From Chloroflexi bacterium CSP1-4 (GTDB lineage: Bacteria > Chloroflexota > Limnocylindria > Limnocylindrales > CSP1-4): 64,000 nt of DNA. Both the position numbers and the translations under genes were made by a program. Shown here one piece after another: positions 1 to 64,000 of this stretch. Below the pieces are notes generated by a model. It saw only the letters and a program-made list of their open reading frames with translations, did no database searches and was not told where the DNA came from. Every line of letters begins with the position of its first letter. The first letter of the stretch is position 1. The stretch spans positions 42-64,041 of the forward strand of contig LDXM01000014.1 in assembly GCA_001443375.1 (NCBI GenBank), written 5' to 3'.

Positions 1-1
1 G

Positions 2-565
2 GCCTTCGGCAAGTACGCGTTCGCGCGCCTCGTGGTCATGGACCCCCACGCCTACAACGCCTTCCGCAACCACTACCCGCGGCTGGGCTGGACGGGCGAG
101 GTGCTGCACTACACGCAGTTCCTCGCCGAGCACGTCGAGCGCATCGCCTGGCGCTCCCGCGTGGACCTCGAGGTCACCTACCACGACCCGTGCTACCTCG
201 GGCGCAACAACGGCGAGTACGACGCGCCGCGCAAGCTCCTCGCGGCGATCCCCGGCGTGCGCCTCGCCGAGATGCCCCACAACCGGGCCAACGGCTACTG
301 CTGCGGCGGTGGTGGCGGGGGCATGTGGCTCGACGGCTTCGTGGCCGAGCACGTCTCGGAGCGCCTCTCCGAGCGGCGCGTGCGCGAGGCCGTGGCCACG
401 GTGGGCACCGACGGCAGCGGGGTGCTCTCGGTGGCCTGCCCCTACGAGCCGTCGCGCTTCGAGGACGCGGTGAAGTCCACCGGCAACGACGGCCGCATCG
501 TCGTGCGCGACATCATCGAGCTGATCGACCAGGCGATGCAGCCGCTGCCCGCCACAACGGCATGA
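2..565 (+). CDS. CCG-domain (HdrB/HdrD/GlpC-like) Fe-S oxidoreductase, C-terminal part (5'-truncated by window edge)
   Basis: Frame open from base 2; motifs YHDPCYLGR, CCGGGGG, SVACPYE typical of cysteine-rich CCG domains. Confidence 0.85.
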   Translation, partial: AFGKYAFARLVVMDPHAYNAFRNHYPRLGWTGEVLHYTQFLAEHVERIAWRSRVDLEVTYHDPCYLGRNNGEYDAPRKLLAAIPGVRLAEMPHNRANGYCCGGGGGGMWLDGFVAEHVSERLSERRVREAVATVGTDGSGVLSVACPYEPSRFEDAVKSTGNDGRIVVRDIIELIDQAMQPLPATTA

Positions 566-578
566 ACGAGGAGGACCC

Positions 579-1343
579 ATGGAACTGGTCGTACTGGTCA
601 AGCAGGTGCCCGATCTCGCCGAGGAGCTCGAGATCGACGCCTCCGGCACCGACCTCGCCCGCGAGTGGATGAGCTTCGTGGCCAGCGAATGGGACGAGTA
701 CGCCCTCGAGGAGGCGCTGCAGCTGCGCGACGAGGCCGGCGGTCGCGTGACCTGCCTGGCCCTCGACACCGGGTCGGTGGACGAGCTGCTCGCGACCTGC
801 CTGGCTCGCGGCGCCGATCGCGCCGTCAAGGTGGGCGCCTTCGAGCGCGGGCCCGACTCGCACACCGCCGCGCGGGCCTTCGCCGCCGCGCTGCGCACGC
901 TGCCCCACGACCTCGTGCTGACCGGCGTGCAGGCCATCGACGACCTCGACGGCCAGGTGGGCCCGCTGGTGGCCACCGAGCTGGGTCTGCCCCATGTCAG
1001 CGTCGTGACCCACATCAAGCTCGCGGGCAGCGCGGCCACGGTCCACCAGGAGTACGCCGGCGGCCTCGTGGCCGAGTTCGAGGTCGACCTGCCGGCGGTG
1101 CTTGGCGTCCAGACCTCGCGCGAGGCGCCGCGCTACGCGCCCGTCAGCCGGGTGCGCCAGATCATGAAGACCGCCGAGATGGAGCAGGTCGACGTCGCGG
1201 TCGCGGCCGGCTCCGGGTTGACGATCGAGGCCATGAGCGTGCCGGAGACGGGACGCGCGGCGGAGATGATCGCCGGCAGCCCCGGGGCGGTGGCCGACCG
1301 GATCGCCGCCATCCTCCGCGAGCGCGGCATCGTGAAGGCGTAG
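579..1343 (+). CDS. etfB: Electron transfer flavoprotein beta subunit
   Basis: N-terminal VLVKQVPD, DEYALEEALQL, LARGADRA, GVQAIDDLDGQVG, PRYA; SD GAGGAGG upstream. Confidence 0.95.
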   Translation: MELVVLVKQVPDLAEELEIDASGTDLAREWMSFVASEWDEYALEEALQLRDEAGGRVTCLALDTGSVDELLATCLARGADRAVKVGAFERGPDSHTAARAFAAALRTLPHDLVLTGVQAIDDLDGQVGPLVATELGLPHVSVVTHIKLAGSAATVHQEYAGGLVAEFEVDLPAVLGVQTSREAPRYAPVSRVRQIMKTAEMEQVDVAVAAGSGLTIEAMSVPETGRAAEMIAGSPGAVADRIAAILRERGIVKA

Positions 1344-1352
1344 GGGAGACCG

Positions 1353-2315
1353 ATGAGCAACGACATCTTCGTCCTGGTCGAACACCGCGACGGCGCCGTC
1401 GCGGAGAGCGCTTACGAGCTGCTGGGTCGGGCTCGGGAGCTGGCTGCCGCCACCAGCGGGGCGGCCGTGGCCCTCGTAGCCGGCGCGGCCGCCTCCTTGC
1501 TCGCCTCGCAGCTGGGCGCCGCCAGCCGCGTCATCGCCGTCGAGGACGCCTCGCTGGCGGAGTTCACGCCCGCGGCCTGGCAGGCCGCGCTGGCGCCGCT
1601 CATCGCCGAGCGGCAGCCGCTGCTACTGCTCGTCCCCAACTCCGGCTCGGGCATGGACGTGGCCGCAGGCCTTTCCGCGGCCACCGGCCTGCCCCTCGCC
1701 GCGTACGCCGTGGACGTGGCCATCGCCGGCGGCTCGCCGACAGTCACCTGCCAGCTCTACGCCGGCAAGATCAACGTCCGCGTCCGTTTCGACGGCGGTC
1801 GCGGCATCGCCACGGTCGTCGCCGGCGCCTTTCCCGCCGCGGCCGGCCAGGCGGCCGGTTCGCCGGCCGTGGAGCGCGTCGCGCCGGCCGCCGCCGACGC
1901 CCGGATCCGCTTCCGCCGCCTCATCCGACCCGAGGCGGGCGGCGTGGACATCACCAAGGAGTCGATCCTCGTCTCGATCGGGCGCGGCATCGGCGAGGCC
2001 GACAACGTGGAGCTTGCCGAGCGGCTGGCGGCGGCGCTGGGCGGTGCCGTCTCCTCCTCGCGTCCGGTGGCCGACGCGGGCTGGCTGCCGCGGACACGCC
2101 AGGTCGGCAAGTCCGGCCTGCGGGTGAAACCGAAGCTGTACCTCGCGCTCGGTATCAGCGGCGCGCCGGAGCACCTGGAGGGGATGCGCGACGCCGAGCT
2201 GATCGTGGCCGTCAACACGGACGCGCACGCACCGATCTTCGGTGTCGCCCACTACGGGGCGGTGGCCGACATCCTCGAGGTCATGCCGGCGCTGACCCAG
2301 CGCCTGGGCGGCTGA
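1353..2315 (+). CDS. etfA: Electron transfer flavoprotein alpha subunit
   Basis: LVSIGRGIG, SSRPVAD, QVGKSG..VKPKLYLALGISGAPEHLEGM, AVNTDAHAPIF FAD-binding domain. Confidence 0.95.
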   Translation: MSNDIFVLVEHRDGAVAESAYELLGRARELAAATSGAAVALVAGAAASLLASQLGAASRVIAVEDASLAEFTPAAWQAALAPLIAERQPLLLLVPNSGSGMDVAAGLSAATGLPLAAYAVDVAIAGGSPTVTCQLYAGKINVRVRFDGGRGIATVVAGAFPAAAGQAAGSPAVERVAPAAADARIRFRRLIRPEAGGVDITKESILVSIGRGIGEADNVELAERLAAALGGAVSSSRPVADAGWLPRTRQVGKSGLRVKPKLYLALGISGAPEHLEGMRDAELIVAVNTDAHAPIFGVAHYGAVADILEVMPALTQRLGG

Positions 2316-2328
2316 GCTCCCGGCCCAG

Positions 2329-4635
2329 ATGTTCGACCGGTCGGTCACGCGGGAGGTCTTCGAGGGGCTCGGCACCGCCGGCGAGGTGGTCTTCTACCTC
2401 CTGACCCTGCTGGTCACGATCGTCTTCTTCGTCGGCCTGGGGCTCAAGGTGCGCAAGTACCTCCGGGGCCGCGCCGAGGATCGCTTCCGGCCGCCGGCGG
2501 ACTTCGTCCAGAACGCCCTCCGCGGCCTGATCTCGGCCGCCACGGGGGCCACGGTGGCCAAGCGCGACCGCTTCGCGGGCGTCTTCCACCTGGCGGTCAT
2601 GTGGGGCTTCGTGGTGCTCTTCATCGGCACCGCCATCCTCACCATCGAGACCGACATCGTGGGCATCTTCGCCCCGCAGTACCGCTTCTTCCACGGCACC
2701 TTCTACATCGTCTATTCGGTCATCCTCGACGTGCTCGGGCTGGTCATGATCGTGGGCCTCGTGGCGCTCGCCGTGCGGCGGGCGCGCTTCCGCAAGCCGG
2801 CCCTCGACTACGGGCGCGTGGACCTCGAGGGCGCGACCACGAACCGGGGAGGCTTTGCCGTCGGCGACAGCGTCTTCCTGGGCTGGCTGCTCCTGCTGGG
2901 CATCGGGGGCTTTCTCGTCGAGGCGCTGCGCATCGTGGCCCACGACTTCCCCTGGTTCGAGGTCTGGTCCCCCGTCGGCTGGGTCCTGGCCGGCCTCTTC
3001 AGCACGCTGGGGCTGGGCGCCGAGGTCGCCGGCTCGCTGCACCTCGTCTTCTGGTGGGGCCACGCGCTCATGGCGCTGGCCTTCGTCGCCTACATCCCCT
3101 TCGCCAAGGCGATCCACATGCTGACCGCCGGCGCGAACCTGGCGCTGCGCTCGCCGCTCGCCGGTCGGCGCCTGCCGGTCCTGCCGGCGACATCCGTCGC
3201 CGCCATCGCGGGCCTGGCCGCACCGGTCGTCGCCGATGGCCACGTCGGGCTGCGTGACCTGGCCGACTTCTCCTGGAAGCAGCTGCTCGACTTCGACGCC
3301 TGCACGAAGTGCGGACGCTGCCACGTGGCCTGCCCGGCCGTCGCCTCGGGTGCGCCCCTCTCGCCGCGCGACCTCATCCTCGACCTGCGCCAGCAGGCGG
3401 ACGCTGCCTGGGCGATCCTGGCGCCGGGCGCTGAGCAGCGCAGCGACCGCGTCTACGGCGACGGCGTCGCGGCAGCCGCGGCGACGAACGGCAACGGCGC
3501 GGGACCGGCCCCCTGGGAGCCGACCCCGCCCGGGCCCGGCGGCCTCATGGCGGGCGGCCTCATCAAGGCCGACACGCTCTGGTCGTGCACGACCTGCCTG
3601 GCCTGCGTCGAGGCCTGCCCGGTCGGCATCGAGCACGTGCCGGCCATCGTGGGCATGCGCCGCTCGCTCGTGGACCTGGGTATCGTCGAACCCGGCCTGC
3701 AGACGGCCTTCACGAACCTGGCCAAGCAGGGCAACTCCTTCGGGCAGTCCGGCCGCACCCGTGGCCGGTGGAGCGACGGCTTGCCGGTGCCGGTCCGCGA
3801 CGCCCGCCGCGAGTCCGTGGAGTGGCTCTGGTTCGTGGGCGACTTCGCCTCCTTCGACGTGCGCGTGCAGGAGGCGACCCGCCTCGTGGCGCGCGTCTTC
3901 CAGGAGGGCGGCCTCGACTTCGGCATCCTCTTCGACGGCGAGCGCAACGCCGGCAACGACATCCGCCGCGCGGGCGAGGAGGGGCTCTTCGAGGTCCTCG
4001 CCGAGCACAACATCGGGCAGCTCTCCAAGGCGCGCTTCAAGCGCATCGTCACCACCGACCCGCACACGCTCAACACGCTGCGCTTCGAGTACCCGCAGTT
4101 CGGCGGCGACTTCTCGGTGTGGCACTACAGCGAGCTGCTGACGTGGCTGTTCAAGCAGGGCCGCCTCAGCGCTGCCAGCCCGGTCGCCCGGCGCGTGACG
4201 TACCACGACCCCTGCTACCTGGCCCGCTACAGTGAGGTCACGCGTGCCCCGCGCGAGGTGCTGGCCGCGGTCGGCGCGGAGCTCGTGGAGATGCCGCGCA
4301 ACGGCGCCAACACGTTCTGCTGCGGCGCCGGTGGCGGGCGGATCTGGATGGACGACTCGGGCCTCCGCGAGCGCCCCTCGGAGAACCGGATCCGCGAGGC
4401 AGCGGCGCTCGAGGCGGTGACCGACTTCGTGACCGCCTGCCCCAAGGACCTCACGATGTACACCGCGGCGGCCAAGGCGACCGGCCACGGCGACCGGCTG
4501 GCCGTGATCGACTTGGTCGAGCTGGTGGCCCAGGCGATCGGCCTGCCGGACGAGGTCCCCGCCGAACCCGAGGCGGCGCCCGAGGTCGCGGCATTGGCCA
4601 CCTCTGGGGCCCCCTCTGAGGCCGCCGTGGCATGA
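2329..4635 (+). CDS. Membrane-bound Fe-S oxidoreductase (NarI-like TM/heme b domain + two [4Fe-4S] + CCG domains); FadF/EMO-type ETF:quinone oxidoreductase
   Basis: Several N-terminal TM helices with His residues; CTKCGRCHVACP and CTTCLACVEACP ferredoxin motifs; C-terminal YHDPCYLAR and CCGAGGG; directly follows etfBA. Confidence 0.88.
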   Translation: MFDRSVTREVFEGLGTAGEVVFYLLTLLVTIVFFVGLGLKVRKYLRGRAEDRFRPPADFVQNALRGLISAATGATVAKRDRFAGVFHLAVMWGFVVLFIGTAILTIETDIVGIFAPQYRFFHGTFYIVYSVILDVLGLVMIVGLVALAVRRARFRKPALDYGRVDLEGATTNRGGFAVGDSVFLGWLLLLGIGGFLVEALRIVAHDFPWFEVWSPVGWVLAGLFSTLGLGAEVAGSLHLVFWWGHALMALAFVAYIPFAKAIHMLTAGANLALRSPLAGRRLPVLPATSVAAIAGLAAPVVADGHVGLRDLADFSWKQLLDFDACTKCGRCHVACPAVASGAPLSPRDLILDLRQQADAAWAILAPGAEQRSDRVYGDGVAAAAATNGNGAGPAPWEPTPPGPGGLMAGGLIKADTLWSCTTCLACVEACPVGIEHVPAIVGMRRSLVDLGIVEPGLQTAFTNLAKQGNSFGQSGRTRGRWSDGLPVPVRDARRESVEWLWFVGDFASFDVRVQEATRLVARVFQEGGLDFGILFDGERNAGNDIRRAGEEGLFEVLAEHNIGQLSKARFKRIVTTDPHTLNTLRFEYPQFGGDFSVWHYSELLTWLFKQGRLSAASPVARRVTYHDPCYLARYSEVTRAPREVLAAVGAELVEMPRNGANTFCCGAGGGRIWMDDSGLRERPSENRIREAAALEAVTDFVTACPKDLTMYTAAAKATGHGDRLAVIDLVELVAQAIGLPDEVPAEPEAAPEVAALATSGAPSEAAVA

Positions 4636-5093
4636 GCGCGACCGTCGAGCCGGACGCGTACCGGGTGCTGGAGGCGCTGGCCGTGAACCTGCGCGCCCGC
4701 GTGCGCGAGCAGCGACGGGCGGAGGAGCGCCTGGCGGGCTTCGCCTTCCGCGAGAGCGGGGCGGCGGTCGGGTCGGTGGAGTCTGGCGCCGCGCCCGCGA
4801 CCGATTGGCGCTACTACCTCGCCCGCACCTTCCGCGAGGCATCGGAGCCGTCGACCCTCGCCCTCCTGCTGAGCCTGCGCTCCGGCGAGCGGCCGCTGCG
4901 GGAGCTGGGCGAGGACCATCTTGCCGTGGCCGACCAGGTGGGACGCCTGGCCACGGCCGGCCTGGTCTCGCGCCCCCTCGACAGCGAGCGGGTCTCGCTG
5001 GCGCCGCTGGGCGAGGCCGTGCTGGCGCTGTACGACGCGCTCGAGGCGCGCCTCAGCGCGGGCCCCGATGGGGACGGGAGACCGGTTCGGTGA
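4632..5093 (+). CDS. Hypothetical protein with winged-helix-like C-terminal half
   Basis: ATGA overlap with upstream gene; pattern LALLLSLRSGERPLREL...QVGRLATAGLVSR...SLAPLG resembles wHTH regulators. Confidence 0.65.
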   Translation: MSATVEPDAYRVLEALAVNLRARVREQRRAEERLAGFAFRESGAAVGSVESGAAPATDWRYYLARTFREASEPSTLALLLSLRSGERPLRELGEDHLAVADQVGRLATAGLVSRPLDSERVSLAPLGEAVLALYDALEARLSAGPDGDGRPVR

Positions 5094-5416
5094 ACTGCCC
5101 CTACTGCGCCGCGCCCGGCACACGCATGGAAACGCACGCCCACCTCGGGACGGATCATGCCGACCAGGTGCGCATGTTCCGCGACGAGGCCAAGGACCAG
5201 GCCCGCTTCGCCCTGGGCTGCCCCTTCTGCGACGAGGGCCTGGAGCGCGTGGCCAACCCGCGCGGGCGCGAGCCCGGGTTCCTCGAGGAGTTCCGGCGCG
5301 AGATCACGCTCGTCGCTTTCGACCTCCTGCTCTACCATCTTCACGCGTCTCACGCCGAGCTTGTGGGGCTTCCGGCGATCCCCGTGGACGAGCCCACACC
5401 AGGAGAGACGAGATGA
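5090..5416 (+). CDS. Small double Zn-finger-like protein (CPYC..HAHLGTDH; CPFC..HLHASH)
   Basis: GTG start overlapping upstream TGA; 3' part of ORF 4805..5416; two CxxC plus two His clusters; ATGA overlap with next gene. Confidence 0.75.
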   Translation: MNCPYCAAPGTRMETHAHLGTDHADQVRMFRDEAKDQARFALGCPFCDEGLERVANPRGREPGFLEEFRREITLVAFDLLLYHLHASHAELVGLPAIPVDEPTPGETR

Positions 5417-5850
5417 CCGACGTCCGTGGCTGCAACATCCCCGAAGACCTGTACTACTGGGTGGAGAAGCACGTCTGGGTCCGCGACGACGGCGACGACG
5501 TCGTCACCGTGGGCATCACGGACGTGGCCCAGCACCTCGCCAACCGCGTCGTGGCCGTGACCACGAAGCGCCCGGGCAAGCTCCTCGAGCGGGGCCAGAG
5601 CGTGGCCACGGTCGAGAGCGGGAAGTGGGTCGGCCCGGTGCCCACGCCGATCAACGGCGAGGTCCTGGAGGTCAACCCCCGCCTCGCGAGCGAGCCGACC
5701 ATCGTCAACGACGATCCCTACGGCGAGGGCTGGATCGTCCGCCTCAAGGCGACCCTCTGGTCCGTCCAGCGGGCGGAGATGCACACCGGCGTCCATGCCG
5801 TGGACGAATACCGGGCCTTCCTCGAGGCCCAGGGGATCAGCTGCGCCTGA
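5413..5850 (+). CDS. lbpA: GcvH-like lipoate-binding protein (LbpA-type) 1
   Basis: ATG 5413 after SD AGGAG; HVWV, VGITDVAQ, lipoyl-Lys motif VESGKWVG, NDDPYGEGW; extra Cys near both termini (RGCNIP, ISCA). Confidence 0.85.
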   Translation: MTDVRGCNIPEDLYYWVEKHVWVRDDGDDVVTVGITDVAQHLANRVVAVTTKRPGKLLERGQSVATVESGKWVGPVPTPINGEVLEVNPRLASEPTIVNDDPYGEGWIVRLKATLWSVQRAEMHTGVHAVDEYRAFLEAQGISCA

Positions 5851-6302
5851 TGAGCGTCTACCGGGGCTGCGACATCCCTGGCGACCTGTTCTTCGACGTG
5901 GACCGCGACGTGTGGATCCGGCCCGCGCCGGACGGCACGCTCACGCTGGGCCTGACCGACCCGGCCCAGACGCGCTCCGGCAAGGTCCTGCACATCCTCT
6001 TCAAGAAGCCCGGCCGCCACCTCGACGCCGGGCAGAGCGCGGCCACCATCGAGACCGCCAAATGGGCCGGCCCCTTCCCGACGCCCGTGTCCGGCACGAT
6101 CGCCGAGACGAACGAAGCGACCTTCCGGGCCGACATCCTGATCGCCAACCGCGATCCCTACGGCGCGGGCTGGATCGTGCGGCTGGAGCCGGATGAATGG
6201 GCGCCCGAGGCGCAAGGGCTGGTCACGGGGGAGGCCGCCGTGCAACGCTACGAGACCCGCATCGACGAGCTGGGCCTGAACTGCTTCCGCTGTGCCGACT
6301 GA
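5850..6302 (+). CDS. lbpA: GcvH-like lipoate-binding protein (LbpA-type) 2
   Basis: ATG 5850 (TGATG overlap); LGLTDPAQ, lipoyl-Lys motif IETAKWAG, NRDPYGAGW; terminal Cys (RGCDIP, NCFRC). Confidence 0.85.
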   Translation: MSVYRGCDIPGDLFFDVDRDVWIRPAPDGTLTLGLTDPAQTRSGKVLHILFKKPGRHLDAGQSAATIETAKWAGPFPTPVSGTIAETNEATFRADILIANRDPYGAGWIVRLEPDEWAPEAQGLVTGEAAVQRYETRIDELGLNCFRCAD

Positions 6303-6312
6303 GGAGCCGACC

Positions 6313-7401
6313 ATGACCGCCTCGCCCATCCGCCTGCTCGACCTGGCGCCGGTCTCGCCGCTGCGCTCGCAGACGATCTACCACGCCGTCGGCTACGCCC
6401 TGGGGGCCGACTCGCCCGACACGATCATGCTCGTCTCGCCGAACGCGCCATACGTCAGCATCGGCCGTCACCAGGACGCCGCCCGCGAGGTGGACCTACC
6501 CTACTGCGCCGAAGCCGGCTACCCGGTGATCCGGCGCGAGATCGGCGGCGGTGCCGTCTACCTCGACGGCAACCAGCTCTTCACGCAGTGGATCTTCCAT
6601 GCCGACCACCTGCCGGCCACCGTCGAGGAGCGTTTCGTCGTCTACGCCGACTCCCTGGTGAGGACGTACCGTGCCTTGGGCATCGCGGCCGAGCACCGGC
6701 CGATCAACGACATCCACGTCGCCGGGCGCAAGATCGGCGGCACCGGTGCCGCACGCATGGACGGCGCCGAGGTCGTCGTGGGCAGCCTCATGTTCGACTT
6801 CGACGTGGCGACCATGGCGCGCGTCCTTAAGGTGCCCAGCGAGAAGTTCCGCGACAAGATCATCCAGTCGCTGACCGACTACATGACCACGATGCGCAAG
6901 GAGCTGGGCGAGCCGCCGGCGCGCGAAACCGTCATCGCGGCCTACCTCGATGCCTGCCGCGCCGTCCTGGGCCGCGACATCGAGCGCGGCGAGCTGCGCG
7001 CCGACGAGCTGGCCCTGGCCGAGAAGCTCGACGCCCGCTTCGCCGGCCGCGAGTGGCTCGAGGAGGCCGGCGGGCTGCGCAAGCCGTTCGTGAAGATCCA
7101 CGAGGGCGTGCGCGTGGCCGAAGCGGCCCACAAGGCGCCCGGCGGGCTGATCCGCTGCGTGCTCCGCGTACGCGACGGCCACATCGACGACGTCGCTTTC
7201 TCGGGCGACTTCACTGCGCGGCCGCCGTCCATGCCGTTCGACCTCGACGAGCTGCTGGCAGGGAGCGAGATCTCAGAGAAGATGGTATCCGAGAAGATCG
7301 AGGACTACTATCGGCGGGTGCGGCCGGAGATCCCGGGCGTGGCGCCGAGCGACTGGGTCGCCGCGGTGATGCGAGCGGCCGAAACGGAAGCGCCGGCCTG
7401 A
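6313..7401 (+). CDS. lplA: Lipoate-protein ligase (catalytic domain + C-terminal accessory domain, LplA/sLpl(AB)-like)
   Basis: VSIGRHQD, RREIGGGAVYLD, NDI..GRKIGGTG, C-terminal HKAPGGLIR..FSGDF; SD GAGGAG before ATG 6313. Confidence 0.9.
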   Translation: MTASPIRLLDLAPVSPLRSQTIYHAVGYALGADSPDTIMLVSPNAPYVSIGRHQDAAREVDLPYCAEAGYPVIRREIGGGAVYLDGNQLFTQWIFHADHLPATVEERFVVYADSLVRTYRALGIAAEHRPINDIHVAGRKIGGTGAARMDGAEVVVGSLMFDFDVATMARVLKVPSEKFRDKIIQSLTDYMTTMRKELGEPPARETVIAAYLDACRAVLGRDIERGELRADELALAEKLDARFAGREWLEEAGGLRKPFVKIHEGVRVAEAAHKAPGGLIRCVLRVRDGHIDDVAFSGDFTARPPSMPFDLDELLAGSEISEKMVSEKIEDYYRRVRPEIPGVAPSDWVAAVMRAAETEAPA

Positions 7402-7411
7402 GCCCGGCGAC

Positions 7412-8023
7412 ATGGAGGTGGCACAGATGGTCCAGGCATCCGAAACCATGACCGGCGCGGGCGATCTCGACGCCCTCATCCGCGACCGCGTCGATGCGCT
7501 CGTCACGACCCGCGTCGACGAGCTGATGGCGCTCGAGGCGGCCAGGAAAGCCGCCAAGCCCAAGAAGCTGTCGATCATCGCCACCAAGGGCACGCTCGAC
7601 TGGGCCTACCCGCCGCTCATCCTGGCCACGACGGCCAAGACCCTGGGCTGGGAGGTCGGCATCTTCTTCACCTTCTACGGGCTGAAGATCCTGCAGAAGA
7701 AGCGCAACCTCGAGGTCGGCACCACGGGCAACCCGGCCATGCCCATGCCGATCACCATGCCCCAGCTCATGACCGCCCTGCCCGGGATGACCCCGATGGC
7801 CACCTGGATGATGAAGCGCCAGTTCAAGGATCACGGCGTGGCCTCCATCGACGAGCTCCTCGACCTGGCCGTGGAGATGGGCGTCAAGCTCATCCCATGT
7901 GGCATGACCATGGACGTCTTCGGCTTCAGCAAGGACGGGTTCATCGACGGCATCGAGCCGGTCTGCGGCGCGACGCACTTCCTCGACTGGGCCTCCGACT
8001 CGGACGTCTCGCTCTTCGTCTGA
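7412..8023 (+). CDS. DsrE/DsrF-family (DsrE2/DrsE_2-like) sulfur transferase
   Basis: KLSIIATKGTLDWAYPPLILA, IFFTFYGL, conserved Cys in IPCGMTMDVFG; exact start uncertain (several Met). Confidence 0.88.
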   Translation: MEVAQMVQASETMTGAGDLDALIRDRVDALVTTRVDELMALEAARKAAKPKKLSIIATKGTLDWAYPPLILATTAKTLGWEVGIFFTFYGLKILQKKRNLEVGTTGNPAMPMPITMPQLMTALPGMTPMATWMMKRQFKDHGVASIDELLDLAVEMGVKLIPCGMTMDVFGFSKDGFIDGIEPVCGATHFLDWASDSDVSLFV

Positions 8024-8033
8024 GCGGCACTCC

Positions 8034-8055
8034 CACGCGACGGTTCGCCCGCGTG
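8034..8055. terminator. Hairpin between convergent genes (possible terminator)
   Basis: CACGCG...CGCGTG stem with inner GG-TTCG-CC; no U-tract. Confidence 0.3.
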
Positions 8056-8060
8056 CTGAC

Positions 8061-9089
8061 TCACTGCGGTCCGGAGGCCGCCTTGAGCACCCGGCAGGCG
8101 CGCAGGGTGACCCACTTGCTGGGCGCGCCCTGCCGCTCGAAGTCCACCCAGGTCTTGCCGTTGTAGGCGTAGCGGTTCGGCCAGCGGCCGCGCCGGTCCT
8201 GGAGCGAGAGGAGCCAGTCGATCGCGCCTCGCAGGCGCGGATCGCGCGCGTAGCCGAGCTCTGTCAGGACCTCGAGCTCCTGCGAGATGTCCGCGATGTA
8301 GCCCGATGGGAAGCCGGTCTTGAACCAGCTCGTGCTCGGCTTCGTGTTGCCCCAGCCGGCGGGGTAGGCCGCCATCGCTGGGTCTACGCTGAAGAGGAAC
8401 TCGACCCCCGCGTCGATCGCACGGCGAACGTGGGGGGCTCGCCGGCGCGGCGGAACGCGCACCAGCGCCAGCAGCGCCTTCACCGCTCCCCAGGCGCACG
8501 GCAGGTGCTCGTTGATCGCGCACTCGAACCCGGGGCCGCTGGTCGATGAGCGGTAGTAGCGCTCAATCCCCTCGCCGGTGATCGAGCGAGCCTGCCAGTC
8601 GAGCGCTCGCTTCACGCGCGGATCGTCCAGCCACCCGAACCCGATCAGCGCGCGGAGCAGGTTGCCGTGGAGGCAGTGAACGACCGTGGACGGGGGCGGC
8701 GGCCGGTCGGTCTTCGCGCTCGAGGAGCCGAAGCCGCCCGACTCCGTCTGCGTGTGGGAGAGCACGTACTCGCACGCGGCTCGGATCCGCGAGTCCTTCC
8801 CGTCGGCGCCGAGCTGGTCGAGGAAGACGACCTGCCACGTCGTTCCGAGGTACTTGGGCCCGTAGCCGGCACCGGGCTTCACCCAGTAGCCCTCGGGATG
8901 CTGGGCGGCCAGGATGGCCGCGATGGGGTCGGTCCGCATGGCCGCCGCGAGCGCCTCGCGGACCTCGGGGTCGTCCTCCGGGCGATCCAGCAGCAGGCGA
9001 AGCGTCGTGTGCCGGACCGCCGGCGTCTCGGGCTCCAGGAGCCAGGGCGTCGGATCAGCATTCAGTCGCTCGAGCCAGGGGCTCTCCAT
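8061..9089 (-). CDS. Prenyltransferase/squalene-cyclase-like alpha/alpha-barrel repeat protein
   Basis: QW-like repeats (ILAAQHPEGYW, VLSHTQTESGGF, LLSLQDRRGRW) and C-terminal PSKWVTLRA. Confidence 0.75.
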   Translation of the reverse strand: MESPWLERLNADPTPWLLEPETPAVRHTTLRLLLDRPEDDPEVREALAAAMRTDPIAAILAAQHPEGYWVKPGAGYGPKYLGTTWQVVFLDQLGADGKDSRIRAACEYVLSHTQTESGGFGSSSAKTDRPPPPSTVVHCLHGNLLRALIGFGWLDDPRVKRALDWQARSITGEGIERYYRSSTSGPGFECAINEHLPCAWGAVKALLALVRVPPRRRAPHVRRAIDAGVEFLFSVDPAMAAYPAGWGNTKPSTSWFKTGFPSGYIADISQELEVLTELGYARDPRLRGAIDWLLSLQDRRGRWPNRYAYNGKTWVDFERQGAPSKWVTLRACRVLKAASGPQ

Positions 9090-9096
9090 GCCATCG

Positions 9097-9126
9097 ATTC
9101 TGACTCCGTGCGCAATCCCCTACCAT
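9097..9126. promoter_or_regulatory. Divergent pair of putative leaderless -10 elements
   Basis: TACCAT 9121-9126 is 7 nt before ATG 9134 (+); CAGAAT (rc of 9097-9102) is 7 nt before ATG 9089 (-); no SD on either. Confidence 0.45.
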
Positions 9127-9133
9127 CGTCCGG

Positions 9134-9817
9134 ATGGAACGGGTCGTCGCGTCCGATCTCGAGGGCACCCTGACCGCCGGGTCGACCTGGCGCGGCGTCG
9201 GCCGCTACCTGAGCGAGTACGGCAGCAAGGGCGCGTACCGCCTGTTCCTGTACCCGCGTTTGCCGCTGGTCTGGCTGGCCCGACGAGGCTGGATCGACGT
9301 CCAAGCGTTCCGCGAGCGCTGGATGCGCGACCTCACCCGGCTGCTGGGCGGCTGGACGGAGGCCCGCATCGACGAGATGGCGGCCTGGGTGCTGGAGCAT
9401 GAGCTCTGGCCCGAGCGCCGCGAGGTCGTCATCGCGGAGTTGGCGGCGGCACGCGACGAGGGCGCCCGGCTCATCCTCGCCTCGGGCACCTACCAGCCCG
9501 TCCTGCGGGCCTTCGCCGAGCGGATCGGGGCCGAGGCGCTGGGCACGGAGCTGGCGTACCTGGACGGGCGCGCCACGGGTCGCTTCGCAGGCACGATGGG
9601 CACCGGCGAGGAGAAGGCTGCGCGGCTGGCCGCTACCCTCGGCGGCGCCACGCTGGACGCGGCGTACGGCGACTCGGCCGCGGACATCGCCATGCTCGAG
9701 ATGGCCTCGGCCGCCGTGGCCGTGCACCCCGAGCCGGACCTGGAGCGCGTCGCCCGCGCGCGAGGCTGGCGCATCCTCGTCGAGCCTGCGGCGGCATCCC
9801 GGCCCGATCCGACATGA
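9134..9817 (+). CDS. HAD-IB family hydrolase (SerB-like phosphatase)
   Basis: Motif I variant SDLEGTLT, motif II ILASGT, K in GEEKA, motif IV AYGDSAADIAML. Confidence 0.85.
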   Translation: MERVVASDLEGTLTAGSTWRGVGRYLSEYGSKGAYRLFLYPRLPLVWLARRGWIDVQAFRERWMRDLTRLLGGWTEARIDEMAAWVLEHELWPERREVVIAELAAARDEGARLILASGTYQPVLRAFAERIGAEALGTELAYLDGRATGRFAGTMGTGEEKAARLAATLGGATLDAAYGDSAADIAMLEMASAAVAVHPEPDLERVARARGWRILVEPAAASRPDPT

Positions 9818-10791
9818 ACGCCACTGGTGCGGCCAGCCCAGTCATCCGGACCGAGAACCTTGGCCGCCGCTTCGGCGACCTGTGGGCCATCCGCGGTGTG
9901 GATCTCGAGCTGCGCGGGGGCGAGGTCTTCGGCCTCCTCGGGCCCAACGGCGCAGGCAAGACGACCACGGTGCGGGTCCTCAGCGCGCTCATCGCACCGA
10001 GCGAGGGGCGCGCCTGGGTCGACGGCTTCGACGTCCGCGAGCAGCCCGACGAGGTCCGGCGCCGGATCGGCATCCTGACCGAGACGCCCGGCCTCTACGA
10101 GCGCCTGACGGCCCGCCAGAACCTCGAGTTCTTCGCCCGCCTGCACGGCCTCGACGCGACCACCCGGGCAGAGCGCATCGAGCGATTCCTGCGCCTGTTC
10201 GACCTCTGGGACCGGCGCGACGACCCCGCCGGCACCTTCAGCAAGGGCATGAAGCAGAAGCTCGCCATCACGCGGGCCCTGCTTCACGAGCCGAGCGTGG
10301 TCTTCCTCGACGAGCCGACCGCCGCGCTCGACCCCGAGGCCGCGTTCGTCGTCCGCGAGGCGATCGCCTCGCTGCGCGGCGCCGGCCGCACGATCGTGCT
10401 GTGCACGCACAACCTCGATGAGGCCGAACGGCTGTGCGACCGCATCGGCTTCGTCCGCGGTGCGCTGCTGCGCGTGGACAGTCCCGAGCGCCTGCGCAAC
10501 GGCTCGAGCGGTCCGACGGTCCGGATCGAGCTTGGAGCGCCGGCGACCGAGGATCAGCTGGCGGCGCTGCGGGCGACGCCGGGCGTCGTGGAGATCCTGG
10601 CCGACGGCGGCAGTCCGGACGTCCTGAGCGTCGGGCTGGCCGACCTGCGCCGGGACGCACCGGCCGCGGTGCGCACGCTGGTCGGCGCCGGTGCCGATCT
10701 GCTCGGTCTGCGCGAGGAAGCTCGGAGCCTGGAGGCCGTCTACTTCGAGGTCATGGGCAGCCGGCCGCAGCTCGAAGGCCCGGTGGGCTGA
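9814..10791 (+). CDS. ABC-2 type exporter ATP-binding protein
   Basis: Walker A GPNGAGKTT, signature FSKGMKQK, Walker B VFLDEPT, H-loop CTHN. Confidence 0.93.
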   Translation: MNATGAASPVIRTENLGRRFGDLWAIRGVDLELRGGEVFGLLGPNGAGKTTTVRVLSALIAPSEGRAWVDGFDVREQPDEVRRRIGILTETPGLYERLTARQNLEFFARLHGLDATTRAERIERFLRLFDLWDRRDDPAGTFSKGMKQKLAITRALLHEPSVVFLDEPTAALDPEAAFVVREAIASLRGAGRTIVLCTHNLDEAERLCDRIGFVRGALLRVDSPERLRNGSSGPTVRIELGAPATEDQLAALRATPGVVEILADGGSPDVLSVGLADLRRDAPAAVRTLVGAGADLLGLREEARSLEAVYFEVMGSRPQLEGPVG

Positions 10792-11585
10792 TGCGCCTCG
10801 CGATGCTCGCCACGATCGTCCGGCGCGAGGCGCTCGAGATCGTGCGCAACCGGCTCCTCGTCGCGTCGATCGTGCTCCCGCCGGTCATCCTCGTCGCCCT
10901 GCCGCTCGTGCTGGGCATGTTCCCTGGCGATACCGGCAAGGACCCGCCGCCCGAGTACGTGGCACAGATCCTGGCCAGCCGCCCGGACTGGGCGAGCCTC
11001 ACTCGGGAGCACCTGATCGCGGCGTTCCTCCTGCAGCAGTTCCTGGCCATCTTCCTGATGATGCCCGCCTACGTGCCGCTTTCGATCGCCACGTTCTCCA
11101 TCGTGGGCGAGAAGCAGAGTCGCAGCCTGGAAGCCGTCCTCGCCACGCCGATCCGGACGGCGGAGCTGCTGGCCGGCAAGTCGATCGCCGCGGTGGTGCC
11201 CGGGGTCGTCACCTCATGGGTCGCGTATGGCGCGCTCATCGGGCTGGCCGGCCTGCTCCTCGGACCGGAACTCTCGGGCGTCCTCGCCGACGGATCATGG
11301 CTGGCCGCCGTCTTCCTGCTCGGCCCGGCCATCGGGCTCGTCTCGTGCGTGGCCGGGATCATCGTCAGCAGTCGGGTCAACGATGCCCGGGTGGCTCAGC
11401 AGATCGGCGGCGTGGTCATCCTGCCCATCGTCGGCATCGTCATGATCCAGGCCCTGGGCGGCTACCTGCTCGGTCCCCGCGAGTACCTCATCGCCACGGT
11501 CGTCGTGGGCGCCGTCGGCGTGGCCGGCATCTGGCTGGCGGCGCGGCTCTTCGGACGCGAGACGATCCTCACCCGCTGGCGCTGA
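10791..11585 (+). CDS. ABC-2 type exporter permease
   Basis: ATG 10791 (TGATG overlap); ~6 TM helices; SIVGEKQSRSLEAVLATPI...ELLAGK. Confidence 0.9.
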   Translation: MRLAMLATIVRREALEIVRNRLLVASIVLPPVILVALPLVLGMFPGDTGKDPPPEYVAQILASRPDWASLTREHLIAAFLLQQFLAIFLMMPAYVPLSIATFSIVGEKQSRSLEAVLATPIRTAELLAGKSIAAVVPGVVTSWVAYGALIGLAGLLLGPELSGVLADGSWLAAVFLLGPAIGLVSCVAGIIVSSRVNDARVAQQIGGVVILPIVGIVMIQALGGYLLGPREYLIATVVVGAVGVAGIWLAARLFGRETILTRWR

Positions 11586-11589
11586 GGGC

Positions 11590-11614
11590 GGCCTCATCCG
11601 AGGACGGTGAGGCC
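11590..11614. terminator. Hairpin immediately after ABC permease stop
   Basis: GGCCTCA-TCCG-AGGA-CGG-TGAGGCC inverted repeat. Confidence 0.35.
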
Positions 11615-11625
11615 ATCTCTCGCAG

Positions 11626-11773
11626 GCATTGGATCTCACCCAGCGGGGGCCTGTCTGGCCGTGGCGACCATCCAGGGCGAGCGCCGGCACCGGTACATGC
11701 CCCCCACGCATGGATACGGTGCCGGGGGCTGTCCAGCGGGGGCGGCTTCAGAGAGCTGGCCTGGATCCAATGC
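11626..11773. repeat. ~150-nt nested inverted-repeat (rod-like) intergenic element; candidate ncRNA or REP/MITE-like element
   Basis: GCATTGGATC (11626-35)/GATCCAATGC (11764-73); CCAGC/GCTGG; CCGGCACCG (11684-92)/CGGTGCCGG (11717-25); CATGC/GCATG apical stem. Confidence 0.55.
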
Positions 11774-11839
11774 GCCTCAGGAATGGACGAGCATCTTGAT
11801 CGGCGCCGGCGCTCCCCCGCCCGCCGCCGGGCAGCGAGG

Positions 11840-14634
<2,795 letters not shown>

Positions 14635-14700
14635 CGGGGCAGGCTCCTCGGAACGTGTCGGGCCGGGCTGCGCCGGCCGCGAGGTCGATGTGTCGCAGCG

Positions 14701-14706
14701 ATTGTA
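14701..14706 (-). promoter_or_regulatory. Putative sigma70 -10 box (TACAAT) for ppdK
   Basis: TACAAT ~65 nt upstream of ATG 14634; SD GAGGAG at 14644-14649. Confidence 0.5.
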
Positions 14707-14978
14707 CCGGGCTCCCCGGAGGGGACCCTGCCAGCTGCCGCCCCGAGCGCGTGACGGCCTCCAGCACGGGGTACTCGACCGCCGAGCTCCCGTGCGACCC
14801 GGTGATCCTGCCCTCCACGTTGCCTGCCCGGCACCTTGACCGGCGCCCGAGTATCGATAGGAATGGCTGCTTGCACGTCGAGGATCGCCGTGCCGCGGCG
14901 AAGGATTCCCATCGCGGCGGCGACTAACCTTGTGAGCCCCCGGTTCGGCCGGGGGAGTTACCGAGGCGGATATCCGAG

Positions 14979-15556
14979 GTGAACGATCCCGCCGCCACGG
15001 GCCGGATGGACGCGGCCAACCGAGACTGGGGTTCTGAGCTCGCGTCCACGTTCGCATCCGAGGCGGCCTTCCGGGCCTTCTACGATCGAGCCCTGCCTCG
15101 TGTCTACGGTTATGTCTATGGGCGCTGTGGGGATCCCGCCGTGGCCGAGGAGCTCACCCAACTGGCCTTCACGTCCGCCGTTCACGAGCGCGCGCGGTTC
15201 GACGGCCGCTCTGATCCAATCACGTGGCTCATCGGCATCGCCCGTCACAAGCTGGCGGACCACTACCGCCGTGTCGACCGGGACGAACATCGCCGACTTG
15301 CCTGATCGTGCGCGAGATCACGTCGGAGGCCGACGCTCTGGCCTGGCAGCGACTCGACGAGCGCGAGGCCATCCTTCGGGCGCTGCACGGGCTGCCGGCC
15401 CTGCAGCGCGCCGTGCTCGTCTTCCACTACGCCGACGGTCTGCCGGTGCGCGAGATCGCCCGCCGCCTGGGCAAGTCCGAGTCCGCGACCGAATCGCTCA
15501 TGACGCGCGCACGCGAGGCCTTCCGCCGCGCCTACGGAGAGCCGACCGATGTCTGA
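14979..15556 (+). CDS. ECF-family RNA polymerase sigma factor (frameshift near 15300)
   Basis: Region 2 (FRAFYDRALPRVYGYV..AEELTQLAF..TWLIGIARHKLADHYR) in one frame; region 4 (ALHGLPALQRAVLVFHYADGLPVREIARRLGKSESATESLMTRAR) in the next. Confidence 0.88.
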
Positions 15557-17378
15557 CGACCGCCTCCGCAGCGCCTTCCGGCTCCTCGACACTCCGCTCG
15601 ACCCGCATCCCGCCTTCGCCGAGCGGCTCTACGAATCGCTCGCGATCGAAGCGGGGTTCCGCGGTGCCATATCCCGGCGTCGCCCTTGGCGGTGGGGCAC
15701 CCTGATGCCGGCCTGGCGGACGATGACACCCGCCATGCGCCTCGTCTACCTGGCGGCGGTCGTGACGTTGCTACTGGCCGCCCTGATCGGCGCCGGGCTC
15801 GCGGCGCGGCTGCTCCTCGCCGAGCCGAGCGCTGCCGATATCGTGGCCGCCTCGCAGGGGGTGCAGCAGGATCCGCCGGCGTATCGGATGACCATCCAGG
15901 CGATCGATCCGGTGCGACGGTATGTCATCAGCTTCGACGGTCACGGGGCATGGCGCTGGGATCGCCTCGTCGAACCCGAACTCGCGGCGTCGGCGCAGGG
16001 CGCCTACGAGATCCATGCTGACGGAAGAGTCGGGCGCTTCGATCCCACGTTCCGGACGTGGTCCGTCACCGGTGACGAGCTGCGCCTCGTGGAGAACGGC
16101 ACGTGGTTGAGCTGGATCGAGGCGGTCCCCTATCAGCCGGGGTCCCCCATCCCGTGGATCTCCTGCGACAGCTGGGAACGCCTCGATGACGAGGTCGTGG
16201 CCAGCCGTCCGGCCTACCACCTGCGCTGCGCTGCTCGCGAGTTCTGGGTCGATACGACCAGCCTGCTGCTCGTGGGCATGTCGACACCGCAGGGTTCGGA
16301 AGGCGCCGGCGTATCGGGCATGGCGACGGCATTGGAGATCGATCCTCCGTTCTCGTCGGACACCTTCGCCCTGACCGCGCCGGTCGGAGCTCAGGTCATC
16401 GACCAGAACAACCCACCCGCGAGCTTGGTCCTGCGGGTCGGTGAACCGCCCCCTTCGTGGACCGCGACCTACCTCGACGGGCGCGTCCTGGACTCGTCCA
16501 AGCTCGGCCTGCCCGCCGCCGTCTATGCCTGGGCACCGTGGTGCCCGCCATGCTTGGGATCGACGTTGCAGGATCTGCAGGCCGTGGCCAGCGGCCATCC
16601 GGAGATCACGACCGTGGCTGTCGCACTGGACCAGCAGAGAACGGTCAGGGGCTACCTGACCCAGCATCCGCTCACCGTGCCGGTCGCCTACGACGACGCC
16701 GACTCCTTGATGGGCGCCTGGGCGCTGAACGGCATCCCGACATTGGTCCTTCTGGACCGCGACGGGAACGTCGCGGCGGTGCACCCCGGGCCTTTGACGG
16801 GAGCCGATCTCCAGGCGATGTACGCGGCGCTCGCTGCCGGGGACCCGATCCCGAGCCCGGTCCCGACACCGGTGCGATCTCCCGAGCCGCCGCCTCCCAG
16901 CCTGGCGCCCGGCGCGACCGAGGTCGTCAGCGGACTCTCCACCGGCGAGGCCATGCCCGAGTGGAGCGGCCCACTCGCTACGGGCGGGACGTTCCAGAGC
17001 TCGAGCCTCGTCGGGCGACCGGCTGCGATCTGGTTCTTCACGGGCGGCACCTGCGATGGCTGCCCGCTGTCCGACCTCGAGTCGTTCGCCGCGACGGCGG
17101 CGTCACTGGGCGGCTCCGCGTCGTTCGTCGTCATCAGCAACGGCGAACCGACGCCGGGCTGGACGCGGGACCTGCTCGCGAAGCTCGGCATCAAGGATCT
17201 ACAGGTGATCCTCGCAGTCGACGACGCTATCCCCCAGCGTCTCAAGATGAGCATCTTCGGAACCATCCTCATCGATGCCGACGGGCGCGTCGTCGAAGTC
17301 GTGCCCGGCCTCATGGACCCCGAGACCCTGACGCGCCGCCTCCTGGAGCTGGCCAAGGACGCGGCGACGTCGCCGTAG
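15549..17378 (+). CDS. Putative anti-sigma membrane protein with LolA/RseB-like domain and two TlpA/redoxin thioredoxin-like domains
   Basis: Overlaps sigma stop; single TM (LVYLAAVVTLLLAALIGAGL); EVVASRPAYHL..FWVD..LLL and FALTAPVGAQVID; WAPWCPPC..GIPTLVLLDRDGNV; second domain TCDGC..TILIDADGRV. Confidence 0.75.
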   Translation: MSDDRLRSAFRLLDTPLDPHPAFAERLYESLAIEAGFRGAISRRRPWRWGTLMPAWRTMTPAMRLVYLAAVVTLLLAALIGAGLAARLLLAEPSAADIVAASQGVQQDPPAYRMTIQAIDPVRRYVISFDGHGAWRWDRLVEPELAASAQGAYEIHADGRVGRFDPTFRTWSVTGDELRLVENGTWLSWIEAVPYQPGSPIPWISCDSWERLDDEVVASRPAYHLRCAAREFWVDTTSLLLVGMSTPQGSEGAGVSGMATALEIDPPFSSDTFALTAPVGAQVIDQNNPPASLVLRVGEPPPSWTATYLDGRVLDSSKLGLPAAVYAWAPWCPPCLGSTLQDLQAVASGHPEITTVAVALDQQRTVRGYLTQHPLTVPVAYDDADSLMGAWALNGIPTLVLLDRDGNVAAVHPGPLTGADLQAMYAALAAGDPIPSPVPTPVRSPEPPPPSLAPGATEVVSGLSTGEAMPEWSGPLATGGTFQSSSLVGRPAAIWFFTGGTCDGCPLSDLESFAATAASLGGSASFVVISNGEPTPGWTRDLLAKLGIKDLQVILAVDDAIPQRLKMSIFGTILIDADGRVVEVVPGLMDPETLTRRLLELAKDAATSP

Positions 17379-17509
17379 CACCCGCGGGGCTGCCCCCCGT
17401 CGGAGCCTGACCGCCTCCGCGGCCTGTGCCTGCCGCGCGACAGGATCCGCCCCGATCCGGGCTGACCGATACCATGGACGGGCGTCCGCCGCCAGAGGAT
17501 CCCGCGTCC

Positions 17510-18361
17510 ATGACCCACCACCACGAGGACCCGCGCGTCATCTCGCTCGAGTCCGAGCACTACAACGCCCGGCTCATGCGGCGCGAGGATCAGACCTCGG
17601 ACCTGGCCACCTTCTGGGTCCGCTACGAGGGCGAGCCGGTGCCCTTCGAGCCGGGGCAGTACATGACCATCGGCGTCTACGTCGACGGGAAGCTCGTCCA
17701 GCGGCCCTACTCGGTGGCGTCGGCGCCCGCCGTGGCCGGCGAGGAGGGCTACGAGTTCTACGTCCGCCTCGTGCCGGTGATGCGCTTCACGACGCTGATG
17801 TGGCGCCTGCCGGTCGGCCACGAGATGCGCATGATCGGTCCCAAGGGCAAGTTCCTCCTCGAGCCGGACGACGACCGCACGCATCTCTTCGTCTCGACCG
17901 GCACCGGTATCGCGCCGTTCATCTCGATGATCCGCCAGCTCCTGGCGGCCGGGAAGCCGCGGCGGACGGTCGTGCTCCACGGTGCGAGCTACGCGGACGA
18001 GCTGGGCTACCGCGACCTGCTCGAGGGCTGGCAGCGGGACCGCACGTACCCGGTGACCTACGTGCCCACCGTCTCGCGTCCCGCCGACCCGCGCAACACG
18101 GGCTGGACCGGCCGGACCGGCCGCGCCGAGGCGGTCGTGCAGGCGGTCTGCCGGGACCTGGGCCTGAGGCCCGAGAAGACGGTCGTCTATATCTGCGGGA
18201 ACCCGGAGATGATCCTCAACGTCGAAGCCATCCTCATGGATCACGGCTTCCCCGAGTTCCACGTCAAGAAGGAGCTCTACTGGCCGAAGGGGAAGACGGT
18301 CCCCGCGCCCGACGGCGGCGCGCCCGCCCGACCCGCACTCGAGAGTCCCGCGGCGTCGTGA
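17510..18361 (+). CDS. Ferredoxin/flavodoxin--NADP(+) reductase (Fpr-type)
   Basis: FEPGQYMTIG, RPYSVAS, STGTGIAPFISM, YICGNPEM, ELYW; start may alternatively be 17474. Confidence 0.88.
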   Translation: MTHHHEDPRVISLESEHYNARLMRREDQTSDLATFWVRYEGEPVPFEPGQYMTIGVYVDGKLVQRPYSVASAPAVAGEEGYEFYVRLVPVMRFTTLMWRLPVGHEMRMIGPKGKFLLEPDDDRTHLFVSTGTGIAPFISMIRQLLAAGKPRRTVVLHGASYADELGYRDLLEGWQRDRTYPVTYVPTVSRPADPRNTGWTGRTGRAEAVVQAVCRDLGLRPEKTVVYICGNPEMILNVEAILMDHGFPEFHVKKELYWPKGKTVPAPDGGAPARPALESPAAS

Positions 18362-18456
18362 CGTTCGGCCCCCGTTCGGGGTGCACTTCGACGGTGGAGC
18401 TACTCTGCGCCGTGCCGGACCATCGTGACGTCAAATCCACACTGAACTGGTTCGAT

Positions 18457-19320
18457 ATGCATCCGATCCTCGAGAAGACCGTCCTCTCCCCCACCGTCGC
18501 ACGCTTCGTCGTCGCGGCGTCGCGCATCGCGGAGGTCCGCCAGCCGGGCCAGTTCGTGATCGTGCGCCGCGGCCCCGGCGCGGAGCGCATCCCCCTGACC
18601 ATCGCCGACGCTGATCCGGGCGCCGGCACGATCACCCTGGTCATCCAGGCCGTCGGCAAGACGACCAGCGACCTGTGTGAGCTGGAGGTCGGCGACGCCA
18701 TCACCGACATCGCCGGCCCGCTGGGCAAGGCGACCGAACTGATCGAGGCGGGCCACGCCGTCTGCGTCGGCGGTGGCGTCGGGACGGCCGTCGTGCACCC
18801 GATCGCGCAAGGTCTGCACGAAGGCGGCGTGCGCGTCACCAGCGTCATCGGCGGGCGGTCCCGTGAATGGGTCATCTTCGAGGACGAGCTGCGCCGCTGG
18901 GGCGAGGTCGTCGCCTGCACCGACGACGGCAGCTACGGGCGAGCCGGGTTCGTCACCGAGGCGCTGCGCGACGTGCTCGACGCGGGGGGCATCGACGCGG
19001 TGTACGCGGTGGGGCCGGTGCCGATGATGAAGGCGGTCTCGGCGCTGACCCTCCCGTACGGTGTCCCGACCACCGTCTCGCTCAACGCGATCATGGTGGA
19101 CGGCACCGGGATGTGCGGCGGCTGCCGCGTCACGGTGGGCGGAGAGACCGTCTACGCGTGCGTGGACGGCCCGGAGTTCGACGGGCACAGGGTGGACTTC
19201 GGGATGCTCGCCGACCGCCTGGCCACGTACCGCAGCTTCGAGCAGGAGGCCCTCGCCAAGCGCGGCCCCTGCATGCTGAACACCCTCGCGGCCGGCGCTC
19301 CGGCAGAGGCCTCCCGGTGA
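18457..19320 (+). CDS. nfnA: NADH-dependent reduced ferredoxin:NADP oxidoreductase small subunit (NfnA/SudB-like)
   Basis: QPGQFVIVR, ERIPLTIAD, GPLG, GGGVG, VGPVPMMK, [2Fe-2S] motif DGTGMCGGCRV and CVDGPEFD. Confidence 0.9.
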   Translation: MHPILEKTVLSPTVARFVVAASRIAEVRQPGQFVIVRRGPGAERIPLTIADADPGAGTITLVIQAVGKTTSDLCELEVGDAITDIAGPLGKATELIEAGHAVCVGGGVGTAVVHPIAQGLHEGGVRVTSVIGGRSREWVIFEDELRRWGEVVACTDDGSYGRAGFVTEALRDVLDAGGIDAVYAVGPVPMMKAVSALTLPYGVPTTVSLNAIMVDGTGMCGGCRVTVGGETVYACVDGPEFDGHRVDFGMLADRLATYRSFEQEALAKRGPCMLNTLAAGAPAEASR

Positions 19321-20810
19321 GCGAGCGACCGAAGCTCAAGCCGCGTGAGCGCATGGCCATCGACCGCTACGCCATGCCCGAACGGGTGCCGGATGTGCGC
19401 GCGACGGACTTCCAGGAGGTCAACCTCGGCTACACGCACCTGCTGGCCGCGGCGGAGGCGGAACGCTGCCTGCAGTGCAAGAACCCGGTGTGCATCGACG
19501 GGTGCCCGGTGCGGGTGAACATCCCGCGCTTCATCGACCTGGTCGCGGAAGGGGATCTCCGCGGCGCCGCGGAATCCCTGCTCGACGACAACGCGCTGCC
19601 CTGCGTCACCGGCCGTGTCTGCCCCCAGGAGACGCAGTGCGAGGGCAAGTGCCTGCGCGGCATCAAGGGCAAGCCCGTCGCCATCGGCGCCCTCGAGCGT
19701 TACGTGGCCGACTGGGCCATGCAGCATGCCGAGGAGCTGCCGCACACGGTGCACGCGCCCAGCGGGCGGCGCGTGGCCATCGTGGGCAGCGGCCCGGCGG
19801 GGCTCACGGCCGCCGGCGAGCTGGTCAAGTCGGGCCACCAGGTGACCATCTTCGAGGCGTTCCACGCGCCGGGCGGTGTGCTCATCTACGGCATCCCGGA
19901 GTTCCGCCTGCCCAAGGACATCGTCCAGGCGGAGGTGGACCGGCTCAAGGCGGCCGGCGTGGAGATCGAGGTCAACGCGATCATCGGCAAGACCTGGACG
20001 CTGCGCGAGCTGCGCGCCCGCTACGACGCGGTCTTCCTGGCGGTCGGCGCGGGACTGCCGGTCTTCATGGGCGTGCCCGGCGAGAACCTCAAGGGCGTCT
20101 ACTCGGCCAACGAGTACCTGACCCGGGTGAACCTCATGGGCGCCTTTCGCGAGGGCGCCGACACGCCGGTGCTTCACGGCCACCGGGTCGCCGTGGTGGG
20201 CGGCGGGAACGTGGCCATCGACGCGGTGCGAACGGCCCGCCGGCTGGGTGCCGACGAGGCGATCATCGTCTACCGCCGCGGCCACGAGGAGCTGCCGGCG
20301 CGGCGGGAGGAGGTCCACCACGCCGAGCAGGAGGGTATCCGCTTCGAGTTCCAGGTGGCGCCGGTGGAGGTCCTGGGCGACGAGGGGGGCTGGGTGACAG
20401 GCCTGCGCTGCGTACGCATGGCGCTGGGCGAGCCCGACGAGTCCGGCCGAGCCCGCCCCGAGCCGATCCCCGGTTCCGAGTTCGTCATCGACTGCGAGAT
20501 GGTGGTGGTGGCCATCGGCACCCGCAGCAACCCCCTGCTCACCAGGAGCGAGCCCGACCTGGCGCTCAACAAGTGGGGTTACATCGTGATCGACGAGGAG
20601 GGCATGACCAGCCTCCCCGGCGTCTTCGCCGGCGGTGACATCGTGCGCGGCGCGGCCACCGTCATCCTGGCCATGGGCGACGGCAAGCGCTCCGCCCACG
20701 CCATCGGGCGCTACCTCGACCGCGTGGCCGAGCTCAGCGCGACGGCGGTTTCGGCCGGGACCACGTCCGGAACGGCCCCCAGCCCAGCAGCGCCGCCGGC
20801 GCAAGCGTGA
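19317..20810 (+). CDS. nfnB: NfnB/SudA-like large subunit (GltD-homologous flavo-Fe-S protein)
   Basis: GTG 19317 overlapping nfnA stop; CLQCKNPVCIDGCP, GRVCPQETQCE, GSGPAGL, YGIPEFRLPK, GGGNVAID, FAGGDIVRGAATVILAMGDG; no gltB adjacent. Confidence 0.9.
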   Translation: MSERPKLKPRERMAIDRYAMPERVPDVRATDFQEVNLGYTHLLAAAEAERCLQCKNPVCIDGCPVRVNIPRFIDLVAEGDLRGAAESLLDDNALPCVTGRVCPQETQCEGKCLRGIKGKPVAIGALERYVADWAMQHAEELPHTVHAPSGRRVAIVGSGPAGLTAAGELVKSGHQVTIFEAFHAPGGVLIYGIPEFRLPKDIVQAEVDRLKAAGVEIEVNAIIGKTWTLRELRARYDAVFLAVGAGLPVFMGVPGENLKGVYSANEYLTRVNLMGAFREGADTPVLHGHRVAVVGGGNVAIDAVRTARRLGADEAIIVYRRGHEELPARREEVHHAEQEGIRFEFQVAPVEVLGDEGGWVTGLRCVRMALGEPDESGRARPEPIPGSEFVIDCEMVVVAIGTRSNPLLTRSEPDLALNKWGYIVIDEEGMTSLPGVFAGGDIVRGAATVILAMGDGKRSAHAIGRYLDRVAELSATAVSAGTTSGTAPSPAAPPAQA

Positions 20811-21894
20811 CGACGGCGACGAGCGGCACGAACCCCACGAACCCGCCCAGCGGCCAGAGGAGCGCCAGCCCGTAGGCGACGGCGAGCAGCCAGCGATCCT
20901 GCCACGGCCAGCCGCGCGCGGCAGCCCCGGCCGTGAACACCGCCAGCGCGGGCAGCAGCAGCGTCGCGTCGTAGACCCAGGCGTGCGGGCTGATCACGAG
21001 CCCGACCGAGGTCGCCAACGCGACCGCCCGCTCCGGGGGCCAGGCGCGCAGCGCGGGCAGGCAGGCCAGCACGACGAAACCGCCGGCAACGTAGCCGAGC
21101 GCGGTGAGCCAGGGCACCCCGATCACGAGTTCCAGCCTCGTCCCGAGGGCGGGCAGCGAGACGGCCTGCCAGCCGTTGACCGCGAAATCGGGGGCCGTGT
21201 AGGCGCGGATCGTGGCGAGCCAGTCCGCCGGCCAACCCCAGGCGCCACCGGTCGCGAGCGCGCCGAGGAGATAGTGGAGGCCGACGAGCCCGGCAACGAC
21301 CGCGAGCCCCCGCCACAGCCCGCGCCAGGCCAGCAACCCGGCCTGCGGCGCGGCCAGCTGCGGCTTGAAGGCCAGCGCGCCCACGAGCACGCCCGGCAGC
21401 CACCCACGGCCGCGCGCCAGCGCCCACGCCGCGAGCACCACGAGCAGCAGCGCCAGCCCGGTGCTCTGGCCGCTGATCACGCCGGCCGACGCGGGCGCCC
21501 AGGCGAAGACGCCGGCCAGCGCCCAGCGCCGCGGGATCCCGAACAGGGGCCCGCCGATCCAGGCCGCCAGGGCCAGCGTTCCGGCTTCGAGCGCGACGTG
21601 GAGCATGGCCGCCATGTCGTAGGGCAGCCAGGAGAAGGGCACGTAGAGCAGCGCCAGCCCGGCCGGGTAGACCCAGGGCGTGATCGGCAGGCCGTGCGCC
21701 TGCTGGTACGCGACGACGGCAGAGAGGCCGGTCAGCTCCGGCCTGAAGGCCAGGGAACCGGCGGCGTAGAAGGCGCTGAAGTCCAGCCAGCCACGCGGCC
21801 CGACGCCGAGCAGGGGCAGCCAGGCGGCGACGATGGCGGCGCCGAGCCAGAGCCGGACCCGGCGGGCCTCCCAGATCCCCCGCCAGCCGGGCAC
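20734..21894 (-). CDS. GT87 family (DUF2029) polyprenyl-phosphate-sugar-dependent glycosyltransferase
   Basis: [45 protein letters not shown]; many TM helices. Confidence 0.8.
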
Positions 21895-21901
21895 CGGGCG
21901 A

Positions 21902-23297
21902 TCAGCCCCGGGCGGCTTCGAGCCGGTCGAGCACGACCCGCTTCACCTGGTCGGCGCTGACGCGGTCCTGCGTCATCGAGTCGCGGTCGCGGATGGTCAC
22001 CGCCCCGTCCTCGAGCGAGTCCACGTCCACGGTCACGCACCATGGCGTGCCGATCTCGTCCTGGCGACGGTAGAGCTTGCCGATGGAGGCCGTGTCGTCG
22101 TACACGGCCATCACGTCGCGCTTGAGGTCGGCCACGATGCGCCCGCACATCTCGACGATCTCGGGCCGCTTCTTCAGCAACGGCAGCACGGCCACCTTGT
22201 ACGGCGCCAGCTCCGGGTGGAGGGCCAGGCAGACGCGGGTCTCGCCCCTGACCTCCTCCTCCCGGTAGGCGTCGATGAGGAAGGTGAAGGCGGCCCGGTC
22301 GGCGCCCGCGGAGGTCTCGATGATCCAGGGCAGGAGGTGCTCCTCGGTCGCCGGATCGAAGTACTCCAGGTTCTCGCCGGACGACCGGGCGTGGTTCCCG
22401 AGGTCGAAGTCGCCGCGGTTGTGGACGCCCTCCAGCTCCTTCCAGCCGAAGGGGAAGCGGTACTCGATGTCCACCGCCTTCCGCGCGTAGTGGGCCAGCT
22501 CGGCCGGTCGATGCTCCCGGGTTCGCAGCCGCACGGGCGCCACACCGAACTGCTCGTACCACGCCCTGCGGCGTGGGAGCCACTCGTCGAAGTGCGCCGC
22601 GGCGCCCTCCGGGCGGACGAAGTACTGCATCTCCATCTGCTCGAACTCGCGCATGCGGAAGACGAAGTTGCCCGGGCTTCTCGTTGCGAAAGGCCTTGCC
22701 GACCTGGGCGATGCCGAAGGGCAGCTTCTTGCGGCTCGAAGCCTGGACGTTCTTGAAGTTGACGAAGATGCCCTGGGCCGTCTCCGGGCGGAGGTAGACG
22801 ATCGCCGCCTCGTCCTCGACCGGGCCGAGGAACGTCTTGAGCATCAGGTTGAAGCGACGCGGCGGAGAGAGCGGCCCCTGGTCCACCGGGCACGTCAGCC
22901 CGAGCCGTTGGATCACGCCGGGGTCGATGGCCTCGGCCGGGGAGAGGTCCTCGGCGCCCGGGAGTTCGTCCACCCGGAAGCGGCGGTGGCACGTCCCGCA
23001 CTCGACCAGCGGGTCGCTGAACTCGGCGACGTGGCCCGAGGTGACCCACACCTGGGGGGCCATGAGGATGCCCGCGTCGAGTCCCACGATGTCGTCGCGC
23101 TGCTGGACCATCGAGCGCCACCACGCCCGCTTGACGTTGTTCTTCAGCTCGACGCCCAACGGCCCGTAGTCCCACACGGCGTTGATGCCGCCATAGATCT
23201 CCGACGAGGGAAAGATGAAGCCGCGCCGCTTGGAGAGCGAGACGATGGTCTCGAGGTTGGCGATGGCGGGCGCGACGTCGGCGGTCTGTTCGATCAC
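21902..23297 (-). CDS. glyQS: Glycine--tRNA ligase, alpha2 (eukaryote/archaea-like) type; frameshift near 22678, probably sequencing error
   Basis: [38 protein letters not shown] | [28 protein letters not shown], anticodon domain [15 protein letters not shown]. Confidence 0.95.
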
Positions 23298-23360
23298 GGG
23301 CGGACGGGCACTCCGGCTGCGGGATGCTGGGCCGCCCATTCTCGCATGGAGCGTGCCCCG

Positions 23361-24125
23361 TCAGGGGACGTGGCGAACCTCGTCGAGGAAGGCCAACGAT
23401 CTTGCCTCACGCTCCAGCACATGGCGCATGTAGCGCCGCATGGCGGCCTCGACCTCGGCCTCCGTGGCGGCCGAGAGCCGCAGGGCCGCCAGCGCCTCGA
23501 TGTCCAGCCGCCGGTAGGCGCGCAGCACCTTGAGGGCGTTGAGCGAGAGCTCGACCCATTCGCCGGGCGGGTTCGGGTGCCGTGGGCAGAGCACGCCGCC
23601 GAGCCCCGGTGCCCACCGGAAGGCGTCGGTCTCCTCCAGGACGCGGTCGCACTCGACACAGCGCTCGACCTCGGGCCGGACGCCCAGCGCGTCGGCCAGG
23701 CCGGTCTCGAACCAGCGCGCCACGCGCCCCGGCGCCATGCCGTCGTCGAGCAGCTGGAAGGCCCGCCGCAGCAGGGCGTAGATGGTGTAGGCGGGCGCAT
23801 GCTCCTCGGTCGCCCGCTCGGCCATCTCCCCGATGTACCAGGCCGTGGCCGCCGACTCGAGGCGGTCGCGGAGGTTCAGCCAGGCCTCCGACACGCTGGC
23901 TGACGTCACGACGTCGAAGGTGCGCCCGCGGGCCAGGACCAGCTGCAGTTCGGCGAACGGCTCGAGGCTCCCGCCGAGCCGGCTCTTCTGGCGCCGCACG
24001 CCCTTGGCGATGACGCGCAGCTTGCCGTCGTGCGGGGTGAGGAGCGTCAGCACGCGGTCCGCCTCGCCCAGCTCGAAGCGGCTCAGGACGATGGCGGCCG
24101 TCTGGTAGACGCGCGGGGCGGGCAC
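23361..24125 (-). CDS. recO: DNA repair protein RecO
   Basis: AIVLSRFELGEADRVLTLLT..GKLRVIAKGVRRQKSRLGGSLEPF; Zn motif CVEC..LCPRH. Confidence 0.93.
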   Translation of the reverse strand: MPAPRVYQTAAIVLSRFELGEADRVLTLLTPHDGKLRVIAKGVRRQKSRLGGSLEPFAELQLVLARGRTFDVVTSASVSEAWLNLRDRLESAATAWYIGEMAERATEEHAPAYTIYALLRRAFQLLDDGMAPGRVARWFETGLADALGVRPEVERCVECDRVLEETDAFRWAPGLGGVLCPRHPNPPGEWVELSLNALKVLRAYRRLDIEALAALRLSAATEAEVEAAMRRYMRHVLEREARSLAFLDEVRHVP

Positions 24126-24132
24126 GTACGCC

Positions 24133-24203
24133 AGCGTACCCCAGCCGCACGCGGCACCGGACGCTCCGTTTCTGGCGGCAAACGTGCTGGACGCTGGTAT
24201 CCT
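24133..24203. promoter_or_regulatory. Divergent putative leaderless promoters for recO and the polyprenyl synthase
   Basis: TACGCT (rc 24133-38) 7 nt before recO GTG; extended -10 TGgTATCCT (24195-24203) 6 nt before GTG 24210. Confidence 0.5.
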
Positions 24204-24209
24204 GTTGCG

Positions 24210-25229
24210 GTGCTGACCACGGCGGACCTGCAGGCGCTCATCGCCGACACCGAGGCGGAGATCCTCCGCCTCATCGACGCGGCCGAGGATGAGGCCACGC
24301 GGCCGATGTACCAGCAGATGCGCTACCACCTCGGCCTCGACGGCGCCGACGGCGTCAGCGGCAAGCGGCTCCGACCACTCCTGGGCCTGCTCGCCTACCA
24401 GTCGCTGACCGGGCGCCACGAGCCGGCTCTCCCCGGCGCCGCAGCCGTCGAGCTGGGCCACAACTTCAGCCTCGTGCACGACGACATCGAGGATTCGGGC
24501 ACGGAGCGCCGCCATCGGGCCGCCCTGTGGACCATCGCCGGGGTCGCTCAGGCCATCAACACCGGCGACGCTCTCTTCGTCCTCTCACGCCTGGCGCTGC
24601 ACCGGCTGACCGAGCTCGGCTTCAGCGATGCGAAGGTGCTGGCGTTGATGCGCCTCTACGACGAGACCTGCCTGGCCCTGTGCGAGGGCCAGTTCATCGA
24701 CATCTGGACCTCCGAGCACGACGGCTCGGGTTCGGTCGAGCTCTACTTCGACATGATCGGGCGCAAGACCGCCGCGCTCATCGCCGGCTCCGTCCAGGCC
24801 GGTGCCATGCTGGCCACGGACGACGCGGCGGTCATCGAGGCCTACCGCGCCTTCGGCTGGGCGCTGGGCATCGCCTTCCAGCTCAACGACGACCTGCTGG
24901 GCATCTGGGGCGAGGAGACGGCCACCGGCAAGGAGCCGTCGGACCTCGCCGCGCACAAGAAGACGCTGCCGATCCTCTACGCCCTCGAGCGCGCCGGGCC
25001 CGAGGACCGCGAGCGGCTGGCGGCCATCATCGCCCTGCCGGCGCCGACCGACCCGGAAGTCGCCGAGGCCCGCGCCATCCTCGAGCGTTCGGGCGCCCGG
25101 GACTACACGCGCGACGAGGCCCGGCGCTACCGCGACGAGGCCGTCCGGCAGCTGGCCCTCACCGGCGCCGTGGACGACTTCGCGCAGGCGCGACTCCGGG
25201 ACATCATCGTCTCCGCCATCAGCGCGTAG
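24210..25229 (+). CDS. Polyprenyl diphosphate synthase (GGPP synthase/IdsA-like)
   Basis: GKRLRP, FSLVHDDIED..RR, LCEGQ, KTAALI, AFQLNDDLLG, KKTLP. Confidence 0.92.
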   Translation: MLTTADLQALIADTEAEILRLIDAAEDEATRPMYQQMRYHLGLDGADGVSGKRLRPLLGLLAYQSLTGRHEPALPGAAAVELGHNFSLVHDDIEDSGTERRHRAALWTIAGVAQAINTGDALFVLSRLALHRLTELGFSDAKVLALMRLYDETCLALCEGQFIDIWTSEHDGSGSVELYFDMIGRKTAALIAGSVQAGAMLATDDAAVIEAYRAFGWALGIAFQLNDDLLGIWGEETATGKEPSDLAAHKKTLPILYALERAGPEDRERLAAIIALPAPTDPEVAEARAILERSGARDYTRDEARRYRDEAVRQLALTGAVDDFAQARLRDIIVSAISA

Positions 25230-25246
25230 CGGGGCGCCGAGCTCGC

Positions 25247-26581
25247 CTACGCCTCGTCCTGGTGGGCCGGCGGCTCCGGCTCTCGTCGCGTCCGCACCGC
25301 CAGCACCTTGCCCACCCTCCGCCCGTCGGTGGACTCGACGGTCAGCGTGACGCCCATGAGCTCCACCCGGTCGCCGACGTGGGGGATGCCGCCGACGTGG
25401 TGGTAGACGAGGCCGCCGACCGTGTCGTACTCCTCGGCGTCCTCCTCGTCGAGGGTCACGTCGAAGAGCTCGACGAGCTCGTCCACGTCGGCCCGGCCGT
25501 CCACGCGCGCCTCGTCGTCGGAGAGGCGCACGACCATCGGCTCCTCCACGTCGTACTCGTCCTGGATCTCGCCCACGATCTCCTCGAGCAGGTCCTCGAT
25601 GGTCACCAGCCCCGCCGTGCCCCCGTACTCGTCGAGCACGATGGCGATGTGGACGCGCCGGCGCTGCAGCTCGTGCAGGAGGTCGTCCACGCTCAGCGAC
25701 TCGGGCACGAAGAGCGGTGGGCGCAGCAGCGTGCGGATCTCCGGCGGCTCCTCGGTCCCCTTGAGGTAGCGCAGCAGGTCCTTGGCGTAGAGCAGGCCGA
25801 CGATGTTGTCGATCGACCGCTCGAAGACGGGCATGCGCGAGTGGCCGTCGCGGATGATGGCGTCCACGACGTCGCCGAAGGTGGCCGTCACGGGCACGGC
25901 CACGATGTCGGTGCGCGGCACCATGACCTCGTGGATGCGACTCTCGCCCAGCTCCATGACGGCGCTGATCATCTGCTCCTCCTCGGCCTCGAGAACGCCC
26001 TGCTCGCCGCCGCGCTCGACGAGGAGCTTCAGCTCCTGCGTGGTGATCGCGTCGGCCGCGCGCACGTCGCGCACGCCGAGGAGCCGGTTGACCGCGTTCG
26101 TGACGCGCGTCAGCAGCCAGACCGCCGGGCCGAGCAGCCGCCCGATCACGTCCACGAGCGGGGAGAGGGCGAGCGCATAGCGCTCGGCGTGGGCCAGGGC
26201 CAGGGTCTTCGGCACGAGCTCGCCGAAGACGATGGTGAAGAAGCTGACCAGCGCGGTGACGATGAGCAGGGCCAGGAGGCCGGCGTAGGGTTCGAGCACC
26301 GCGATGTCGTCGAAGAAGTCCCGCAGCCCGACCGTGAGGCTGACCGCCGCGAAGGCCGAGGCGAAGAAGCCGACGAAGGTGATCCCCAGCTGGATGACGG
26401 CGAGGAAGCGGCCGGGCTGGGCGATCAGCCGACGCACGCGCCGCGCCGATCGGCTGCCCTCGTCCACGAGCTGCTCGATGCGCGTCCGGCGCACGGTGAC
26501 CAGGGCGATCTCGGCCGCCACGAAGACCGCGTTGATCAGGATGAGGACGACGATGACGAGGATCTCGCCCAGCGTGCCCAT
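25247..26581 (-). CDS. Hemolysin-family/CNNM (DUF21-CBS-CBS-CorC) membrane protein
   Basis: [67 protein letters not shown]. Confidence 0.93.
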
Positions 26582-27963
26582 CAGGCCTCCGGCCCTCCGG
26601 CCGGTTTCCGCTGGCGCTCGCGCACGCGGGCCGGCACGCCCACGGCCATCTTCCCCGGCGGCACGTCGTGGGTGACCACGGAGCCGGCGCCGGTGGCGGC
26701 CCCCTCGCCGATGGTCACCGGCGCCACGAGCATCGTGTCCGAGCCGATGAAGGCGCCGTCGCCGATGACCGTACGGTGCTTGCGCGTGCCGTCGTAGTTG
26801 GCGGTGATGGTGCCCGCGCCGATGTTCACGCCCGCGCCGACCTCGGCGTCGCCGATGTAGCTGAAGTGGTGCTGCTTGGTGCCCGGTCCGAGGCGGCTCT
26901 TCTTCACCTCGGCGTAGTTGCCCAGCTCGGCGCCGCGGCCGATGGAGGCGCCCGCGCGCAGGTGGGAGAAGGGCCCGATGGTCACCTCGTCCTCGACCTC
27001 GCACGACTCGAGCACGCTGGCACGGATCCGGCAGCGCTCGCCCACGACGCTGTCGCTGATCTGGCTGCCGGCGCCGATGAGCGTCTCGGCGCCGATCCGC
27101 GTCCGGCCACGGAGGATGACGTTGGGCTCGATGACGACGTCCTGGCCGAGCTCGACCACCGCGTCGATGAAGACGGTGGTGGGGTCCTGCATGGTCACGC
27201 CGGCCAGCAGGTGTCCCTCGAGGATGCGCCAGCGCAGGTCGGCCTCGGCGGTGGCGAGCTGGACGCGGTCGTTGATGCCGGCCAGCTCCATCTCGTCCTC
27301 GACCTCGAGCGCGGTGACCTTCCGGCCGTCGGAGCGGGCGAGGGCGACGAGGTCGGTCAGGTAGACCTCGCCGGAGGCCGGTGAAGGGCGCAGGTCGCCG
27401 ATGCGGCCACGCAGCCACGCCGCGTCGAAGGCGTAGAGGCCGGCGTTCACCTCGCCGATGCCGCGCTCGGCCTTCGTGGCGTCCTTCTCCTCGACGATGC
27501 GTGCGACGCCCCCCGCATCGCGCACGATCCGCCCGTACCCGCCCGCCTCTTCGGGGCGCACGGTGGCCAGGCTGATCGCGGCACCGTCCCGGCGGCGCAG
27601 CTGCACCAGCGCCGCCACCGTCTCCGAGGTGAGGAGCGGCGTGTCGCCGCTGAGGACCACGACCTCGGCCGCCGGCGCGTCCAGCGCGGCGAGAGCGGCC
27701 CCGACCGCATCGCCGGTGCCGCGCGGCTCGTCCTGCAGCGCCCACGCCACCTCGTCACCGAAGGCATCGCGCACGGCTGCCGTGGACGGCGAGGTGACGA
27801 CGAGCGGCCGGGTCCCGGTCGCCGCACGTGCAGCGTCCACGACGTAGGCCAGCATCGGCCGGCCGCACAGGGGATGGAGCACCTTCGGCCGCCGCGAGCG
27901 CATGCGCGTTCCGAGGCCCGCGGCAAGGACGATGGCGACGGTGGACGGTTCGGGAGAGGTCAC
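26581..27963 (-). CDS. glmU: Bifunctional UDP-GlcNAc pyrophosphorylase/glucosamine-1-P acetyltransferase
   Basis: LAAGLGTRMRS..PKVLH, GYGRIVR, EVNAGLY, hexapeptide repeats, HFSYIGDA, GAGTITANYDG. Confidence 0.96.
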   Translation of the reverse strand: MTSPEPSTVAIVLAAGLGTRMRSRRPKVLHPLCGRPMLAYVVDAARAATGTRPLVVTSPSTAAVRDAFGDEVAWALQDEPRGTGDAVGAALAALDAPAAEVVVLSGDTPLLTSETVAALVQLRRRDGAAISLATVRPEEAGGYGRIVRDAGGVARIVEEKDATKAERGIGEVNAGLYAFDAAWLRGRIGDLRPSPASGEVYLTDLVALARSDGRKVTALEVEDEMELAGINDRVQLATAEADLRWRILEGHLLAGVTMQDPTTVFIDAVVELGQDVVIEPNVILRGRTRIGAETLIGAGSQISDSVVGERCRIRASVLESCEVEDEVTIGPFSHLRAGASIGRGAELGNYAEVKKSRLGPGTKQHHFSYIGDAEVGAGVNIGAGTITANYDGTRKHRTVIGDGAFIGSDTMLVAPVTIGEGAATGAGSVVTHDVPPGKMAVGVPARVRERQRKPAGGPEA

Positions 27964-28045
27964 CGCGGCCGGGCCTCGCCGCTGGGCGATGGAGGGGTGC
28001 TGGGCATCAGGTGTGCGGGAATGTTCGGCGCTCGTGGGCGGGGTG

Positions 28046-28441
28046 TCAACCGCCCTCCGGGCGCGACCGGCGGGCGATCGCCTCGATCTCGACCAGGGCG
28101 CCCTTCGGCAGCGCCGCCACGGCGAAGGTGGATCGAGCCGGCGGCACGTCGCCGAAGAACCCGGCGTAGACGTCGTTGAGGACTCGGAAGTCTCCGATGT
28201 CGACCAGGAAGACCGTCGTCTTCACGACGTCGGCGAAGGTGCAGCCGGCGGCGTCGAGGACGGCGCCGATGTTGCGTAGCGCCCGCTCCGCCTGGGCGGC
28301 GGCCCCTTGGGCGAGCTGGCCGCTGGCCGGGTCGAGCCCGAGCTGCCCCGAGCAGAAGACGAGCTCGCCGGTATCGATGCCCTGGCTATAGGGGCCCAGC
28401 GCCGCCGGTGCGCCGTCGGTGGCGATCCGTCGCTTCGTCAT
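28046..28441 (-). CDS. ridA: RidA/YjgF family reactive intermediate deaminase
   Basis: APAALGPYSQ, FCSGQ, VVKTTVFL, PPARS, LPKGALVEIEAIA. Confidence 0.92.
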   Translation of the reverse strand: MTKRRIATDGAPAALGPYSQGIDTGELVFCSGQLGLDPASGQLAQGAAAQAERALRNIGAVLDAAGCTFADVVKTTVFLVDIGDFRVLNDVYAGFFGDVPPARSTFAVAALPKGALVEIEAIARRSRPEGG

Positions 28442-28449
28442 CGGTCTCC

Positions 28450-29385
28450 TCACTCCTCGTCACGGCCGAGCCCTGCGGCCCGGATCCGGGCGGCCTCGTG
28501 GCCGGCGACCGGCCGGGTCGCGATACCGGAGGCTGCCGTGCGCGCCTCGCCCGGTGAAGGATACAGAGCCAGCAGCGTGGGGCCCGAACCGGACAGCAGG
28601 ACCGGCCGCCCGAGGCGCTCCTCGAGCGCCCGGCGCAGGCCGCCGAGCGCGGGCCGCAGGGCCACGGCCGGCGGCCAGAGGTCGTTCGCGTCGCGCAGCC
28701 GCCGAGCCCACGAGACGAGGCCCTCGGCGTCGAGACCGTCCCGCAGCGCGTCGGCCAGATCGAGAGCGGTCCGCGCGGCGGGGGCGTCCGGGCCGGGCGG
28801 GCCGCCGGCCGCGGCCAGGGCGCCGAAGACGTCGGCGGTGGCAAGGCCATCGGGATCGGTCGCGAGCAGGAACCCGGGCGCGCCGACGGGCGCAGGGAGC
28901 GGCTCGACGACTTCGCCGCGCCCCCGCACCAGGGCCGCCTCCGACCCGGACGCGAAGAAGGGCACGTCCGAGCCGAGGCGCGCGGCGAGGTGCCGACGCT
29001 CCCCCGCCGTGAGTGGCAGGCCCCAGGCCTGCGCGGCGAGCGCGAGCGCGGCGGCGGCGTCGGCGCTCCCGCCGCCGAGCCCCGCCGCGACGGGGATCCG
29101 CTTCTCGAGATCGAAGGCGAGTGGCTCGAGCGGGCGCGCAGCCCACGCGCGCAGCAGGCGCGCCGCGCGCAGGACGAGGTTGTCCGGATCGCTGGCCGGT
29201 CCCTGGGCGCCCCCGACATGCAGCCGGTCCGCCGCCTGGTCATGGGTCGCGGGCAGGCCGAGCGACCGTACGGTGAGTCGGTCCGCGAGGTCGAGGCGGA
29301 CGAAGACCGAGACGAGCTCGTGGAAGCCGTCGGGGCGCTGGCCGACGAGGCCCAGGGCGAGGTTGACCTTGGCCTGCGGGTTCAT
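28450..29385 (-). CDS. ispE: 4-diphosphocytidyl-2-C-methyl-D-erythritol kinase
   Basis: AKVNLAL, RPDGFHEL, KRIPVAAGLGGGSADAAA, LGSDVPFF, LSGSGPT. Confidence 0.92.
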   Translation of the reverse strand: MNPQAKVNLALGLVGQRPDGFHELVSVFVRLDLADRLTVRSLGLPATHDQAADRLHVGGAQGPASDPDNLVLRAARLLRAWAARPLEPLAFDLEKRIPVAAGLGGGSADAAAALALAAQAWGLPLTAGERRHLAARLGSDVPFFASGSEAALVRGRGEVVEPLPAPVGAPGFLLATDPDGLATADVFGALAAAGGPPGPDAPAARTALDLADALRDGLDAEGLVSWARRLRDANDLWPPAVALRPALGGLRRALEERLGRPVLLSGSGPTLLALYPSPGEARTAASGIATRPVAGHEAARIRAAGLGRDEE

Positions 29386-30248
29386 CGGTCGAGCGACCCC
29401 AGCGCCGCCGCCAGCGACAGCCAGTCCCCGACGGAGAGCGTCTGCGGCCGCCGGTCGGTGGCGATCCCGGTCGCCTCCAGGGCGGCCGTGATCCGCTCCC
29501 GGCCAAGGTTCGGCAACTGCCGGGGCAGGACGTTGTGGAGCATCTTGCGCCGCTCCCGGAAGCCGGCCTGGACGAGCCGCCAGAGCTGCTCCTCGGCCCT
29601 TGGGTCGAGGTGACGGTCCCGCGTCTGCCCGGCCAGCACGGCCGACTCGACCTCCGGCGCCGGCTCGAAGGCGCTGGCCGGGACGAGCCGCGCGACGTGC
29701 ACGCTCGCGTGGTACTGGACGAAGACGGAGAGGTAGCTCATGGCGCCCGGCGCCGCGGCGACGCGCTCGGCGACCTCGCGCTGGAGCATCAGCACGAGGT
29801 GCTCCGGCCGGGGCTCCGTGCCCAGCACGCGGTGGAGGACGGGGCTGGTGATGTGGTAGGGCAGGTTGGCCACGAGGTCCCACGGGGCGGTCACGAGATC
29901 GCCCATCGACAGGTCGAGCACGTCGCCCTGGACCAGGCGCAGCCGACCGTCGCCGATCTCGGCGGCGAATCGCCGGCCGAGGTAGCGGACCATCGTGCGG
30001 TCCACCTCGACGGCGGTCAGCGACGCTCCGGCGGCCAGGAGCGCGCCGGTCAGGATGCCGATGCCCGGGCCGATCTCCAGGACGCGCCGGCCCGGCGTCA
30101 CCGCCGCGGCCGCCATGACCGCCTCGAGGACCTCGCCGTCGGCCAGGAAGTTCTGGCTGAACCGCTTGTCGGCCACCAGCAGGTGACGGCGCAGCTCGCG
30201 GCGGACGGCCTCCGGACCGAGGTGGCGCGCGTCGAGGGGATCGATCAC
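29382..30248 (-). CDS. rsmA: 16S rRNA m6,2A1518/1519 dimethyltransferase
   Basis: SQNFL, VLEIGPGIG, VANLPYHIT, MLQREVAER, FEPAPEVESAV, RRKML. Confidence 0.94.
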   Translation of the reverse strand: MIDPLDARHLGPEAVRRELRRHLLVADKRFSQNFLADGEVLEAVMAAAAVTPGRRVLEIGPGIGILTGALLAAGASLTAVEVDRTMVRYLGRRFAAEIGDGRLRLVQGDVLDLSMGDLVTAPWDLVANLPYHITSPVLHRVLGTEPRPEHLVLMLQREVAERVAAAPGAMSYLSVFVQYHASVHVARLVPASAFEPAPEVESAVLAGQTRDRHLDPRAEEQLWRLVQAGFRERRKMLHNVLPRQLPNLGRERITAALEATGIATDRRPQTLSVGDWLSLAAALGSLDR

Positions 30249-31324
30249 GCCGGCCTTGCCAGCTTCAGCGATGGCCGGGCGTCGAGGTCGAGCCCGGCCC
30301 GCTCGCCGGCCAGGAAGCGGCGGTACCCGGCCGCCCCGATCATCGCGCCGTTGTCGGTGCACAGGTCGGGCCGGGGCACGACGAGGCGCGCGCCCAGCGT
30401 TGCCGCGCGCTCGCCCATGGCGGCGCGCAGCGGACCGTTGGCGGCCACGCCCCCGCCGAGCACGATGGTGCGCGCCCCGCAGCGCTGGGCGGCGAGCGCG
30501 GTCTTCGTGGCCAGCACGTCCACGACCGAGTCCTGGAAGCCGGCGGCGATCTCCGCCGCGAGAGCGTCGGGGACCGCCGCACCGTCGTCGGCTGTGCCGC
30601 CGACCTCGGCGATCACCATGCGGCGCACGGCCGTCTTGAGGCCGCTGAAGCTGAAATCGAGGCTGTCGCCGAGCCAGGCGCGCGGCAGGCGCCGGCGATG
30701 GCTGCCGGCGTCCTCGGCGGCACGCTGGATGGCCGGCCCGCCGGGATAGGGCAGCCCGAGCAGGCGCCCGACCTTGTCGAAGGCCTCCCCGGCCGCATCG
30801 TCCACCGTCTGCCCCAGCAGCCGGTACGAGAGGTGGTCGCGCATCTCCACGAGGAACGTGTGGCCGCCGCTGACGACGAGGGCCACGGCCGGGAAGTCTG
30901 GCGCCTCGGCCTCCTCGCCGGGATCGAGCAGCCAGCCGGCGTAGATGTGGCCCTCCAGGTGGTTCACGGCCACGAGGGGCCGGTCGTGGAGGAAGGCGAG
31001 CGTCTTGGCCATGGTCAGCCCGACCAGAAGCGAGCCGGCGAGCCCGGGCCCGAAGGTCACGGCGATGGCGTCGACGTCGCCGGCGTCGTGCAGCCCGGCA
31101 CGTGCGATCGCCTCGTCGAGGACCGGCAGCATCCAACGTAGATGGGCTCGAGCGGCCACTTCCGGCACGATCCCCCCGGTCCGTGCGTGGAGCACCGTCT
31201 GGCTGGCCACGACGCTGGCGAGGATCCGCCGGCCGGCCTCGACGATGGCCACGGCGGTCTCGTCGCAGCTCGATTCGACGGCCAGCAGGCGAAGGCCCGC
31301 CGTTGCCTCAATGGCCATCGTCAT
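30245..31324 (-). CDS. tsaD: tRNA t6A37 threonylcarbamoyltransferase
   Basis: LAVESSCDETA, GGIVPEVAARAH, GPGLAGSL, NHLEGH, VSGGHT, DDAAGEAFDK, FSFSGLKT, CTDNGAMI. Confidence 0.95.
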   Translation of the reverse strand: MTMAIEATAGLRLLAVESSCDETAVAIVEAGRRILASVVASQTVLHARTGGIVPEVAARAHLRWMLPVLDEAIARAGLHDAGDVDAIAVTFGPGLAGSLLVGLTMAKTLAFLHDRPLVAVNHLEGHIYAGWLLDPGEEAEAPDFPAVALVVSGGHTFLVEMRDHLSYRLLGQTVDDAAGEAFDKVGRLLGLPYPGGPAIQRAAEDAGSHRRRLPRAWLGDSLDFSFSGLKTAVRRMVIAEVGGTADDGAAVPDALAAEIAAGFQDSVVDVLATKTALAAQRCGARTIVLGGGVAANGPLRAAMGERAATLGARLVVPRPDLCTDNGAMIGAAGYRRFLAGERAGLDLDARPSLKLARPA

Positions 31325-31874
31325 CGGGCGTCCAGGACGACCCGGACGGCTCACCGGCCGGCTCGACCTCGGCGCGGAGACGCTCAAGGCGCGCGCGCAT
31401 GGAGGGCGTCCTGAACTCCTCGGAGGTCATGATCAGCGCGTCCTCGGCGTTGTCCGAGTAGTAGCGCGGGCGCACGCCGACGGGCATGAAGCCGAAACGC
31501 TCGTAGAGATGGCGCGCTTCGATGTTCGAGAGACGCACCTCCAGGGTGGCCACCGTGGCGCCCAGCTCGACGGCCAGGTCGAGCAGGGCCAGCAGGAGCC
31601 GGGCACCGATGCCCTGCCGCCGCCACGCCGGCAGGACGGCGAAGGTCGTGATGTGCGCCTCGTCCACCATCAGCCAGATGCCGCCGTAGCCGACCGCCTC
31701 GCCCCCGGCGCGCGCCACGAGGTAGCGGGCCAGCCGGTTCGTCTCGAGCTCCTGGCGGAAGGCGTAGGCCGGCCACGGCACGGGGAAGCTGGCGCGCTCG
31801 ATCTCGTGCACGTCGGGGATGTCTTCGACGCGCATGGCGGCGATGCGCACCCTCAGCGGAGGTCGGGCGACCAC
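31308..31874 (-). CDS. rimI: Ribosomal protein S18 alanine N-acetyltransferase (GNAT)
   Basis: IERASFPVPW, EAHITTFAV..RRQGIG, TLEVRLSN..A..LY..FGF..RPRYYSDNAEDALIM. Confidence 0.92.
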   Translation of the reverse strand: MVARPPLRVRIAAMRVEDIPDVHEIERASFPVPWPAYAFRQELETNRLARYLVARAGGEAVGYGGIWLMVDEAHITTFAVLPAWRRQGIGARLLLALLDLAVELGATVATLEVRLSNIEARHLYERFGFMPVGVRPRYYSDNAEDALIMTSEEFRTPSMRARLERLRAEVEPAGEPSGSSWTPDDDGH

Positions 31875-32572
31875 GCGGCTCCTCCCCCGGCCGCCGCGAC
31901 CCCGCGCGGCAGGGTGACGTACGTCGGAACCAGCTCGTCGGCGCGCTCGCCACGACCCCTGGCCAGCGCGCGGGCGCCGAGGCGGAGCAGGGCTGCTCCC
32001 AGCCCCGCCAGCGCGGCCCGGCCGAGCGCCACATCGGGCGCGACGGCGTGCGCATCGGCCAGGTCGACGGGGACCAGGCGGGCCCCGGCCGCGATCGCGT
32101 CGGCGACGGCCTGCCCCACGTCCGCGGGGGCCAGCAGGCGCGGCGGTTCGATGGCGCGGGCCGTGCCGTCCCGCGCGACACGGACGAGCGCGAGGTAGCG
32201 GTCCGAGGGCCCGGCCGGCAGGAGCACCAGGGCATCGCCCCCCTGCCCGGCGAGCGCAGCAGCCGCCAGCGCGTCGGTCGTGGCGATGCCCGCGATCGGG
32301 ATGCCCAGCCCGTGGGCCAGCGTCTTGGCGGTGGCCAGCCCGACGCGCAGGCCGGTGAAGCCGCCGGGGCCGGTGCCGGCCACGATGCCGGCCAGATCCG
32401 CCGGCGCGACGGCGGCGCCGGCGAGCAGCTCCCGCAGCGCGGGCAGCAGCGTCTCGGCGTGCGTGTGACCGACCGGCCAATCGTGCCCGACGATGAGCCG
32501 CCCGTCCGGCGTACCCAGTGTCACGGTGGCCTGTCGCGTGGCGGTGTCGATGGCGAGCAGCCACCCGCTCAT
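31853..32572 (-). CDS. tsaB: tRNA t6A biosynthesis protein TsaB
   Basis: LLAIDTAT, HAETLLP, GTGPGGFTGLRVG, LVPTY; between tsaE and rimI. Confidence 0.9.
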   Translation of the reverse strand: MSGWLLAIDTATRQATVTLGTPDGRLIVGHDWPVGHTHAETLLPALRELLAGAAVAPADLAGIVAGTGPGGFTGLRVGLATAKTLAHGLGIPIAGIATTDALAAAALAGQGGDALVLLPAGPSDRYLALVRVARDGTARAIEPPRLLAPADVGQAVADAIAAGARLVPVDLADAHAVAPDVALGRAALAGLGAALLRLGARALARGRGERADELVPTYVTLPRGVAAAGGGAAWSPDLR

Positions 32573-33063
32573 GCCGGCGCTCCGGCCGCCACAGCGTCGA
32601 GGAAGCGCTCATGGCGGGACGAGCCGGCGCGGATCTCGATCGTGCGCGTCTCGTCAGCCTCCACCGCGATGCGCACCTCGAGCCGGCCGGGATCGACCTC
32701 GGCGCCCATCCGGTCGGCCCACTCGATGAGCGTGACCCCCTGCGCCTCGCGCTCGTCGAGGAGGCCGCCATCGATGGCCTCGGCGGCGCCGCTGAGCCGG
32801 TAGAGGTCGAGGTGGTACAGCGGCAACCGGCCGGCATACTCGGCCATCAGCGTGAACGAGGGGCTATTGACGGTCTCGGTCACGCCGAGGCCGGCGGCGA
32901 AACCCTTGGCGAACTCGGTCTTGCCCGCGCCGAGCGGTCCCAGCAGGGCCAACCGGTCGCCGGGTTCGGCCACCTCCGCGAGCCGAGCCGCCAGGGCCCG
33001 CGTCGCGGCCGCCGAACCGGTCTGGACGACGACCCGGCGGGTCCCGGGCTGGAAGCCGGTCAC
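32569..33063 (-). CDS. tsaE: tRNA t6A biosynthesis ATPase TsaE
   Basis: GPLGAGKT, VNSPSFTL, YHLDLYRL, LIEWAD. Confidence 0.93.
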   Translation of the reverse strand: MTGFQPGTRRVVVQTGSAAATRALAARLAEVAEPGDRLALLGPLGAGKTEFAKGFAAGLGVTETVNSPSFTLMAEYAGRLPLYHLDLYRLSGAAEAIDGGLLDEREAQGVTLIEWADRMGAEVDPGRLEVRIAVEADETRTIEIRAGSSRHERFLDAVAAGAPA

Positions 33064-34121
33064 GGTCCCGTCCGCTCCAGGTCGGCCAGCGGGACGAGCC
33101 GCTCTTCGGGCGGCTGACCGGGTCCGCCGGCCTCGAGCGCCACGCGGGCCACCGGCCCCAGCACGCCGGCCGGCAGGCGACGCCGCCCGACGACCTCGAG
33201 GAGGCGCCCGATCCGGCCCAGCCCTTCGCCGGCCGCGACCCGGACCCGGTCCCGCGGCTCGGCCGCGACGGCGGCGGCGACGTCGAGCAGGGCGAACGAT
33301 GGGTCGGCGCTGATGCCCACGTCGCGGCCCTCCGCGGCCACCAGGGCAGCCCATGCCCCGGGCGGGATGGGCCGCTTGCCGAAGCCGTCGAGGACGAGCA
33401 GCGCAAAGGGCGGGCTGGTGTGGAGGGCCGCTCGTTGCCGGGCCTCCGAGGCAGCGAACGAGCGGAGGTCGCGCCCGACCACGCCGCCGACGATGACGCC
33501 GCGGACGCCCATGGCGCGGGCGCGGGTCAGGGCCTCGACGTCGATGCGCGCACCGGCGACGAGGATCGCACCCGCGGCGCCGACGTCGACGGCGGCGACC
33601 GGCAGCTCGTCGTCGGGGCGCCGCACGGCCACCACGAGCCGCCCGACGGTGGCCTCGCCGGCGGTCAGGGTGCCCGGCAGCCCGATGCCATCGGCCCGTA
33701 TGACGATCGCCGCGGGACCGACCGACTCGACCACGCCCGCCGTCGGCGTCCCGACCTGCTCCGCGTGGCGCCCCACGGCGACCCGCAGCAGCCCGGAGGG
33801 CGTCGTATAGAGGACGCGGCCGCTGCCGGCGAAGCGTACGGCGCGGCGGCCGCGGCCGGCGACCGGAACGCCCGCCTCCACGGCGGTCCCCGGCTCGGGG
33901 GCCGCGGAGCCTCCGAGGCGGGCCCAGGCGACGGCGCCGTCGCGTCGTCGCTCGGCGACCGGATCCCCCGCCGCGACGCGCTGCCCGATGGCGACGAGGG
34001 GCACGTCCCCGGCGCCGAGCCGGAGCCGAACGCGCGGCTCCACGACCGGCCCGACGGCGCCAACCACGCGCGCGCCGGCGTCAGCGCCGGCCGAGACGGG
34101 CATGGACGCGCTGCCACTCAC
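33060..34121 (-). CDS. Uncharacterised protein with barrel-sandwich-hybrid-like N-terminus and KOW-like C-terminus
   Basis: GTGA overlaps on both sides; LVAIGQRVAAGDPVA, TPTAGVVESV, GVRGVIVGG, LDGFG, DRVRVAAGEGLGRIG. Confidence 0.7.
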   Translation of the reverse strand: MSGSASMPVSAGADAGARVVGAVGPVVEPRVRLRLGAGDVPLVAIGQRVAAGDPVAERRRDGAVAWARLGGSAAPEPGTAVEAGVPVAGRGRRAVRFAGSGRVLYTTPSGLLRVAVGRHAEQVGTPTAGVVESVGPAAIVIRADGIGLPGTLTAGEATVGRLVVAVRRPDDELPVAAVDVGAAGAILVAGARIDVEALTRARAMGVRGVIVGGVVGRDLRSFAASEARQRAALHTSPPFALLVLDGFGKRPIPPGAWAALVAAEGRDVGISADPSFALLDVAAAVAAEPRDRVRVAAGEGLGRIGRLLEVVGRRRLPAGVLGPVARVALEAGGPGQPPEERLVPLADLERTGP

Positions 34122-35752
34122 GTGTCGGCGCCCGCCCAGAGCGGTCGCTGCCAGGCGTCGAGCAGGTCGCGCCGGCGCTCCGGCCGTTCGGGGAGCCGCA
34201 GCGGGATCTCGCGGGTGTCCACGACCAGCCCGCCCAGGCCGCCCGCCACCGGCAGCGCGAAGTGATGGGCGCGGACACCGAGCCAGAGCCCGTCGCGCGT
34301 CGTCAGCTCGGCCGTCGCCGCCACGCCCGGCGGCAGGTCCACGAGCTGGACGCCCCCCGGCACGAGCTCGATGCGCATATCGGCCCCGTCCTCGCTCGTG
34401 ATGCGCACCGTCCCCCGGTGGCGGCCCGCGTGCAGGCCGGCCGCGACGATCGCGCTGCCGAGGGGCGCGAGCACGTCCCCGAGGAGGTCTGCCAGCAGTC
34501 GTCGCCGGTCCGCCTCGTCCGCCAGCCCGCCGATCGGCGCCAGCACGCGCGCGTGGTCGTGGGCGAGGGTCATGCCGCCCGGCCGGCGCAGCGTGTCCAC
34601 CAGCGCCAGCGCCACGGCCGGTGCGGGCGCCACGGCGAACGCGCCCCCGCTGGCCACGAGCAGATCCGTGCCGTAGCTTGCCGGACGATCCTCCGCGTCG
34701 TCGGGCAAGCGCCAGGCAGCGTCGAGGCGGGCCAAGGCTGCGCGTGCCGCGGCCAGCCGCAGTCGAGCGCCGTCGCCGGCCGCGTCCCGCCAGGGTGCGA
34801 TGGCGAGGTTGCGCACGCGGTCGCGCATCGACGCCGCGTCGGCGCGGATGGTCGACCACTGGAGCACGCCGTCGGCGCGCCGATCGTCCTCGATGACATC
34901 GGGCGGGGTGAGCGCCCCCTCCGCACTCACGATCGCGCCGCGCACGCCCCCGGGCCCGACCAGGACGCGCAGGCCGGCCGTCGCCCCGACATCCACGAGC
35001 TCCACGCGGCGATCGAGCACGGCGGCCAGGCTCGCCGTGGCCGTGACAAGCGCGCGCCGGCCATCCGGGAAACCGGCGGCGGGGCCGCCCGCGCCGGCGA
35101 TCAGCGCCTGGTCGAGCGCGACCAGGAGGTCGCGCAGCGGGTCCGCACCCGCGTGCGGGTGCGGCAGGGGCGCCGGGCCGAGCACGACGCGCGCCGCGGG
35201 GAAGCGCTGCATGACCCCGGCGGCGCCCCCGGCGAGCACGAGCGTCGGCTCATCGTCGCGCCGTCCCAGGGCCGCGGCCACGAGCGCCACGAGGTCCGCC
35301 AGCGCGTCGCGCTCCTCGGCCGGTACGGGGTCCGCCGTAGCCACCACGAGCAACTCGACGTCCGGATCGAGGCACCGCTCGGTGGCGGCGAGGGCGTCCG
35401 TCCGCTCGGGGCTGATGCGGCCGACGACGCGCCATCCGGCCGCCGCGACCGCGGCCTCGGCCGCACCGAGGCCAGCCTCGGACGCCGCCGCCACGAGGGC
35501 GCGCGGCGGGCGGTGAGTGGCCGACTCCAGGCGCCGCCAGTCGCTCCAGGTCGTGGGGTCGGGCAGCACGTCGGGCTCGATGGCGGCGACCTCCGCCACG
35601 AGGCCGGCGAGGAGCCCGTCGGCGGAGATGCCGGCCGGCTGGGCGCCCGCGGCGAGGAGGCGGAAGCGGCCATCGAGCTGACCGATGATCGCGGCCGCCG
35701 TCGTGGCCGTGCCGTGATCGATGGTGAAGAAGGCGATGGGTCGCGCGGTCAC
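34118..35752 (-). CDS. GlmL/MutL(glutamate mutase L)-like ASKHA-fold protein
   Basis: N-terminal FTIDHGTATT, second motif LVDVGATA, DLLVASGGAF, C-terminal GGLVVDTREIPL. Confidence 0.65.
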   Translation of the reverse strand: MTARPIAFFTIDHGTATTAAAIIGQLDGRFRLLAAGAQPAGISADGLLAGLVAEVAAIEPDVLPDPTTWSDWRRLESATHRPPRALVAAASEAGLGAAEAAVAAAGWRVVGRISPERTDALAATERCLDPDVELLVVATADPVPAEERDALADLVALVAAALGRRDDEPTLVLAGGAAGVMQRFPAARVVLGPAPLPHPHAGADPLRDLLVALDQALIAGAGGPAAGFPDGRRALVTATASLAAVLDRRVELVDVGATAGLRVLVGPGGVRGAIVSAEGALTPPDVIEDDRRADGVLQWSTIRADAASMRDRVRNLAIAPWRDAAGDGARLRLAAARAALARLDAAWRLPDDAEDRPASYGTDLLVASGGAFAVAPAPAVALALVDTLRRPGGMTLAHDHARVLAPIGGLADEADRRRLLADLLGDVLAPLGSAIVAAGLHAGRHRGTVRITSEDGADMRIELVPGGVQLVDLPPGVAATAELTTRDGLWLGVRAHHFALPVAGGLGGLVVDTREIPLRLPERPERRRDLLDAWQRPLWAGADT

Positions 35753-35831
35753 CGCTGAATCCTGACACGCCGGGAGCGGCCGCGTGGGCGGCGCGCGGAA
35801 GAGCGGGGCTCAGCCCCCGACCGGTGTCCCT

Positions 35832-36128
35832 TCAGGCGTCCCAGCGCCCCTCGTCATCGAGCTCCTCGAGGCGCTCCAGCAGCCGCTCGATGCCACTGTC
35901 GTCGGCGAGGAGGTGCTGGACGCCGTCCAGCTCCCCGCCGAACACGCCACGCAGCACGGGATCGAAGAAGAGCATCGCCTGACTGCCGAGCGGCCGGTAC
36001 GGGCGGCTGGCCTCGAGGAACATCATGGCCGGGCCGGTCATGCCGCGCAGCTGGATCTCGCGGGCGACGCTCTCGACGAGCTCGTCGCTCGCCTCCGGGT
36101 AGGGCGCGTAGTAACGCGATCCGGTCAT
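35832..36128 (-). CDS. Small conserved-looking hypothetical protein
   Basis: ATGA overlap with macrodomain gene; strong GC3 codon bias; helical sequence AMMFLEASRPYRPLGSQAMLFFDPVL. Confidence 0.7.
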   Translation of the reverse strand: MTGSRYYAPYPEASDELVESVAREIQLRGMTGPAMMFLEASRPYRPLGSQAMLFFDPVLRGVFGGELDGVQHLLADDSGIERLLERLEELDDEGRWDA

Positions 36129-36664
36129 CTCACGGGCCTCACGGCGAGCGCGACGGGTTCGCTGGCCGCGGCCAAGGCGGCCTGGAAGGCCGCGTACGGG
36201 GCGGCGCCCCGCAAGGCGAAGATGACGCGGGCGACCGTCGAGTCACGGGCCAGCTCCTCGCGCACGGCGCGCACGGTGATCTCAGCGGCCTCGTCGAGCG
36301 GGAACCCGCCGACCCCGGTGCCGAGGGCCGGGAAGGCGACCGTCTCGCAGCCGAGCCGGCCGGCCTCGCGCATCGCCGAGCGGGTGGCTCCTTCGATGGC
36401 GGCGGCGCTGGTGCGCCGGTCCGGACCGAGCGAGACGGCGTGGATCAGGTAGCGGCAGGCGAGCCTCCCAGCGCCGGTGACGACGGCCGAGCCGAGCGGG
36501 ACGGGACCCAGGCGGACAGCCTCGAACTCGACGCCGTCGCCGCCGCGGTGCTTGATGGCGCCGCCGACGCCCGTGGACATCCAGAGCGAGGTCGTCGCCG
36601 CGTTGACGATGGCGTCGACCTCGAGGTCGCAGATGTCGCCGTGCCAGAGCTGGATTTCGCCCAC
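36125..36664 (-). CDS. Macro domain protein (ADP-ribose binding/hydrolase, YmdB/Appr-1-p family)
   Basis: GDIC..VDAIVNAA, GVGGAIK, AVVTGAGRL, IHAV, VAFPALGTGVGGFP. Confidence 0.92.
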   Translation of the reverse strand: MGEIQLWHGDICDLEVDAIVNAATTSLWMSTGVGGAIKHRGGDGVEFEAVRLGPVPLGSAVVTGAGRLACRYLIHAVSLGPDRRTSAAAIEGATRSAMREAGRLGCETVAFPALGTGVGGFPLDEAAEITVRAVREELARDSTVARVIFALRGAAPYAAFQAALAAASEPVALAVRPVR

Positions 36665-36683
36665 CGGGTCTCGGAGTCCCCTC

Positions 36684-37922
36684 CTAGCGCGTCAAGGACT
36701 CCCCGGCGAGCGTGCGATGGCCGGAAAGTCCTGCCCCGGCATGGTACACCCGGGGTACCCGATATGCCATCGAAGCGAGGACTTCCCACGAGATCGTGGT
36801 GCGGAGACGCGCCAGCTCCGTGGCCGTGACGACCTCCGCCTCCTGGCGGCCGAGGAGCACGAACTCGTCCTCCGGTCCCACACCGGGCACGTCGGTGACG
36901 TCGGCCACGACGGCATCCATGGCCACGCTGCCCACGAGCGGGGCGCGGCGACCTCGCACCAGCGCCGAGGCCCCCCGGTAGGCGCGCACCCACCCGTCGC
37001 CGTAGCCGAGCGGCAGGGTGGCGGCCATGGAGGGTCGTTCGGCGGTCCACAGGCCGCCGTAACCCACGCGCTCGCCCGGCTCCAGGCGCTCCACGCGCAA
37101 CGGTCTGGCCTTGAGGGTCATGGCCGGGCGCAGCGCGCCCGCCGCGACGGCCCGGTCGGGCGCGATCGGGAATCCGTCGGGCAGCTCACCGTAGAGGGCC
37201 AGCCCCGGCCGAACCAGGTCGCCGAAGGGCGCCGTGGCGGCGAAGAGGGCCCCCGTCGCCGCGATGTGCCGGGCCGGGAGCGGCAGCCCGGTGCCGATCA
37301 AGGCCGCTTCGGCGGCCCTGAAGCGTTCCATCTGCGCCGCGGAGACGTCCGCGTCGTGGGAGCTGGACAGGTGCGACCAGAGGCCGGCCAGCTCGGCCCT
37401 GGGCGCCTCGACGATGGTGCGCGCGGCGGCGGCCACGCGGTCGGGGCGCAGGCCGGCCCGGGCCAGGCCCGTCTCGACCTCGAGGTGGATGCGCAGCCGG
37501 GCGCGACCAGCCCCTCCCGCAGCCCGCTCCCGCCAGGCCGCGAGCGTGTCCCGCAGCGCCCCCTCCTCGGCGGCCACGAGCTCCACGTGTGCGGCCGCGG
37601 CGACCGAGACCGACTCCGGCGGGACGGTGTAGAGGACGAGGATCGGCGTTTCCAGGCCCGTTTCGCGTAGCGCGAGGGCCTCATCGAGCGAGGCCACGCA
37701 CAGGAGGTCGGCGCCGGCCGCGGCGAACGTGCGCGCCGTCACCTGCAGGCCGTGGCCGTAGCCGTCGGCCTTCACCACGGCGGCCAGGCGCACCCCCGCC
37801 GGCAGGAGGGCGCGGATGGCGCGCAGGTTGCCGGCCAGGGCGTCGGTGTCGATCTCGAGCCAAGCCAGCCGGGGCAGCGGGGGCAGGCCCGCCGCCGCCA
37901 GGCGCGCCTCGATGCCGCTCAG
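36684..37922 (-). CDS. alr: Alanine racemase (apparent CTG start at 37922)
   Basis: PLP-Lys motif AVVKADGYGHG, ETGLARAG, VRPGLALYG, GYGDG, GSVAMD; conserved N-terminal strand AWLEIDTDALAGNL lies upstream of the first GTG (37793). Confidence 0.92.
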   Translation of the reverse strand: MSGIEARLAAAGLPPLPRLAWLEIDTDALAGNLRAIRALLPAGVRLAAVVKADGYGHGLQVTARTFAAAGADLLCVASLDEALALRETGLETPILVLYTVPPESVSVAAAAHVELVAAEEGALRDTLAAWRERAAGGAGRARLRIHLEVETGLARAGLRPDRVAAAARTIVEAPRAELAGLWSHLSSSHDADVSAAQMERFRAAEAALIGTGLPLPARHIAATGALFAATAPFGDLVRPGLALYGELPDGFPIAPDRAVAAGALRPAMTLKARPLRVERLEPGERVGYGGLWTAERPSMAATLPLGYGDGWVRAYRGASALVRGRRAPLVGSVAMDAVVADVTDVPGVGPEDEFVLLGRQEAEVVTATELARLRTTISWEVLASMAYRVPRVYHAGAGLSGHRTLAGESLTR

Positions 37923-38923
37923 GCCCCGCCCTCCCCGACGCCGAAGCCGAGCCGCCGGCCGCCGCGTTCGCGCTCGCGCATCGCGGCGAGACGCTTGCGC
38001 ACCCGGGCGATCTCCTCGGGCAGGTCGGAGGCGATGAGCCCGGCATCGCCCAATCGCTCGCGCAGGACCTCGCCGGCCGCGCCGTGGAGATGGACGCCGA
38101 GGCGTGCAGCCGCGAGTGGCTCCAGGCCCTGAGCCAGCAGCGCGCCGATCACACCCGCCAGCACGTCACCGGTGCCGGCCGTGCCCAGGGCGGGATTGAC
38201 GAAGGGAGCCACGACCGCGCCCGGCTCGCCCCCCGCGATGACGGTGTGGGCGCCCTTCAGCACCACGACCTGGCCCCAGGCCTCGGCGGCCCGCCGGGCG
38301 ACGGCGATGCGGGCCTCGTCGTCGGCGACGAGGTCGTCGGGCGCTCCGACCTCGAACGGCAGACCGCCGGCCGCCATGAGCTTGGCCAGCTCGCCCACGT
38401 GCGGGGTCAGGACGCACGGCCGTCTCACCTGGTCCCACCATCGCTCGACCGTGGCCAGCGAGTTCAGCCCCTCGGCATCGACGACGGCGGGCGCCCGCTC
38501 GCCCTCGGCAGCGAGGAAGTCGAGCACGAGGTCCACCGTGGCCAGGCCCGGGCGCAGGCCCGGACCGACGACCGCAGCATCGTGATCGAGGTCGAGCAGC
38601 CGGTCGAGCGCGGCCTCGACGTCGACCTCGCCTTCGACGTCCGTCTCCGGAAGGCCGATCGTCGTCGCCTCCACGACCCACCCCGCGACGAGCGGTTGCA
38701 GGGTCTCGGGGACGGCGAGGCGCACCAGGCCGGCCCCGGCGCGGTAGGCCGCCTGCGCCACGAGCAGCGCCGCCCCGAGGTAGTCGAGCGAGCCGGCCAG
38801 CACGAGGAGCTTGCCGTGCGTGCCCTTGTGACCGCGGGGATCGCGCTCGGGCAGCAGCCGGGCGGCCTGCGCGTCGTCCATCTCGCGAACACCCTGGGGC
38901 CAGGCGGTCCCGCCGCTCGGCAT
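37919..38923 (-). CDS. nnrD: ADP-dependent NAD(P)H-hydrate dehydratase (stand-alone, no epimerase domain)
   Basis: GHKGTHG, GAALL..AYRAGAGLV, VGPGL, VVDAEGL, LTPHVGE, VLKGAHT, GTAGTGDVLAG. Confidence 0.93.
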   Translation of the reverse strand: MPSGGTAWPQGVREMDDAQAARLLPERDPRGHKGTHGKLLVLAGSLDYLGAALLVAQAAYRAGAGLVRLAVPETLQPLVAGWVVEATTIGLPETDVEGEVDVEAALDRLLDLDHDAAVVGPGLRPGLATVDLVLDFLAAEGERAPAVVDAEGLNSLATVERWWDQVRRPCVLTPHVGELAKLMAAGGLPFEVGAPDDLVADDEARIAVARRAAEAWGQVVVLKGAHTVIAGGEPGAVVAPFVNPALGTAGTGDVLAGVIGALLAQGLEPLAAARLGVHLHGAAGEVLRERLGDAGLIASDLPEEIARVRKRLAAMRERERGGRRLGFGVGEGGA

Positions 38924-39444
38924 CAGGCGTCCTCCGATCGGTGACTGGCTGCGTCGAGCGCGCGCAGCCGCTCCAGGCGGGCCATGATGCGCCGCTCGCG
39001 ATCGTCGAGGCGGGCGTCGATGTCCACGGGGAAGACATAGGCACCGCCCGCGGCTCGCACGCCGAACGCCACGGCCACCGCATAGTCACGCTCGTGGCTG
39101 ATCGAGACGGCGATGCGCACCATGCCCAGCTGGTCGGCGCGGCGCCGCGCGCGTCCGCCCAGGCGGACCGAGGGCTGGCCGGTCGGCAGGCGCACGATCT
39201 CGATCTCGCGCCAGCCGACGCCACGGACACCGAGCCCGAGCACCTTGCTGATGGCCTCCTTGGCCGCCCAGCGGCCCGCGAAGGTCTCCGGCCGATCGCG
39301 GACGTAGGCCGCCTCGGCCGGTGTGAGGACGCGGCTCGAGAAGCGCGATCCGAAGCGCTCCAGGGTCGCCCGGATGCGTTCGACCTTGATGATGTCGATG
39401 CCGAGCTCGGTCGTCCCCTCGGGGACGGCGGGAACGCCGGCCAC
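38923..39444 (-). CDS. acpS: Holo-[acyl-carrier-protein] synthase
   Basis: LGIDII, FAGRWAAKEAISK, GQP, VSISHE. Confidence 0.93.
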   Translation of the reverse strand: MAGVPAVPEGTTELGIDIIKVERIRATLERFGSRFSSRVLTPAEAAYVRDRPETFAGRWAAKEAISKVLGLGVRGVGWREIEIVRLPTGQPSVRLGGRARRRADQLGMVRIAVSISHERDYAVAVAFGVRAAGGAYVFPVDIDARLDDRERRIMARLERLRALDAASHRSEDA

Positions 39445-39448
39445 GGCG

Positions 39449-41275
39449 CTACTCGACGGTGACGGACTTGGCGAGGTTGCGCGGCTGGTCGACGTCGGTA
39501 CCGCGGGCCACCGCCGTGTGGTAGGCGAACAGCTGCAACGGGATCACGGCGAGGATCGGGCTGAGCGCCTCGATCGTCTCGGGCACCCACAGGATGTCGT
39601 CGGCGTAGGCCCGCACCGCCTCGTCGCCCTCGGTGGCCACGGCGATGACCCGCGCGTCGCGGGCGCGCCCCTCCATGACGTTGCTGACCAGCTTCTCCTG
39701 GAGCGACGAGCGCGTGGCCACGGCGACGAGCGGCACCTCGACGTCGAGCAGCGAGATGGGGCCGTGCTTCAGCTCGCCCGCCGCGTAGCCCTCAGCATGG
39801 ACGTAGCTGACCTCCTTGAGCTTGAGCGCACCCTCCAGAGCGACCGGGTAGCCGACGCCCCGACCGACGAACATGAAGCCACGCGAGTTGACGTAGCGGC
39901 GGGCCAGGATCGCCGCCGGCTCCGACATCTGCAGCGCCCGCTCGGCCTTGGCGGGCAGCGCTCGGAGCTCGGCCACCAGCTCGCGCTCGCGGTCCCGCGG
40001 CAGCCGGCCACGCGCCTTGGCCAGGGCCGCGCCGAGCAGCACCAGCGTCGTCACCTGGGTCACGAACGTCTTGGTGGCAACGACGGCGATCTCGGGGCCG
40101 GCCTGCAGGAAGAGGACCGCGTCCGCGTCGCGCGTGATGGCCGAGCCGACCGTGTTGGTGACGGCCACCACCGGGCAGCCCTGCTCGCGGGCATAGCGAG
40201 TGGGCGCGATGGTGTCCGCCGTCTCGCCCGACTGCGTGACGGCGATGACCAGCGTGCGCTCGTCGAGCGGGGGCGGGCTGTAGCGGAACTCCGAGCCGAC
40301 AGTGTTGCGGACCGGGATGCCCAGCCAGTCCTGGAACAGGTAGCCGGCCACCGCGGCGGCGTAGTTGGCGCTGCCGCAGGCGACGAGCTCGATGCGCTCG
40401 ATGCCCGCCAGCCGGTCGGCGATGGGGGCCAGCTCGTCGACGCGCACCTCGTCACCGTGGAGCCGGCCGGCCGTGGCGGCCCTGATGGCCCCCGGCTGCT
40501 CGTGCATCTCCTTGAGCATGAAGTGCGCGTAGCCGCCCTTCTCGGCCGCCTCGATCGACCAGTCGATGACGTTCACGAGCCGCTCGCGGGGAACTCCGTC
40601 CACCCCCGTGATGGTCACGCCGTCGGCGGTGAGGTCGGCCACGTCGCCCTCTTCGAGGAAGACGACGCGGTTCGTGTGGGCGAGCACGGCGGCCACGTCC
40701 GAGGCCAGGAAGCTCTCGCCGTCGCCGAGGCCGACGATGAGGGGCACATTCAGGCGGGCGCCCACCAGCCGGCCCGGCTCGCCGCGGTGCATGACCGCCA
40801 CCGCGTAGGCGCCATCGGCCCGGCCCAGCGCGGCCCGGACGGCCGCGGCGAGGTCGCCCGCGTAGGCTTCCTCGACCAGGTGCGCCAGCGCCTCGGTGTC
40901 GGTCTCCGACGCCAGGCGGTGTCCACGCGCGGCGAGGCCGTCGCGCAGCTCCTGGAAGTTCTCGATGATGCCGTTGTGGATGACCGTGATGTCCCCGCTG
41001 CAGTCGACGTGCGGGTGGGCGTTCAGGTCGTTCGGGCGACCGTGGGTCGCCCAGCGCGTGTGGGCCAGGCCGATCGCCGCGGCGGGCGTGGCGTCCACGA
41101 GCGCGGTGCGCAGGTTGGCCAGCTTGCCGGCCTTCTTCTCGACGAAGAGGTCGCCCGCGGCGGTGACCAGGGCGATCCCGGCCGAGTCGTAGCCGCGGTA
41201 CTCGAGGCGCGCGAGGCCCTCGAGCAGGATGGGCGCCGCGTCACGCGGTCCGATGTAGCCGACGATGCCGCACAT
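39449..41275 (-). CDS. glmS: Glutamine--fructose-6-phosphate aminotransferase
   Basis: MCGIVGY, LEYRGYDSAG, HTRWATHG, QSGETADT, ELKHGP, PRNLAKSVTVE. Confidence 0.97.
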   Translation of the reverse strand: MCGIVGYIGPRDAAPILLEGLARLEYRGYDSAGIALVTAAGDLFVEKKAGKLANLRTALVDATPAAAIGLAHTRWATHGRPNDLNAHPHVDCSGDITVIHNGIIENFQELRDGLAARGHRLASETDTEALAHLVEEAYAGDLAAAVRAALGRADGAYAVAVMHRGEPGRLVGARLNVPLIVGLGDGESFLASDVAAVLAHTNRVVFLEEGDVADLTADGVTITGVDGVPRERLVNVIDWSIEAAEKGGYAHFMLKEMHEQPGAIRAATAGRLHGDEVRVDELAPIADRLAGIERIELVACGSANYAAAVAGYLFQDWLGIPVRNTVGSEFRYSPPPLDERTLVIAVTQSGETADTIAPTRYAREQGCPVVAVTNTVGSAITRDADAVLFLQAGPEIAVVATKTFVTQVTTLVLLGAALAKARGRLPRDRERELVAELRALPAKAERALQMSEPAAILARRYVNSRGFMFVGRGVGYPVALEGALKLKEVSYVHAEGYAAGELKHGPISLLDVEVPLVAVATRSSLQEKLVSNVMEGRARDARVIAVATEGDEAVRAYADDILWVPETIEALSPILAVIPLQLFAYHTAVARGTDVDQPRNLAKSVTVE

Positions 41276-41308
41276 GGCTGCCGGTGATCCTCCCGTGTTG
41301 AGGGGGCG

Positions 41309-42640
41309 TCAGTTTAGTCGCTCGGCCGCGATGGCGGCCAGGCCGTCGGCGAGGGCGGCGATGCGCGACGCGTCCTTGCCCTCGATCATGATGCGCAGAG
41401 CCGCTTCCGTGCCGGAGGGTCGCACGAGCACGCGGCCCCGGCCCAAGAGCTCCTGCTCCGCGTCGCGGACGGCCGCCGCCAGCCGGGTATCGGCCTCCCA
41501 CTGGTCCTTGTGACGAACGCGGACCGCCCGTTGCTCCTGCGGGTAGAGCGGGATGCGGGCGGCGAGCTCGGAGAGGGGAAGTCCGGAGGCGGCCACGATG
41601 CGCAGCGTCTCGAGGGCCGTGACGATCCCGTCACCAGAGCTGGTGTGCTCGGCGATGATGACGTGGCCGCTCTTCTCGCCGCCCAGGCCGGCGCCCGACA
41701 CGAGCATCGCGTCGACGATGTACTTGTCGCCGACCGGCGTGCGCACGATGCGACCGCCTGCGCCCTCGACGGCCGCCGCCAGGCCGCCGTTGGAGAGGAC
41801 GGTGACGACGACGGTCCCGCCGGGCAGGGCGCCGCGCCCGAGCCGCTCGAGGGCCAGAAGGCCGATGAGCTGGTCGCCGTCGACGACCGTCCCCCGCTCG
41901 TCCACGGCCAGGCAGCGGTCCGCGTCGCCGTCGAGCGCGAAACCCAGGTCGGCGCCCGACGCGCGGACCCGAGCGGTCAGAGCCGCCGGCGCGGTGGCGC
42001 CGCAATCACGGTTGATGTTCAGCCCATCGGGCGCGTTGAAGATGACCTCCAGGTCGGCGCCGGTGGCGGCCAGCAGCTCGGGTGCCACCATGCCACCCGA
42101 ACCGTTGGCGCAGTCGAGGACGATGCGCAGCGAGGTGCGCACCGAGGCGGCCAGGACCAGGCGGTGGCGGCGGTAGTCGTCGAGGCGGGACCTGGCGTCC
42201 ACCTCGCGGCCCAGGCCGGCGTTCGTGGGGCTGGGCAGCTCCTCGGAGCGCCAGATCAGCGCGTCGAGCTCGTCCTCGACCACGTCGTCGAGCTTCAACC
42301 CGTGCGCGTCGAGGACCTTGAGGCCGTTGTCCTCAGCGGGGTTGTGTGAGGCCGAGACCATGATGCCGGCCGCATAGCTGCCGCCCGCGGCGAGGAACGA
42401 CAGGGCCGGCGTCGGCACCACCCCGACGCGGTGCACGTCGGCGCCCATGGAGGTGGCGCCGGACACGATGGCCGCGGCGAGCATGTCGCCCGACCGACGC
42501 GTGTCCTGGCCGACGACGATGGCGCCGCCCTGCGGGAGCAGGCGGTGGACGGTGGCCCGGGCGAGCGCGTGGGCGAGGGCCGGTTTGAGCTCGACGTTGG
42601 CGATGCCGCGGATGCCGTCGGTGCCGAAGAGGCGTGCCAT
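41309..42640 (-). CDS. glmM: Phosphoglucosamine mutase
   Basis: LFGTDGIRG, VSASHNP, DGDADR, GGEKSGH, RPSGTE. Confidence 0.96.
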   Translation of the reverse strand: MARLFGTDGIRGIANVELKPALAHALARATVHRLLPQGGAIVVGQDTRRSGDMLAAAIVSGATSMGADVHRVGVVPTPALSFLAAGGSYAAGIMVSASHNPAEDNGLKVLDAHGLKLDDVVEDELDALIWRSEELPSPTNAGLGREVDARSRLDDYRRHRLVLAASVRTSLRIVLDCANGSGGMVAPELLAATGADLEVIFNAPDGLNINRDCGATAPAALTARVRASGADLGFALDGDADRCLAVDERGTVVDGDQLIGLLALERLGRGALPGGTVVVTVLSNGGLAAAVEGAGGRIVRTPVGDKYIVDAMLVSGAGLGGEKSGHVIIAEHTSSGDGIVTALETLRIVAASGLPLSELAARIPLYPQEQRAVRVRHKDQWEADTRLAAAVRDAEQELLGRGRVLVRPSGTEAALRIMIEGKDASRIAALADGLAAIAAERLN

Positions 42641-42642
42641 GG

Positions 42643-43893
42643 TCAGGGGCCCGGCGTCGCTGTCGGGCCGGGCGACGACGTGGGTCCGCTGCCGACGGTC
42701 ACGCTCACCCTGGCCGGGGAGATCGAGACGAGCGTGGTGCCGGGGGGCGCAGAAAACGCCACCGCCACGCTGGCGTCGCCGATCGCCAGCCCGCTCACGT
42801 CGAGCGTGGCGCGCAGCGCCGCGGCGTCCACGGCGTTCAATGCGGCGCGGGTCCCGCCGAGCGTGATGAGGACGTCGGGGACCGAGAGCCGGTACGTGCG
42901 GTCGTCCCGGGCGCCGCTGAGGGCGAGGCCGACGCCGAAGGCCCGGCTTCCGCGCTCGGCCACGATCTCGATGGTGACCTTCACGCTCGGCGCGTCCACC
43001 ACCTCGACGCCATTCGGCAGGGCGAGCGAGACGGTCTGCTCGAAGGTGGTGGTTCGACCATCGAGCACGATGGCCTCGGTCGCGACCGCCTCCAGGTCGG
43101 TCATCGCGTCGAGCGGGCCACGGGCCGTGACCGCGACCGGCACTGCGGTCACCGAGCGCACGGTGAAGCCGGCCGGAGGTGCACCGGCCAGGCGGGGTGC
43201 CACCGGCAGCGTCCGGCTGGCCAGCTCGCGCCCGACGACGATGCGGACGTGGACGCGCTCCGGTTCGATGTCCACCGGCGCCACGATGTCACCACGTTCA
43301 TCGAGAGCGACGAGGTCGTACTCGCCGTCGACGTTGATGCCGCTGGGGTCGATGGTCACCCGCGCCACGACCTCGTGGACGCGCGCCACGAGCGAGCTGG
43401 CGCCGCGCACGGACGCGATCGACGCACCCAGACGAGGCTCACCGAGGACGAGGCCGTCCGGCACGGGTCCGCGATCGACCATGACCGGCAGGCTGCGGCT
43501 GACGACGGGGTCGAGGCGGACGGCGACGCGCTGCGGCTGGAAATCCAGCACCTTGACCCGTGGGTCGAGCGACGTCACCTCGACCGACACGAGCACCGGA
43601 GCGCCCCCGGCCAGCGGCGTGACGTCCGACAGGTCGGCGACGGCGCGGAAGTCGACGCTCGAGATCCGCGCGGCCACGTCCGACGGGGCGTAGAAGCGGA
43701 TGGAGGTGACGTCCCCGAGGGTCTCGAGGAGGAAGGCGCCGGTGGGCTGGCCGGTCGCCTCGATGGGCACCCGGCCGGGCCATACGCGCGCGTTCTGAGA
43801 GAGGACAAGGCCACCGTAGAGCAGCGCGGCGAAGACGATGGCGCCGACCTTCAGGGGCCAGTTGTGGGTGACGAGGCGGACGAGGCGACCCAC
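42643..43893 (-). CDS. cdaR: YbbR-repeat diadenylate cyclase regulator
   Basis: N-terminal NWPLKVGAIVFAALLY TM anchor followed by repeated beta-rich YbbR-like units; between cdaA and glmM. Confidence 0.85.
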   Translation of the reverse strand: MGRLVRLVTHNWPLKVGAIVFAALLYGGLVLSQNARVWPGRVPIEATGQPTGAFLLETLGDVTSIRFYAPSDVAARISSVDFRAVADLSDVTPLAGGAPVLVSVEVTSLDPRVKVLDFQPQRVAVRLDPVVSRSLPVMVDRGPVPDGLVLGEPRLGASIASVRGASSLVARVHEVVARVTIDPSGINVDGEYDLVALDERGDIVAPVDIEPERVHVRIVVGRELASRTLPVAPRLAGAPPAGFTVRSVTAVPVAVTARGPLDAMTDLEAVATEAIVLDGRTTTFEQTVSLALPNGVEVVDAPSVKVTIEIVAERGSRAFGVGLALSGARDDRTYRLSVPDVLITLGGTRAALNAVDAAALRATLDVSGLAIGDASVAVAFSAPPGTTLVSISPARVSVTVGSGPTSSPGPTATPGP

Positions 43894-44834
43894 TAGCCGT
43901 GCTTGCCGCCGTCGACGGCCGCGGGGCGCGGGGCGGGTGCCGGGGCGGTCGCCGTCGGCTGGTGCCTGCCCGGTCCACGGCGGCGCACGAGGCGCAGCGC
44001 ACGGGCGCCACGCTCGCCGGGCGCGGGCAGCGTGAAGACGCCGCGGCCGCGTGTGCCGCCGGGCTGCAGGAGCGAGACGAGCGCCGTGCGCAGCCGCTCC
44101 TCGTCGAGGTTGCGGATGATACGCGCCCGTTCGACCAGCGCGATCGACCCGCTTTCCTCGCTGACGACCACGACGACCGCGTCGGTCTGCTCGGTGATGC
44201 CCAGAGCGGCCCGGTGGCGGGTGCCCAGCCGCTCACTCTGCAGGGTCGTCTCGGCCAGGGGCAGCACGATGCCGGCGGCCACGATCTCGGCGCCGCGGAT
44301 GAGGACAGCGCCGTCATGCAGGGCGGCGCGGGGCGCGAAGACCGTGCGCAACAGCTCCGCCGAAAGGTCGGCGTGGAGCATCACCCCGGTCTCGGCCGCG
44401 TCCTCGAGTCCCGTCTCGCGTTCGAGGACGATGAGCGCTCCGCTCCGCTCGGCGGAGAGGAGCGCGGCGGCGTGCGAGACCTCGGTCGCGACGCGCTGAA
44501 CCTCGCCGTGAGAGCCAGACCAGAGCCAGCCCAGCGAGCCGACCCGGCCGATACGCTCGAGGGCTCGGCGCAGCTCTGGCTGGAAGACGACGACGAGCGC
44601 GAGGAGGCCGACGACGGCACCCGTCTGGAGGATCTGCGAGAGGAGCTGGAAGCCGAACGCCTGGGCGGCGACGTAGACGGCGTAGAGGGAGATGACACCG
44701 ATCACGAGCCGCACCGCGCGCGTGCCGCGGATCAGGCTGAAGAGCCAGTAGATGAGGACAGCCGTGATGGCGATGTCGACGACCGCGATCGGTTGGATCT
44801 CGAGGCTCGTGAGCGTGTCCAGGATGCGGTCCAT
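43893..44834 (-). CDS. dacA: Diadenylate cyclase CdaA/DacA
   Basis: Three N-terminal TMs, VFQPELRRALE, catalytic LHDGAV and GTRHRAA, VSEE. Confidence 0.95.
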   Translation of the reverse strand: MDRILDTLTSLEIQPIAVVDIAITAVLIYWLFSLIRGTRAVRLVIGVISLYAVYVAAQAFGFQLLSQILQTGAVVGLLALVVVFQPELRRALERIGRVGSLGWLWSGSHGEVQRVATEVSHAAALLSAERSGALIVLERETGLEDAAETGVMLHADLSAELLRTVFAPRAALHDGAVLIRGAEIVAAGIVLPLAETTLQSERLGTRHRAALGITEQTDAVVVVVSEESGSIALVERARIIRNLDEERLRTALVSLLQPGGTRGRGVFTLPAPGERGARALRLVRRRGPGRHQPTATAPAPAPRPAAVDGGKHG

Positions 44835-44843
44835 CGTCGAGCG

Positions 44844-44852
44844 ATTGTAGCA
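44844..44852 (-). promoter_or_regulatory. Extended -10 promoter (TGcTACAAT) for the cdaA-cdaR-glmM-glmS operon
   Basis: 9 nt upstream of cdaA ATG, no SD. Confidence 0.55.
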
Positions 44853-44894
44853 GCGGCCCCCTCCCCGACCCCCCGGGATACCCGGCCGCGGGGA

Positions 44895-45842
44895 TCAGTC
44901 GCCGGCGGCGGCAGCGAGATCGGCGAGACGCGGCTCGTCGGCCAGGTGGCGCCGGACCAGCTCGGCCGCCGCGGCGCGCCCGGCCCTGTCGCCATCGATC
45001 TCCAGCAGGCGGTCGAGGAGGAGGAGCTTCTCGACGGCGCGCTCGTGCCAGCCGCGAGCGAGGTAGAGGCGCGCCAGCTCGACGTGCAGGGCCGGCGCAC
45101 CCGGCAAGACCTCGAGTCCGCGCTGGCAGGCATCGAAGGCGGCCGCCGGCTCGCCCGCCGCCAGGTGGGCAACGGCGGCCGCCACGTAGGATTCGACGGC
45201 CTCCGCCAGGCGACCCTCGGCCGCGGCGTCCGCGGCGGCAGCGAGGAGCCGCTCCGGATCCGGCGCGGGCGGCGCGGGTGCGGCTGCAGGGGTGGGAGCG
45301 GCGACGGCGGCCCTTGGAGCCCTTTGTCGCCGGCGACGCGTGGGCGCGGGCGGCACCGTCTTGCGCCGTGCCACCCTGACAGGCGCTGCCGGCACTGCCG
45401 CCGTCTCGCCCGCCAGCGCGACCTCGAGCGCCGCCACGCGCTTCAGGCGACGCTTCGTCGAGCCCAGATGCAGTGCGCGCCGCAGCGTCTCCAGGGCCTC
45501 CGGGCCGCGGTCGGTCGACTCCTGCACCTCGGCCAGCCGGTCGAGTGCTTCGGCGGCCTCGGTGGTGCGGCCGGCGGCGAGGAGCGCCTCGACGCGGCCG
45601 CTGAGCGCGGCCTCATCGCGCGGGGTTCTCCCCAGTGCCCGAGAGTAGGCGGCCAGCGCCTCGTCCGCACGGCCGAGGCGCAGCAGCACGCCGCCCAGGC
45701 TGCTGTGCGGGAGGGGCCGTTCGGGAGCGATCTCGGCGGCCTCGCGGTAGTGCGCCAGCGCCTCGTCGAGGAGGCCGCGCAGGACGGCCACGTGACCGGC
45801 CTTGAGGGCCTCCTTGTACAGCTCGAAGATCGGGTCCGGCAC
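44895..45842 (-). CDS. Tetratricopeptide repeat protein
   Basis: TPR patterns (EALAHYREAAEIAP..PHSSLGGVLLRLG..EALAAYSRAL; ALHVELARLYL); SD AGGAG before GTG. Confidence 0.85.
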   Translation of the reverse strand: MPDPIFELYKEALKAGHVAVLRGLLDEALAHYREAAEIAPERPLPHSSLGGVLLRLGRADEALAAYSRALGRTPRDEAALSGRVEALLAAGRTTEAAEALDRLAEVQESTDRGPEALETLRRALHLGSTKRRLKRVAALEVALAGETAAVPAAPVRVARRKTVPPAPTRRRRQRAPRAAVAAPTPAAAPAPPAPDPERLLAAAADAAAEGRLAEAVESYVAAAVAHLAAGEPAAAFDACQRGLEVLPGAPALHVELARLYLARGWHERAVEKLLLLDRLLEIDGDRAGRAAAAELVRRHLADEPRLADLAAAAGD

Positions 45843-45860
45843 GCCAGCTCCTGCGACGGG

Positions 45861-46200
45861 TCAAGCCTCAGGGTACGACAGCAGCGCGCCGAGGATCGCC
45901 TTCGCCGCGTGCAGGCGGTCCTCGGTCTGCCGCGGCACGAGGCTGCGCGGGCCGTCGAGCACGTCGGCCGCGGCCTGGAGCGGATGCTCGCGGTCGGTCA
46001 GTCCATTGACGACCGGAACCTCAGCGGCGGACGGCGAGCCACTCGGACTTCAGGGCGGCAGCGCCCGCGAGTAGCGCCTCCCAGCCCGCCGCCGACAGCG
46101 CACCTGCCGACAGCAGGTCGGAGCCAGGCTCGAGGCGGCCGCCTTCTTCCGGCTGCCCTGCGGCTCCGATACCGGGCAGTTCCGGGCCGGTCGTGGACAT
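45861..46200 (-). pseudogene. argF: Ornithine carbamoyltransferase-like (argF) relic with two large internal deletions
   Basis: 46200-46021 reads ..SDLLSAGALSAAGWEALLAGAAALKSE (OTC N-terminal helix); second frame reads EVPVVNGLTDREHPLQAAAD fused directly to VLDGPRSLVPRQTEDRLHAAKAIL (OTC C-terminus), stop at 45861. Confidence 0.8.
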
Positions 46201-46226
46201 GGACCGGCCGCCCGGCGCGGAAGCGC

Positions 46227-46622
46227 CTAGCGCTTCGTGTACTGCGGCGCCTTGCGGGCTCGCTTGAGGCCGTACTTCTTGCGCTCCTTCATCCGCGGAT
46301 CGCGGGAGAGGAAGCCGGCCTGACGGAGCGGCAGACGCGCCTCCGGGTCGGACTGCAGGAGGGCTCGGGCGATGCCGTGGCGGATCGCCCCGGCCTGACC
46401 CTGGTAGCCTCCGCCTTCGACCTTGATCATGGCGTTGAAGCGGCCCTCGGTGCCGGTCACGCGGAAGGGCATCAGGATCGCGGCCTGGTCGACCGCGTTG
46501 CCGAAGTGCTCGTCGAGGGAGCGGCCGTTGACCACCACCTCCCCTTCGCCGGCGAGCAGTCGGACGCGGGCGACGCTCGTCTTGCGGCGGCCGGTGCCGT
46601 AGTAGAAGTTGGCGCTGATCAT
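46227..46622 (-). CDS. rpsI: 30S ribosomal protein S9
   Basis: [41 protein letters not shown]. Confidence 0.97.
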
Positions 46623-46639
46623 CGTCGGGTAGCTCCTCG

Positions 46640-47074
46640 TCAGGCGAGCGGCTCGGGCCGCTGGGCCTGGTGCGGATGCTCGGCGCCAGCGTAGACCTTC
46701 AACTTGCGAAGCTGCTGGGCGCCGAGACGGTTGCGCGGCAGCATCCCCTTGACGGCACGGCGGATCGCTTCTTCGGGCCTTCGCGCGAGCAGCTCACCGA
46801 GCGTCTCCTGCTTGAGGCCGTGAGGGTATCCGCTGTGGCGTATGTAGAGCTTCGACTCCAGCTTGTTGCGCGACACCGCGATGCGGGCCGCGTTGACCAC
46901 GATCACGTGGTCGCCGGAGTCGATATGGGTGGCGAAGGTCGGCTTGTGCTTGCCCTCGAGGACACGGGCGATGCGCGACGCGAGGCGGCCGAGCGTCTCG
47001 TCCGTCGCATCCACGACGAACCAGCGTCGCTCGATCTCGCTCTCACGAGGCGTATAAGTCTTCGTCGTCATCAT
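46640..47074 (-). CDS. rplM: 50S ribosomal protein L13
   Basis: [43 protein letters not shown]. Confidence 0.96.
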
Positions 47075-47852
47075 CTCCGTTCCCCGATCTGACGGGCCGT
47101 CCGAGGACGACCCGCCGCAGGCATAGCCCCTGGGAGGGGGCGATGGCGCCTGCGAACGCCCGTCGGGGCGACCCGAGGGCCGCCGCGATCTCGTCCGCGG
47201 TCGCCTCCCCGCGTCCGACGCGAAGGAGGGCGGCCACGATGCTCCTGACCATCTGGCGCAGGAAGGCGTCGCCGACCACGTCGATCGTGATCGTCCGGCC
47301 TCGTCTGCGGATCCGGACCCCGTGGAGGGTCCGGATCGGTTGTCGATCCGCCCCGCCGAAGGCACGGAAGTCGTGCCGGCCGACGAGGACCTGCGCCGCC
47401 TCTGCCATGGCAGCGACGTCGAGCGGGGCCCGCACCCCGAGCGCCGTGCGCTCGCGGAGCGGGCTGCGCGGCCCGTTCCAGACGGTGTAGCGGTACTCCC
47501 GGTACCGCGCCGCATAGCGCGGGTTGAACCCGGCGTCCACGCGCCGCAGCGCATGGATCGCGACGTCTCCCGGCAGGAGCGCATCCAGCGCCCGTGCCAG
47601 CTGCCGCACCGGCATCCGCCGCGCCAGGGTGAAGGCGATCACCTGCCCCGTCGCGTGGACCCCGGCATCGGTCCGTCCGGCGGCATCGACCCGCATCCGG
47701 CTACCGCCGGAGATACGCATCAGCGCCGCCTCGAGCTCTCCCTGGACCGTCCGGCGACCGGGTTGCACCTGGTAGCCGGCGAAGTCCGTGCCGTCGTATT
47801 CGACCCGGGCGGCGAACCGCGCGGGGCCGCCCTCTCGGGCGGACGATCGCAC
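47043..47852 (-). CDS. truA: tRNA pseudouridine(38-40) synthase
   Basis: EYDGTDFAGYQ, AGRTDAGVHA, REYRY, HDFRAF, FLRQMVR, QGLCL. Confidence 0.94.
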   Translation of the reverse strand: MRSSAREGGPARFAARVEYDGTDFAGYQVQPGRRTVQGELEAALMRISGGSRMRVDAAGRTDAGVHATGQVIAFTLARRMPVRQLARALDALLPGDVAIHALRRVDAGFNPRYAARYREYRYTVWNGPRSPLRERTALGVRAPLDVAAMAEAAQVLVGRHDFRAFGGADRQPIRTLHGVRIRRRGRTITIDVVGDAFLRQMVRSIVAALLRVGRGEATADEIAAALGSPRRAFAGAIAPSQGLCLRRVVLGRPVRSGNGDDDDEDLYAS

Positions 47853-47859
47853 CGCGGAG

Positions 47860-48213
47860 CTAGACGAGCTCGATCTGGACGATCGGGGCTGCGTCGCCGT
47901 TCCGCTGTCCGATGCGCACGATCCGGGTGTAGCCGGATGTTCGATCGGCATACTTCGGCGCGATCTCCTTGAAGAGTTTGTCGATCACGAGCGGCTCGTC
48001 CGGCATCTCGGCGACGACGCGTCGGCGAGCGCTGAGGGAGCCGTCCTTGGCGAGCGTGATCATGCGCTCCACGCGGCCGCGGATCTCCTTGGCGCGCGCC
48101 TCGGTCGTCTTGACCTGCTCGTAGCGCAGCACGGCTACCGTGAGGCTCTTGAAGAGAGCCAGGCGCGGCCCGGTCTTGCGACCAAGCTTCCGGCCGTCGA
48201 TCTTGTGGGCCAC
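47860..48213 (-). CDS. rplQ: 50S ribosomal protein L17
   Basis: RKLGR, KTTEARAKE, SGYTRIV, RNGDAAP. Confidence 0.96.
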   Translation of the reverse strand: MAHKIDGRKLGRKTGPRLALFKSLTVAVLRYEQVKTTEARAKEIRGRVERMITLAKDGSLSARRRVVAEMPDEPLVIDKLFKEIAPKYADRTSGYTRIVRIGQRNGDAAPIVQIELV

Positions 48214-48216
48214 CTC

Positions 48217-49218
48217 TCAGGCCTCCGCCTCGTCGAACGGCTCGTCGCCCTCGGCGTCGAGGTCCTCGAGGCCCACCAGGTCGCCCGGCTCATCGGGCGG
48301 CAGGAAACCGCGCATGCGCAACCGCTCCTTCATCTCGTCGAGCGACTTCTTGCCGAAGTTGCGCATGCGCAGCAGGTCGTCGTCGGTGAGCTGCAGGAGT
48401 TGGCCGACCTTGACGATGTTGTTGCGCTTCAGCGAGTTGTAGGCCCGCATCGGGAGGTCGAGGTCCTCGATGGGCATGTCGAGCATGTTGGCCGGGATCG
48501 ACGGCCCGCCGGCGCTGGCCCTCTCCATGGGGAGCGGCTTGCCGGCGCGGGTGAAGAGGCTGAACTGAGCGACGAGGACCTCGGCGGCGCGCGAGAGCGC
48601 CTCTTCCGGCGTGATCGTGCCGTCGGTCTCGATCTCGATGGTCAGCTTGTCGTAGTTGGTCATCTGCCCGACGCGCGTGTTCTCCACCGTGTAGTTGACC
48701 TTGCGCACGGGGGTGAAGATGGCGTCGATGGGGATGACGCCGATGGGCAGGGGCTCGGCACGCTCGGCGGCCAGGTAGCCCACCCCACGCTCCACCGTGA
48801 GGTCCATCTCGATCGTCACGTCGCCCGAGTCGAGGACCATCAGGTGCTGCTCGGGGTTGACGATCTCGACGTCCGGGTTCTCCGTGATGTCGGCGGCGGT
48901 CACGACGCCGGCACCGGACTTGACGAGCTTCAGCTGGACTGGGTGAGGGGCGTAGCTCTTGAGGCGAAGCCTCTTGACGTTGAGGACGATCTGCGTCAGA
49001 TCCTCCTTGACGCCAGGGATGCTGCTGAACTCGTGATAGACGTCGCGCACCTGGATGGAGGTGACGGCGGCGCCTTCGAGTGACGAGAGCATGACACGCC
49101 GGAGCGCGTTGCCCAGCGTCACGCCGTAGCCGGCGGGGAGCGGACTGGCCTCGTATTTGGCGTACGAGGCTCCGAGCTCCTCGACCGACTCGATCTGCGC
49201 GTTCTCCAGTTCGATCAT
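48217..49218 (-). CDS. rpoA: DNA-directed RNA polymerase alpha subunit
   Basis: GYGVTLGNALRRV, HEFSSIPGVKED, IDAIFTPV, RAYNSLKR, NFGKKSLDE. Confidence 0.97.
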   Translation of the reverse strand: MIELENAQIESVEELGASYAKYEASPLPAGYGVTLGNALRRVMLSSLEGAAVTSIQVRDVYHEFSSIPGVKEDLTQIVLNVKRLRLKSYAPHPVQLKLVKSGAGVVTAADITENPDVEIVNPEQHLMVLDSGDVTIEMDLTVERGVGYLAAERAEPLPIGVIPIDAIFTPVRKVNYTVENTRVGQMTNYDKLTIEIETDGTITPEEALSRAAEVLVAQFSLFTRAGKPLPMERASAGGPSIPANMLDMPIEDLDLPMRAYNSLKRNNIVKVGQLLQLTDDDLLRMRNFGKKSLDEMKERLRMRGFLPPDEPGDLVGLEDLDAEGDEPFDEAEA

Positions 49219-49228
49219 CGGCGGCGAC

Positions 49229-49855
49229 CTACCTCGAGTAGTACTCGACCACGAGCTGCTCGTTGAGGTCGGCCGGCATCTGCTCGCGGCGGGGCAGCGC
49301 GACGACGCTGCCTGCCAGCTTCTCCGGGTCGACGCTCAACCACTCCGGCACCTGGGCGGTGCGGAGCGTTTCGCTCGCGGTCTTGAAGGGGGCGGTGGAA
49401 CGGCTCCGCTCGCGTACCGTGATGCGGTCGCCGGGGCGGAGCTGATAGCTGGCGACGTCAGCCGCGCGGCCGTTCACGAAGAAGTGGCCGTGGTTCACGA
49501 GCTGCCGCGCCTGGGCCCGGCTGGACGCGAAGCCCATCCGGAAGGCGACGTTGTCGAGACGCGTCTCGAGCAGGCGCAGGAGGTTCTCGCCGGTCACGCC
49601 GGGGCGCGACTCGGCCTGCTCGAAGTAGCCTCGGAACTGGCGCTCCAACACGCTGTAGACACGGCGCACCTTCTGCTTCTCGCGCAGCTGGACGCCGAAT
49701 TCGGACGGCTTGCGGCGTCGCACGCCGTGCTGGCCGGGGGGCGTGGCGCGGCGCTCGACGGCGCACTTCTTGGTGTAGCAGCGGGCGCCCTTGAGGAAGA
49801 GCTTGGTGCCTTCCCGGCGGCAGAGGCGGCAGACGGATTCGGTGTAGCGAGCCAA
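49229..49855 (-). CDS. rpsD: 30S ribosomal protein S4
   Basis: TTG start; [45 protein letters not shown]. Confidence 0.96.
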
Positions 49856-49862
49856 GTCGATC

Positions 49863-50258
49863 TCAGACCCGGCGCCGCTTGGGCGGTCGGCAGCCGTTGT
49901 GCGGGACGGGCGTGACGTCCGTGATGGCGGACACCTCGAGCCCGGCCGCCTGGAGCGAGCGGATGGCCTGCTCACGGCCGGCGCCGGGGCCCTTGACGAA
50001 GACCTCGACCTGCCGCATGCCGTGCTCCATGGCCCGCCGCGCGGCGCCGTCCGCGCTCATGGCAGCGGCGTACGGCGTGCTCTTCCGCGAGCCCTTGAAG
50101 CCGGCCACGCCGGCGCTCCCCCAGGCGATGGTCGCCCCGCTCGGATCGGTGATGGTGATGATGGTGTTGTTGAAGGTCGCCTGGACGTGGACGTGCCCCG
50201 TGGGCACGTTCTTCTTCTCGCGACGCCGCGTCTTCGCGACGCGCTTCCGTTCGGCCAT
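49863..50258 (-). CDS. rpsK: 30S ribosomal protein S11
   Basis: [31 protein letters not shown]. Confidence 0.97.
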
Positions 50259-50279
50259 GCTCGGTCCGACGCTCCTGGT

Positions 50280-50651
50280 CTACTTCTTACGCCGGACGCC
50301 GACGGTCTTCTTGGGACCGCGACGCTGCCGGGCATTGGTCTTGGTGCGCTGCCCGCGGACGGGCAGGTTGCGGCGATGGCGGAGACCGCGATACGAGCCG
50401 ATCTCCTGGAGACGCTTGATGTTCAGCGCGACCTCGCGCCGCAGGTCGCCCTCGACCTTGTAGCGGCGGTCGATGATCTCGCGCAGCCGGCCCACCTGTT
50501 CGTCGGTCAGGTCGCGGACGCGGGTGTCCGGGTTCACGTTGGCCTGCGCCAGGATCTTCTGGCTGGTGGGCAGCCCGATCCCGAAGACGTAGGTGAGGGC
50601 GACCTCCACGCGCTTCTCGCGCGGGATGTCGACACCGGCGATGCGTGCCAC
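50280..50651 (-). CDS. rpsM: 30S ribosomal protein S13
   Basis: [38 protein letters not shown]. Confidence 0.97.
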
Positions 50652-50660
50652 TCCGCCCTC

Positions 50661-50774
50661 CTAGCCCTGGCGCTGCTTGTGCTTGGGATTGCCGCAGATG
50701 ACGATCACCGTGCCGTGCCGGCGGATGACCTTGCAGCGTTCGCAGCGCGCCTTGACCGACGCTCTGACCTTCAC
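50661..50774 (-). CDS. rpmJ: 50S ribosomal protein L36 (Zn-binding form)
   Basis: Hand-translated, below ORF-track cutoff: [37 protein letters not shown]. Confidence 0.96.
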
Positions 50775-50787
50775 GATTGCCCCTGCC

Positions 50788-51006
50788 CTACTTGAGTCGA
50801 TACGTGATCCGGCCACGCGACAGGTCGTACGGCGACAGCTCGACGCGGACCCGGTCGCCCGGAAGGATCCGGATGAAGTTCATGCGGAGCTTGCCGCTGA
50901 TGTGGGCGAGTACCCGATGACCGTTCTCGAGCTCGATGGCGAACATCGCATTGGGCAACGGCTCGATGACCGTACCCTCGACCTCGATCGCATCCTTCTT
51001 GGCCAC
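50788..51006 (-). CDS. infA: Translation initiation factor IF-1
   Basis: [36 protein letters not shown]. Confidence 0.97.
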
Positions 51007-51124
51007 AGGCGGCGACAGGCTCCTTGTTCGATCCCTGCTGGGTCTACCCCGGCACGGTGGGCCGCGGCCCGCCCGGCGAGGCACGGTGATGCGTGCGCCG
51101 CGCTGGGCGGGCGCACGAACGGCT

Positions 51125-51133
51125 AGTGTATCA
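51125..51133 (-). promoter_or_regulatory. Internal extended -10 (TGaTACACT) upstream of infA, overlapping the map stop codon
   Basis: Near-consensus hexamer at the start of the 124-nt map-infA spacer. Confidence 0.45.
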
Positions 51134-51949
51134 GGTGGCGACCATGACGGGCAAGCGCTCGCTCGCGGCGTCGTTGGAGGTGAGGATCCGCGGCCCTTCG
51201 GCGGTGATGGCGATGGAATGCTCGAAGTGGGCGGCGAGGCTGCCGTCCGCGGTGCGCACGGTCCAGCCGTCGTCGTCCACGCGCACCTCCTGGCGGCCGA
51301 GCATGAACATCGGCTCGATGGCCAGGCAGAGGCCCGGCTCGAGCTTCCGCCCGCGCGAGGCGAGACGGTAGTTCGGGACCTGGGGATCCTCGTGCATCTC
51401 GGTGCCGATGCCGTGTCCCACGAAGGGCCGCACGACGCTCAGGCCGTGCGCGATGGCCACGTCCTCGACGGCGGCGGAGATGTCGCCGATGTGACGGCCC
51501 GGCGTGGCCGCGGCGATGCCCGCGTACATCGCCTCCCGGGTGGCATCGACGAGGCGGCGCGCGGCATCCGGGACCTCGCCCACGATGTACGTCCGGGCGG
51601 CGTCGCCGTGCCAGCCCTCGATGATGGCGCCGACGTCCACCGAGACGAGCGAACCCTCGCGCACGACCCGGCGCGCGCTGGGCACGCCGTGCACGACCTC
51701 GTCGTCGATGGAGACGCAGATGGCATGCCGGTAGGCGCCCTTGGGTCCCGGCACACCCACGAAGGAGGGCGTGGCTCCCGCGGCGCCGATCATCTCCAGC
51801 GCGATGCGGTCGAGCTCGAGGGTGGTCATGCCCGGCCGCAGCTCCTCCGCGAGCCGGTCGAGCACGTCGGCAACGAGGCGGCCGGCGACGGCCATGCGCT
51901 CGATCTGCGCACGGCTCTTGAGCGTGACGCGGCGCTCCGCCCCCTTCAT
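51131..51949 (-). CDS. map: Methionine aminopeptidase type I
   Basis: EVVHGVP, VDVG..GWHGDAA, GHGIG..MHEDP, AIEPM, AHFEHSI. Confidence 0.96.
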
Positions 51950-51956
51950 CAGGCGG

Positions 51957-52613
51957 TCAGCGGGCCGGCTGGGTCATGGCGCGCAGGAGCACTTCGGTCA
52001 CCTGCTCGATCGACTGCTCGCCATCCACGGCCGTCAGGATGCCCCGCTCGGTGTAGTGGTCGACGACCTCGTACATGGGCGGCAGCTGCCGCTCCAGCCG
52101 GGCCCGCACCGTGGCCGGGCGGTCGTCGTCGCGCTGGTACAGCTCGGAGCCATCGATGTCGCAGACGCCCGGACGTACCGGTGGATGATCCACCGCATGG
52201 TAACTGTGCCCCTCGGCGCGGCAGAGCCAGCGACCCGAGAGACGACGCAGCAGCTCCTGCTCGCGCACGCCCACGTAGAGCGCGCCCGTCACCTTGGCAC
52301 CGCGACGAGCGAGCGCGGCGTCGAGCGCAGCGGCCTGCGGCCGCGTGCGCGGGAAGCCGTCGAGGATCGCGCCGTCCGCGGCGTCCGGCTCAGCCAGGCG
52401 GTGCAGGATGAGACGGATGGCCAGCTCGTCGGGGACGAGCGCACCACGGCCCATGAACTCCTGCACCTGGCGGCCCAGCGGCGTCTCACCGCGGATGGCC
52501 GCCCGGAACAGCTCGCCCGACGCGACGTGCGGCACGCCCAGGGCACGCGCCAGAATCGCGGCCTGCGTGCCCTTGCCGGCGCCCGGGGCGCCGACCATGA
52601 CGAACAGCCGCAT
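51957..52613 (-). CDS. adk: Adenylate kinase
   Basis: GAPGAGKGTQA, GALVPD, ILDGFPRT, LID domain, QRDDD. Confidence 0.96.
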   Translation of the reverse strand: MRLFVMVGAPGAGKGTQAAILARALGVPHVASGELFRAAIRGETPLGRQVQEFMGRGALVPDELAIRLILHRLAEPDAADGAILDGFPRTRPQAAALDAALARRGAKVTGALYVGVREQELLRRLSGRWLCRAEGHSYHAVDHPPVRPGVCDIDGSELYQRDDDRPATVRARLERQLPPMYEVVDHYTERGILTAVDGEQSIEQVTEVLLRAMTQPAR

Positions 52614-52620
52614 CAGCGGA

Positions 52621-53922
52621 TCACCTGATGAAGCCCTCGTAGTTGCGCATCATCAGCTGCGCCTCGAGCTGCTTCATCGTCTCCACGACCACCGAGACGA
52701 CGATCAGCAACGCCGTGCCGCCGATGGTCAGACTGCCCAGCACCGATCCCTGGAAGAGGAAGCCCACGATGACCGGCGAGACGGCCACGGTGCCCAGGAA
52801 GAGGGCGCCGGCGAGGCTGATGCGGGTGACGACCTTCGCCAGGTAGTCCCGCGTCGGGCTGCCCGGTCGGATACCGGGGATGAAGCCGCCGTTCTTGCGC
52901 AGCTGGTCGGCCGTCTCGTCGGGCTTGAAGGTGAAGGCGGTGTAGAAGTAGGTGAACCCGACGGTGAGCAGGAAGTACAGCACGATGTACGGCGCGCCCT
53001 GGGGGCTCAGGAAGCCGACGATGCCGTTGGCGATGTCGCGGATGATCGTGACGTCCGATTGCGCGAAGTAGGTTGCCAGCTGGCTGGGCAGCAGGATGAT
53101 GCTGACCGCGAAGATGATGGGGATCACGCCGGCCTGGTTGACGCGCAGGGGCAGGAAGGTCGAGCCGCCCTGGTACATGCGCCGCCCGCGCACGCGGCTG
53201 GCGTACTGGATGGGGATGCGGCGCTGCCCTTCCTGGATGTACACGATGACGCCGACGGCGAAGACGGCCACGATGGCGAAGGCGAGGCCGGCGGTGATGT
53301 CCGGGTTCTCGACGAAGGCGCCGATGGCCGCGGGAACGCTACTGACGATGCCGGCGAAGATGATGAAGCTGACGCCGTTGCCGATACCGCGCTCGGTGAT
53401 CAGCTCACCCAGCCACATGGCCAGGATCGTGCCTGCGGTGAGCGTGACGATCTGGGTCCACGTCTCCAGGCTGGCGAAGTCGAAATCGCTGATGACGGGG
53501 TCGCCGCCGGTGAGCTGGCGCGACGAGAGGAGCGCCAGGTAGCCGTAGGCCTGGATGATGCCCATCGGCACCGCCAGCCAGCGCGTGTACTTGTTGATCT
53601 GGTTGCGCCCGTACTCGCCCTCGCGCGAGAGCTGCTGGAGGCGGGGCACCACGCCCGTCATCAGCTGCATGATGATCGAGGCGTTGATGTACGGGTTCAC
53701 GCCCAGCGCCACGATCGAGAAGTTCGACAGGCCGCCGCCCGAGAAGATGTTCAGGAGCTGCAGGAAGTCGTTCGTCGCGAACAGATCCACCAGCGCCGCC
53801 TGGTTCACGCCCGGCACCGGCACGTGGGCCAGGAAGCGGAAGAGGACGAGGATGGCGAGGACGAAGAAGATGCGCCGTCGGATGTCCGGCGCGCGCAGCG
53901 CGTTGATGAGGGCCTCGAACAC
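52621..53922 (-). CDS. secY: Preprotein translocase SecY
   Basis: SIVALGVNPYINASII, WLGELITERGIGNGVS, AGVIPIIFA, FIPGIRPG, GGTALLIVV. Confidence 0.97.
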   Translation of the reverse strand: MFEALINALRAPDIRRRIFFVLAILVLFRFLAHVPVPGVNQAALVDLFATNDFLQLLNIFSGGGLSNFSIVALGVNPYINASIIMQLMTGVVPRLQQLSREGEYGRNQINKYTRWLAVPMGIIQAYGYLALLSSRQLTGGDPVISDFDFASLETWTQIVTLTAGTILAMWLGELITERGIGNGVSFIIFAGIVSSVPAAIGAFVENPDITAGLAFAIVAVFAVGVIVYIQEGQRRIPIQYASRVRGRRMYQGGSTFLPLRVNQAGVIPIIFAVSIILLPSQLATYFAQSDVTIIRDIANGIVGFLSPQGAPYIVLYFLLTVGFTYFYTAFTFKPDETADQLRKNGGFIPGIRPGSPTRDYLAKVVTRISLAGALFLGTVAVSPVIVGFLFQGSVLGSLTIGGTALLIVVSVVVETMKQLEAQLMMRNYEGFIR

Positions 53923-53928
53923 CGCGGG

Positions 53929-54639
53929 CTACTCCGCTGTCTCGGGCGCGGCGCGCCTGCGGCTGCGCCTGGCGGGCGTCTCGACCGGCGCACTGCCGGC
54001 GGCCTCCTCCGACGAGAGGGCGGCGTCCGCCTGGGCGGCCGCCTCGGCCTGGGCGGCGGCCTCGGCCTCCGCGGCGATCTCCGCGGCTTCCAGGGTCAGC
54101 GCCGGCAGCGGCTCGCTCTCGAACTCGATGATCTGGGCGGTGCCGCCGGCTGCCTCGATCTTCTCCCGGGCGCTTTTCGTGAAGGCGTCGGCGACGATGA
54201 ACAGCCGGCGGCTCACCTCACCACCACCGAGCACCTTGACCGGCCGGCGCAGGGTACCGATGAGGCCGACGGCGCGCAGCAGCTCGCCGTTGACCGTCAG
54301 TGGCGCGCCCTTGGGCCCGTCCACGCTGAGCCCGACGGCCAGCATGGCCTCTTCGGCCTCCGCGAAGCGGCCCTGGTCGACGTAGTCGGAGATGCGGCCG
54401 ACGTTCACGACCTCATAGGCGATCTTGAAGCGGTTCTTGAAGCCGCGTAGCTTCGGCACCCGGCGATGGATCGGCGTCTGGCCGCCCTCGAAGCCGGCCG
54501 GGATGCTGCCGCCGGCGCGGGCCTTCTGGCCCTTCGTGCCGCGGCCGGCGGTCTTGCCCTTCCCGGCCGCGATGCCGCGGCCGACGCGGGTCCGCTCGGT
54601 GGTGGAGCCGGGCGCCGGCCTAAGATCGTGGAGCTTCAT
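53929..54639 (-). CDS. rplO: 50S ribosomal protein L15 (with insertion and long Ala/Glu-rich tail)
   Basis: [48 protein letters not shown]. Confidence 0.95.
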   Translation of the reverse strand: MKLHDLRPAPGSTTERTRVGRGIAAGKGKTAGRGTKGQKARAGGSIPAGFEGGQTPIHRRVPKLRGFKNRFKIAYEVVNVGRISDYVDQGRFAEAEEAMLAVGLSVDGPKGAPLTVNGELLRAVGLIGTLRRPVKVLGGGEVSRRLFIVADAFTKSAREKIEAAGGTAQIIEFESEPLPALTLEAAEIAAEAEAAAQAEAAAQADAALSSEEAAGSAPVETPARRSRRRAAPETAE

Positions 54640-54872
54640 GCGCTCGTCTCCTGGTCGCGCCGCTCGGTCGCTTTCGGGGCGCCGTCGGCCGGCACTTCCT
54701 CGACATCGACGAGGAAGCGGACGGCGCGGACCTGCCCGCGCATGGCCGGATCGTCGGCGATCTCCACGGTCTGGCCGATGCGGTGAAGGCCGAGGGCGCG
54801 GACGGTGCCGCGCGCCTGGGCGGTGTAGCTGATGGGGCTCTTGCGGAGCGTGACGCGCAGCCTAGCGGGCAT
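54636..54872 (-). CDS. rpmD: 50S ribosomal protein L30
   Basis: [17 protein letters not shown]; position between rpsE and rplO. Confidence 0.94.
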
Positions 54873-55407
54873 CGGCGGCGACCTCCGCGGGGCTCGTCGA
54901 GGGCTGGCCGCTGATCACGCTGCGCAGTCGCACCCCGCGTCGCGCGGAGAGCTCCTCCGCCGAGTGCAGGTTCCGCAGGGCCTCGATGGTGGCACGCACG
55001 ACGTTCACCGGGTTCGTCGAACCGAGCGACTTGGAGAGGATGTCGCGGATGCCGGCCGCCTCGACCACCGCCCGCACCGAGCCACCGGCGACGACGCCGG
55101 TGCCCTGCGAAGCGGGCTTGAGCAGCACGGTGCTGGCGCCGAAGCGCTGCACGATCTCGTGCGGGATCGTGGTGCCCACGCGGGGCACCCGGATGAGGTT
55201 CTTCTTCGCGTCCTCGACGCCCTTGCGGATCGCCTCGGGGACCTCGCCGGCCTTGCCCAGCCCCGCGCCGACATGGCCGGCCCCGTCACCGACGACGACG
55301 ACCGCGCTGAAGCTGAAGCGGCGGCCGCCCTTGACGACCTTGGCGACGCGGTTGATCTGGACGACGCGCTCTTCGAGCGTCAGTTTCGTGGGGTCGATCC
55401 TGGCCAA
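54862..55407 (-). CDS. rpsE: 30S ribosomal protein S5
   Basis: [36 protein letters not shown]. Confidence 0.97.
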
Positions 55408-55426
55408 GACGTGGCTCCTCTCGGTG

Positions 55427-55789
55427 CTAGAAGTCGAGGCCGGCTTCGCGGGCCGCCTCGGCCAGCGACTTGACGCGCCCGTGGTAGCGGAAACCGGCCC
55501 GGTCGAAGACGACTCGCTCGACGCCGGCCGCCTTCGCGCGCTGCGCGACGAGCGTGCCGACCGCCTTCGCCCGCTCGGTCTTGGTGCCCTTCGCCGAGCG
55601 GAGCTCCTTCTCGAGAGAAGAGGCGGCGGCGATGGTGCGACCGGCGGCGTCGTCGATGACCTGAGCGTAGATCTGGTTCAGGCTGCGGAAGACGGCCAGG
55701 CGCGGCCGAGGGGCCGTCCCCTCGACCGTGAGGCGGATCCGGGCGTGGCGCTTGTGGCGCGCCGCGGTCCGGGATGTGGCCTGGGCCAT
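55427..55789 (-). CDS. rplR: 50S ribosomal protein L18
   Basis: [30 protein letters not shown]. Confidence 0.97.
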
Positions 55790-55873
55790 GGTCTCGTGTC
55801 ACTCCTCTTGTGACCGGGCTCGCGATGACGCGCAGCCGGCCGGTGAGCGCCTGCCGTCAGGCGCGCTTGATGG

Positions 55874-56425
55874 CTACTTCTTGCCGCCGATCTTGCCGGC
55901 CTTGCCGGCCTTCCGGCGGACGGTCTCGCCCGCGTAGCGGACGCCCTTGCCCTTGTAGGGCTCGGGCTTGCGCATGGCGCGGACGCGGGCGGCGACGTGA
56001 CCGACGAGCTCCTTGTCGATGCCCACCACGGCGAGGCGGGTGGGGTTCTCGACCTCGAAGCTGATGCCGGCCGGCGGTTCGATCTCGATGGGGTGGCTGT
56101 ACCCCAGGTTGAGCTGCAACTTCTCGCCGACCTTCTGGGCGCGGTAGCCGACGCCGGTGATCTCCAACCCCTTGCGGAAGCCGGTCGTGACGCCGGTGAC
56201 CATGTTGGCCACGAGCGTGCGCGTCAAGCCGTGCAGCTCGCGTGAGCGTTTGTCGTCGCCGGGTCGCTCCACGCGCAGCCTGCCGTCCTCTTGGACGACG
56301 CGCAGCTCCGGCACCAGCCGGCGCGAGAGGGTGCCCTTAGGGCCCGAGACGGTGATGGAGTCCCCGGCCAGGGCAACCTCGACACCGACGGGAACGGGGA
56401 TCGAAAGACGGCCGATACGCGACAT
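55874..56425 (-). CDS. rplF: 50S ribosomal protein L6
   Basis: [32 protein letters not shown]. Confidence 0.97.
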
Positions 56426-56433
56426 CGTTCCGC

Positions 56434-56832
56434 CTACCAGACGAAGGCCAGGACTTCGCCGCCCAGTTGCGCCTTACGGGCCTGGGCGCCGGTCATGATC
56501 CCCTGGCTGGTGCTGACGATGACGATGCCCAGACCGCCCAGGACGCGCGGGATATCGGTCTTGCCGGCGTAGACGCGCAGGCCGGGCTTGCTGATGCGCT
56601 TCAGGCCCGAGACCACGGGCGCCTTGCCACCGACGTACTTGAGCGTGATGCGCAGCGTCGGGTGCCCTCCGTCCTGGGCTTCCATCACGTCCTCGATGAA
56701 GCCCTCGTCCTTGAGGATGCGGGCGATCTGGCGCTTCGTCCGCGAGGCGGGCACGACAACCTCGGTGTGGCGCGCTCGGCTTGCGTTGCGGATGCGTGTG
56801 AGCATGTCCGCGATGGGATCGGAGACGTTCAT
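56434..56832 (-). CDS. rpsH: 30S ribosomal protein S8
   Basis: [35 protein letters not shown]. Confidence 0.97.
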
Positions 56833-56836
56833 GTGC

Positions 56837-57022
56837 CTACCAGCTCGACTTCGTCACGCCCGGCAGCTCACCCAGCAGGGCGCGCTCCCGGAAGCAGATG
56901 CGGCAGAGGGCGAAACGGCGCATGAAGGCGCGCGGCCGGCCGCAGACGGTGCAGCGGTGGTAGCCGCGGACCGGGAACTTGGGCGTCCGCTTCGCCTTCG
57001 CGATCATGGATTTCTTGGCCAT
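56837..57022 (-). CDS. rpsN: 30S ribosomal protein S14 type Z (Zn-binding)
   Basis: [25 protein letters not shown]. Confidence 0.96.
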
Positions 57023-57038
57023 CGGGCTTCTCCTGCTC

Positions 57039-57581
57039 CTAGCCGGCGAAGGGCATGCCGAGGAGCTCGAGCAGCTTCTTCGATTCCTCGTCGGTCTTTG
57101 CCGTCGTCACGATGCTGATCTCCAGCCCGCGCAGACGGTCCACCTTGTCGTAGTCGATCTCCGGGAAGGCCAGCTGCTCCCGCAGGCCGAGGGAATAGTT
57201 CCCGCGGCCGTCGAAGGAGCGGGCCGGGACACCCCGGAAGTCACGGATGCGGGGCAGTGCGAGCGTCGTCAGGCGCTCCAGGAAGTCCCACATGCGCTCC
57301 CCGCGCAGCGTCACCTTGACCCCGATGGGGTTGTTCGTGCGCAGGCGGAACTGCGCGATCGAGCGCTTGGCGCGGGTGACGATCGGCTTCTGCCCGGTCA
57401 CCGCGGCCACGTCGCCCACGGCGGCGTCGAGCGCCTTGGCGTTCGTGAGCGCCTCGCCCAGGCCGATGTTGAGGACGATCTTCCGCAGGCGCGGCACCTG
57501 CATGGGGTTCGCGTAGGCGAACTCCTTGCGCAGGGCCGGCGCGACCTCGTCGACGTAGCGCTGCCGGAGGCTGCCGCTCAT
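57039..57581 (-). CDS. rplE: 50S ribosomal protein L5
   Basis: [42 protein letters not shown]. Confidence 0.97.
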
Positions 57582-57967
57582 GCCTTCACCTCGCGCGCCA
57601 CCGGCTGCCCGCAGTGCCCGCAGACGCGCACGCTCTTGCCGTTCTCCGGCCGCTCGTGCTTGATGCGGGTGGGCCGGCTGCAGGCGGGGCAGACGAGCAT
57701 GACGTTGCTGGCGCGCAGCGGCTGGGCGATCTCGAGGATGCCGCCTTGCTGGACGCGGGGGGCCCGGTCGTTGCGGCCCTGGCGTGAACGCGGCTTGGTG
57801 TGCCGCTTGGCGATGTTGAGGCCCTCCACGACGAGGCGGTCCGGCCGCACGATGCGCTCGACGGTGCCACGCTTGCCGGAGTCCTTCCCGGTGAGCACGA
57901 CGACCTCGTCGCCCTTGCGGATCTCGGGCACCTTGGTGACGCGGGGCGCGGGGCGCTGGGCGGGCAC
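57578..57967 (-). CDS. rplX: 50S ribosomal protein L24
   Basis: [29 protein letters not shown]; C-terminal CPAC/CGHC. Confidence 0.95.
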
Positions 57968-58335
57968 TACAGCACCTCCGGCGCGAGCGAGATGATCTTC
58001 ATGTAGTTCTTGTCACGCAGCTCGCGGGCCACCGGACCGAAGATCCGGGTGCCCCTGGGATTGCCCTGGTTGTTGATGAGGACAGCCGCGTTCTCGTCGA
58101 AACGGATGTAGCTGCCGTCGGAACGGCCGAACTCCTTGGCCGTGCGCACCACCACGGCGCGCACCACGTCGCCCTTCTTGACCGCCGCGTTGGGGATGGC
58201 CTGCTTGACGCTCGCGATGATGACGTCGCCCACGCCCGCGGTGGTCTTCTGCGAGCGGCCTATGACCCGGATGCATTGGATCGTCCGGGCGCCCGTATTG
58301 TCGGCCACCTTGAGGCGGCTGTACGGCTGGATCAC
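57967..58335 (-). CDS. rplN: 50S ribosomal protein L14
   Basis: [36 protein letters not shown]. Confidence 0.97.
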
Positions 58336-58706
58336 GCGGGGACCTCCTCGGCCGCCTCATGCCGGCCCGGATGAGCCGCCATGTGGATGGCCTCGGTGGT
58401 CTCGGCCTCCTCGGCCACGATCGGCTCGGCGGCGCCCTCGATCGCACGCTTCACGACCTCGATCAGCCGCCAACGCTTGGTAGCGCTCAGGGGGCGCGAC
58501 TCCTCGATACGGACGGTGTCCCCCACGCGCGCCTCGTTGAGCTCGTCATGCGCCTTGAACTTCGTGGTCAGGCGGATCACGCGCTTGTACAGCCGGTGGC
58601 GCGCGAGGCGCTCGACCGAGACGACGATCGTCTTGTCCATCTTGTCGGAGACGACCCGTCCCACCTTGGTCTTGCGCTTGGTCGTGGTCATCGTCGCTCC
58701 GTTCAT
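58332..58706 (-). CDS. rpsQ: 30S ribosomal protein S17 (with acidic C-terminal extension)
   Basis: [32 protein letters not shown]. Confidence 0.96.
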
Positions 58707-58939
58707 CGCCCGGCCCCCGTCCCGGCCGGCTCGCGGCGGGCACCGGTCTCGGCGAGCTGGCGCTCGGTCATGACCGTCAGGATGCGGGCGATCTTCCTCC
58801 GCGTCTGCGGGATCTGGTCGTAGTCGGTGAGCTGCCGTGTGGCCAGCTGGAAACGAAGGTCGTAGAGGTTGCGCTTGGCGGCCGAGAACTCCGTCACGAG
58901 CTCGGCGTCGGTGAGGGCGCGAACCTTATCGATGTCCAT
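58703..58939 (-). CDS. rpmC: 50S ribosomal protein L29
   Basis: [23 protein letters not shown]. Confidence 0.95.
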
Positions 58940-59354
58940 CGGCGACCCCCTCCTTGGCCACGAACTTCACCCCGACGGGCAGCTTGTGGCTGGCCAGGCG
59001 CATCGCCTCCGTGGCCTCCTCGAGGGGCACGCCTGCCATCTCGAAGAGGATCCGGCCGGGCTTGACCACCGCGACCCAGTGGTCGGGGGCGCCCTTGCCG
59101 GAGCCCATGCGGACCTCGGCCGGCTTCTTGGTCACGGGCTTGTCCGGGAAGACGCGGATCCAGATCTTGCCGCCGCGCTTGACGTAGCGAGTCATGGCGC
59201 GTCGCGCGGCCTCGATCTGGCGGCTGGTGATCCAGGCCGGTTCTTCGGTCATCAGGCCGTACTCGCCGAAGGCGATCGAGGTGCCACCCTTGGCCGTGCC
59301 GCTCATGCGACCGCGCATGACCTTGCGGTGCTTGACGCGCTTGGGCATCAGCAT
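58926..59354 (-). CDS. rplP: 50S ribosomal protein L16
   Basis: [33 protein letters not shown]. Confidence 0.97.
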
Positions 59355-59356
59355 GG

Positions 59357-60028
59357 CTACGCCCCTCCCGCCGCGGCGGCGGCTTCGCGTGGAGCCTGGC
59401 GCTCGGGCATGATGTCGCCCCGGTAGATCCAGACCTTGACGCCGATCGCGCCGTATGTCGTCCGCGCGAGCACCTGGCCGTAGCTGATGTCGGCGCGCAG
59501 GGTGCCCAGCGGCACGCGGCCCTCCTTCTCCCACTCCCGACGCGCCATCTCCGAACCGCCCAGGCGGCCGGCGACGTTGACCTTCACGCCCTTCGCGCCG
59601 GCCTTCATGGTGCGCTGCACGGCCTGCTTCATGGCCTTCTTGAAGGCGATGCGACGCGACAGCTGCTGCGCGATGTTGGCGGCCACGAGGATCGCGTCAA
59701 GCTCCGGCTGGCGGATCTCCTTGATCTCGAGCTTGACCTTGCGCGTGGTCAGGCGGCCGATCTGCTGGCGCAGGGCCTCGACGTTCTGCCCGCCCTTGCC
59801 GATGACGATGCCCGGCTTGGCGGTATGGATGGTGACCGTCACGTGGTTGATGCCGCGCTCGACCTCCACGCCGCTGACGCTCGCGTTGGCGAGCCGGCGA
59901 GTGATCAACTGCCGGATGGCGATGTCCTCCTGGAGGAGGGCGGCGTAGCCCTTCCCGGCATACCACTTGGCGTTCCACGTCCGCGAGACGCCGAGGCGGA
60001 AGCCGTACGGATGGACCTTGTGACCCAT
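59357..60028 (-). CDS. rpsC: 30S ribosomal protein S3
   Basis: [44 protein letters not shown]. Confidence 0.97.
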
Positions 60029-60031
60029 CGG

Positions 60032-60370
60032 CTAGTCCTCCCGGTTCTCGACGACGACGGTGATGTGCGTCATCGGCTTGTGGATGGGGAAGGCGCGGCC
60101 CTGGGCGCGCGGCCTCCAGCGCTTGATGGTCGGACCTTCGTTGGCCACCGCGTCGGCGACGAACAGGTCTTTGGCGGAGAGGTTGTGGTTGTTCTCGGCG
60201 TTCGCCGTGGCGCTCTTGAGCACCTTGGCGACGTCTTTGGCTGTGCCCTGCGGCATGAACTTCAGCAGGGCCGCGGCTTCGTCCACGGGGCGCCCGACGA
60301 TGGCCTGGGTGACCAGGTGCGCCTTGCGCGTCGAGTGGCGGGTGTACTTGGCGGTGGCGGAGACCTTCAT
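60032..60370 (-). CDS. rplV: 50S ribosomal protein L22
   Basis: [31 protein letters not shown]. Confidence 0.96.
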
Positions 60371-60379
60371 GTTCGGCGC

Positions 60380-60664
60380 CTACTTCAGCGCTGCCGAGCG
60401 CTCGGTGTGCTTGCCGTGCCCGCGGTAGCTGCGGGTGGGGCTGAACTCACCGAGCCGGTGCCCGACCATGTTCTCCGTCACGTAGACGGGGATGTGCTTC
60501 CTGCCGTTGTAGACGGCGATGGTGTGCCCGATGAAGTCCGGGAAGATGACGCTCGCCCGAGACCAGGTCTTGACGACCTTCTTCTCGCTGCGCTTGTTCA
60601 TCTCCTGGACCCGACCGAGGAGTCGAGCCTCGACGAAGGGGCCTTTCTTGAGTGAGCGTGACAT
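60380..60664 (-). CDS. rpsS: 30S ribosomal protein S19
   Basis: [31 protein letters not shown]. Confidence 0.97.
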
Positions 60665-60683
60665 CGTTCAGCCTCCCTTCGGC

Positions 60684-61511
60684 CTAGCTCTTGCGGTGCC
60701 GTGAGCGGACGATGCCGCCGCTCGACTTGGAGCGCCGCGTGCGCAGTCCCATGGCGGGCTTGCCCCACGGCGTCTTGGGCGGCATGCCGGTCGGGGACTT
60801 GCCCTCACCGCCGCCGTGCGGATGATCGCGCGGGTTCATGACCACGCCACGCACCTCGGGCCGCTGGCCCATGTGGCGCGCGCGGCCGGCCTTGCCCAGG
60901 TTCTGGTTCTCATGATCGAGGTTGCCCACCTGCCCGACGGTTGCCATGCAGCGCAGGCTGGCACGGCGCACCTCGCCCGAGGGCAGCCGCACCTGGGCGA
61001 AATCGCCCTCCTTGGCCAGGAGCTGCGCGGCGGCGCCCGCGGAGCGCACGATCTGGCCGCCCTTGCCGGGCACGAGCTCGATGTTGTGGATGGTCGTGCC
61101 GAGCGGGATGTTGGCCAGCGGCAGGGCGTTACCCACGCGCGCCTCGGCGCTTGGCCCCGCGACCACGACGTCGCCGACCTTCAGGCCGTTGGGTACGAGC
61201 ATGTAGCGCTTTTCGCCGTCTCGGTAATGCAGCAGGCCGATGCGCGCCGATCGGTTCGGGTCGTACTCGATCGTGGCCAGCCGCGCCGGCACGTCCCATT
61301 TGTCGCGCTTGAAGTCGATGATCCGGTAGTGCCGCTTCTCGCCGCCGCCACGATGGCGGACGGTGAGGCGGCCCTGCGCGTTGCGACCGCTGCCGCGCTT
61401 CTGCGGCTCGAGGAGCGGCTTGTGGGGCTGATCGGTGGTGATCTCCTCGAACGTCGAGCGGGTCATGAACCGCCGGCCCGGAGAGGTCGCCTTGTAACTG
61501 CGGAGCGGCAC
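60684..61511 (-). CDS. rplB: 50S ribosomal protein L2
   Basis: [39 protein letters not shown]. Confidence 0.97.
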
Positions 61512-61512
61512 G

Positions 61513-61815
61513 CTACACCCCCTCGAAGAATTCGATCTTGTCGCCGGGGGCGACGGTGACGACGGCCTTGCGCCAGGGCGTAGTCCGACCCTTGATGCGC
61601 ACCTTGCCGACACCGCGACGCTTCTCCTTCGACTTCGTCGTCAGCACGTTGACGCTGAGCACGGAGACCTTGAAGAGCTCCTCGACGGCGGCCTTGATCT
61701 GGAACTTGTTGGCGTCGTCGTGGACGGCGAAGGTGTACTTCGCGTGCTTCGTGTGGTCCATCGACTTCTCGCTGATGACCGGTCGCAGGATGATCTCGGA
61801 GGCGTGCAGCGTCAT
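61513..61815 (-). CDS. rplW: 50S ribosomal protein L23
   Basis: [31 protein letters not shown]. Confidence 0.95.
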
Positions 61816-62435
61816 GCGTACACCTCCGTCATCGTCTCCAGCGCCGGCATCACGATGAGCAGCGTGTCCGCGTTCAGGACGTCGACGGTGTTGAGCGAAT
61901 CGGCCAGGATGATCTCGACCCGCGGCAGGTTGCTCGCGCAGCGCTCCAGCTTCTCGTCGCGCCCGGGGGCGACGACGAGCACCCGACCGGCTGCCCCGAG
62001 ATTGGCCAGGTAGCCCACGAGCTCGCGGGTCTTCATCTCGTCCATGGCCAGGTCCTCGACGACCTTCACGGCGCCGTCGGCGAACTTCGCCGAGAGCGCG
62101 CCGCGCAGGGCGAGGCGCTTCATGCGCCGGGGCACCTTCTGCTCGTAGCTGCGGGGGTGCGGGCCGAAGACGATGCCGCCGCCCTCGTAGTGCGGGGCGC
62201 GGATGGAGCCCTGGCGGGCGCGGCCGGTGCCCTTCTGCTTGTACGGCTTCCGGCCGCCGCCCGCGACCTCGCCGCGCGTCTTCGTGTCGTGCGTCCCGAG
62301 GTGGCGGCCGGCCAGCTGCGCATTCACGACCTGGTGCATCACGGCGGTGTTCACCGGCGCCGCGAAGAGCCCGTCGGGCAGCTCGATCGTACCGACCTCG
62401 GCGCCCGTCTTGCGATAGAGGGTCGTGCTGGCCAT
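61812..62435 (-). CDS. rplD: 50S ribosomal protein L4
   Basis: TKTRGEVAGGGRKPYKQKGTGRARQGS, GGGIVFGP. Confidence 0.96.
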   Translation of the reverse strand: MASTTLYRKTGAEVGTIELPDGLFAAPVNTAVMHQVVNAQLAGRHLGTHDTKTRGEVAGGGRKPYKQKGTGRARQGSIRAPHYEGGGIVFGPHPRSYEQKVPRRMKRLALRGALSAKFADGAVKVVEDLAMDEMKTRELVGYLANLGAAGRVLVVAPGRDEKLERCASNLPRVEIILADSLNTVDVLNADTLLIVMPALETMTEVYA

Positions 62436-62437
62436 GA

Positions 62438-63049
62438 CTATGCCCTCCTGACCAGGACAAGGGCGTTCCGGGCGCCGGGGACGGAGCCCTTGACGAGGAG
62501 CAGGTTGCGCTCCGCGTCGGTGCGCACGACGGTCAGCTTCCTGATCGTGCGCCGCTCGTCGCCCATGTGGCCGGCCATGGCCAGGCCGCGGTAGACGCGG
62601 CCGGGCGTGGTCCCGGCGCCGATGGATCCCGGCTGCCGATGCGAGTCGGAACCGTGGGTCTCGGGGCCGCGCTTGGCGTGGTGGCGTTTGATGGTGCCCG
62701 CGAAGCCCTTGCCCTTGGACACGCCGGTGATGTCGACCGTGTCGCCGGCGCTGAAGACCTCGTCGATCTTCAGCTCCTGGCCGACCTCGTAGCCGGAGGC
62801 ATCGTCGAGGCGGAACTCGCGCAGGTCGCGCACCCGGGGCAGGCCGCGGAGCTGGCCGGCGACCGGCTTCGTCTGGCGCCGCGCCGTCCCGGCGCCCAGC
62901 TGCACGGCGGTATAGCCGTCGCGCGCGGCGGTCCGCACGCGGGTCACGGTGTTCGGCTCGATGGCCACCACGGAAACGGCGACCATCGTGCCGTCCTCCG
63001 CGAAGACCTGGGTCATGCCGACCTTGCGGCCGATCAGTCCGATGCTCAT
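62438..63049 (-). CDS. rplC: 50S ribosomal protein L3
   Basis: [45 protein letters not shown]; alternative start 63058. Confidence 0.96.
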
Positions 63050-63054
63050 CCGCG

Positions 63055-63363
63055 TCACATCTTGATCTCGATGTCGACACCCGCTGCCAGCGAGAGTCGC
63101 ATCAGGGCGTCCACCGTCTTGGACGAGGGATCGAGGATGTCGATGAGCCGCTTGTGCGTGCGGATCTCGAATTGCTCCCGGCTGTCCTTGTCGATGAAGG
63201 GCGAGCGCAGGACGGTGAACTTCTCGATCCGCGTGGGCAGCGGCACGGGACCGACGACGTCGGCGCCGGTGCGCTGCGCCGTCTCGACGATCTGGAGCGC
63301 GGACTGGTCGAGGAGCCGGTGATCGTACGCCTTGAGGCGGATCCGGATCCGCTGCTTCGCCAC
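63055..63363 (-). CDS. rpsJ: 30S ribosomal protein S10
   Basis: [33 protein letters not shown]. Confidence 0.97.
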
Positions 63364-63366
63364 CGG

Positions 63367-63999
63367 CTACTCCTGGATGCTCGTGACGGCGCCCGCGCCG
63401 ACGGTGTGGCCGCCCTCGCGGATGGCGAAGCGCTGGCCGGTCTCGAGGGCGATCGGGGTGATCAGCTCGACGGTCATCTCGACGTTGTCGCCGGGCATGA
63501 CCATCTCGGTCCCGGCGGGCAGGCCGATGGAGCCGGTGACGTCGGTCGTGCGCAGGTAGAACTGCGGGCGGTAGCCGTTGTAGAAGGGGGTGTGGCGCCC
63601 GCCCTCCTCCTTGCTGAGGACGTAGACCTGGGCGCTGAAGCGCGTGTGCGGCTTGATCGAGCCGGGCTTGGCCATGACCTGGCCGCGCTCGATCTCCTCG
63701 CGCTCGATGCCCCGCAGCAGGCAGCCGATGTTGTCCCCGGCGCGGCCCTCGTCGAGGAGCTTCTTGAACATCTCGACGCCGGTCACGACGACCTTGCGCG
63801 TGGCCTTGACGCCGATGATCTCGGCCTCCTCGCCGACGCGGATGACGCCGCGCTCGACGCGCCCGGTGGCGACGGTGCCGCGGCCCTTGATGCCGAAGAC
63901 GTCCTCGACCGGCATGAGGAAGGGCTTGTCGACGGCGCGCTCGGGGGTCGGGATGTAGCTGTCGACCGCGTCGAGGAGCTCCTGGATGCAGCCGTAGGC
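63367..63999 (-). CDS. tuf: Elongation factor Tu, C-terminal part (5' end beyond window)
   Basis: [50 protein letters not shown]. Confidence 0.97.
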
Positions 64000-64000
64000 C

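Follow-up and report, generated by a model that had tools for sequence, protein, structure and literature searches.

A probable type II sHdr-LbpA sulfur-oxidation gene cluster, with two small conserved companion genes, in a Limnocylindria bacterium

Gene content and likeness to type II sHdr

Positions 2–8023 of the window (the whole 64,000-nucleotide stretch of DNA analyzed here) very probably form the distal half of a sulfur-oxidation system of the type II sHdr-LbpA kind, carried by a soil bacterium of the Limnocylindria (Chloroflexota), an assignment that draws on directly observed gene content, homology, conservation of cofactor ligands, and synteny. The ORF list, together with Pfam and NCBIfam matches, places ten genes on the + strand of this segment, separated by 9–13 bases or otherwise overlapping by 1–11 bases, a spacing as in one operon. 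All ten are present as originally predicted, and the same sources bear out the prediction of a tightly packed, co-directional series free of gcvP, gcvT, and 2-oxoacid dehydrogenase genes; acyl-CoA dehydrogenase and E1/E2 genes are likewise absent from 2–8023. From 8061 onward the genes are unrelated, encoding an SHC-like repeat protein, a HAD hydrolase, an ABC ATPase, and PPDK.

The series begins with the 3′ part of shdrB3 (2..565, 187 codons; PF02754, 49.6 bits), encoding a fused HdrC2/HdrB2-like Fe–S subunit with one CCG domain. It ends with a gene for a DsrE2-type sulfur carrier (7412..8023; DrsE_2 PF13686, 166.5 bits), which scores 209.9 bits against a cut-off of 210 for NCBIfam DsrE2 (NF047629) and likewise comes last in related loci. 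Chloroflexota loci with long flanks repeat a single order and strand, tusA-dsrE3-shdrC1-B1-A-H-B3-etfB-etfA-emo-g5-g6-lbpA-lbpA-ligase-dsrE2; B3 lies upstream in all 54 related loci with at least 7.5 kb of flank 5′ of emo, and both etfB and etfA are found in 68 of the 70 with at least 2 kb.

The original prediction, which took these genes for the 3′ half of an ETF- and membrane-oxidoreductase-containing sHdr-LbpA cluster, matches the published type II sHdr arrangement, shdrC1B1AHB3-etfAB-emo, for which a definition and a proposed role of EtfAB and EMO are available (Tanabe et al. 2024, PMC11094781; PMC11582611) and which was earlier named 'Group III' (Cao et al. 2018, PMC6067878). As far as the available text of these sources describes it (PMC11094781; PMC6067878), type II sHdr-LbpA has the same genes in the same order—the fused one-CCG B3, etfB, etfA, and emo—and shares with this genome two Cys-bearing LbpAs, a ligase, TusA, and DsrE-type carriers. 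The best relative of the emo protein, at 95% identity, belongs to a Candidatus Limnocylindria MAG, in keeping with the predicted Chloroflexota origin, and this host phylum matches that of many published type II assemblies. Nothing about the lineage is unusual, since most type II assemblies in that survey come from Chloroflexota, Actinobacteriota, and Bacillota (PMC11094781). The earlier statement that the lineage is not one associated with sulfur oxidation was therefore overstated, Chloroflexota being a main type II host, as was the description of the system as uncharacterized: type II sHdr has been named and surveyed in print, though without biochemical study. The cluster is an ordinary member of the described type II sHdr, plus two small conserved genes, g5 and g6.

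Type I sHdr (shdrC1B1AHC2B2; Hyphomicrobium denitrificans, Thioalkalivibrio, Aquifex) shares with this genome the core A, B1, C1, and H subunits, and also, according to the available descriptions (PMC11094781, PMC6067878), LbpA dependence, a dedicated ligase, and TusA/DsrE carriers. It differs in having separate C2 and B2 subunits in place of the fused B3, and in lacking etfAB and emo, both of which are present here.

The shdr core and its possible linkage to the electron-exit genes

The Hdr-like and sulfur-carrier genes expected upstream of the window's genes were found on another contig of the assembly (C30), and such genes precede etfBA in each of the 54 sufficiently flanked loci. C30 carries tusA, a dsrE-type gene (dsrE3), shdrC1, shdrB1, shdrA, shdrH, and a complete, 435-residue B3 with a Fer4 dicluster and one CCG domain. 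The product of 2..565 matches the C-terminal end of that B3 with 99.5% identity across 201 residues, and the last 610 bases of the C30 B3 gene are 99.18% identical to the first 610 of the window's contig. Following B3 on C30 are a phosphoesterase gene, sat, and aprBA (AprB, 200.7 bits; AprA, 953.3 bits), with QmoAB-like genes also near the core, which together with Sat and AprBA make up a complete route from sulfite to sulfate.

The published type II rule places shdrC1B1AHB3 and etfAB within one syntenic cluster (PMC11094781). Unlike the published systems, this genome shows B3 in two contexts, and a single syntenic cluster is unproven in this assembly, because the window's contig begins inside shdrB3 and because the complete B3 on C30 is followed by phosphoesterase-sat-aprBA and not by etfB; both points count against the assignment. 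On contigs from three other public runs, the end of B3 runs directly into the start of etfB.

Both contexts may be real. In a functional type II system with a split layout special to this genus, two B3 copies would belong to two operons, one ending the core operon ahead of phosphoesterase-sat-aprBA-qmoAB and the other heading the etfBA-emo-lbpA series of the window. We regard such a layout as a serious possibility, at somewhat less than even chances; if it is true, the window would hold a self-contained module for electron exit and lipoate, and not the end of a single long operon. The 3′ end of B3 occurs in both contexts not only within this MAG but also in G007, an independent MAG from this genus, where two contigs (C90, C206) lead into the phosphoesterase gene and a third (C187) into etfB, and the etfB contig starts inside B3 in both MAGs. 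In a family-level relative (G008), the order runs unbroken through B3-etfB. Summed contig depth of B3 in four runs is about 2–3 times that of either flank (shdrH/A or the phosphoesterase gene), although depth in Logan contigs is explicitly no copy number; this is a weak hint, suggesting a second B3 copy that lacks a second core upstream. In three of the four runs, moreover, a contig that terminates at the B3 stop codon carries a loose end continuing into etfB, and at least one further contig extends only 29 letters into the phosphoesterase gene (the bar for bridging being 31). Against this, two co-occurring strains with different layouts would yield identical contigs, and no contig reveals the upstream side of the second B3 copy.

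Electron-transfer and lipoate-binding proteins

The dedicated electron transfer flavoprotein is encoded by etfB (579..1343; PF01012, 91.8 bits), its small subunit, and etfA (1353..2315; PF00766, 105.2 bits; PF01012, 99.4 bits), its large FAD-binding subunit. Their best solved relatives are chains C and D of 1o94 (123.7 and 178.5 bits, respectively), and etfB shares 31–35% identity with the genome's other two etfB genes, on C3 and C6. The adjoining emo (2329..4635; PF02754, 62.1 bits; Fer4_9, 41 bits) encodes an EtfD-type membrane ETF:(methyl)menaquinone oxidoreductase with a heme-b membrane domain, two cubane [4Fe-4S] sites, and one CCG-type noncubane site. EMO aligns with the solved EtfD of M. 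smegmatis (9ojn_A) over residues 23–766 (E 3.3e-86), and shares its architecture and alignable length with mycobacterial EtfD and its relatives FadF and DgcB (PMC13083937). Both heme His, the 8 cubane Cys, and 5 of the 6 D2 ligands of EtfD are kept, among them Cys637/672/673/709 and His583 of the noncubane cluster, Cys712 being replaced by Asp in EMO and in all 80 related sequences. The linear [3Fe-4S] cluster D1, in contrast, has lost all four cysteines—to Asp, Asn/Ser, Asp, and Thr/Ser—in 81 of 81 sHdr-linked sequences (the window's and its 80 best relatives), and EMO also lacks the disordered C-terminal tail of about 30 kDa found in EtfD.

This homology raises the possibility that ETF and EMO serve fatty- or amino-acid oxidation, as FadF, EtfD, or DgcB would, that the H-like proteins belong to glycine cleavage or 2-oxoacid dehydrogenases, and that the DsrE gene is incidental. 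FadF and DgcB likewise lack the D1 cysteines (PMC13083937), and one LbpA exceeds the cut-off of a GcvH subfamily, as described below. But the genes of EMO are wired to sHdr, whereas mycobacterial EtfD is wired to beta-oxidation: the 80 best emo relatives are sHdr-linked wherever the flank permits a check, including the 54 loci with B3 upstream, rather than grouping with FadF beta-oxidation clusters. The cluster itself holds no acyl-CoA dehydrogenase, gcvT, gcvP, or E1/E2 gene, and elsewhere the genome has a canonical EtfD that keeps 20 of 20 ligands beside its own etfBA (C6), a third etfBA pair (C3), and canonical gcvT-gcvH-gcvP genes (C17). With the H-like proteins falling outside the GcvH clade and bearing LbpA cysteines, this reading is close to refuted.

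Those two proteins are encoded by lbpA copies a (5413..5850; GCV_H PF01597, 126.2 bits) and b (5850..6302; GCV_H PF01597, 92.7 bits). LbpA hallmarks, as given in the available text of a recent preprint, are the lysine together with N- and C-terminal cysteines (bioRxiv 10.64898/2026.10.01.755906), and both proteins show them: copy a has Cys7, Cys144, and the lipoyl-lysine in ESGKW, and copy b has Cys7, Cys145, Cys148, and the lysine in ETAKW. Neither protein enters the canonical GcvH clade (97/96) of the H-protein tree; both group with sHdr-linked orthologs of three phyla, copy b in a subclade of its own with 89/95 support. The predicted separation from GcvH is thereby upheld, although copy a exceeds the cut-off of the NCBIfam GcvH subfamily NF002270 (128.6 versus 117), which counts against the sHdr assignment.

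The ligase gene (6292..7401, with an alternative ATG possible at 6313) encodes a lipoate:protein ligase with a catalytic domain (LplA-B_cat PF21948, 139.2 bits) and a C-terminal domain (23.8 bits, cut-off 24), and reaches 129.9 bits for TIGR00545, under the cut-off of 280. Like the sLpl(AB)-LipS1/LipS2 pathway (PMC10332631), the cluster sets an LplA-family ligase beside LbpA substrates, but the radical-SAM partners that in bacteria are found with sLpl(AB) almost without exception (Tanabe et al. 2023, PMC10332631), and that the Type I operon carries as lipS1-lipT-lipS2, differ: neither LipS1 nor LipS2 was found in this 92%-complete genome, and a search for LipS1 across 31 genomes (this one plus 30 relatives) gave no match; canonical LipA is present (380.6 bits). 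The ligase lies within a clade of 13 cluster-borne ligases, split with 100/99 support from the LipS1/S2-adjacent ligases and from the genome's other ligase, on C7. Both results count against the assignment. The ligase groups with a second, LipS-independent ligase type, one that coexists with a LipS-adjacent ligase in Actinomycetota clusters.

What follows is inferred from the model published for type II sHdr (PMC11094781; PMC11582611), and this covers the substrate, every protein contact, and the direction in which electrons flow. The carriers TusA, DsrE3, and DsrE2 would hand sulfane sulfur on to both LbpAs, at the lipoamide arm, and also to the cytoplasmic sHdrA-B1-C1-B3 Fe–S flavoprotein complex, which would oxidize it to sulfite. 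Electrons would leave via the dedicated EtfAB, enter EMO at its single CCG-type cluster, and pass through two cubane clusters and heme b to menaquinone, while AprBA and Sat, encoded beside the core on C30, would convert sulfite to sulfate. The cluster ligase would load the LbpAs with lipoate or octanoate; as LipS1 and LipS2 were not found, the sulfur atoms of lipoate would derive from scavenged lipoate or from canonical LipA.

The LbpA-ligase-ETF-EMO module could instead serve lipoate-dependent redox chemistry with a purpose other than dissimilatory sulfur oxidation, for instance the detoxification of thiols or organosulfur compounds or the supply of electrons to a different enzyme, a kind of role reported for LbpA1-like proteins where sHdr is absent. 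An LbpA1-like protein occurs with an sLpl-LipS pathway but no sHdr in Roseovarius mucosus, according to the available preprint text (bioRxiv 10.64898/2026.10.01.755906); a third Cys-bearing H-like protein of this genome lies on C7, away from any shdr gene; and SoxB had no match above cut-off in the genome, which also counts against the type II sHdr assignment. Yet the lbpA pair stands in fixed synteny with the shdr core, DsrE2, and TusA across several phyla, and the full sulfite-to-sulfate route (Sat, AprBA, QmoAB-like) adjoins the core, making such a task improbable, if slightly less so than the fatty-acid and glycine-cleavage reading.

The g5/g6 pair

Between emo and the lbpA pair lie the two genes that extend the type II arrangement, a pair for an ArsR-fold protein and a zinc protein that is conserved across phyla and for which no naming was found in searchable literature text. 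The product of g5 (4632..5093, 153 residues) has no Pfam or NCBIfam match; its AF2 model (pLDDT 89.0) predicts a long N-terminal helix of 40 residues ahead of an ArsR/SmtB-type winged helix, and Foldseek returns SrnR (7p6f, E 3.6e-4) and then SmtB, BigR, and SqrR, with probability 1.00. The predicted fold is shared with the sulfane-sulfur-sensing repressors SqrR, BigR, and sHdrR, but g5 differs from them in its extra helix, in its lack of a family match, and in having no cysteines, whereas the Type I repressor sHdrR carries sensing cysteines. The known thiol-persulfide switch therefore cannot operate in g5 itself. Positional homologs follow emo in Chloroflexota, Gemmatimonadota, and Actinomycetota loci.

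The product of g6 (5090..5416, 108 residues) has two C2H2-type metal sites and only sub-threshold zinc-finger matches, the best being zf-Di19 (19.1 bits, cut-off 27.5). Its AF2 model (pLDDT 91.9) has no match among solved folds (Foldseek best E 0.13; VIA best Z 4.1); C3, C6, H18, H23, C44, C47, H83, and H88 are invariant in 36 sequences. Of the 63 loci that extend at least 2.5 kb beyond emo on its 3′ side, 47 carry the gene; among 31 relatives, it occurs only in the three genomes with an emo ortholog. Its position directly 5′ of the lbpA pair is conserved across phyla.

The type II sHdr cluster and its core genes

At the start of the window, ten plus-strand genes follow one another with intergenic spacers of 9-13 bases or with overlaps. 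They comprise the 3′ part of shdrB3 (B3, the fused Fe-S subunit; 2-565, truncated at its 5′ end, with a CCG domain), etfB (579-1343) and etfA (1353-2315), which encode EtfB and EtfA, and emo (2329-4635), whose product, the EtfD-type membrane ETF:menaquinone oxidoreductase EMO, combines a membrane domain with a pair of 4Fe-4S motifs and one CCG domain. These are followed by g5 (4632-5093; 153 residues, no cysteine, no Pfam or NCBIfam match), g6 (5090-5416; zinc-finger matches, all sub-threshold), two lbpA copies with GCV_H matches (copy a, 5413-5850, PF01597 at 126.2 bits; copy b, 5850-6302, 92.7 bits), an LplA-type ligase gene overlapping the end of copy b (6292-7401; PF21948, 139.2 bits) and a DsrE2-type gene (7412-8023; NF047629 at 209.9 bits, cut-off 210; Pfam DrsE_2 at 166.5, cut-off 25). 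With a G+C content of approximately 72%, the window yields many false frames when ORFs are listed mechanically; ORF calls taken together with Pfam and NCBIfam scores nonetheless support all ten genes at the positions originally predicted. Genes beyond 8061 are unrelated to the cluster.

The gene order, in which the B3 stop at 565 is followed by etfB at 579, etfA at 1353 and emo at 2329, is that required of type II sHdr. In PMC11094781, type I is defined as shdrC1B1AHC2B2 and type II as shdrC1B1AHB3-etfAB-emo, B3 being a C2/B2 fusion in which only one noncubane cluster can be bound; 130 GTDB assemblies with type II are counted there, mostly from Chloroflexota, Actinobacteriota and Bacillota. 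PMC6067878 had earlier described a "Group III" arrangement, in which Hdr-like genes occur with EtfBA and with two or three LbpAs. The original prediction of an sHdr-LbpA system was right, and the locus is of the published type II kind. Its further suggestion, that the lineage is not one associated with sulfur oxidation, does not hold, since PMC11094781 already lists Chloroflexota as a main type II host. The figures or supplementary tables of PMC11094781, such as Table S1, may already list the species. The locus adds no new principle, and the differences that emerged are modest: a distinct ligase clade and apparently LipS-independent lipoylation, the g5/g6 pair, an EMO without the D1 cluster, and a possible duplication of B3. 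To our knowledge, type II sHdr has never been tested biochemically; the model was reportedly proposed by Kuempel et al. in a BBA review of 2024.

The cluster was originally taken for the 3′ half of a longer one, with shdrC1, shdrB1, shdrA and tusA to be sought upstream. The window's contig begins 41 bases ahead of the window, inside B3, and these genes were found on contig C30 of the same genome (2.59 Mb in 65 contigs, 92.2% complete, 1.7% contaminated), ahead of a matching B3. The first 610 bases of the window's contig are 99.18% identical to C30:8340-7731, and the window's B3 fragment is 99.5% identical over 201 residues to the C30 protein, which is 435 residues long, its Fer4 dicluster lying at 58-117 and its only CCG match at 306-380. 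Ahead of it, on the minus strand, lie tusA (PF01206, 78.6 bits), a DsrE-type gene (dsrE3), shdrC1 (HdrC-like, 79.8 bits), shdrB1 (HdrB-like, 115.9 bits, with a CCG domain), shdrA (HdrA-like, 240.8 bits) and, at the shdrH position, a gene for 256 residues with no family match. The HdrA-, HdrB- and HdrC-like scores all fall under the methanogen equivalog cut-offs, as sHdr would predict. The genes from tusA through B3 form an sHdr core, and the fused C/B protein is the sHdrB3 of the literature.

Immediately downstream of B3, C30 encodes a phosphoesterase (YfcE-like), Sat, AprB, AprA and two HdrA-like (QmoA/B-like) proteins whose genes reach the contig end. C30:1-13551 (locus L003, minus strand) holds tusA-dsrE3-shdrC1B1AH-B3 and phosphoesterase-Sat-AprBA-QmoA/B-like genes, a full sulfane-to-sulfate route in one place. 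Divergent from tusA, at L003:13577-18043 on the plus strand, lie two genes. The first encodes 515 residues in which a TtrB/DsrO-like Fe-S protein is fused to an NrfD-like membrane part, and the second encodes a molybdopterin oxidoreductase of 968 residues. The oxidoreductase has its best score against PhsA (199.7 bits, below every curated cut-off), and no twin-arginine motif was seen at its start; it may be a sulfur enzyme resembling Soe, Psr or Phs. The large subunit of RuBisCO is encoded at C11:65672-66595 (451.6 bits), and no SoxB was found above cut-off in the genome. The combination of RuBisCO, sHdr and AprBA hints at sulfur-driven autotrophy, and with RuBisCO, Sat, AprBA and Qmo-like genes in this genome, the abundant soil class to which it belongs may include sulfur-oxidising autotrophs.

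The near-identical B3 3′ end (window 1-569; L003:7731-9042) thus has two contexts: etfB comes next in the window, and the phosphoesterase gene comes next on C30. An independent MAG of the same genus (G007) has the same two contexts, with the B3-phosphoesterase-Sat-AprBA order (L086, L087) and an etfB contig that likewise starts inside B3, while a family-level relative (G008) has an undivided order through B3-etfB. The published rule, as stated in PMC11094781 and PMC11582611, places shdrC1B1AHB3 and etfAB within one syntenic cluster. As regards that rule in the source genome, the window's contig starts inside B3 and the C30 B3 runs into phosphoesterase-sat-aprBA. In four soil or sediment runs, the summed Logan contig depth over B3 was approximately 2-3 times that over the phosphoesterase gene and shdrH/A; depth is not copy number, and with short Logan contigs, no piece of which spans the whole stretch, one copy and two cannot be told apart by depth. 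In three of these four runs, a contig ending at the B3 stop reads on in sequence identical to window 570-599, the start of etfB. Two copies of B3 in one genome fit these data; two strains fit somewhat less well. A search for what precedes the window's B3 found no other contig end that overlaps B3 or the end of C30.

Relatives of EMO suggest how widely this arrangement is shared. A protein scan of one genome per species gave 396 relatives, and the best 80 of these were analysed. The closest, at 95% identity, belongs to a MAG of Candidatus Limnocylindria, a class of Chloroflexota, which bears out the host originally named as probable. Among the best 80 of 396, further Chloroflexota MAGs follow at 68-76% identity, Gemmatimonadota at 56-58%, and Actinomycetota (including Amycolatopsis and Gordonia isolates), Bacteroidota, Calditrichota and Planctomycetota at 45-54%. 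When 19 query proteins were mapped onto these 80 loci with tblastn, every Chloroflexota locus with long flanks had one order and strand, tusA-dsrE3-shdrC1-B1-A-H-B3-etfB-etfA-emo-g5-g6-lbpA-lbpA-ligase-dsrE2, with the exception of one (L016) that gave no ligase match. B3 was present in every one of the 54 loci whose flank upstream of emo measures at least 7.5 kb, etfB and etfA in 68 of the 70 with at least 2 kb upstream, and g6 in 47 of the 63 with at least 2.5 kb downstream, 43 of which also have a downstream lbpA. The shdr and etfAB genes lie in one cluster in 54/54 loci with enough flank, and in G008. None of the best 80 of 396 loci has Sat or AprBA inside 10 kb of emo. Type II sHdr is widespread among the Chloroflexota, Actinomycetota and Gemmatimonadota of soils and sediments. 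In the family of the source genome its distribution is patchy: the only true EMO orthologues (identity of 74% or more) among 31 genomes are those of the source genome, G007 and G008, and the rest have a 36-41% paralogue alone. All genus members searched carry this EtfD-type paralogue, and two of the eight, counting the source genome, have the sHdr-linked EMO.

LbpA proteins and their lipoylation

A profile search of the source genome returned four GCV_H matches. One, on contig C17, is encoded between gcvT and gcvP and has no cysteine. The two proteins of the cluster have Cys7 and Cys144 (copy a) and Cys7 and Cys145/148 (copy b), and both retain the lipoyl-lysine, their ESGKW and ETAKW motifs aligning with ESVKA of the C17 GcvH. 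The terminal cysteines are absent from the C17 protein and from four canonical GcvHs of other genomes; in bioRxiv 10.64898/2026.10.01.755906, two near-terminal cysteines that are absent from GcvH are the most conspicuous feature of LbpA. Both copies score below the TIGR00527 GcvH equivalog cut-off of 115.85 (87.8 for copy a, 58.0 for copy b). Copy a does, however, exceed the looser cut-off of the NF002270 GcvH subfamily (128.6 against 117), which runs against the LbpA reading. PDB sequence searches with both proteins returned chains named GcvH only and yielded no named LbpA reference.

Comparison by phylogeny, as originally proposed, places both proteins outside the canonical GcvH clade. Its 21 rows are the four proteins of the source genome and 17 others, drawn from five genomes that span three phyla; one split gene was left out, and the tree was built without named LbpA1 or LbpA2 references. 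The canonical clade (97/96) has no cysteine-bearing member. A second group (89/86) holds both window proteins, each beside sHdr-linked orthologues from Chloroflexota, Gemmatimonadota and Actinomycetota, and a third clade (100/99) consists of cysteine-free, cluster-borne proteins of Actinomycetota and Gemmatimonadota. The fourth GCV_H match of the source genome, at C7:62840-63343 (L084), is an H-like protein 167 residues long whose N- and C-terminal cysteines are of the LbpA type. Its gene lies far from any shdr gene, in the neighbourhood of genes for a housekeeping lipoate ligase, a molybdopterin dehydrogenase and 2-oxoacid dehydrogenase E1/E2.

According to PMC10332631, bacteria that possess sLpl(AB) nearly always possess LipS1/S2 as well. 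The window's LplA-family ligase is likewise encoded beside lbpA in an shdr cluster; in contrast to the sLpl(AB)-LipS1/S2 pathway, profiles for LipS1 and LipS2 (NF053742, NF053743) gave no matches in the 92.2%-complete source genome, and its ligase falls outside the LipS-adjacent group. LipS1 gave no matches in 31 genomes (the source genome with 30 relatives), of which 14 have a completeness of at least 90%. As a positive control, an Amycolatopsis locus (L033) scored 224.2 bits for LipS1 and 188.3 for LipS2, both under the cut-offs of 230 and 270, with the two genes located between B3 and etfB. The source genome has a canonical LipA (380.6 bits) and three LplA/LipB-type catalytic domains.

In a tree of 21 ligases, composed without the experimentally studied sLpl(AB) enzymes, a split supported at 100/99 separates 13 cluster ligases, including the window's, from seven LipS-adjacent ligases and the C7 housekeeping ligase. 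The 13 comprise the window's ligase, those of other Chloroflexota and Gemmatimonadota, one from Calditrichota and a shorter Actinomycetota form. Both kinds of ligase occur in one type II cluster in Actinomycetota and in one Myxococcota-labelled MAG (L033, L031, L069, L063, L032). There, between shdrB3 and etfB, a short ligase of the window's clade follows B3 and the LipS1/LipS2-adjacent ligase is also present; these clusters hold the cysteine-free third H-protein clade as well. At least one lineage appears to run an LbpA system without the LipS1/LipS2 lipoyl synthases.

The possible accessory proteins g5 and g6

The g6 protein has 108 residues and belongs to a family of 90-110 residues. An alignment of 36 sequences, consisting of the window protein and 35 picked for spread from 52 homologues, has C3, C6, H18, H23, C44, C47, H83 and H88 invariant in 36/36, along with V75, D78, the start Met, L19 and P45. 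From this pattern, g6 is a predicted metal-binding protein with two C2H2-type sites. Searches of the PDB with its structural model (pLDDT 91.9) gave no match, the best E being 0.13 in Foldseek and the best Z 4.1 in VIA-align against 48,161 chains; this is not proof of a new fold. The protein atlas gives hypothetical clusters and an automatic "Elf1" name, which is uninformative. Among the 31 genomes, the g6 profile matches only the three with an EMO orthologue.

Many loci have a positional homologue of g5 after emo; of the 40 ORFs extracted, 27 that carry a conserved C-terminal motif were selected by eye. The g5 model (pLDDT 89.0) matches ArsR/SmtB repressors in Foldseek, including SqrR and BigR (E 3.6e-4 to 1e-2, probability 1.00, about 90 of 153 residues), and g5 is predicted to be a winged helix-turn-helix protein of ArsR/SmtB-type fold. 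SqrR and BigR are sulfide sensors. Prediction of a g5-g6 complex gave no answer (score 0.00) and has no bearing on binding either way.

The lbpA pair is accompanied across phyla by a putative zinc protein and a protein of predicted ArsR-type fold. No mention of either, including of sHdr with a zinc finger, was found in the searchable text of the literature; this text does not extend to Figure 1 and Table S1 of PMC11094781, which may already draw g5 and g6 as hypothetical. One joint reading, which we consider rather doubtful, is that g5 and g6 constitute an unrecognised accessory pair of those type II clusters in which an lbpA pair follows emo, serving as sensor and regulator, or as an LbpA assembly or docking factor, and substituting for sHdrR, the thiol-switch repressor of type I systems, and that Limnocylindria and Gemmatimonadota lipoylate LbpA without LipS1/LipS2, by way of the distinct ligase clade and LipA or scavenged lipoate.

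The membrane oxidoreductase and its ETF

EMO matches the solved EtfD of M. smegmatis (9ojn_A) with an E value of 3.3e-86. Cofactor ligands taken from PMC13083937 were mapped onto an alignment of the window's EMO with 80 relatives (the best 80 of 396). EMO shares with mycobacterial EtfD the ligands of haem b, of two cubanes and of the CCG cluster: both haem-b histidines (His87 and His263 in the window's EMO), the eight cubane cysteines (Cys325/328/331/335 and Cys420/423/426/430) and the ligands of the noncubane cluster D2 (EtfD Cys637/672/673/709 and His583; Cys629/664/665/704 and His579 in the window's EMO) are kept in 81/81 sequences. EtfD Cys712 is Asp in 80 of the 81. In contrast to EtfD, none of the 81 sequences has a cysteine in the columns of the linear [3Fe-4S] cluster D1, where Asp, Asn/Ser, Asp and Thr/Ser stand instead (Asp505, Asn540, Asp577 and Thr580 in the window's EMO). 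Because the D1 cysteines are replaced throughout and the other ligands mostly kept, the sHdr-linked EMOs represent a D1-less branch of the EtfD family. FadF and DgcB likewise have no D1 cysteines, according to PMC13083937, so the loss is not new in itself; its occurrence in every sHdr-linked EMO examined means that ETF electrons would have to enter at the single CCG cluster.

The soluble part of EMO and sHdrB3 (L003:7735-9042) are 41% identical over 342 residues, and both proteins end in a CCG domain in which the second cysteine of the last CxxC motif is lost. This similarity suggests a recent common origin of B3 and the head of EMO.

The cluster's EtfB and EtfA both score best against the 1o94 ETF (123.7 and 178.5 bits, respectively), and 4kpu and 5ol2 score lower. 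The 1o94 protein is the Methylophilus ETF, a simple ETF that partners trimethylamine dehydrogenase, and 4kpu and 5ol2 are bifurcating ETFs; the ranking could serve as a lead only on whether the cluster's ETF is simple or bifurcating. ETF groups are said to have been described by Garcia Costas et al. in 2017.

The source genome also has an EMO paralogue on contig C6 that keeps 20/20 EtfD ligands, including all four D1 cysteines. A second etfB-etfA pair adjoins this canonical EtfD at C6:73738-79137 (L090, minus strand), and a third etfBA pair lies at C3:38233-39953.
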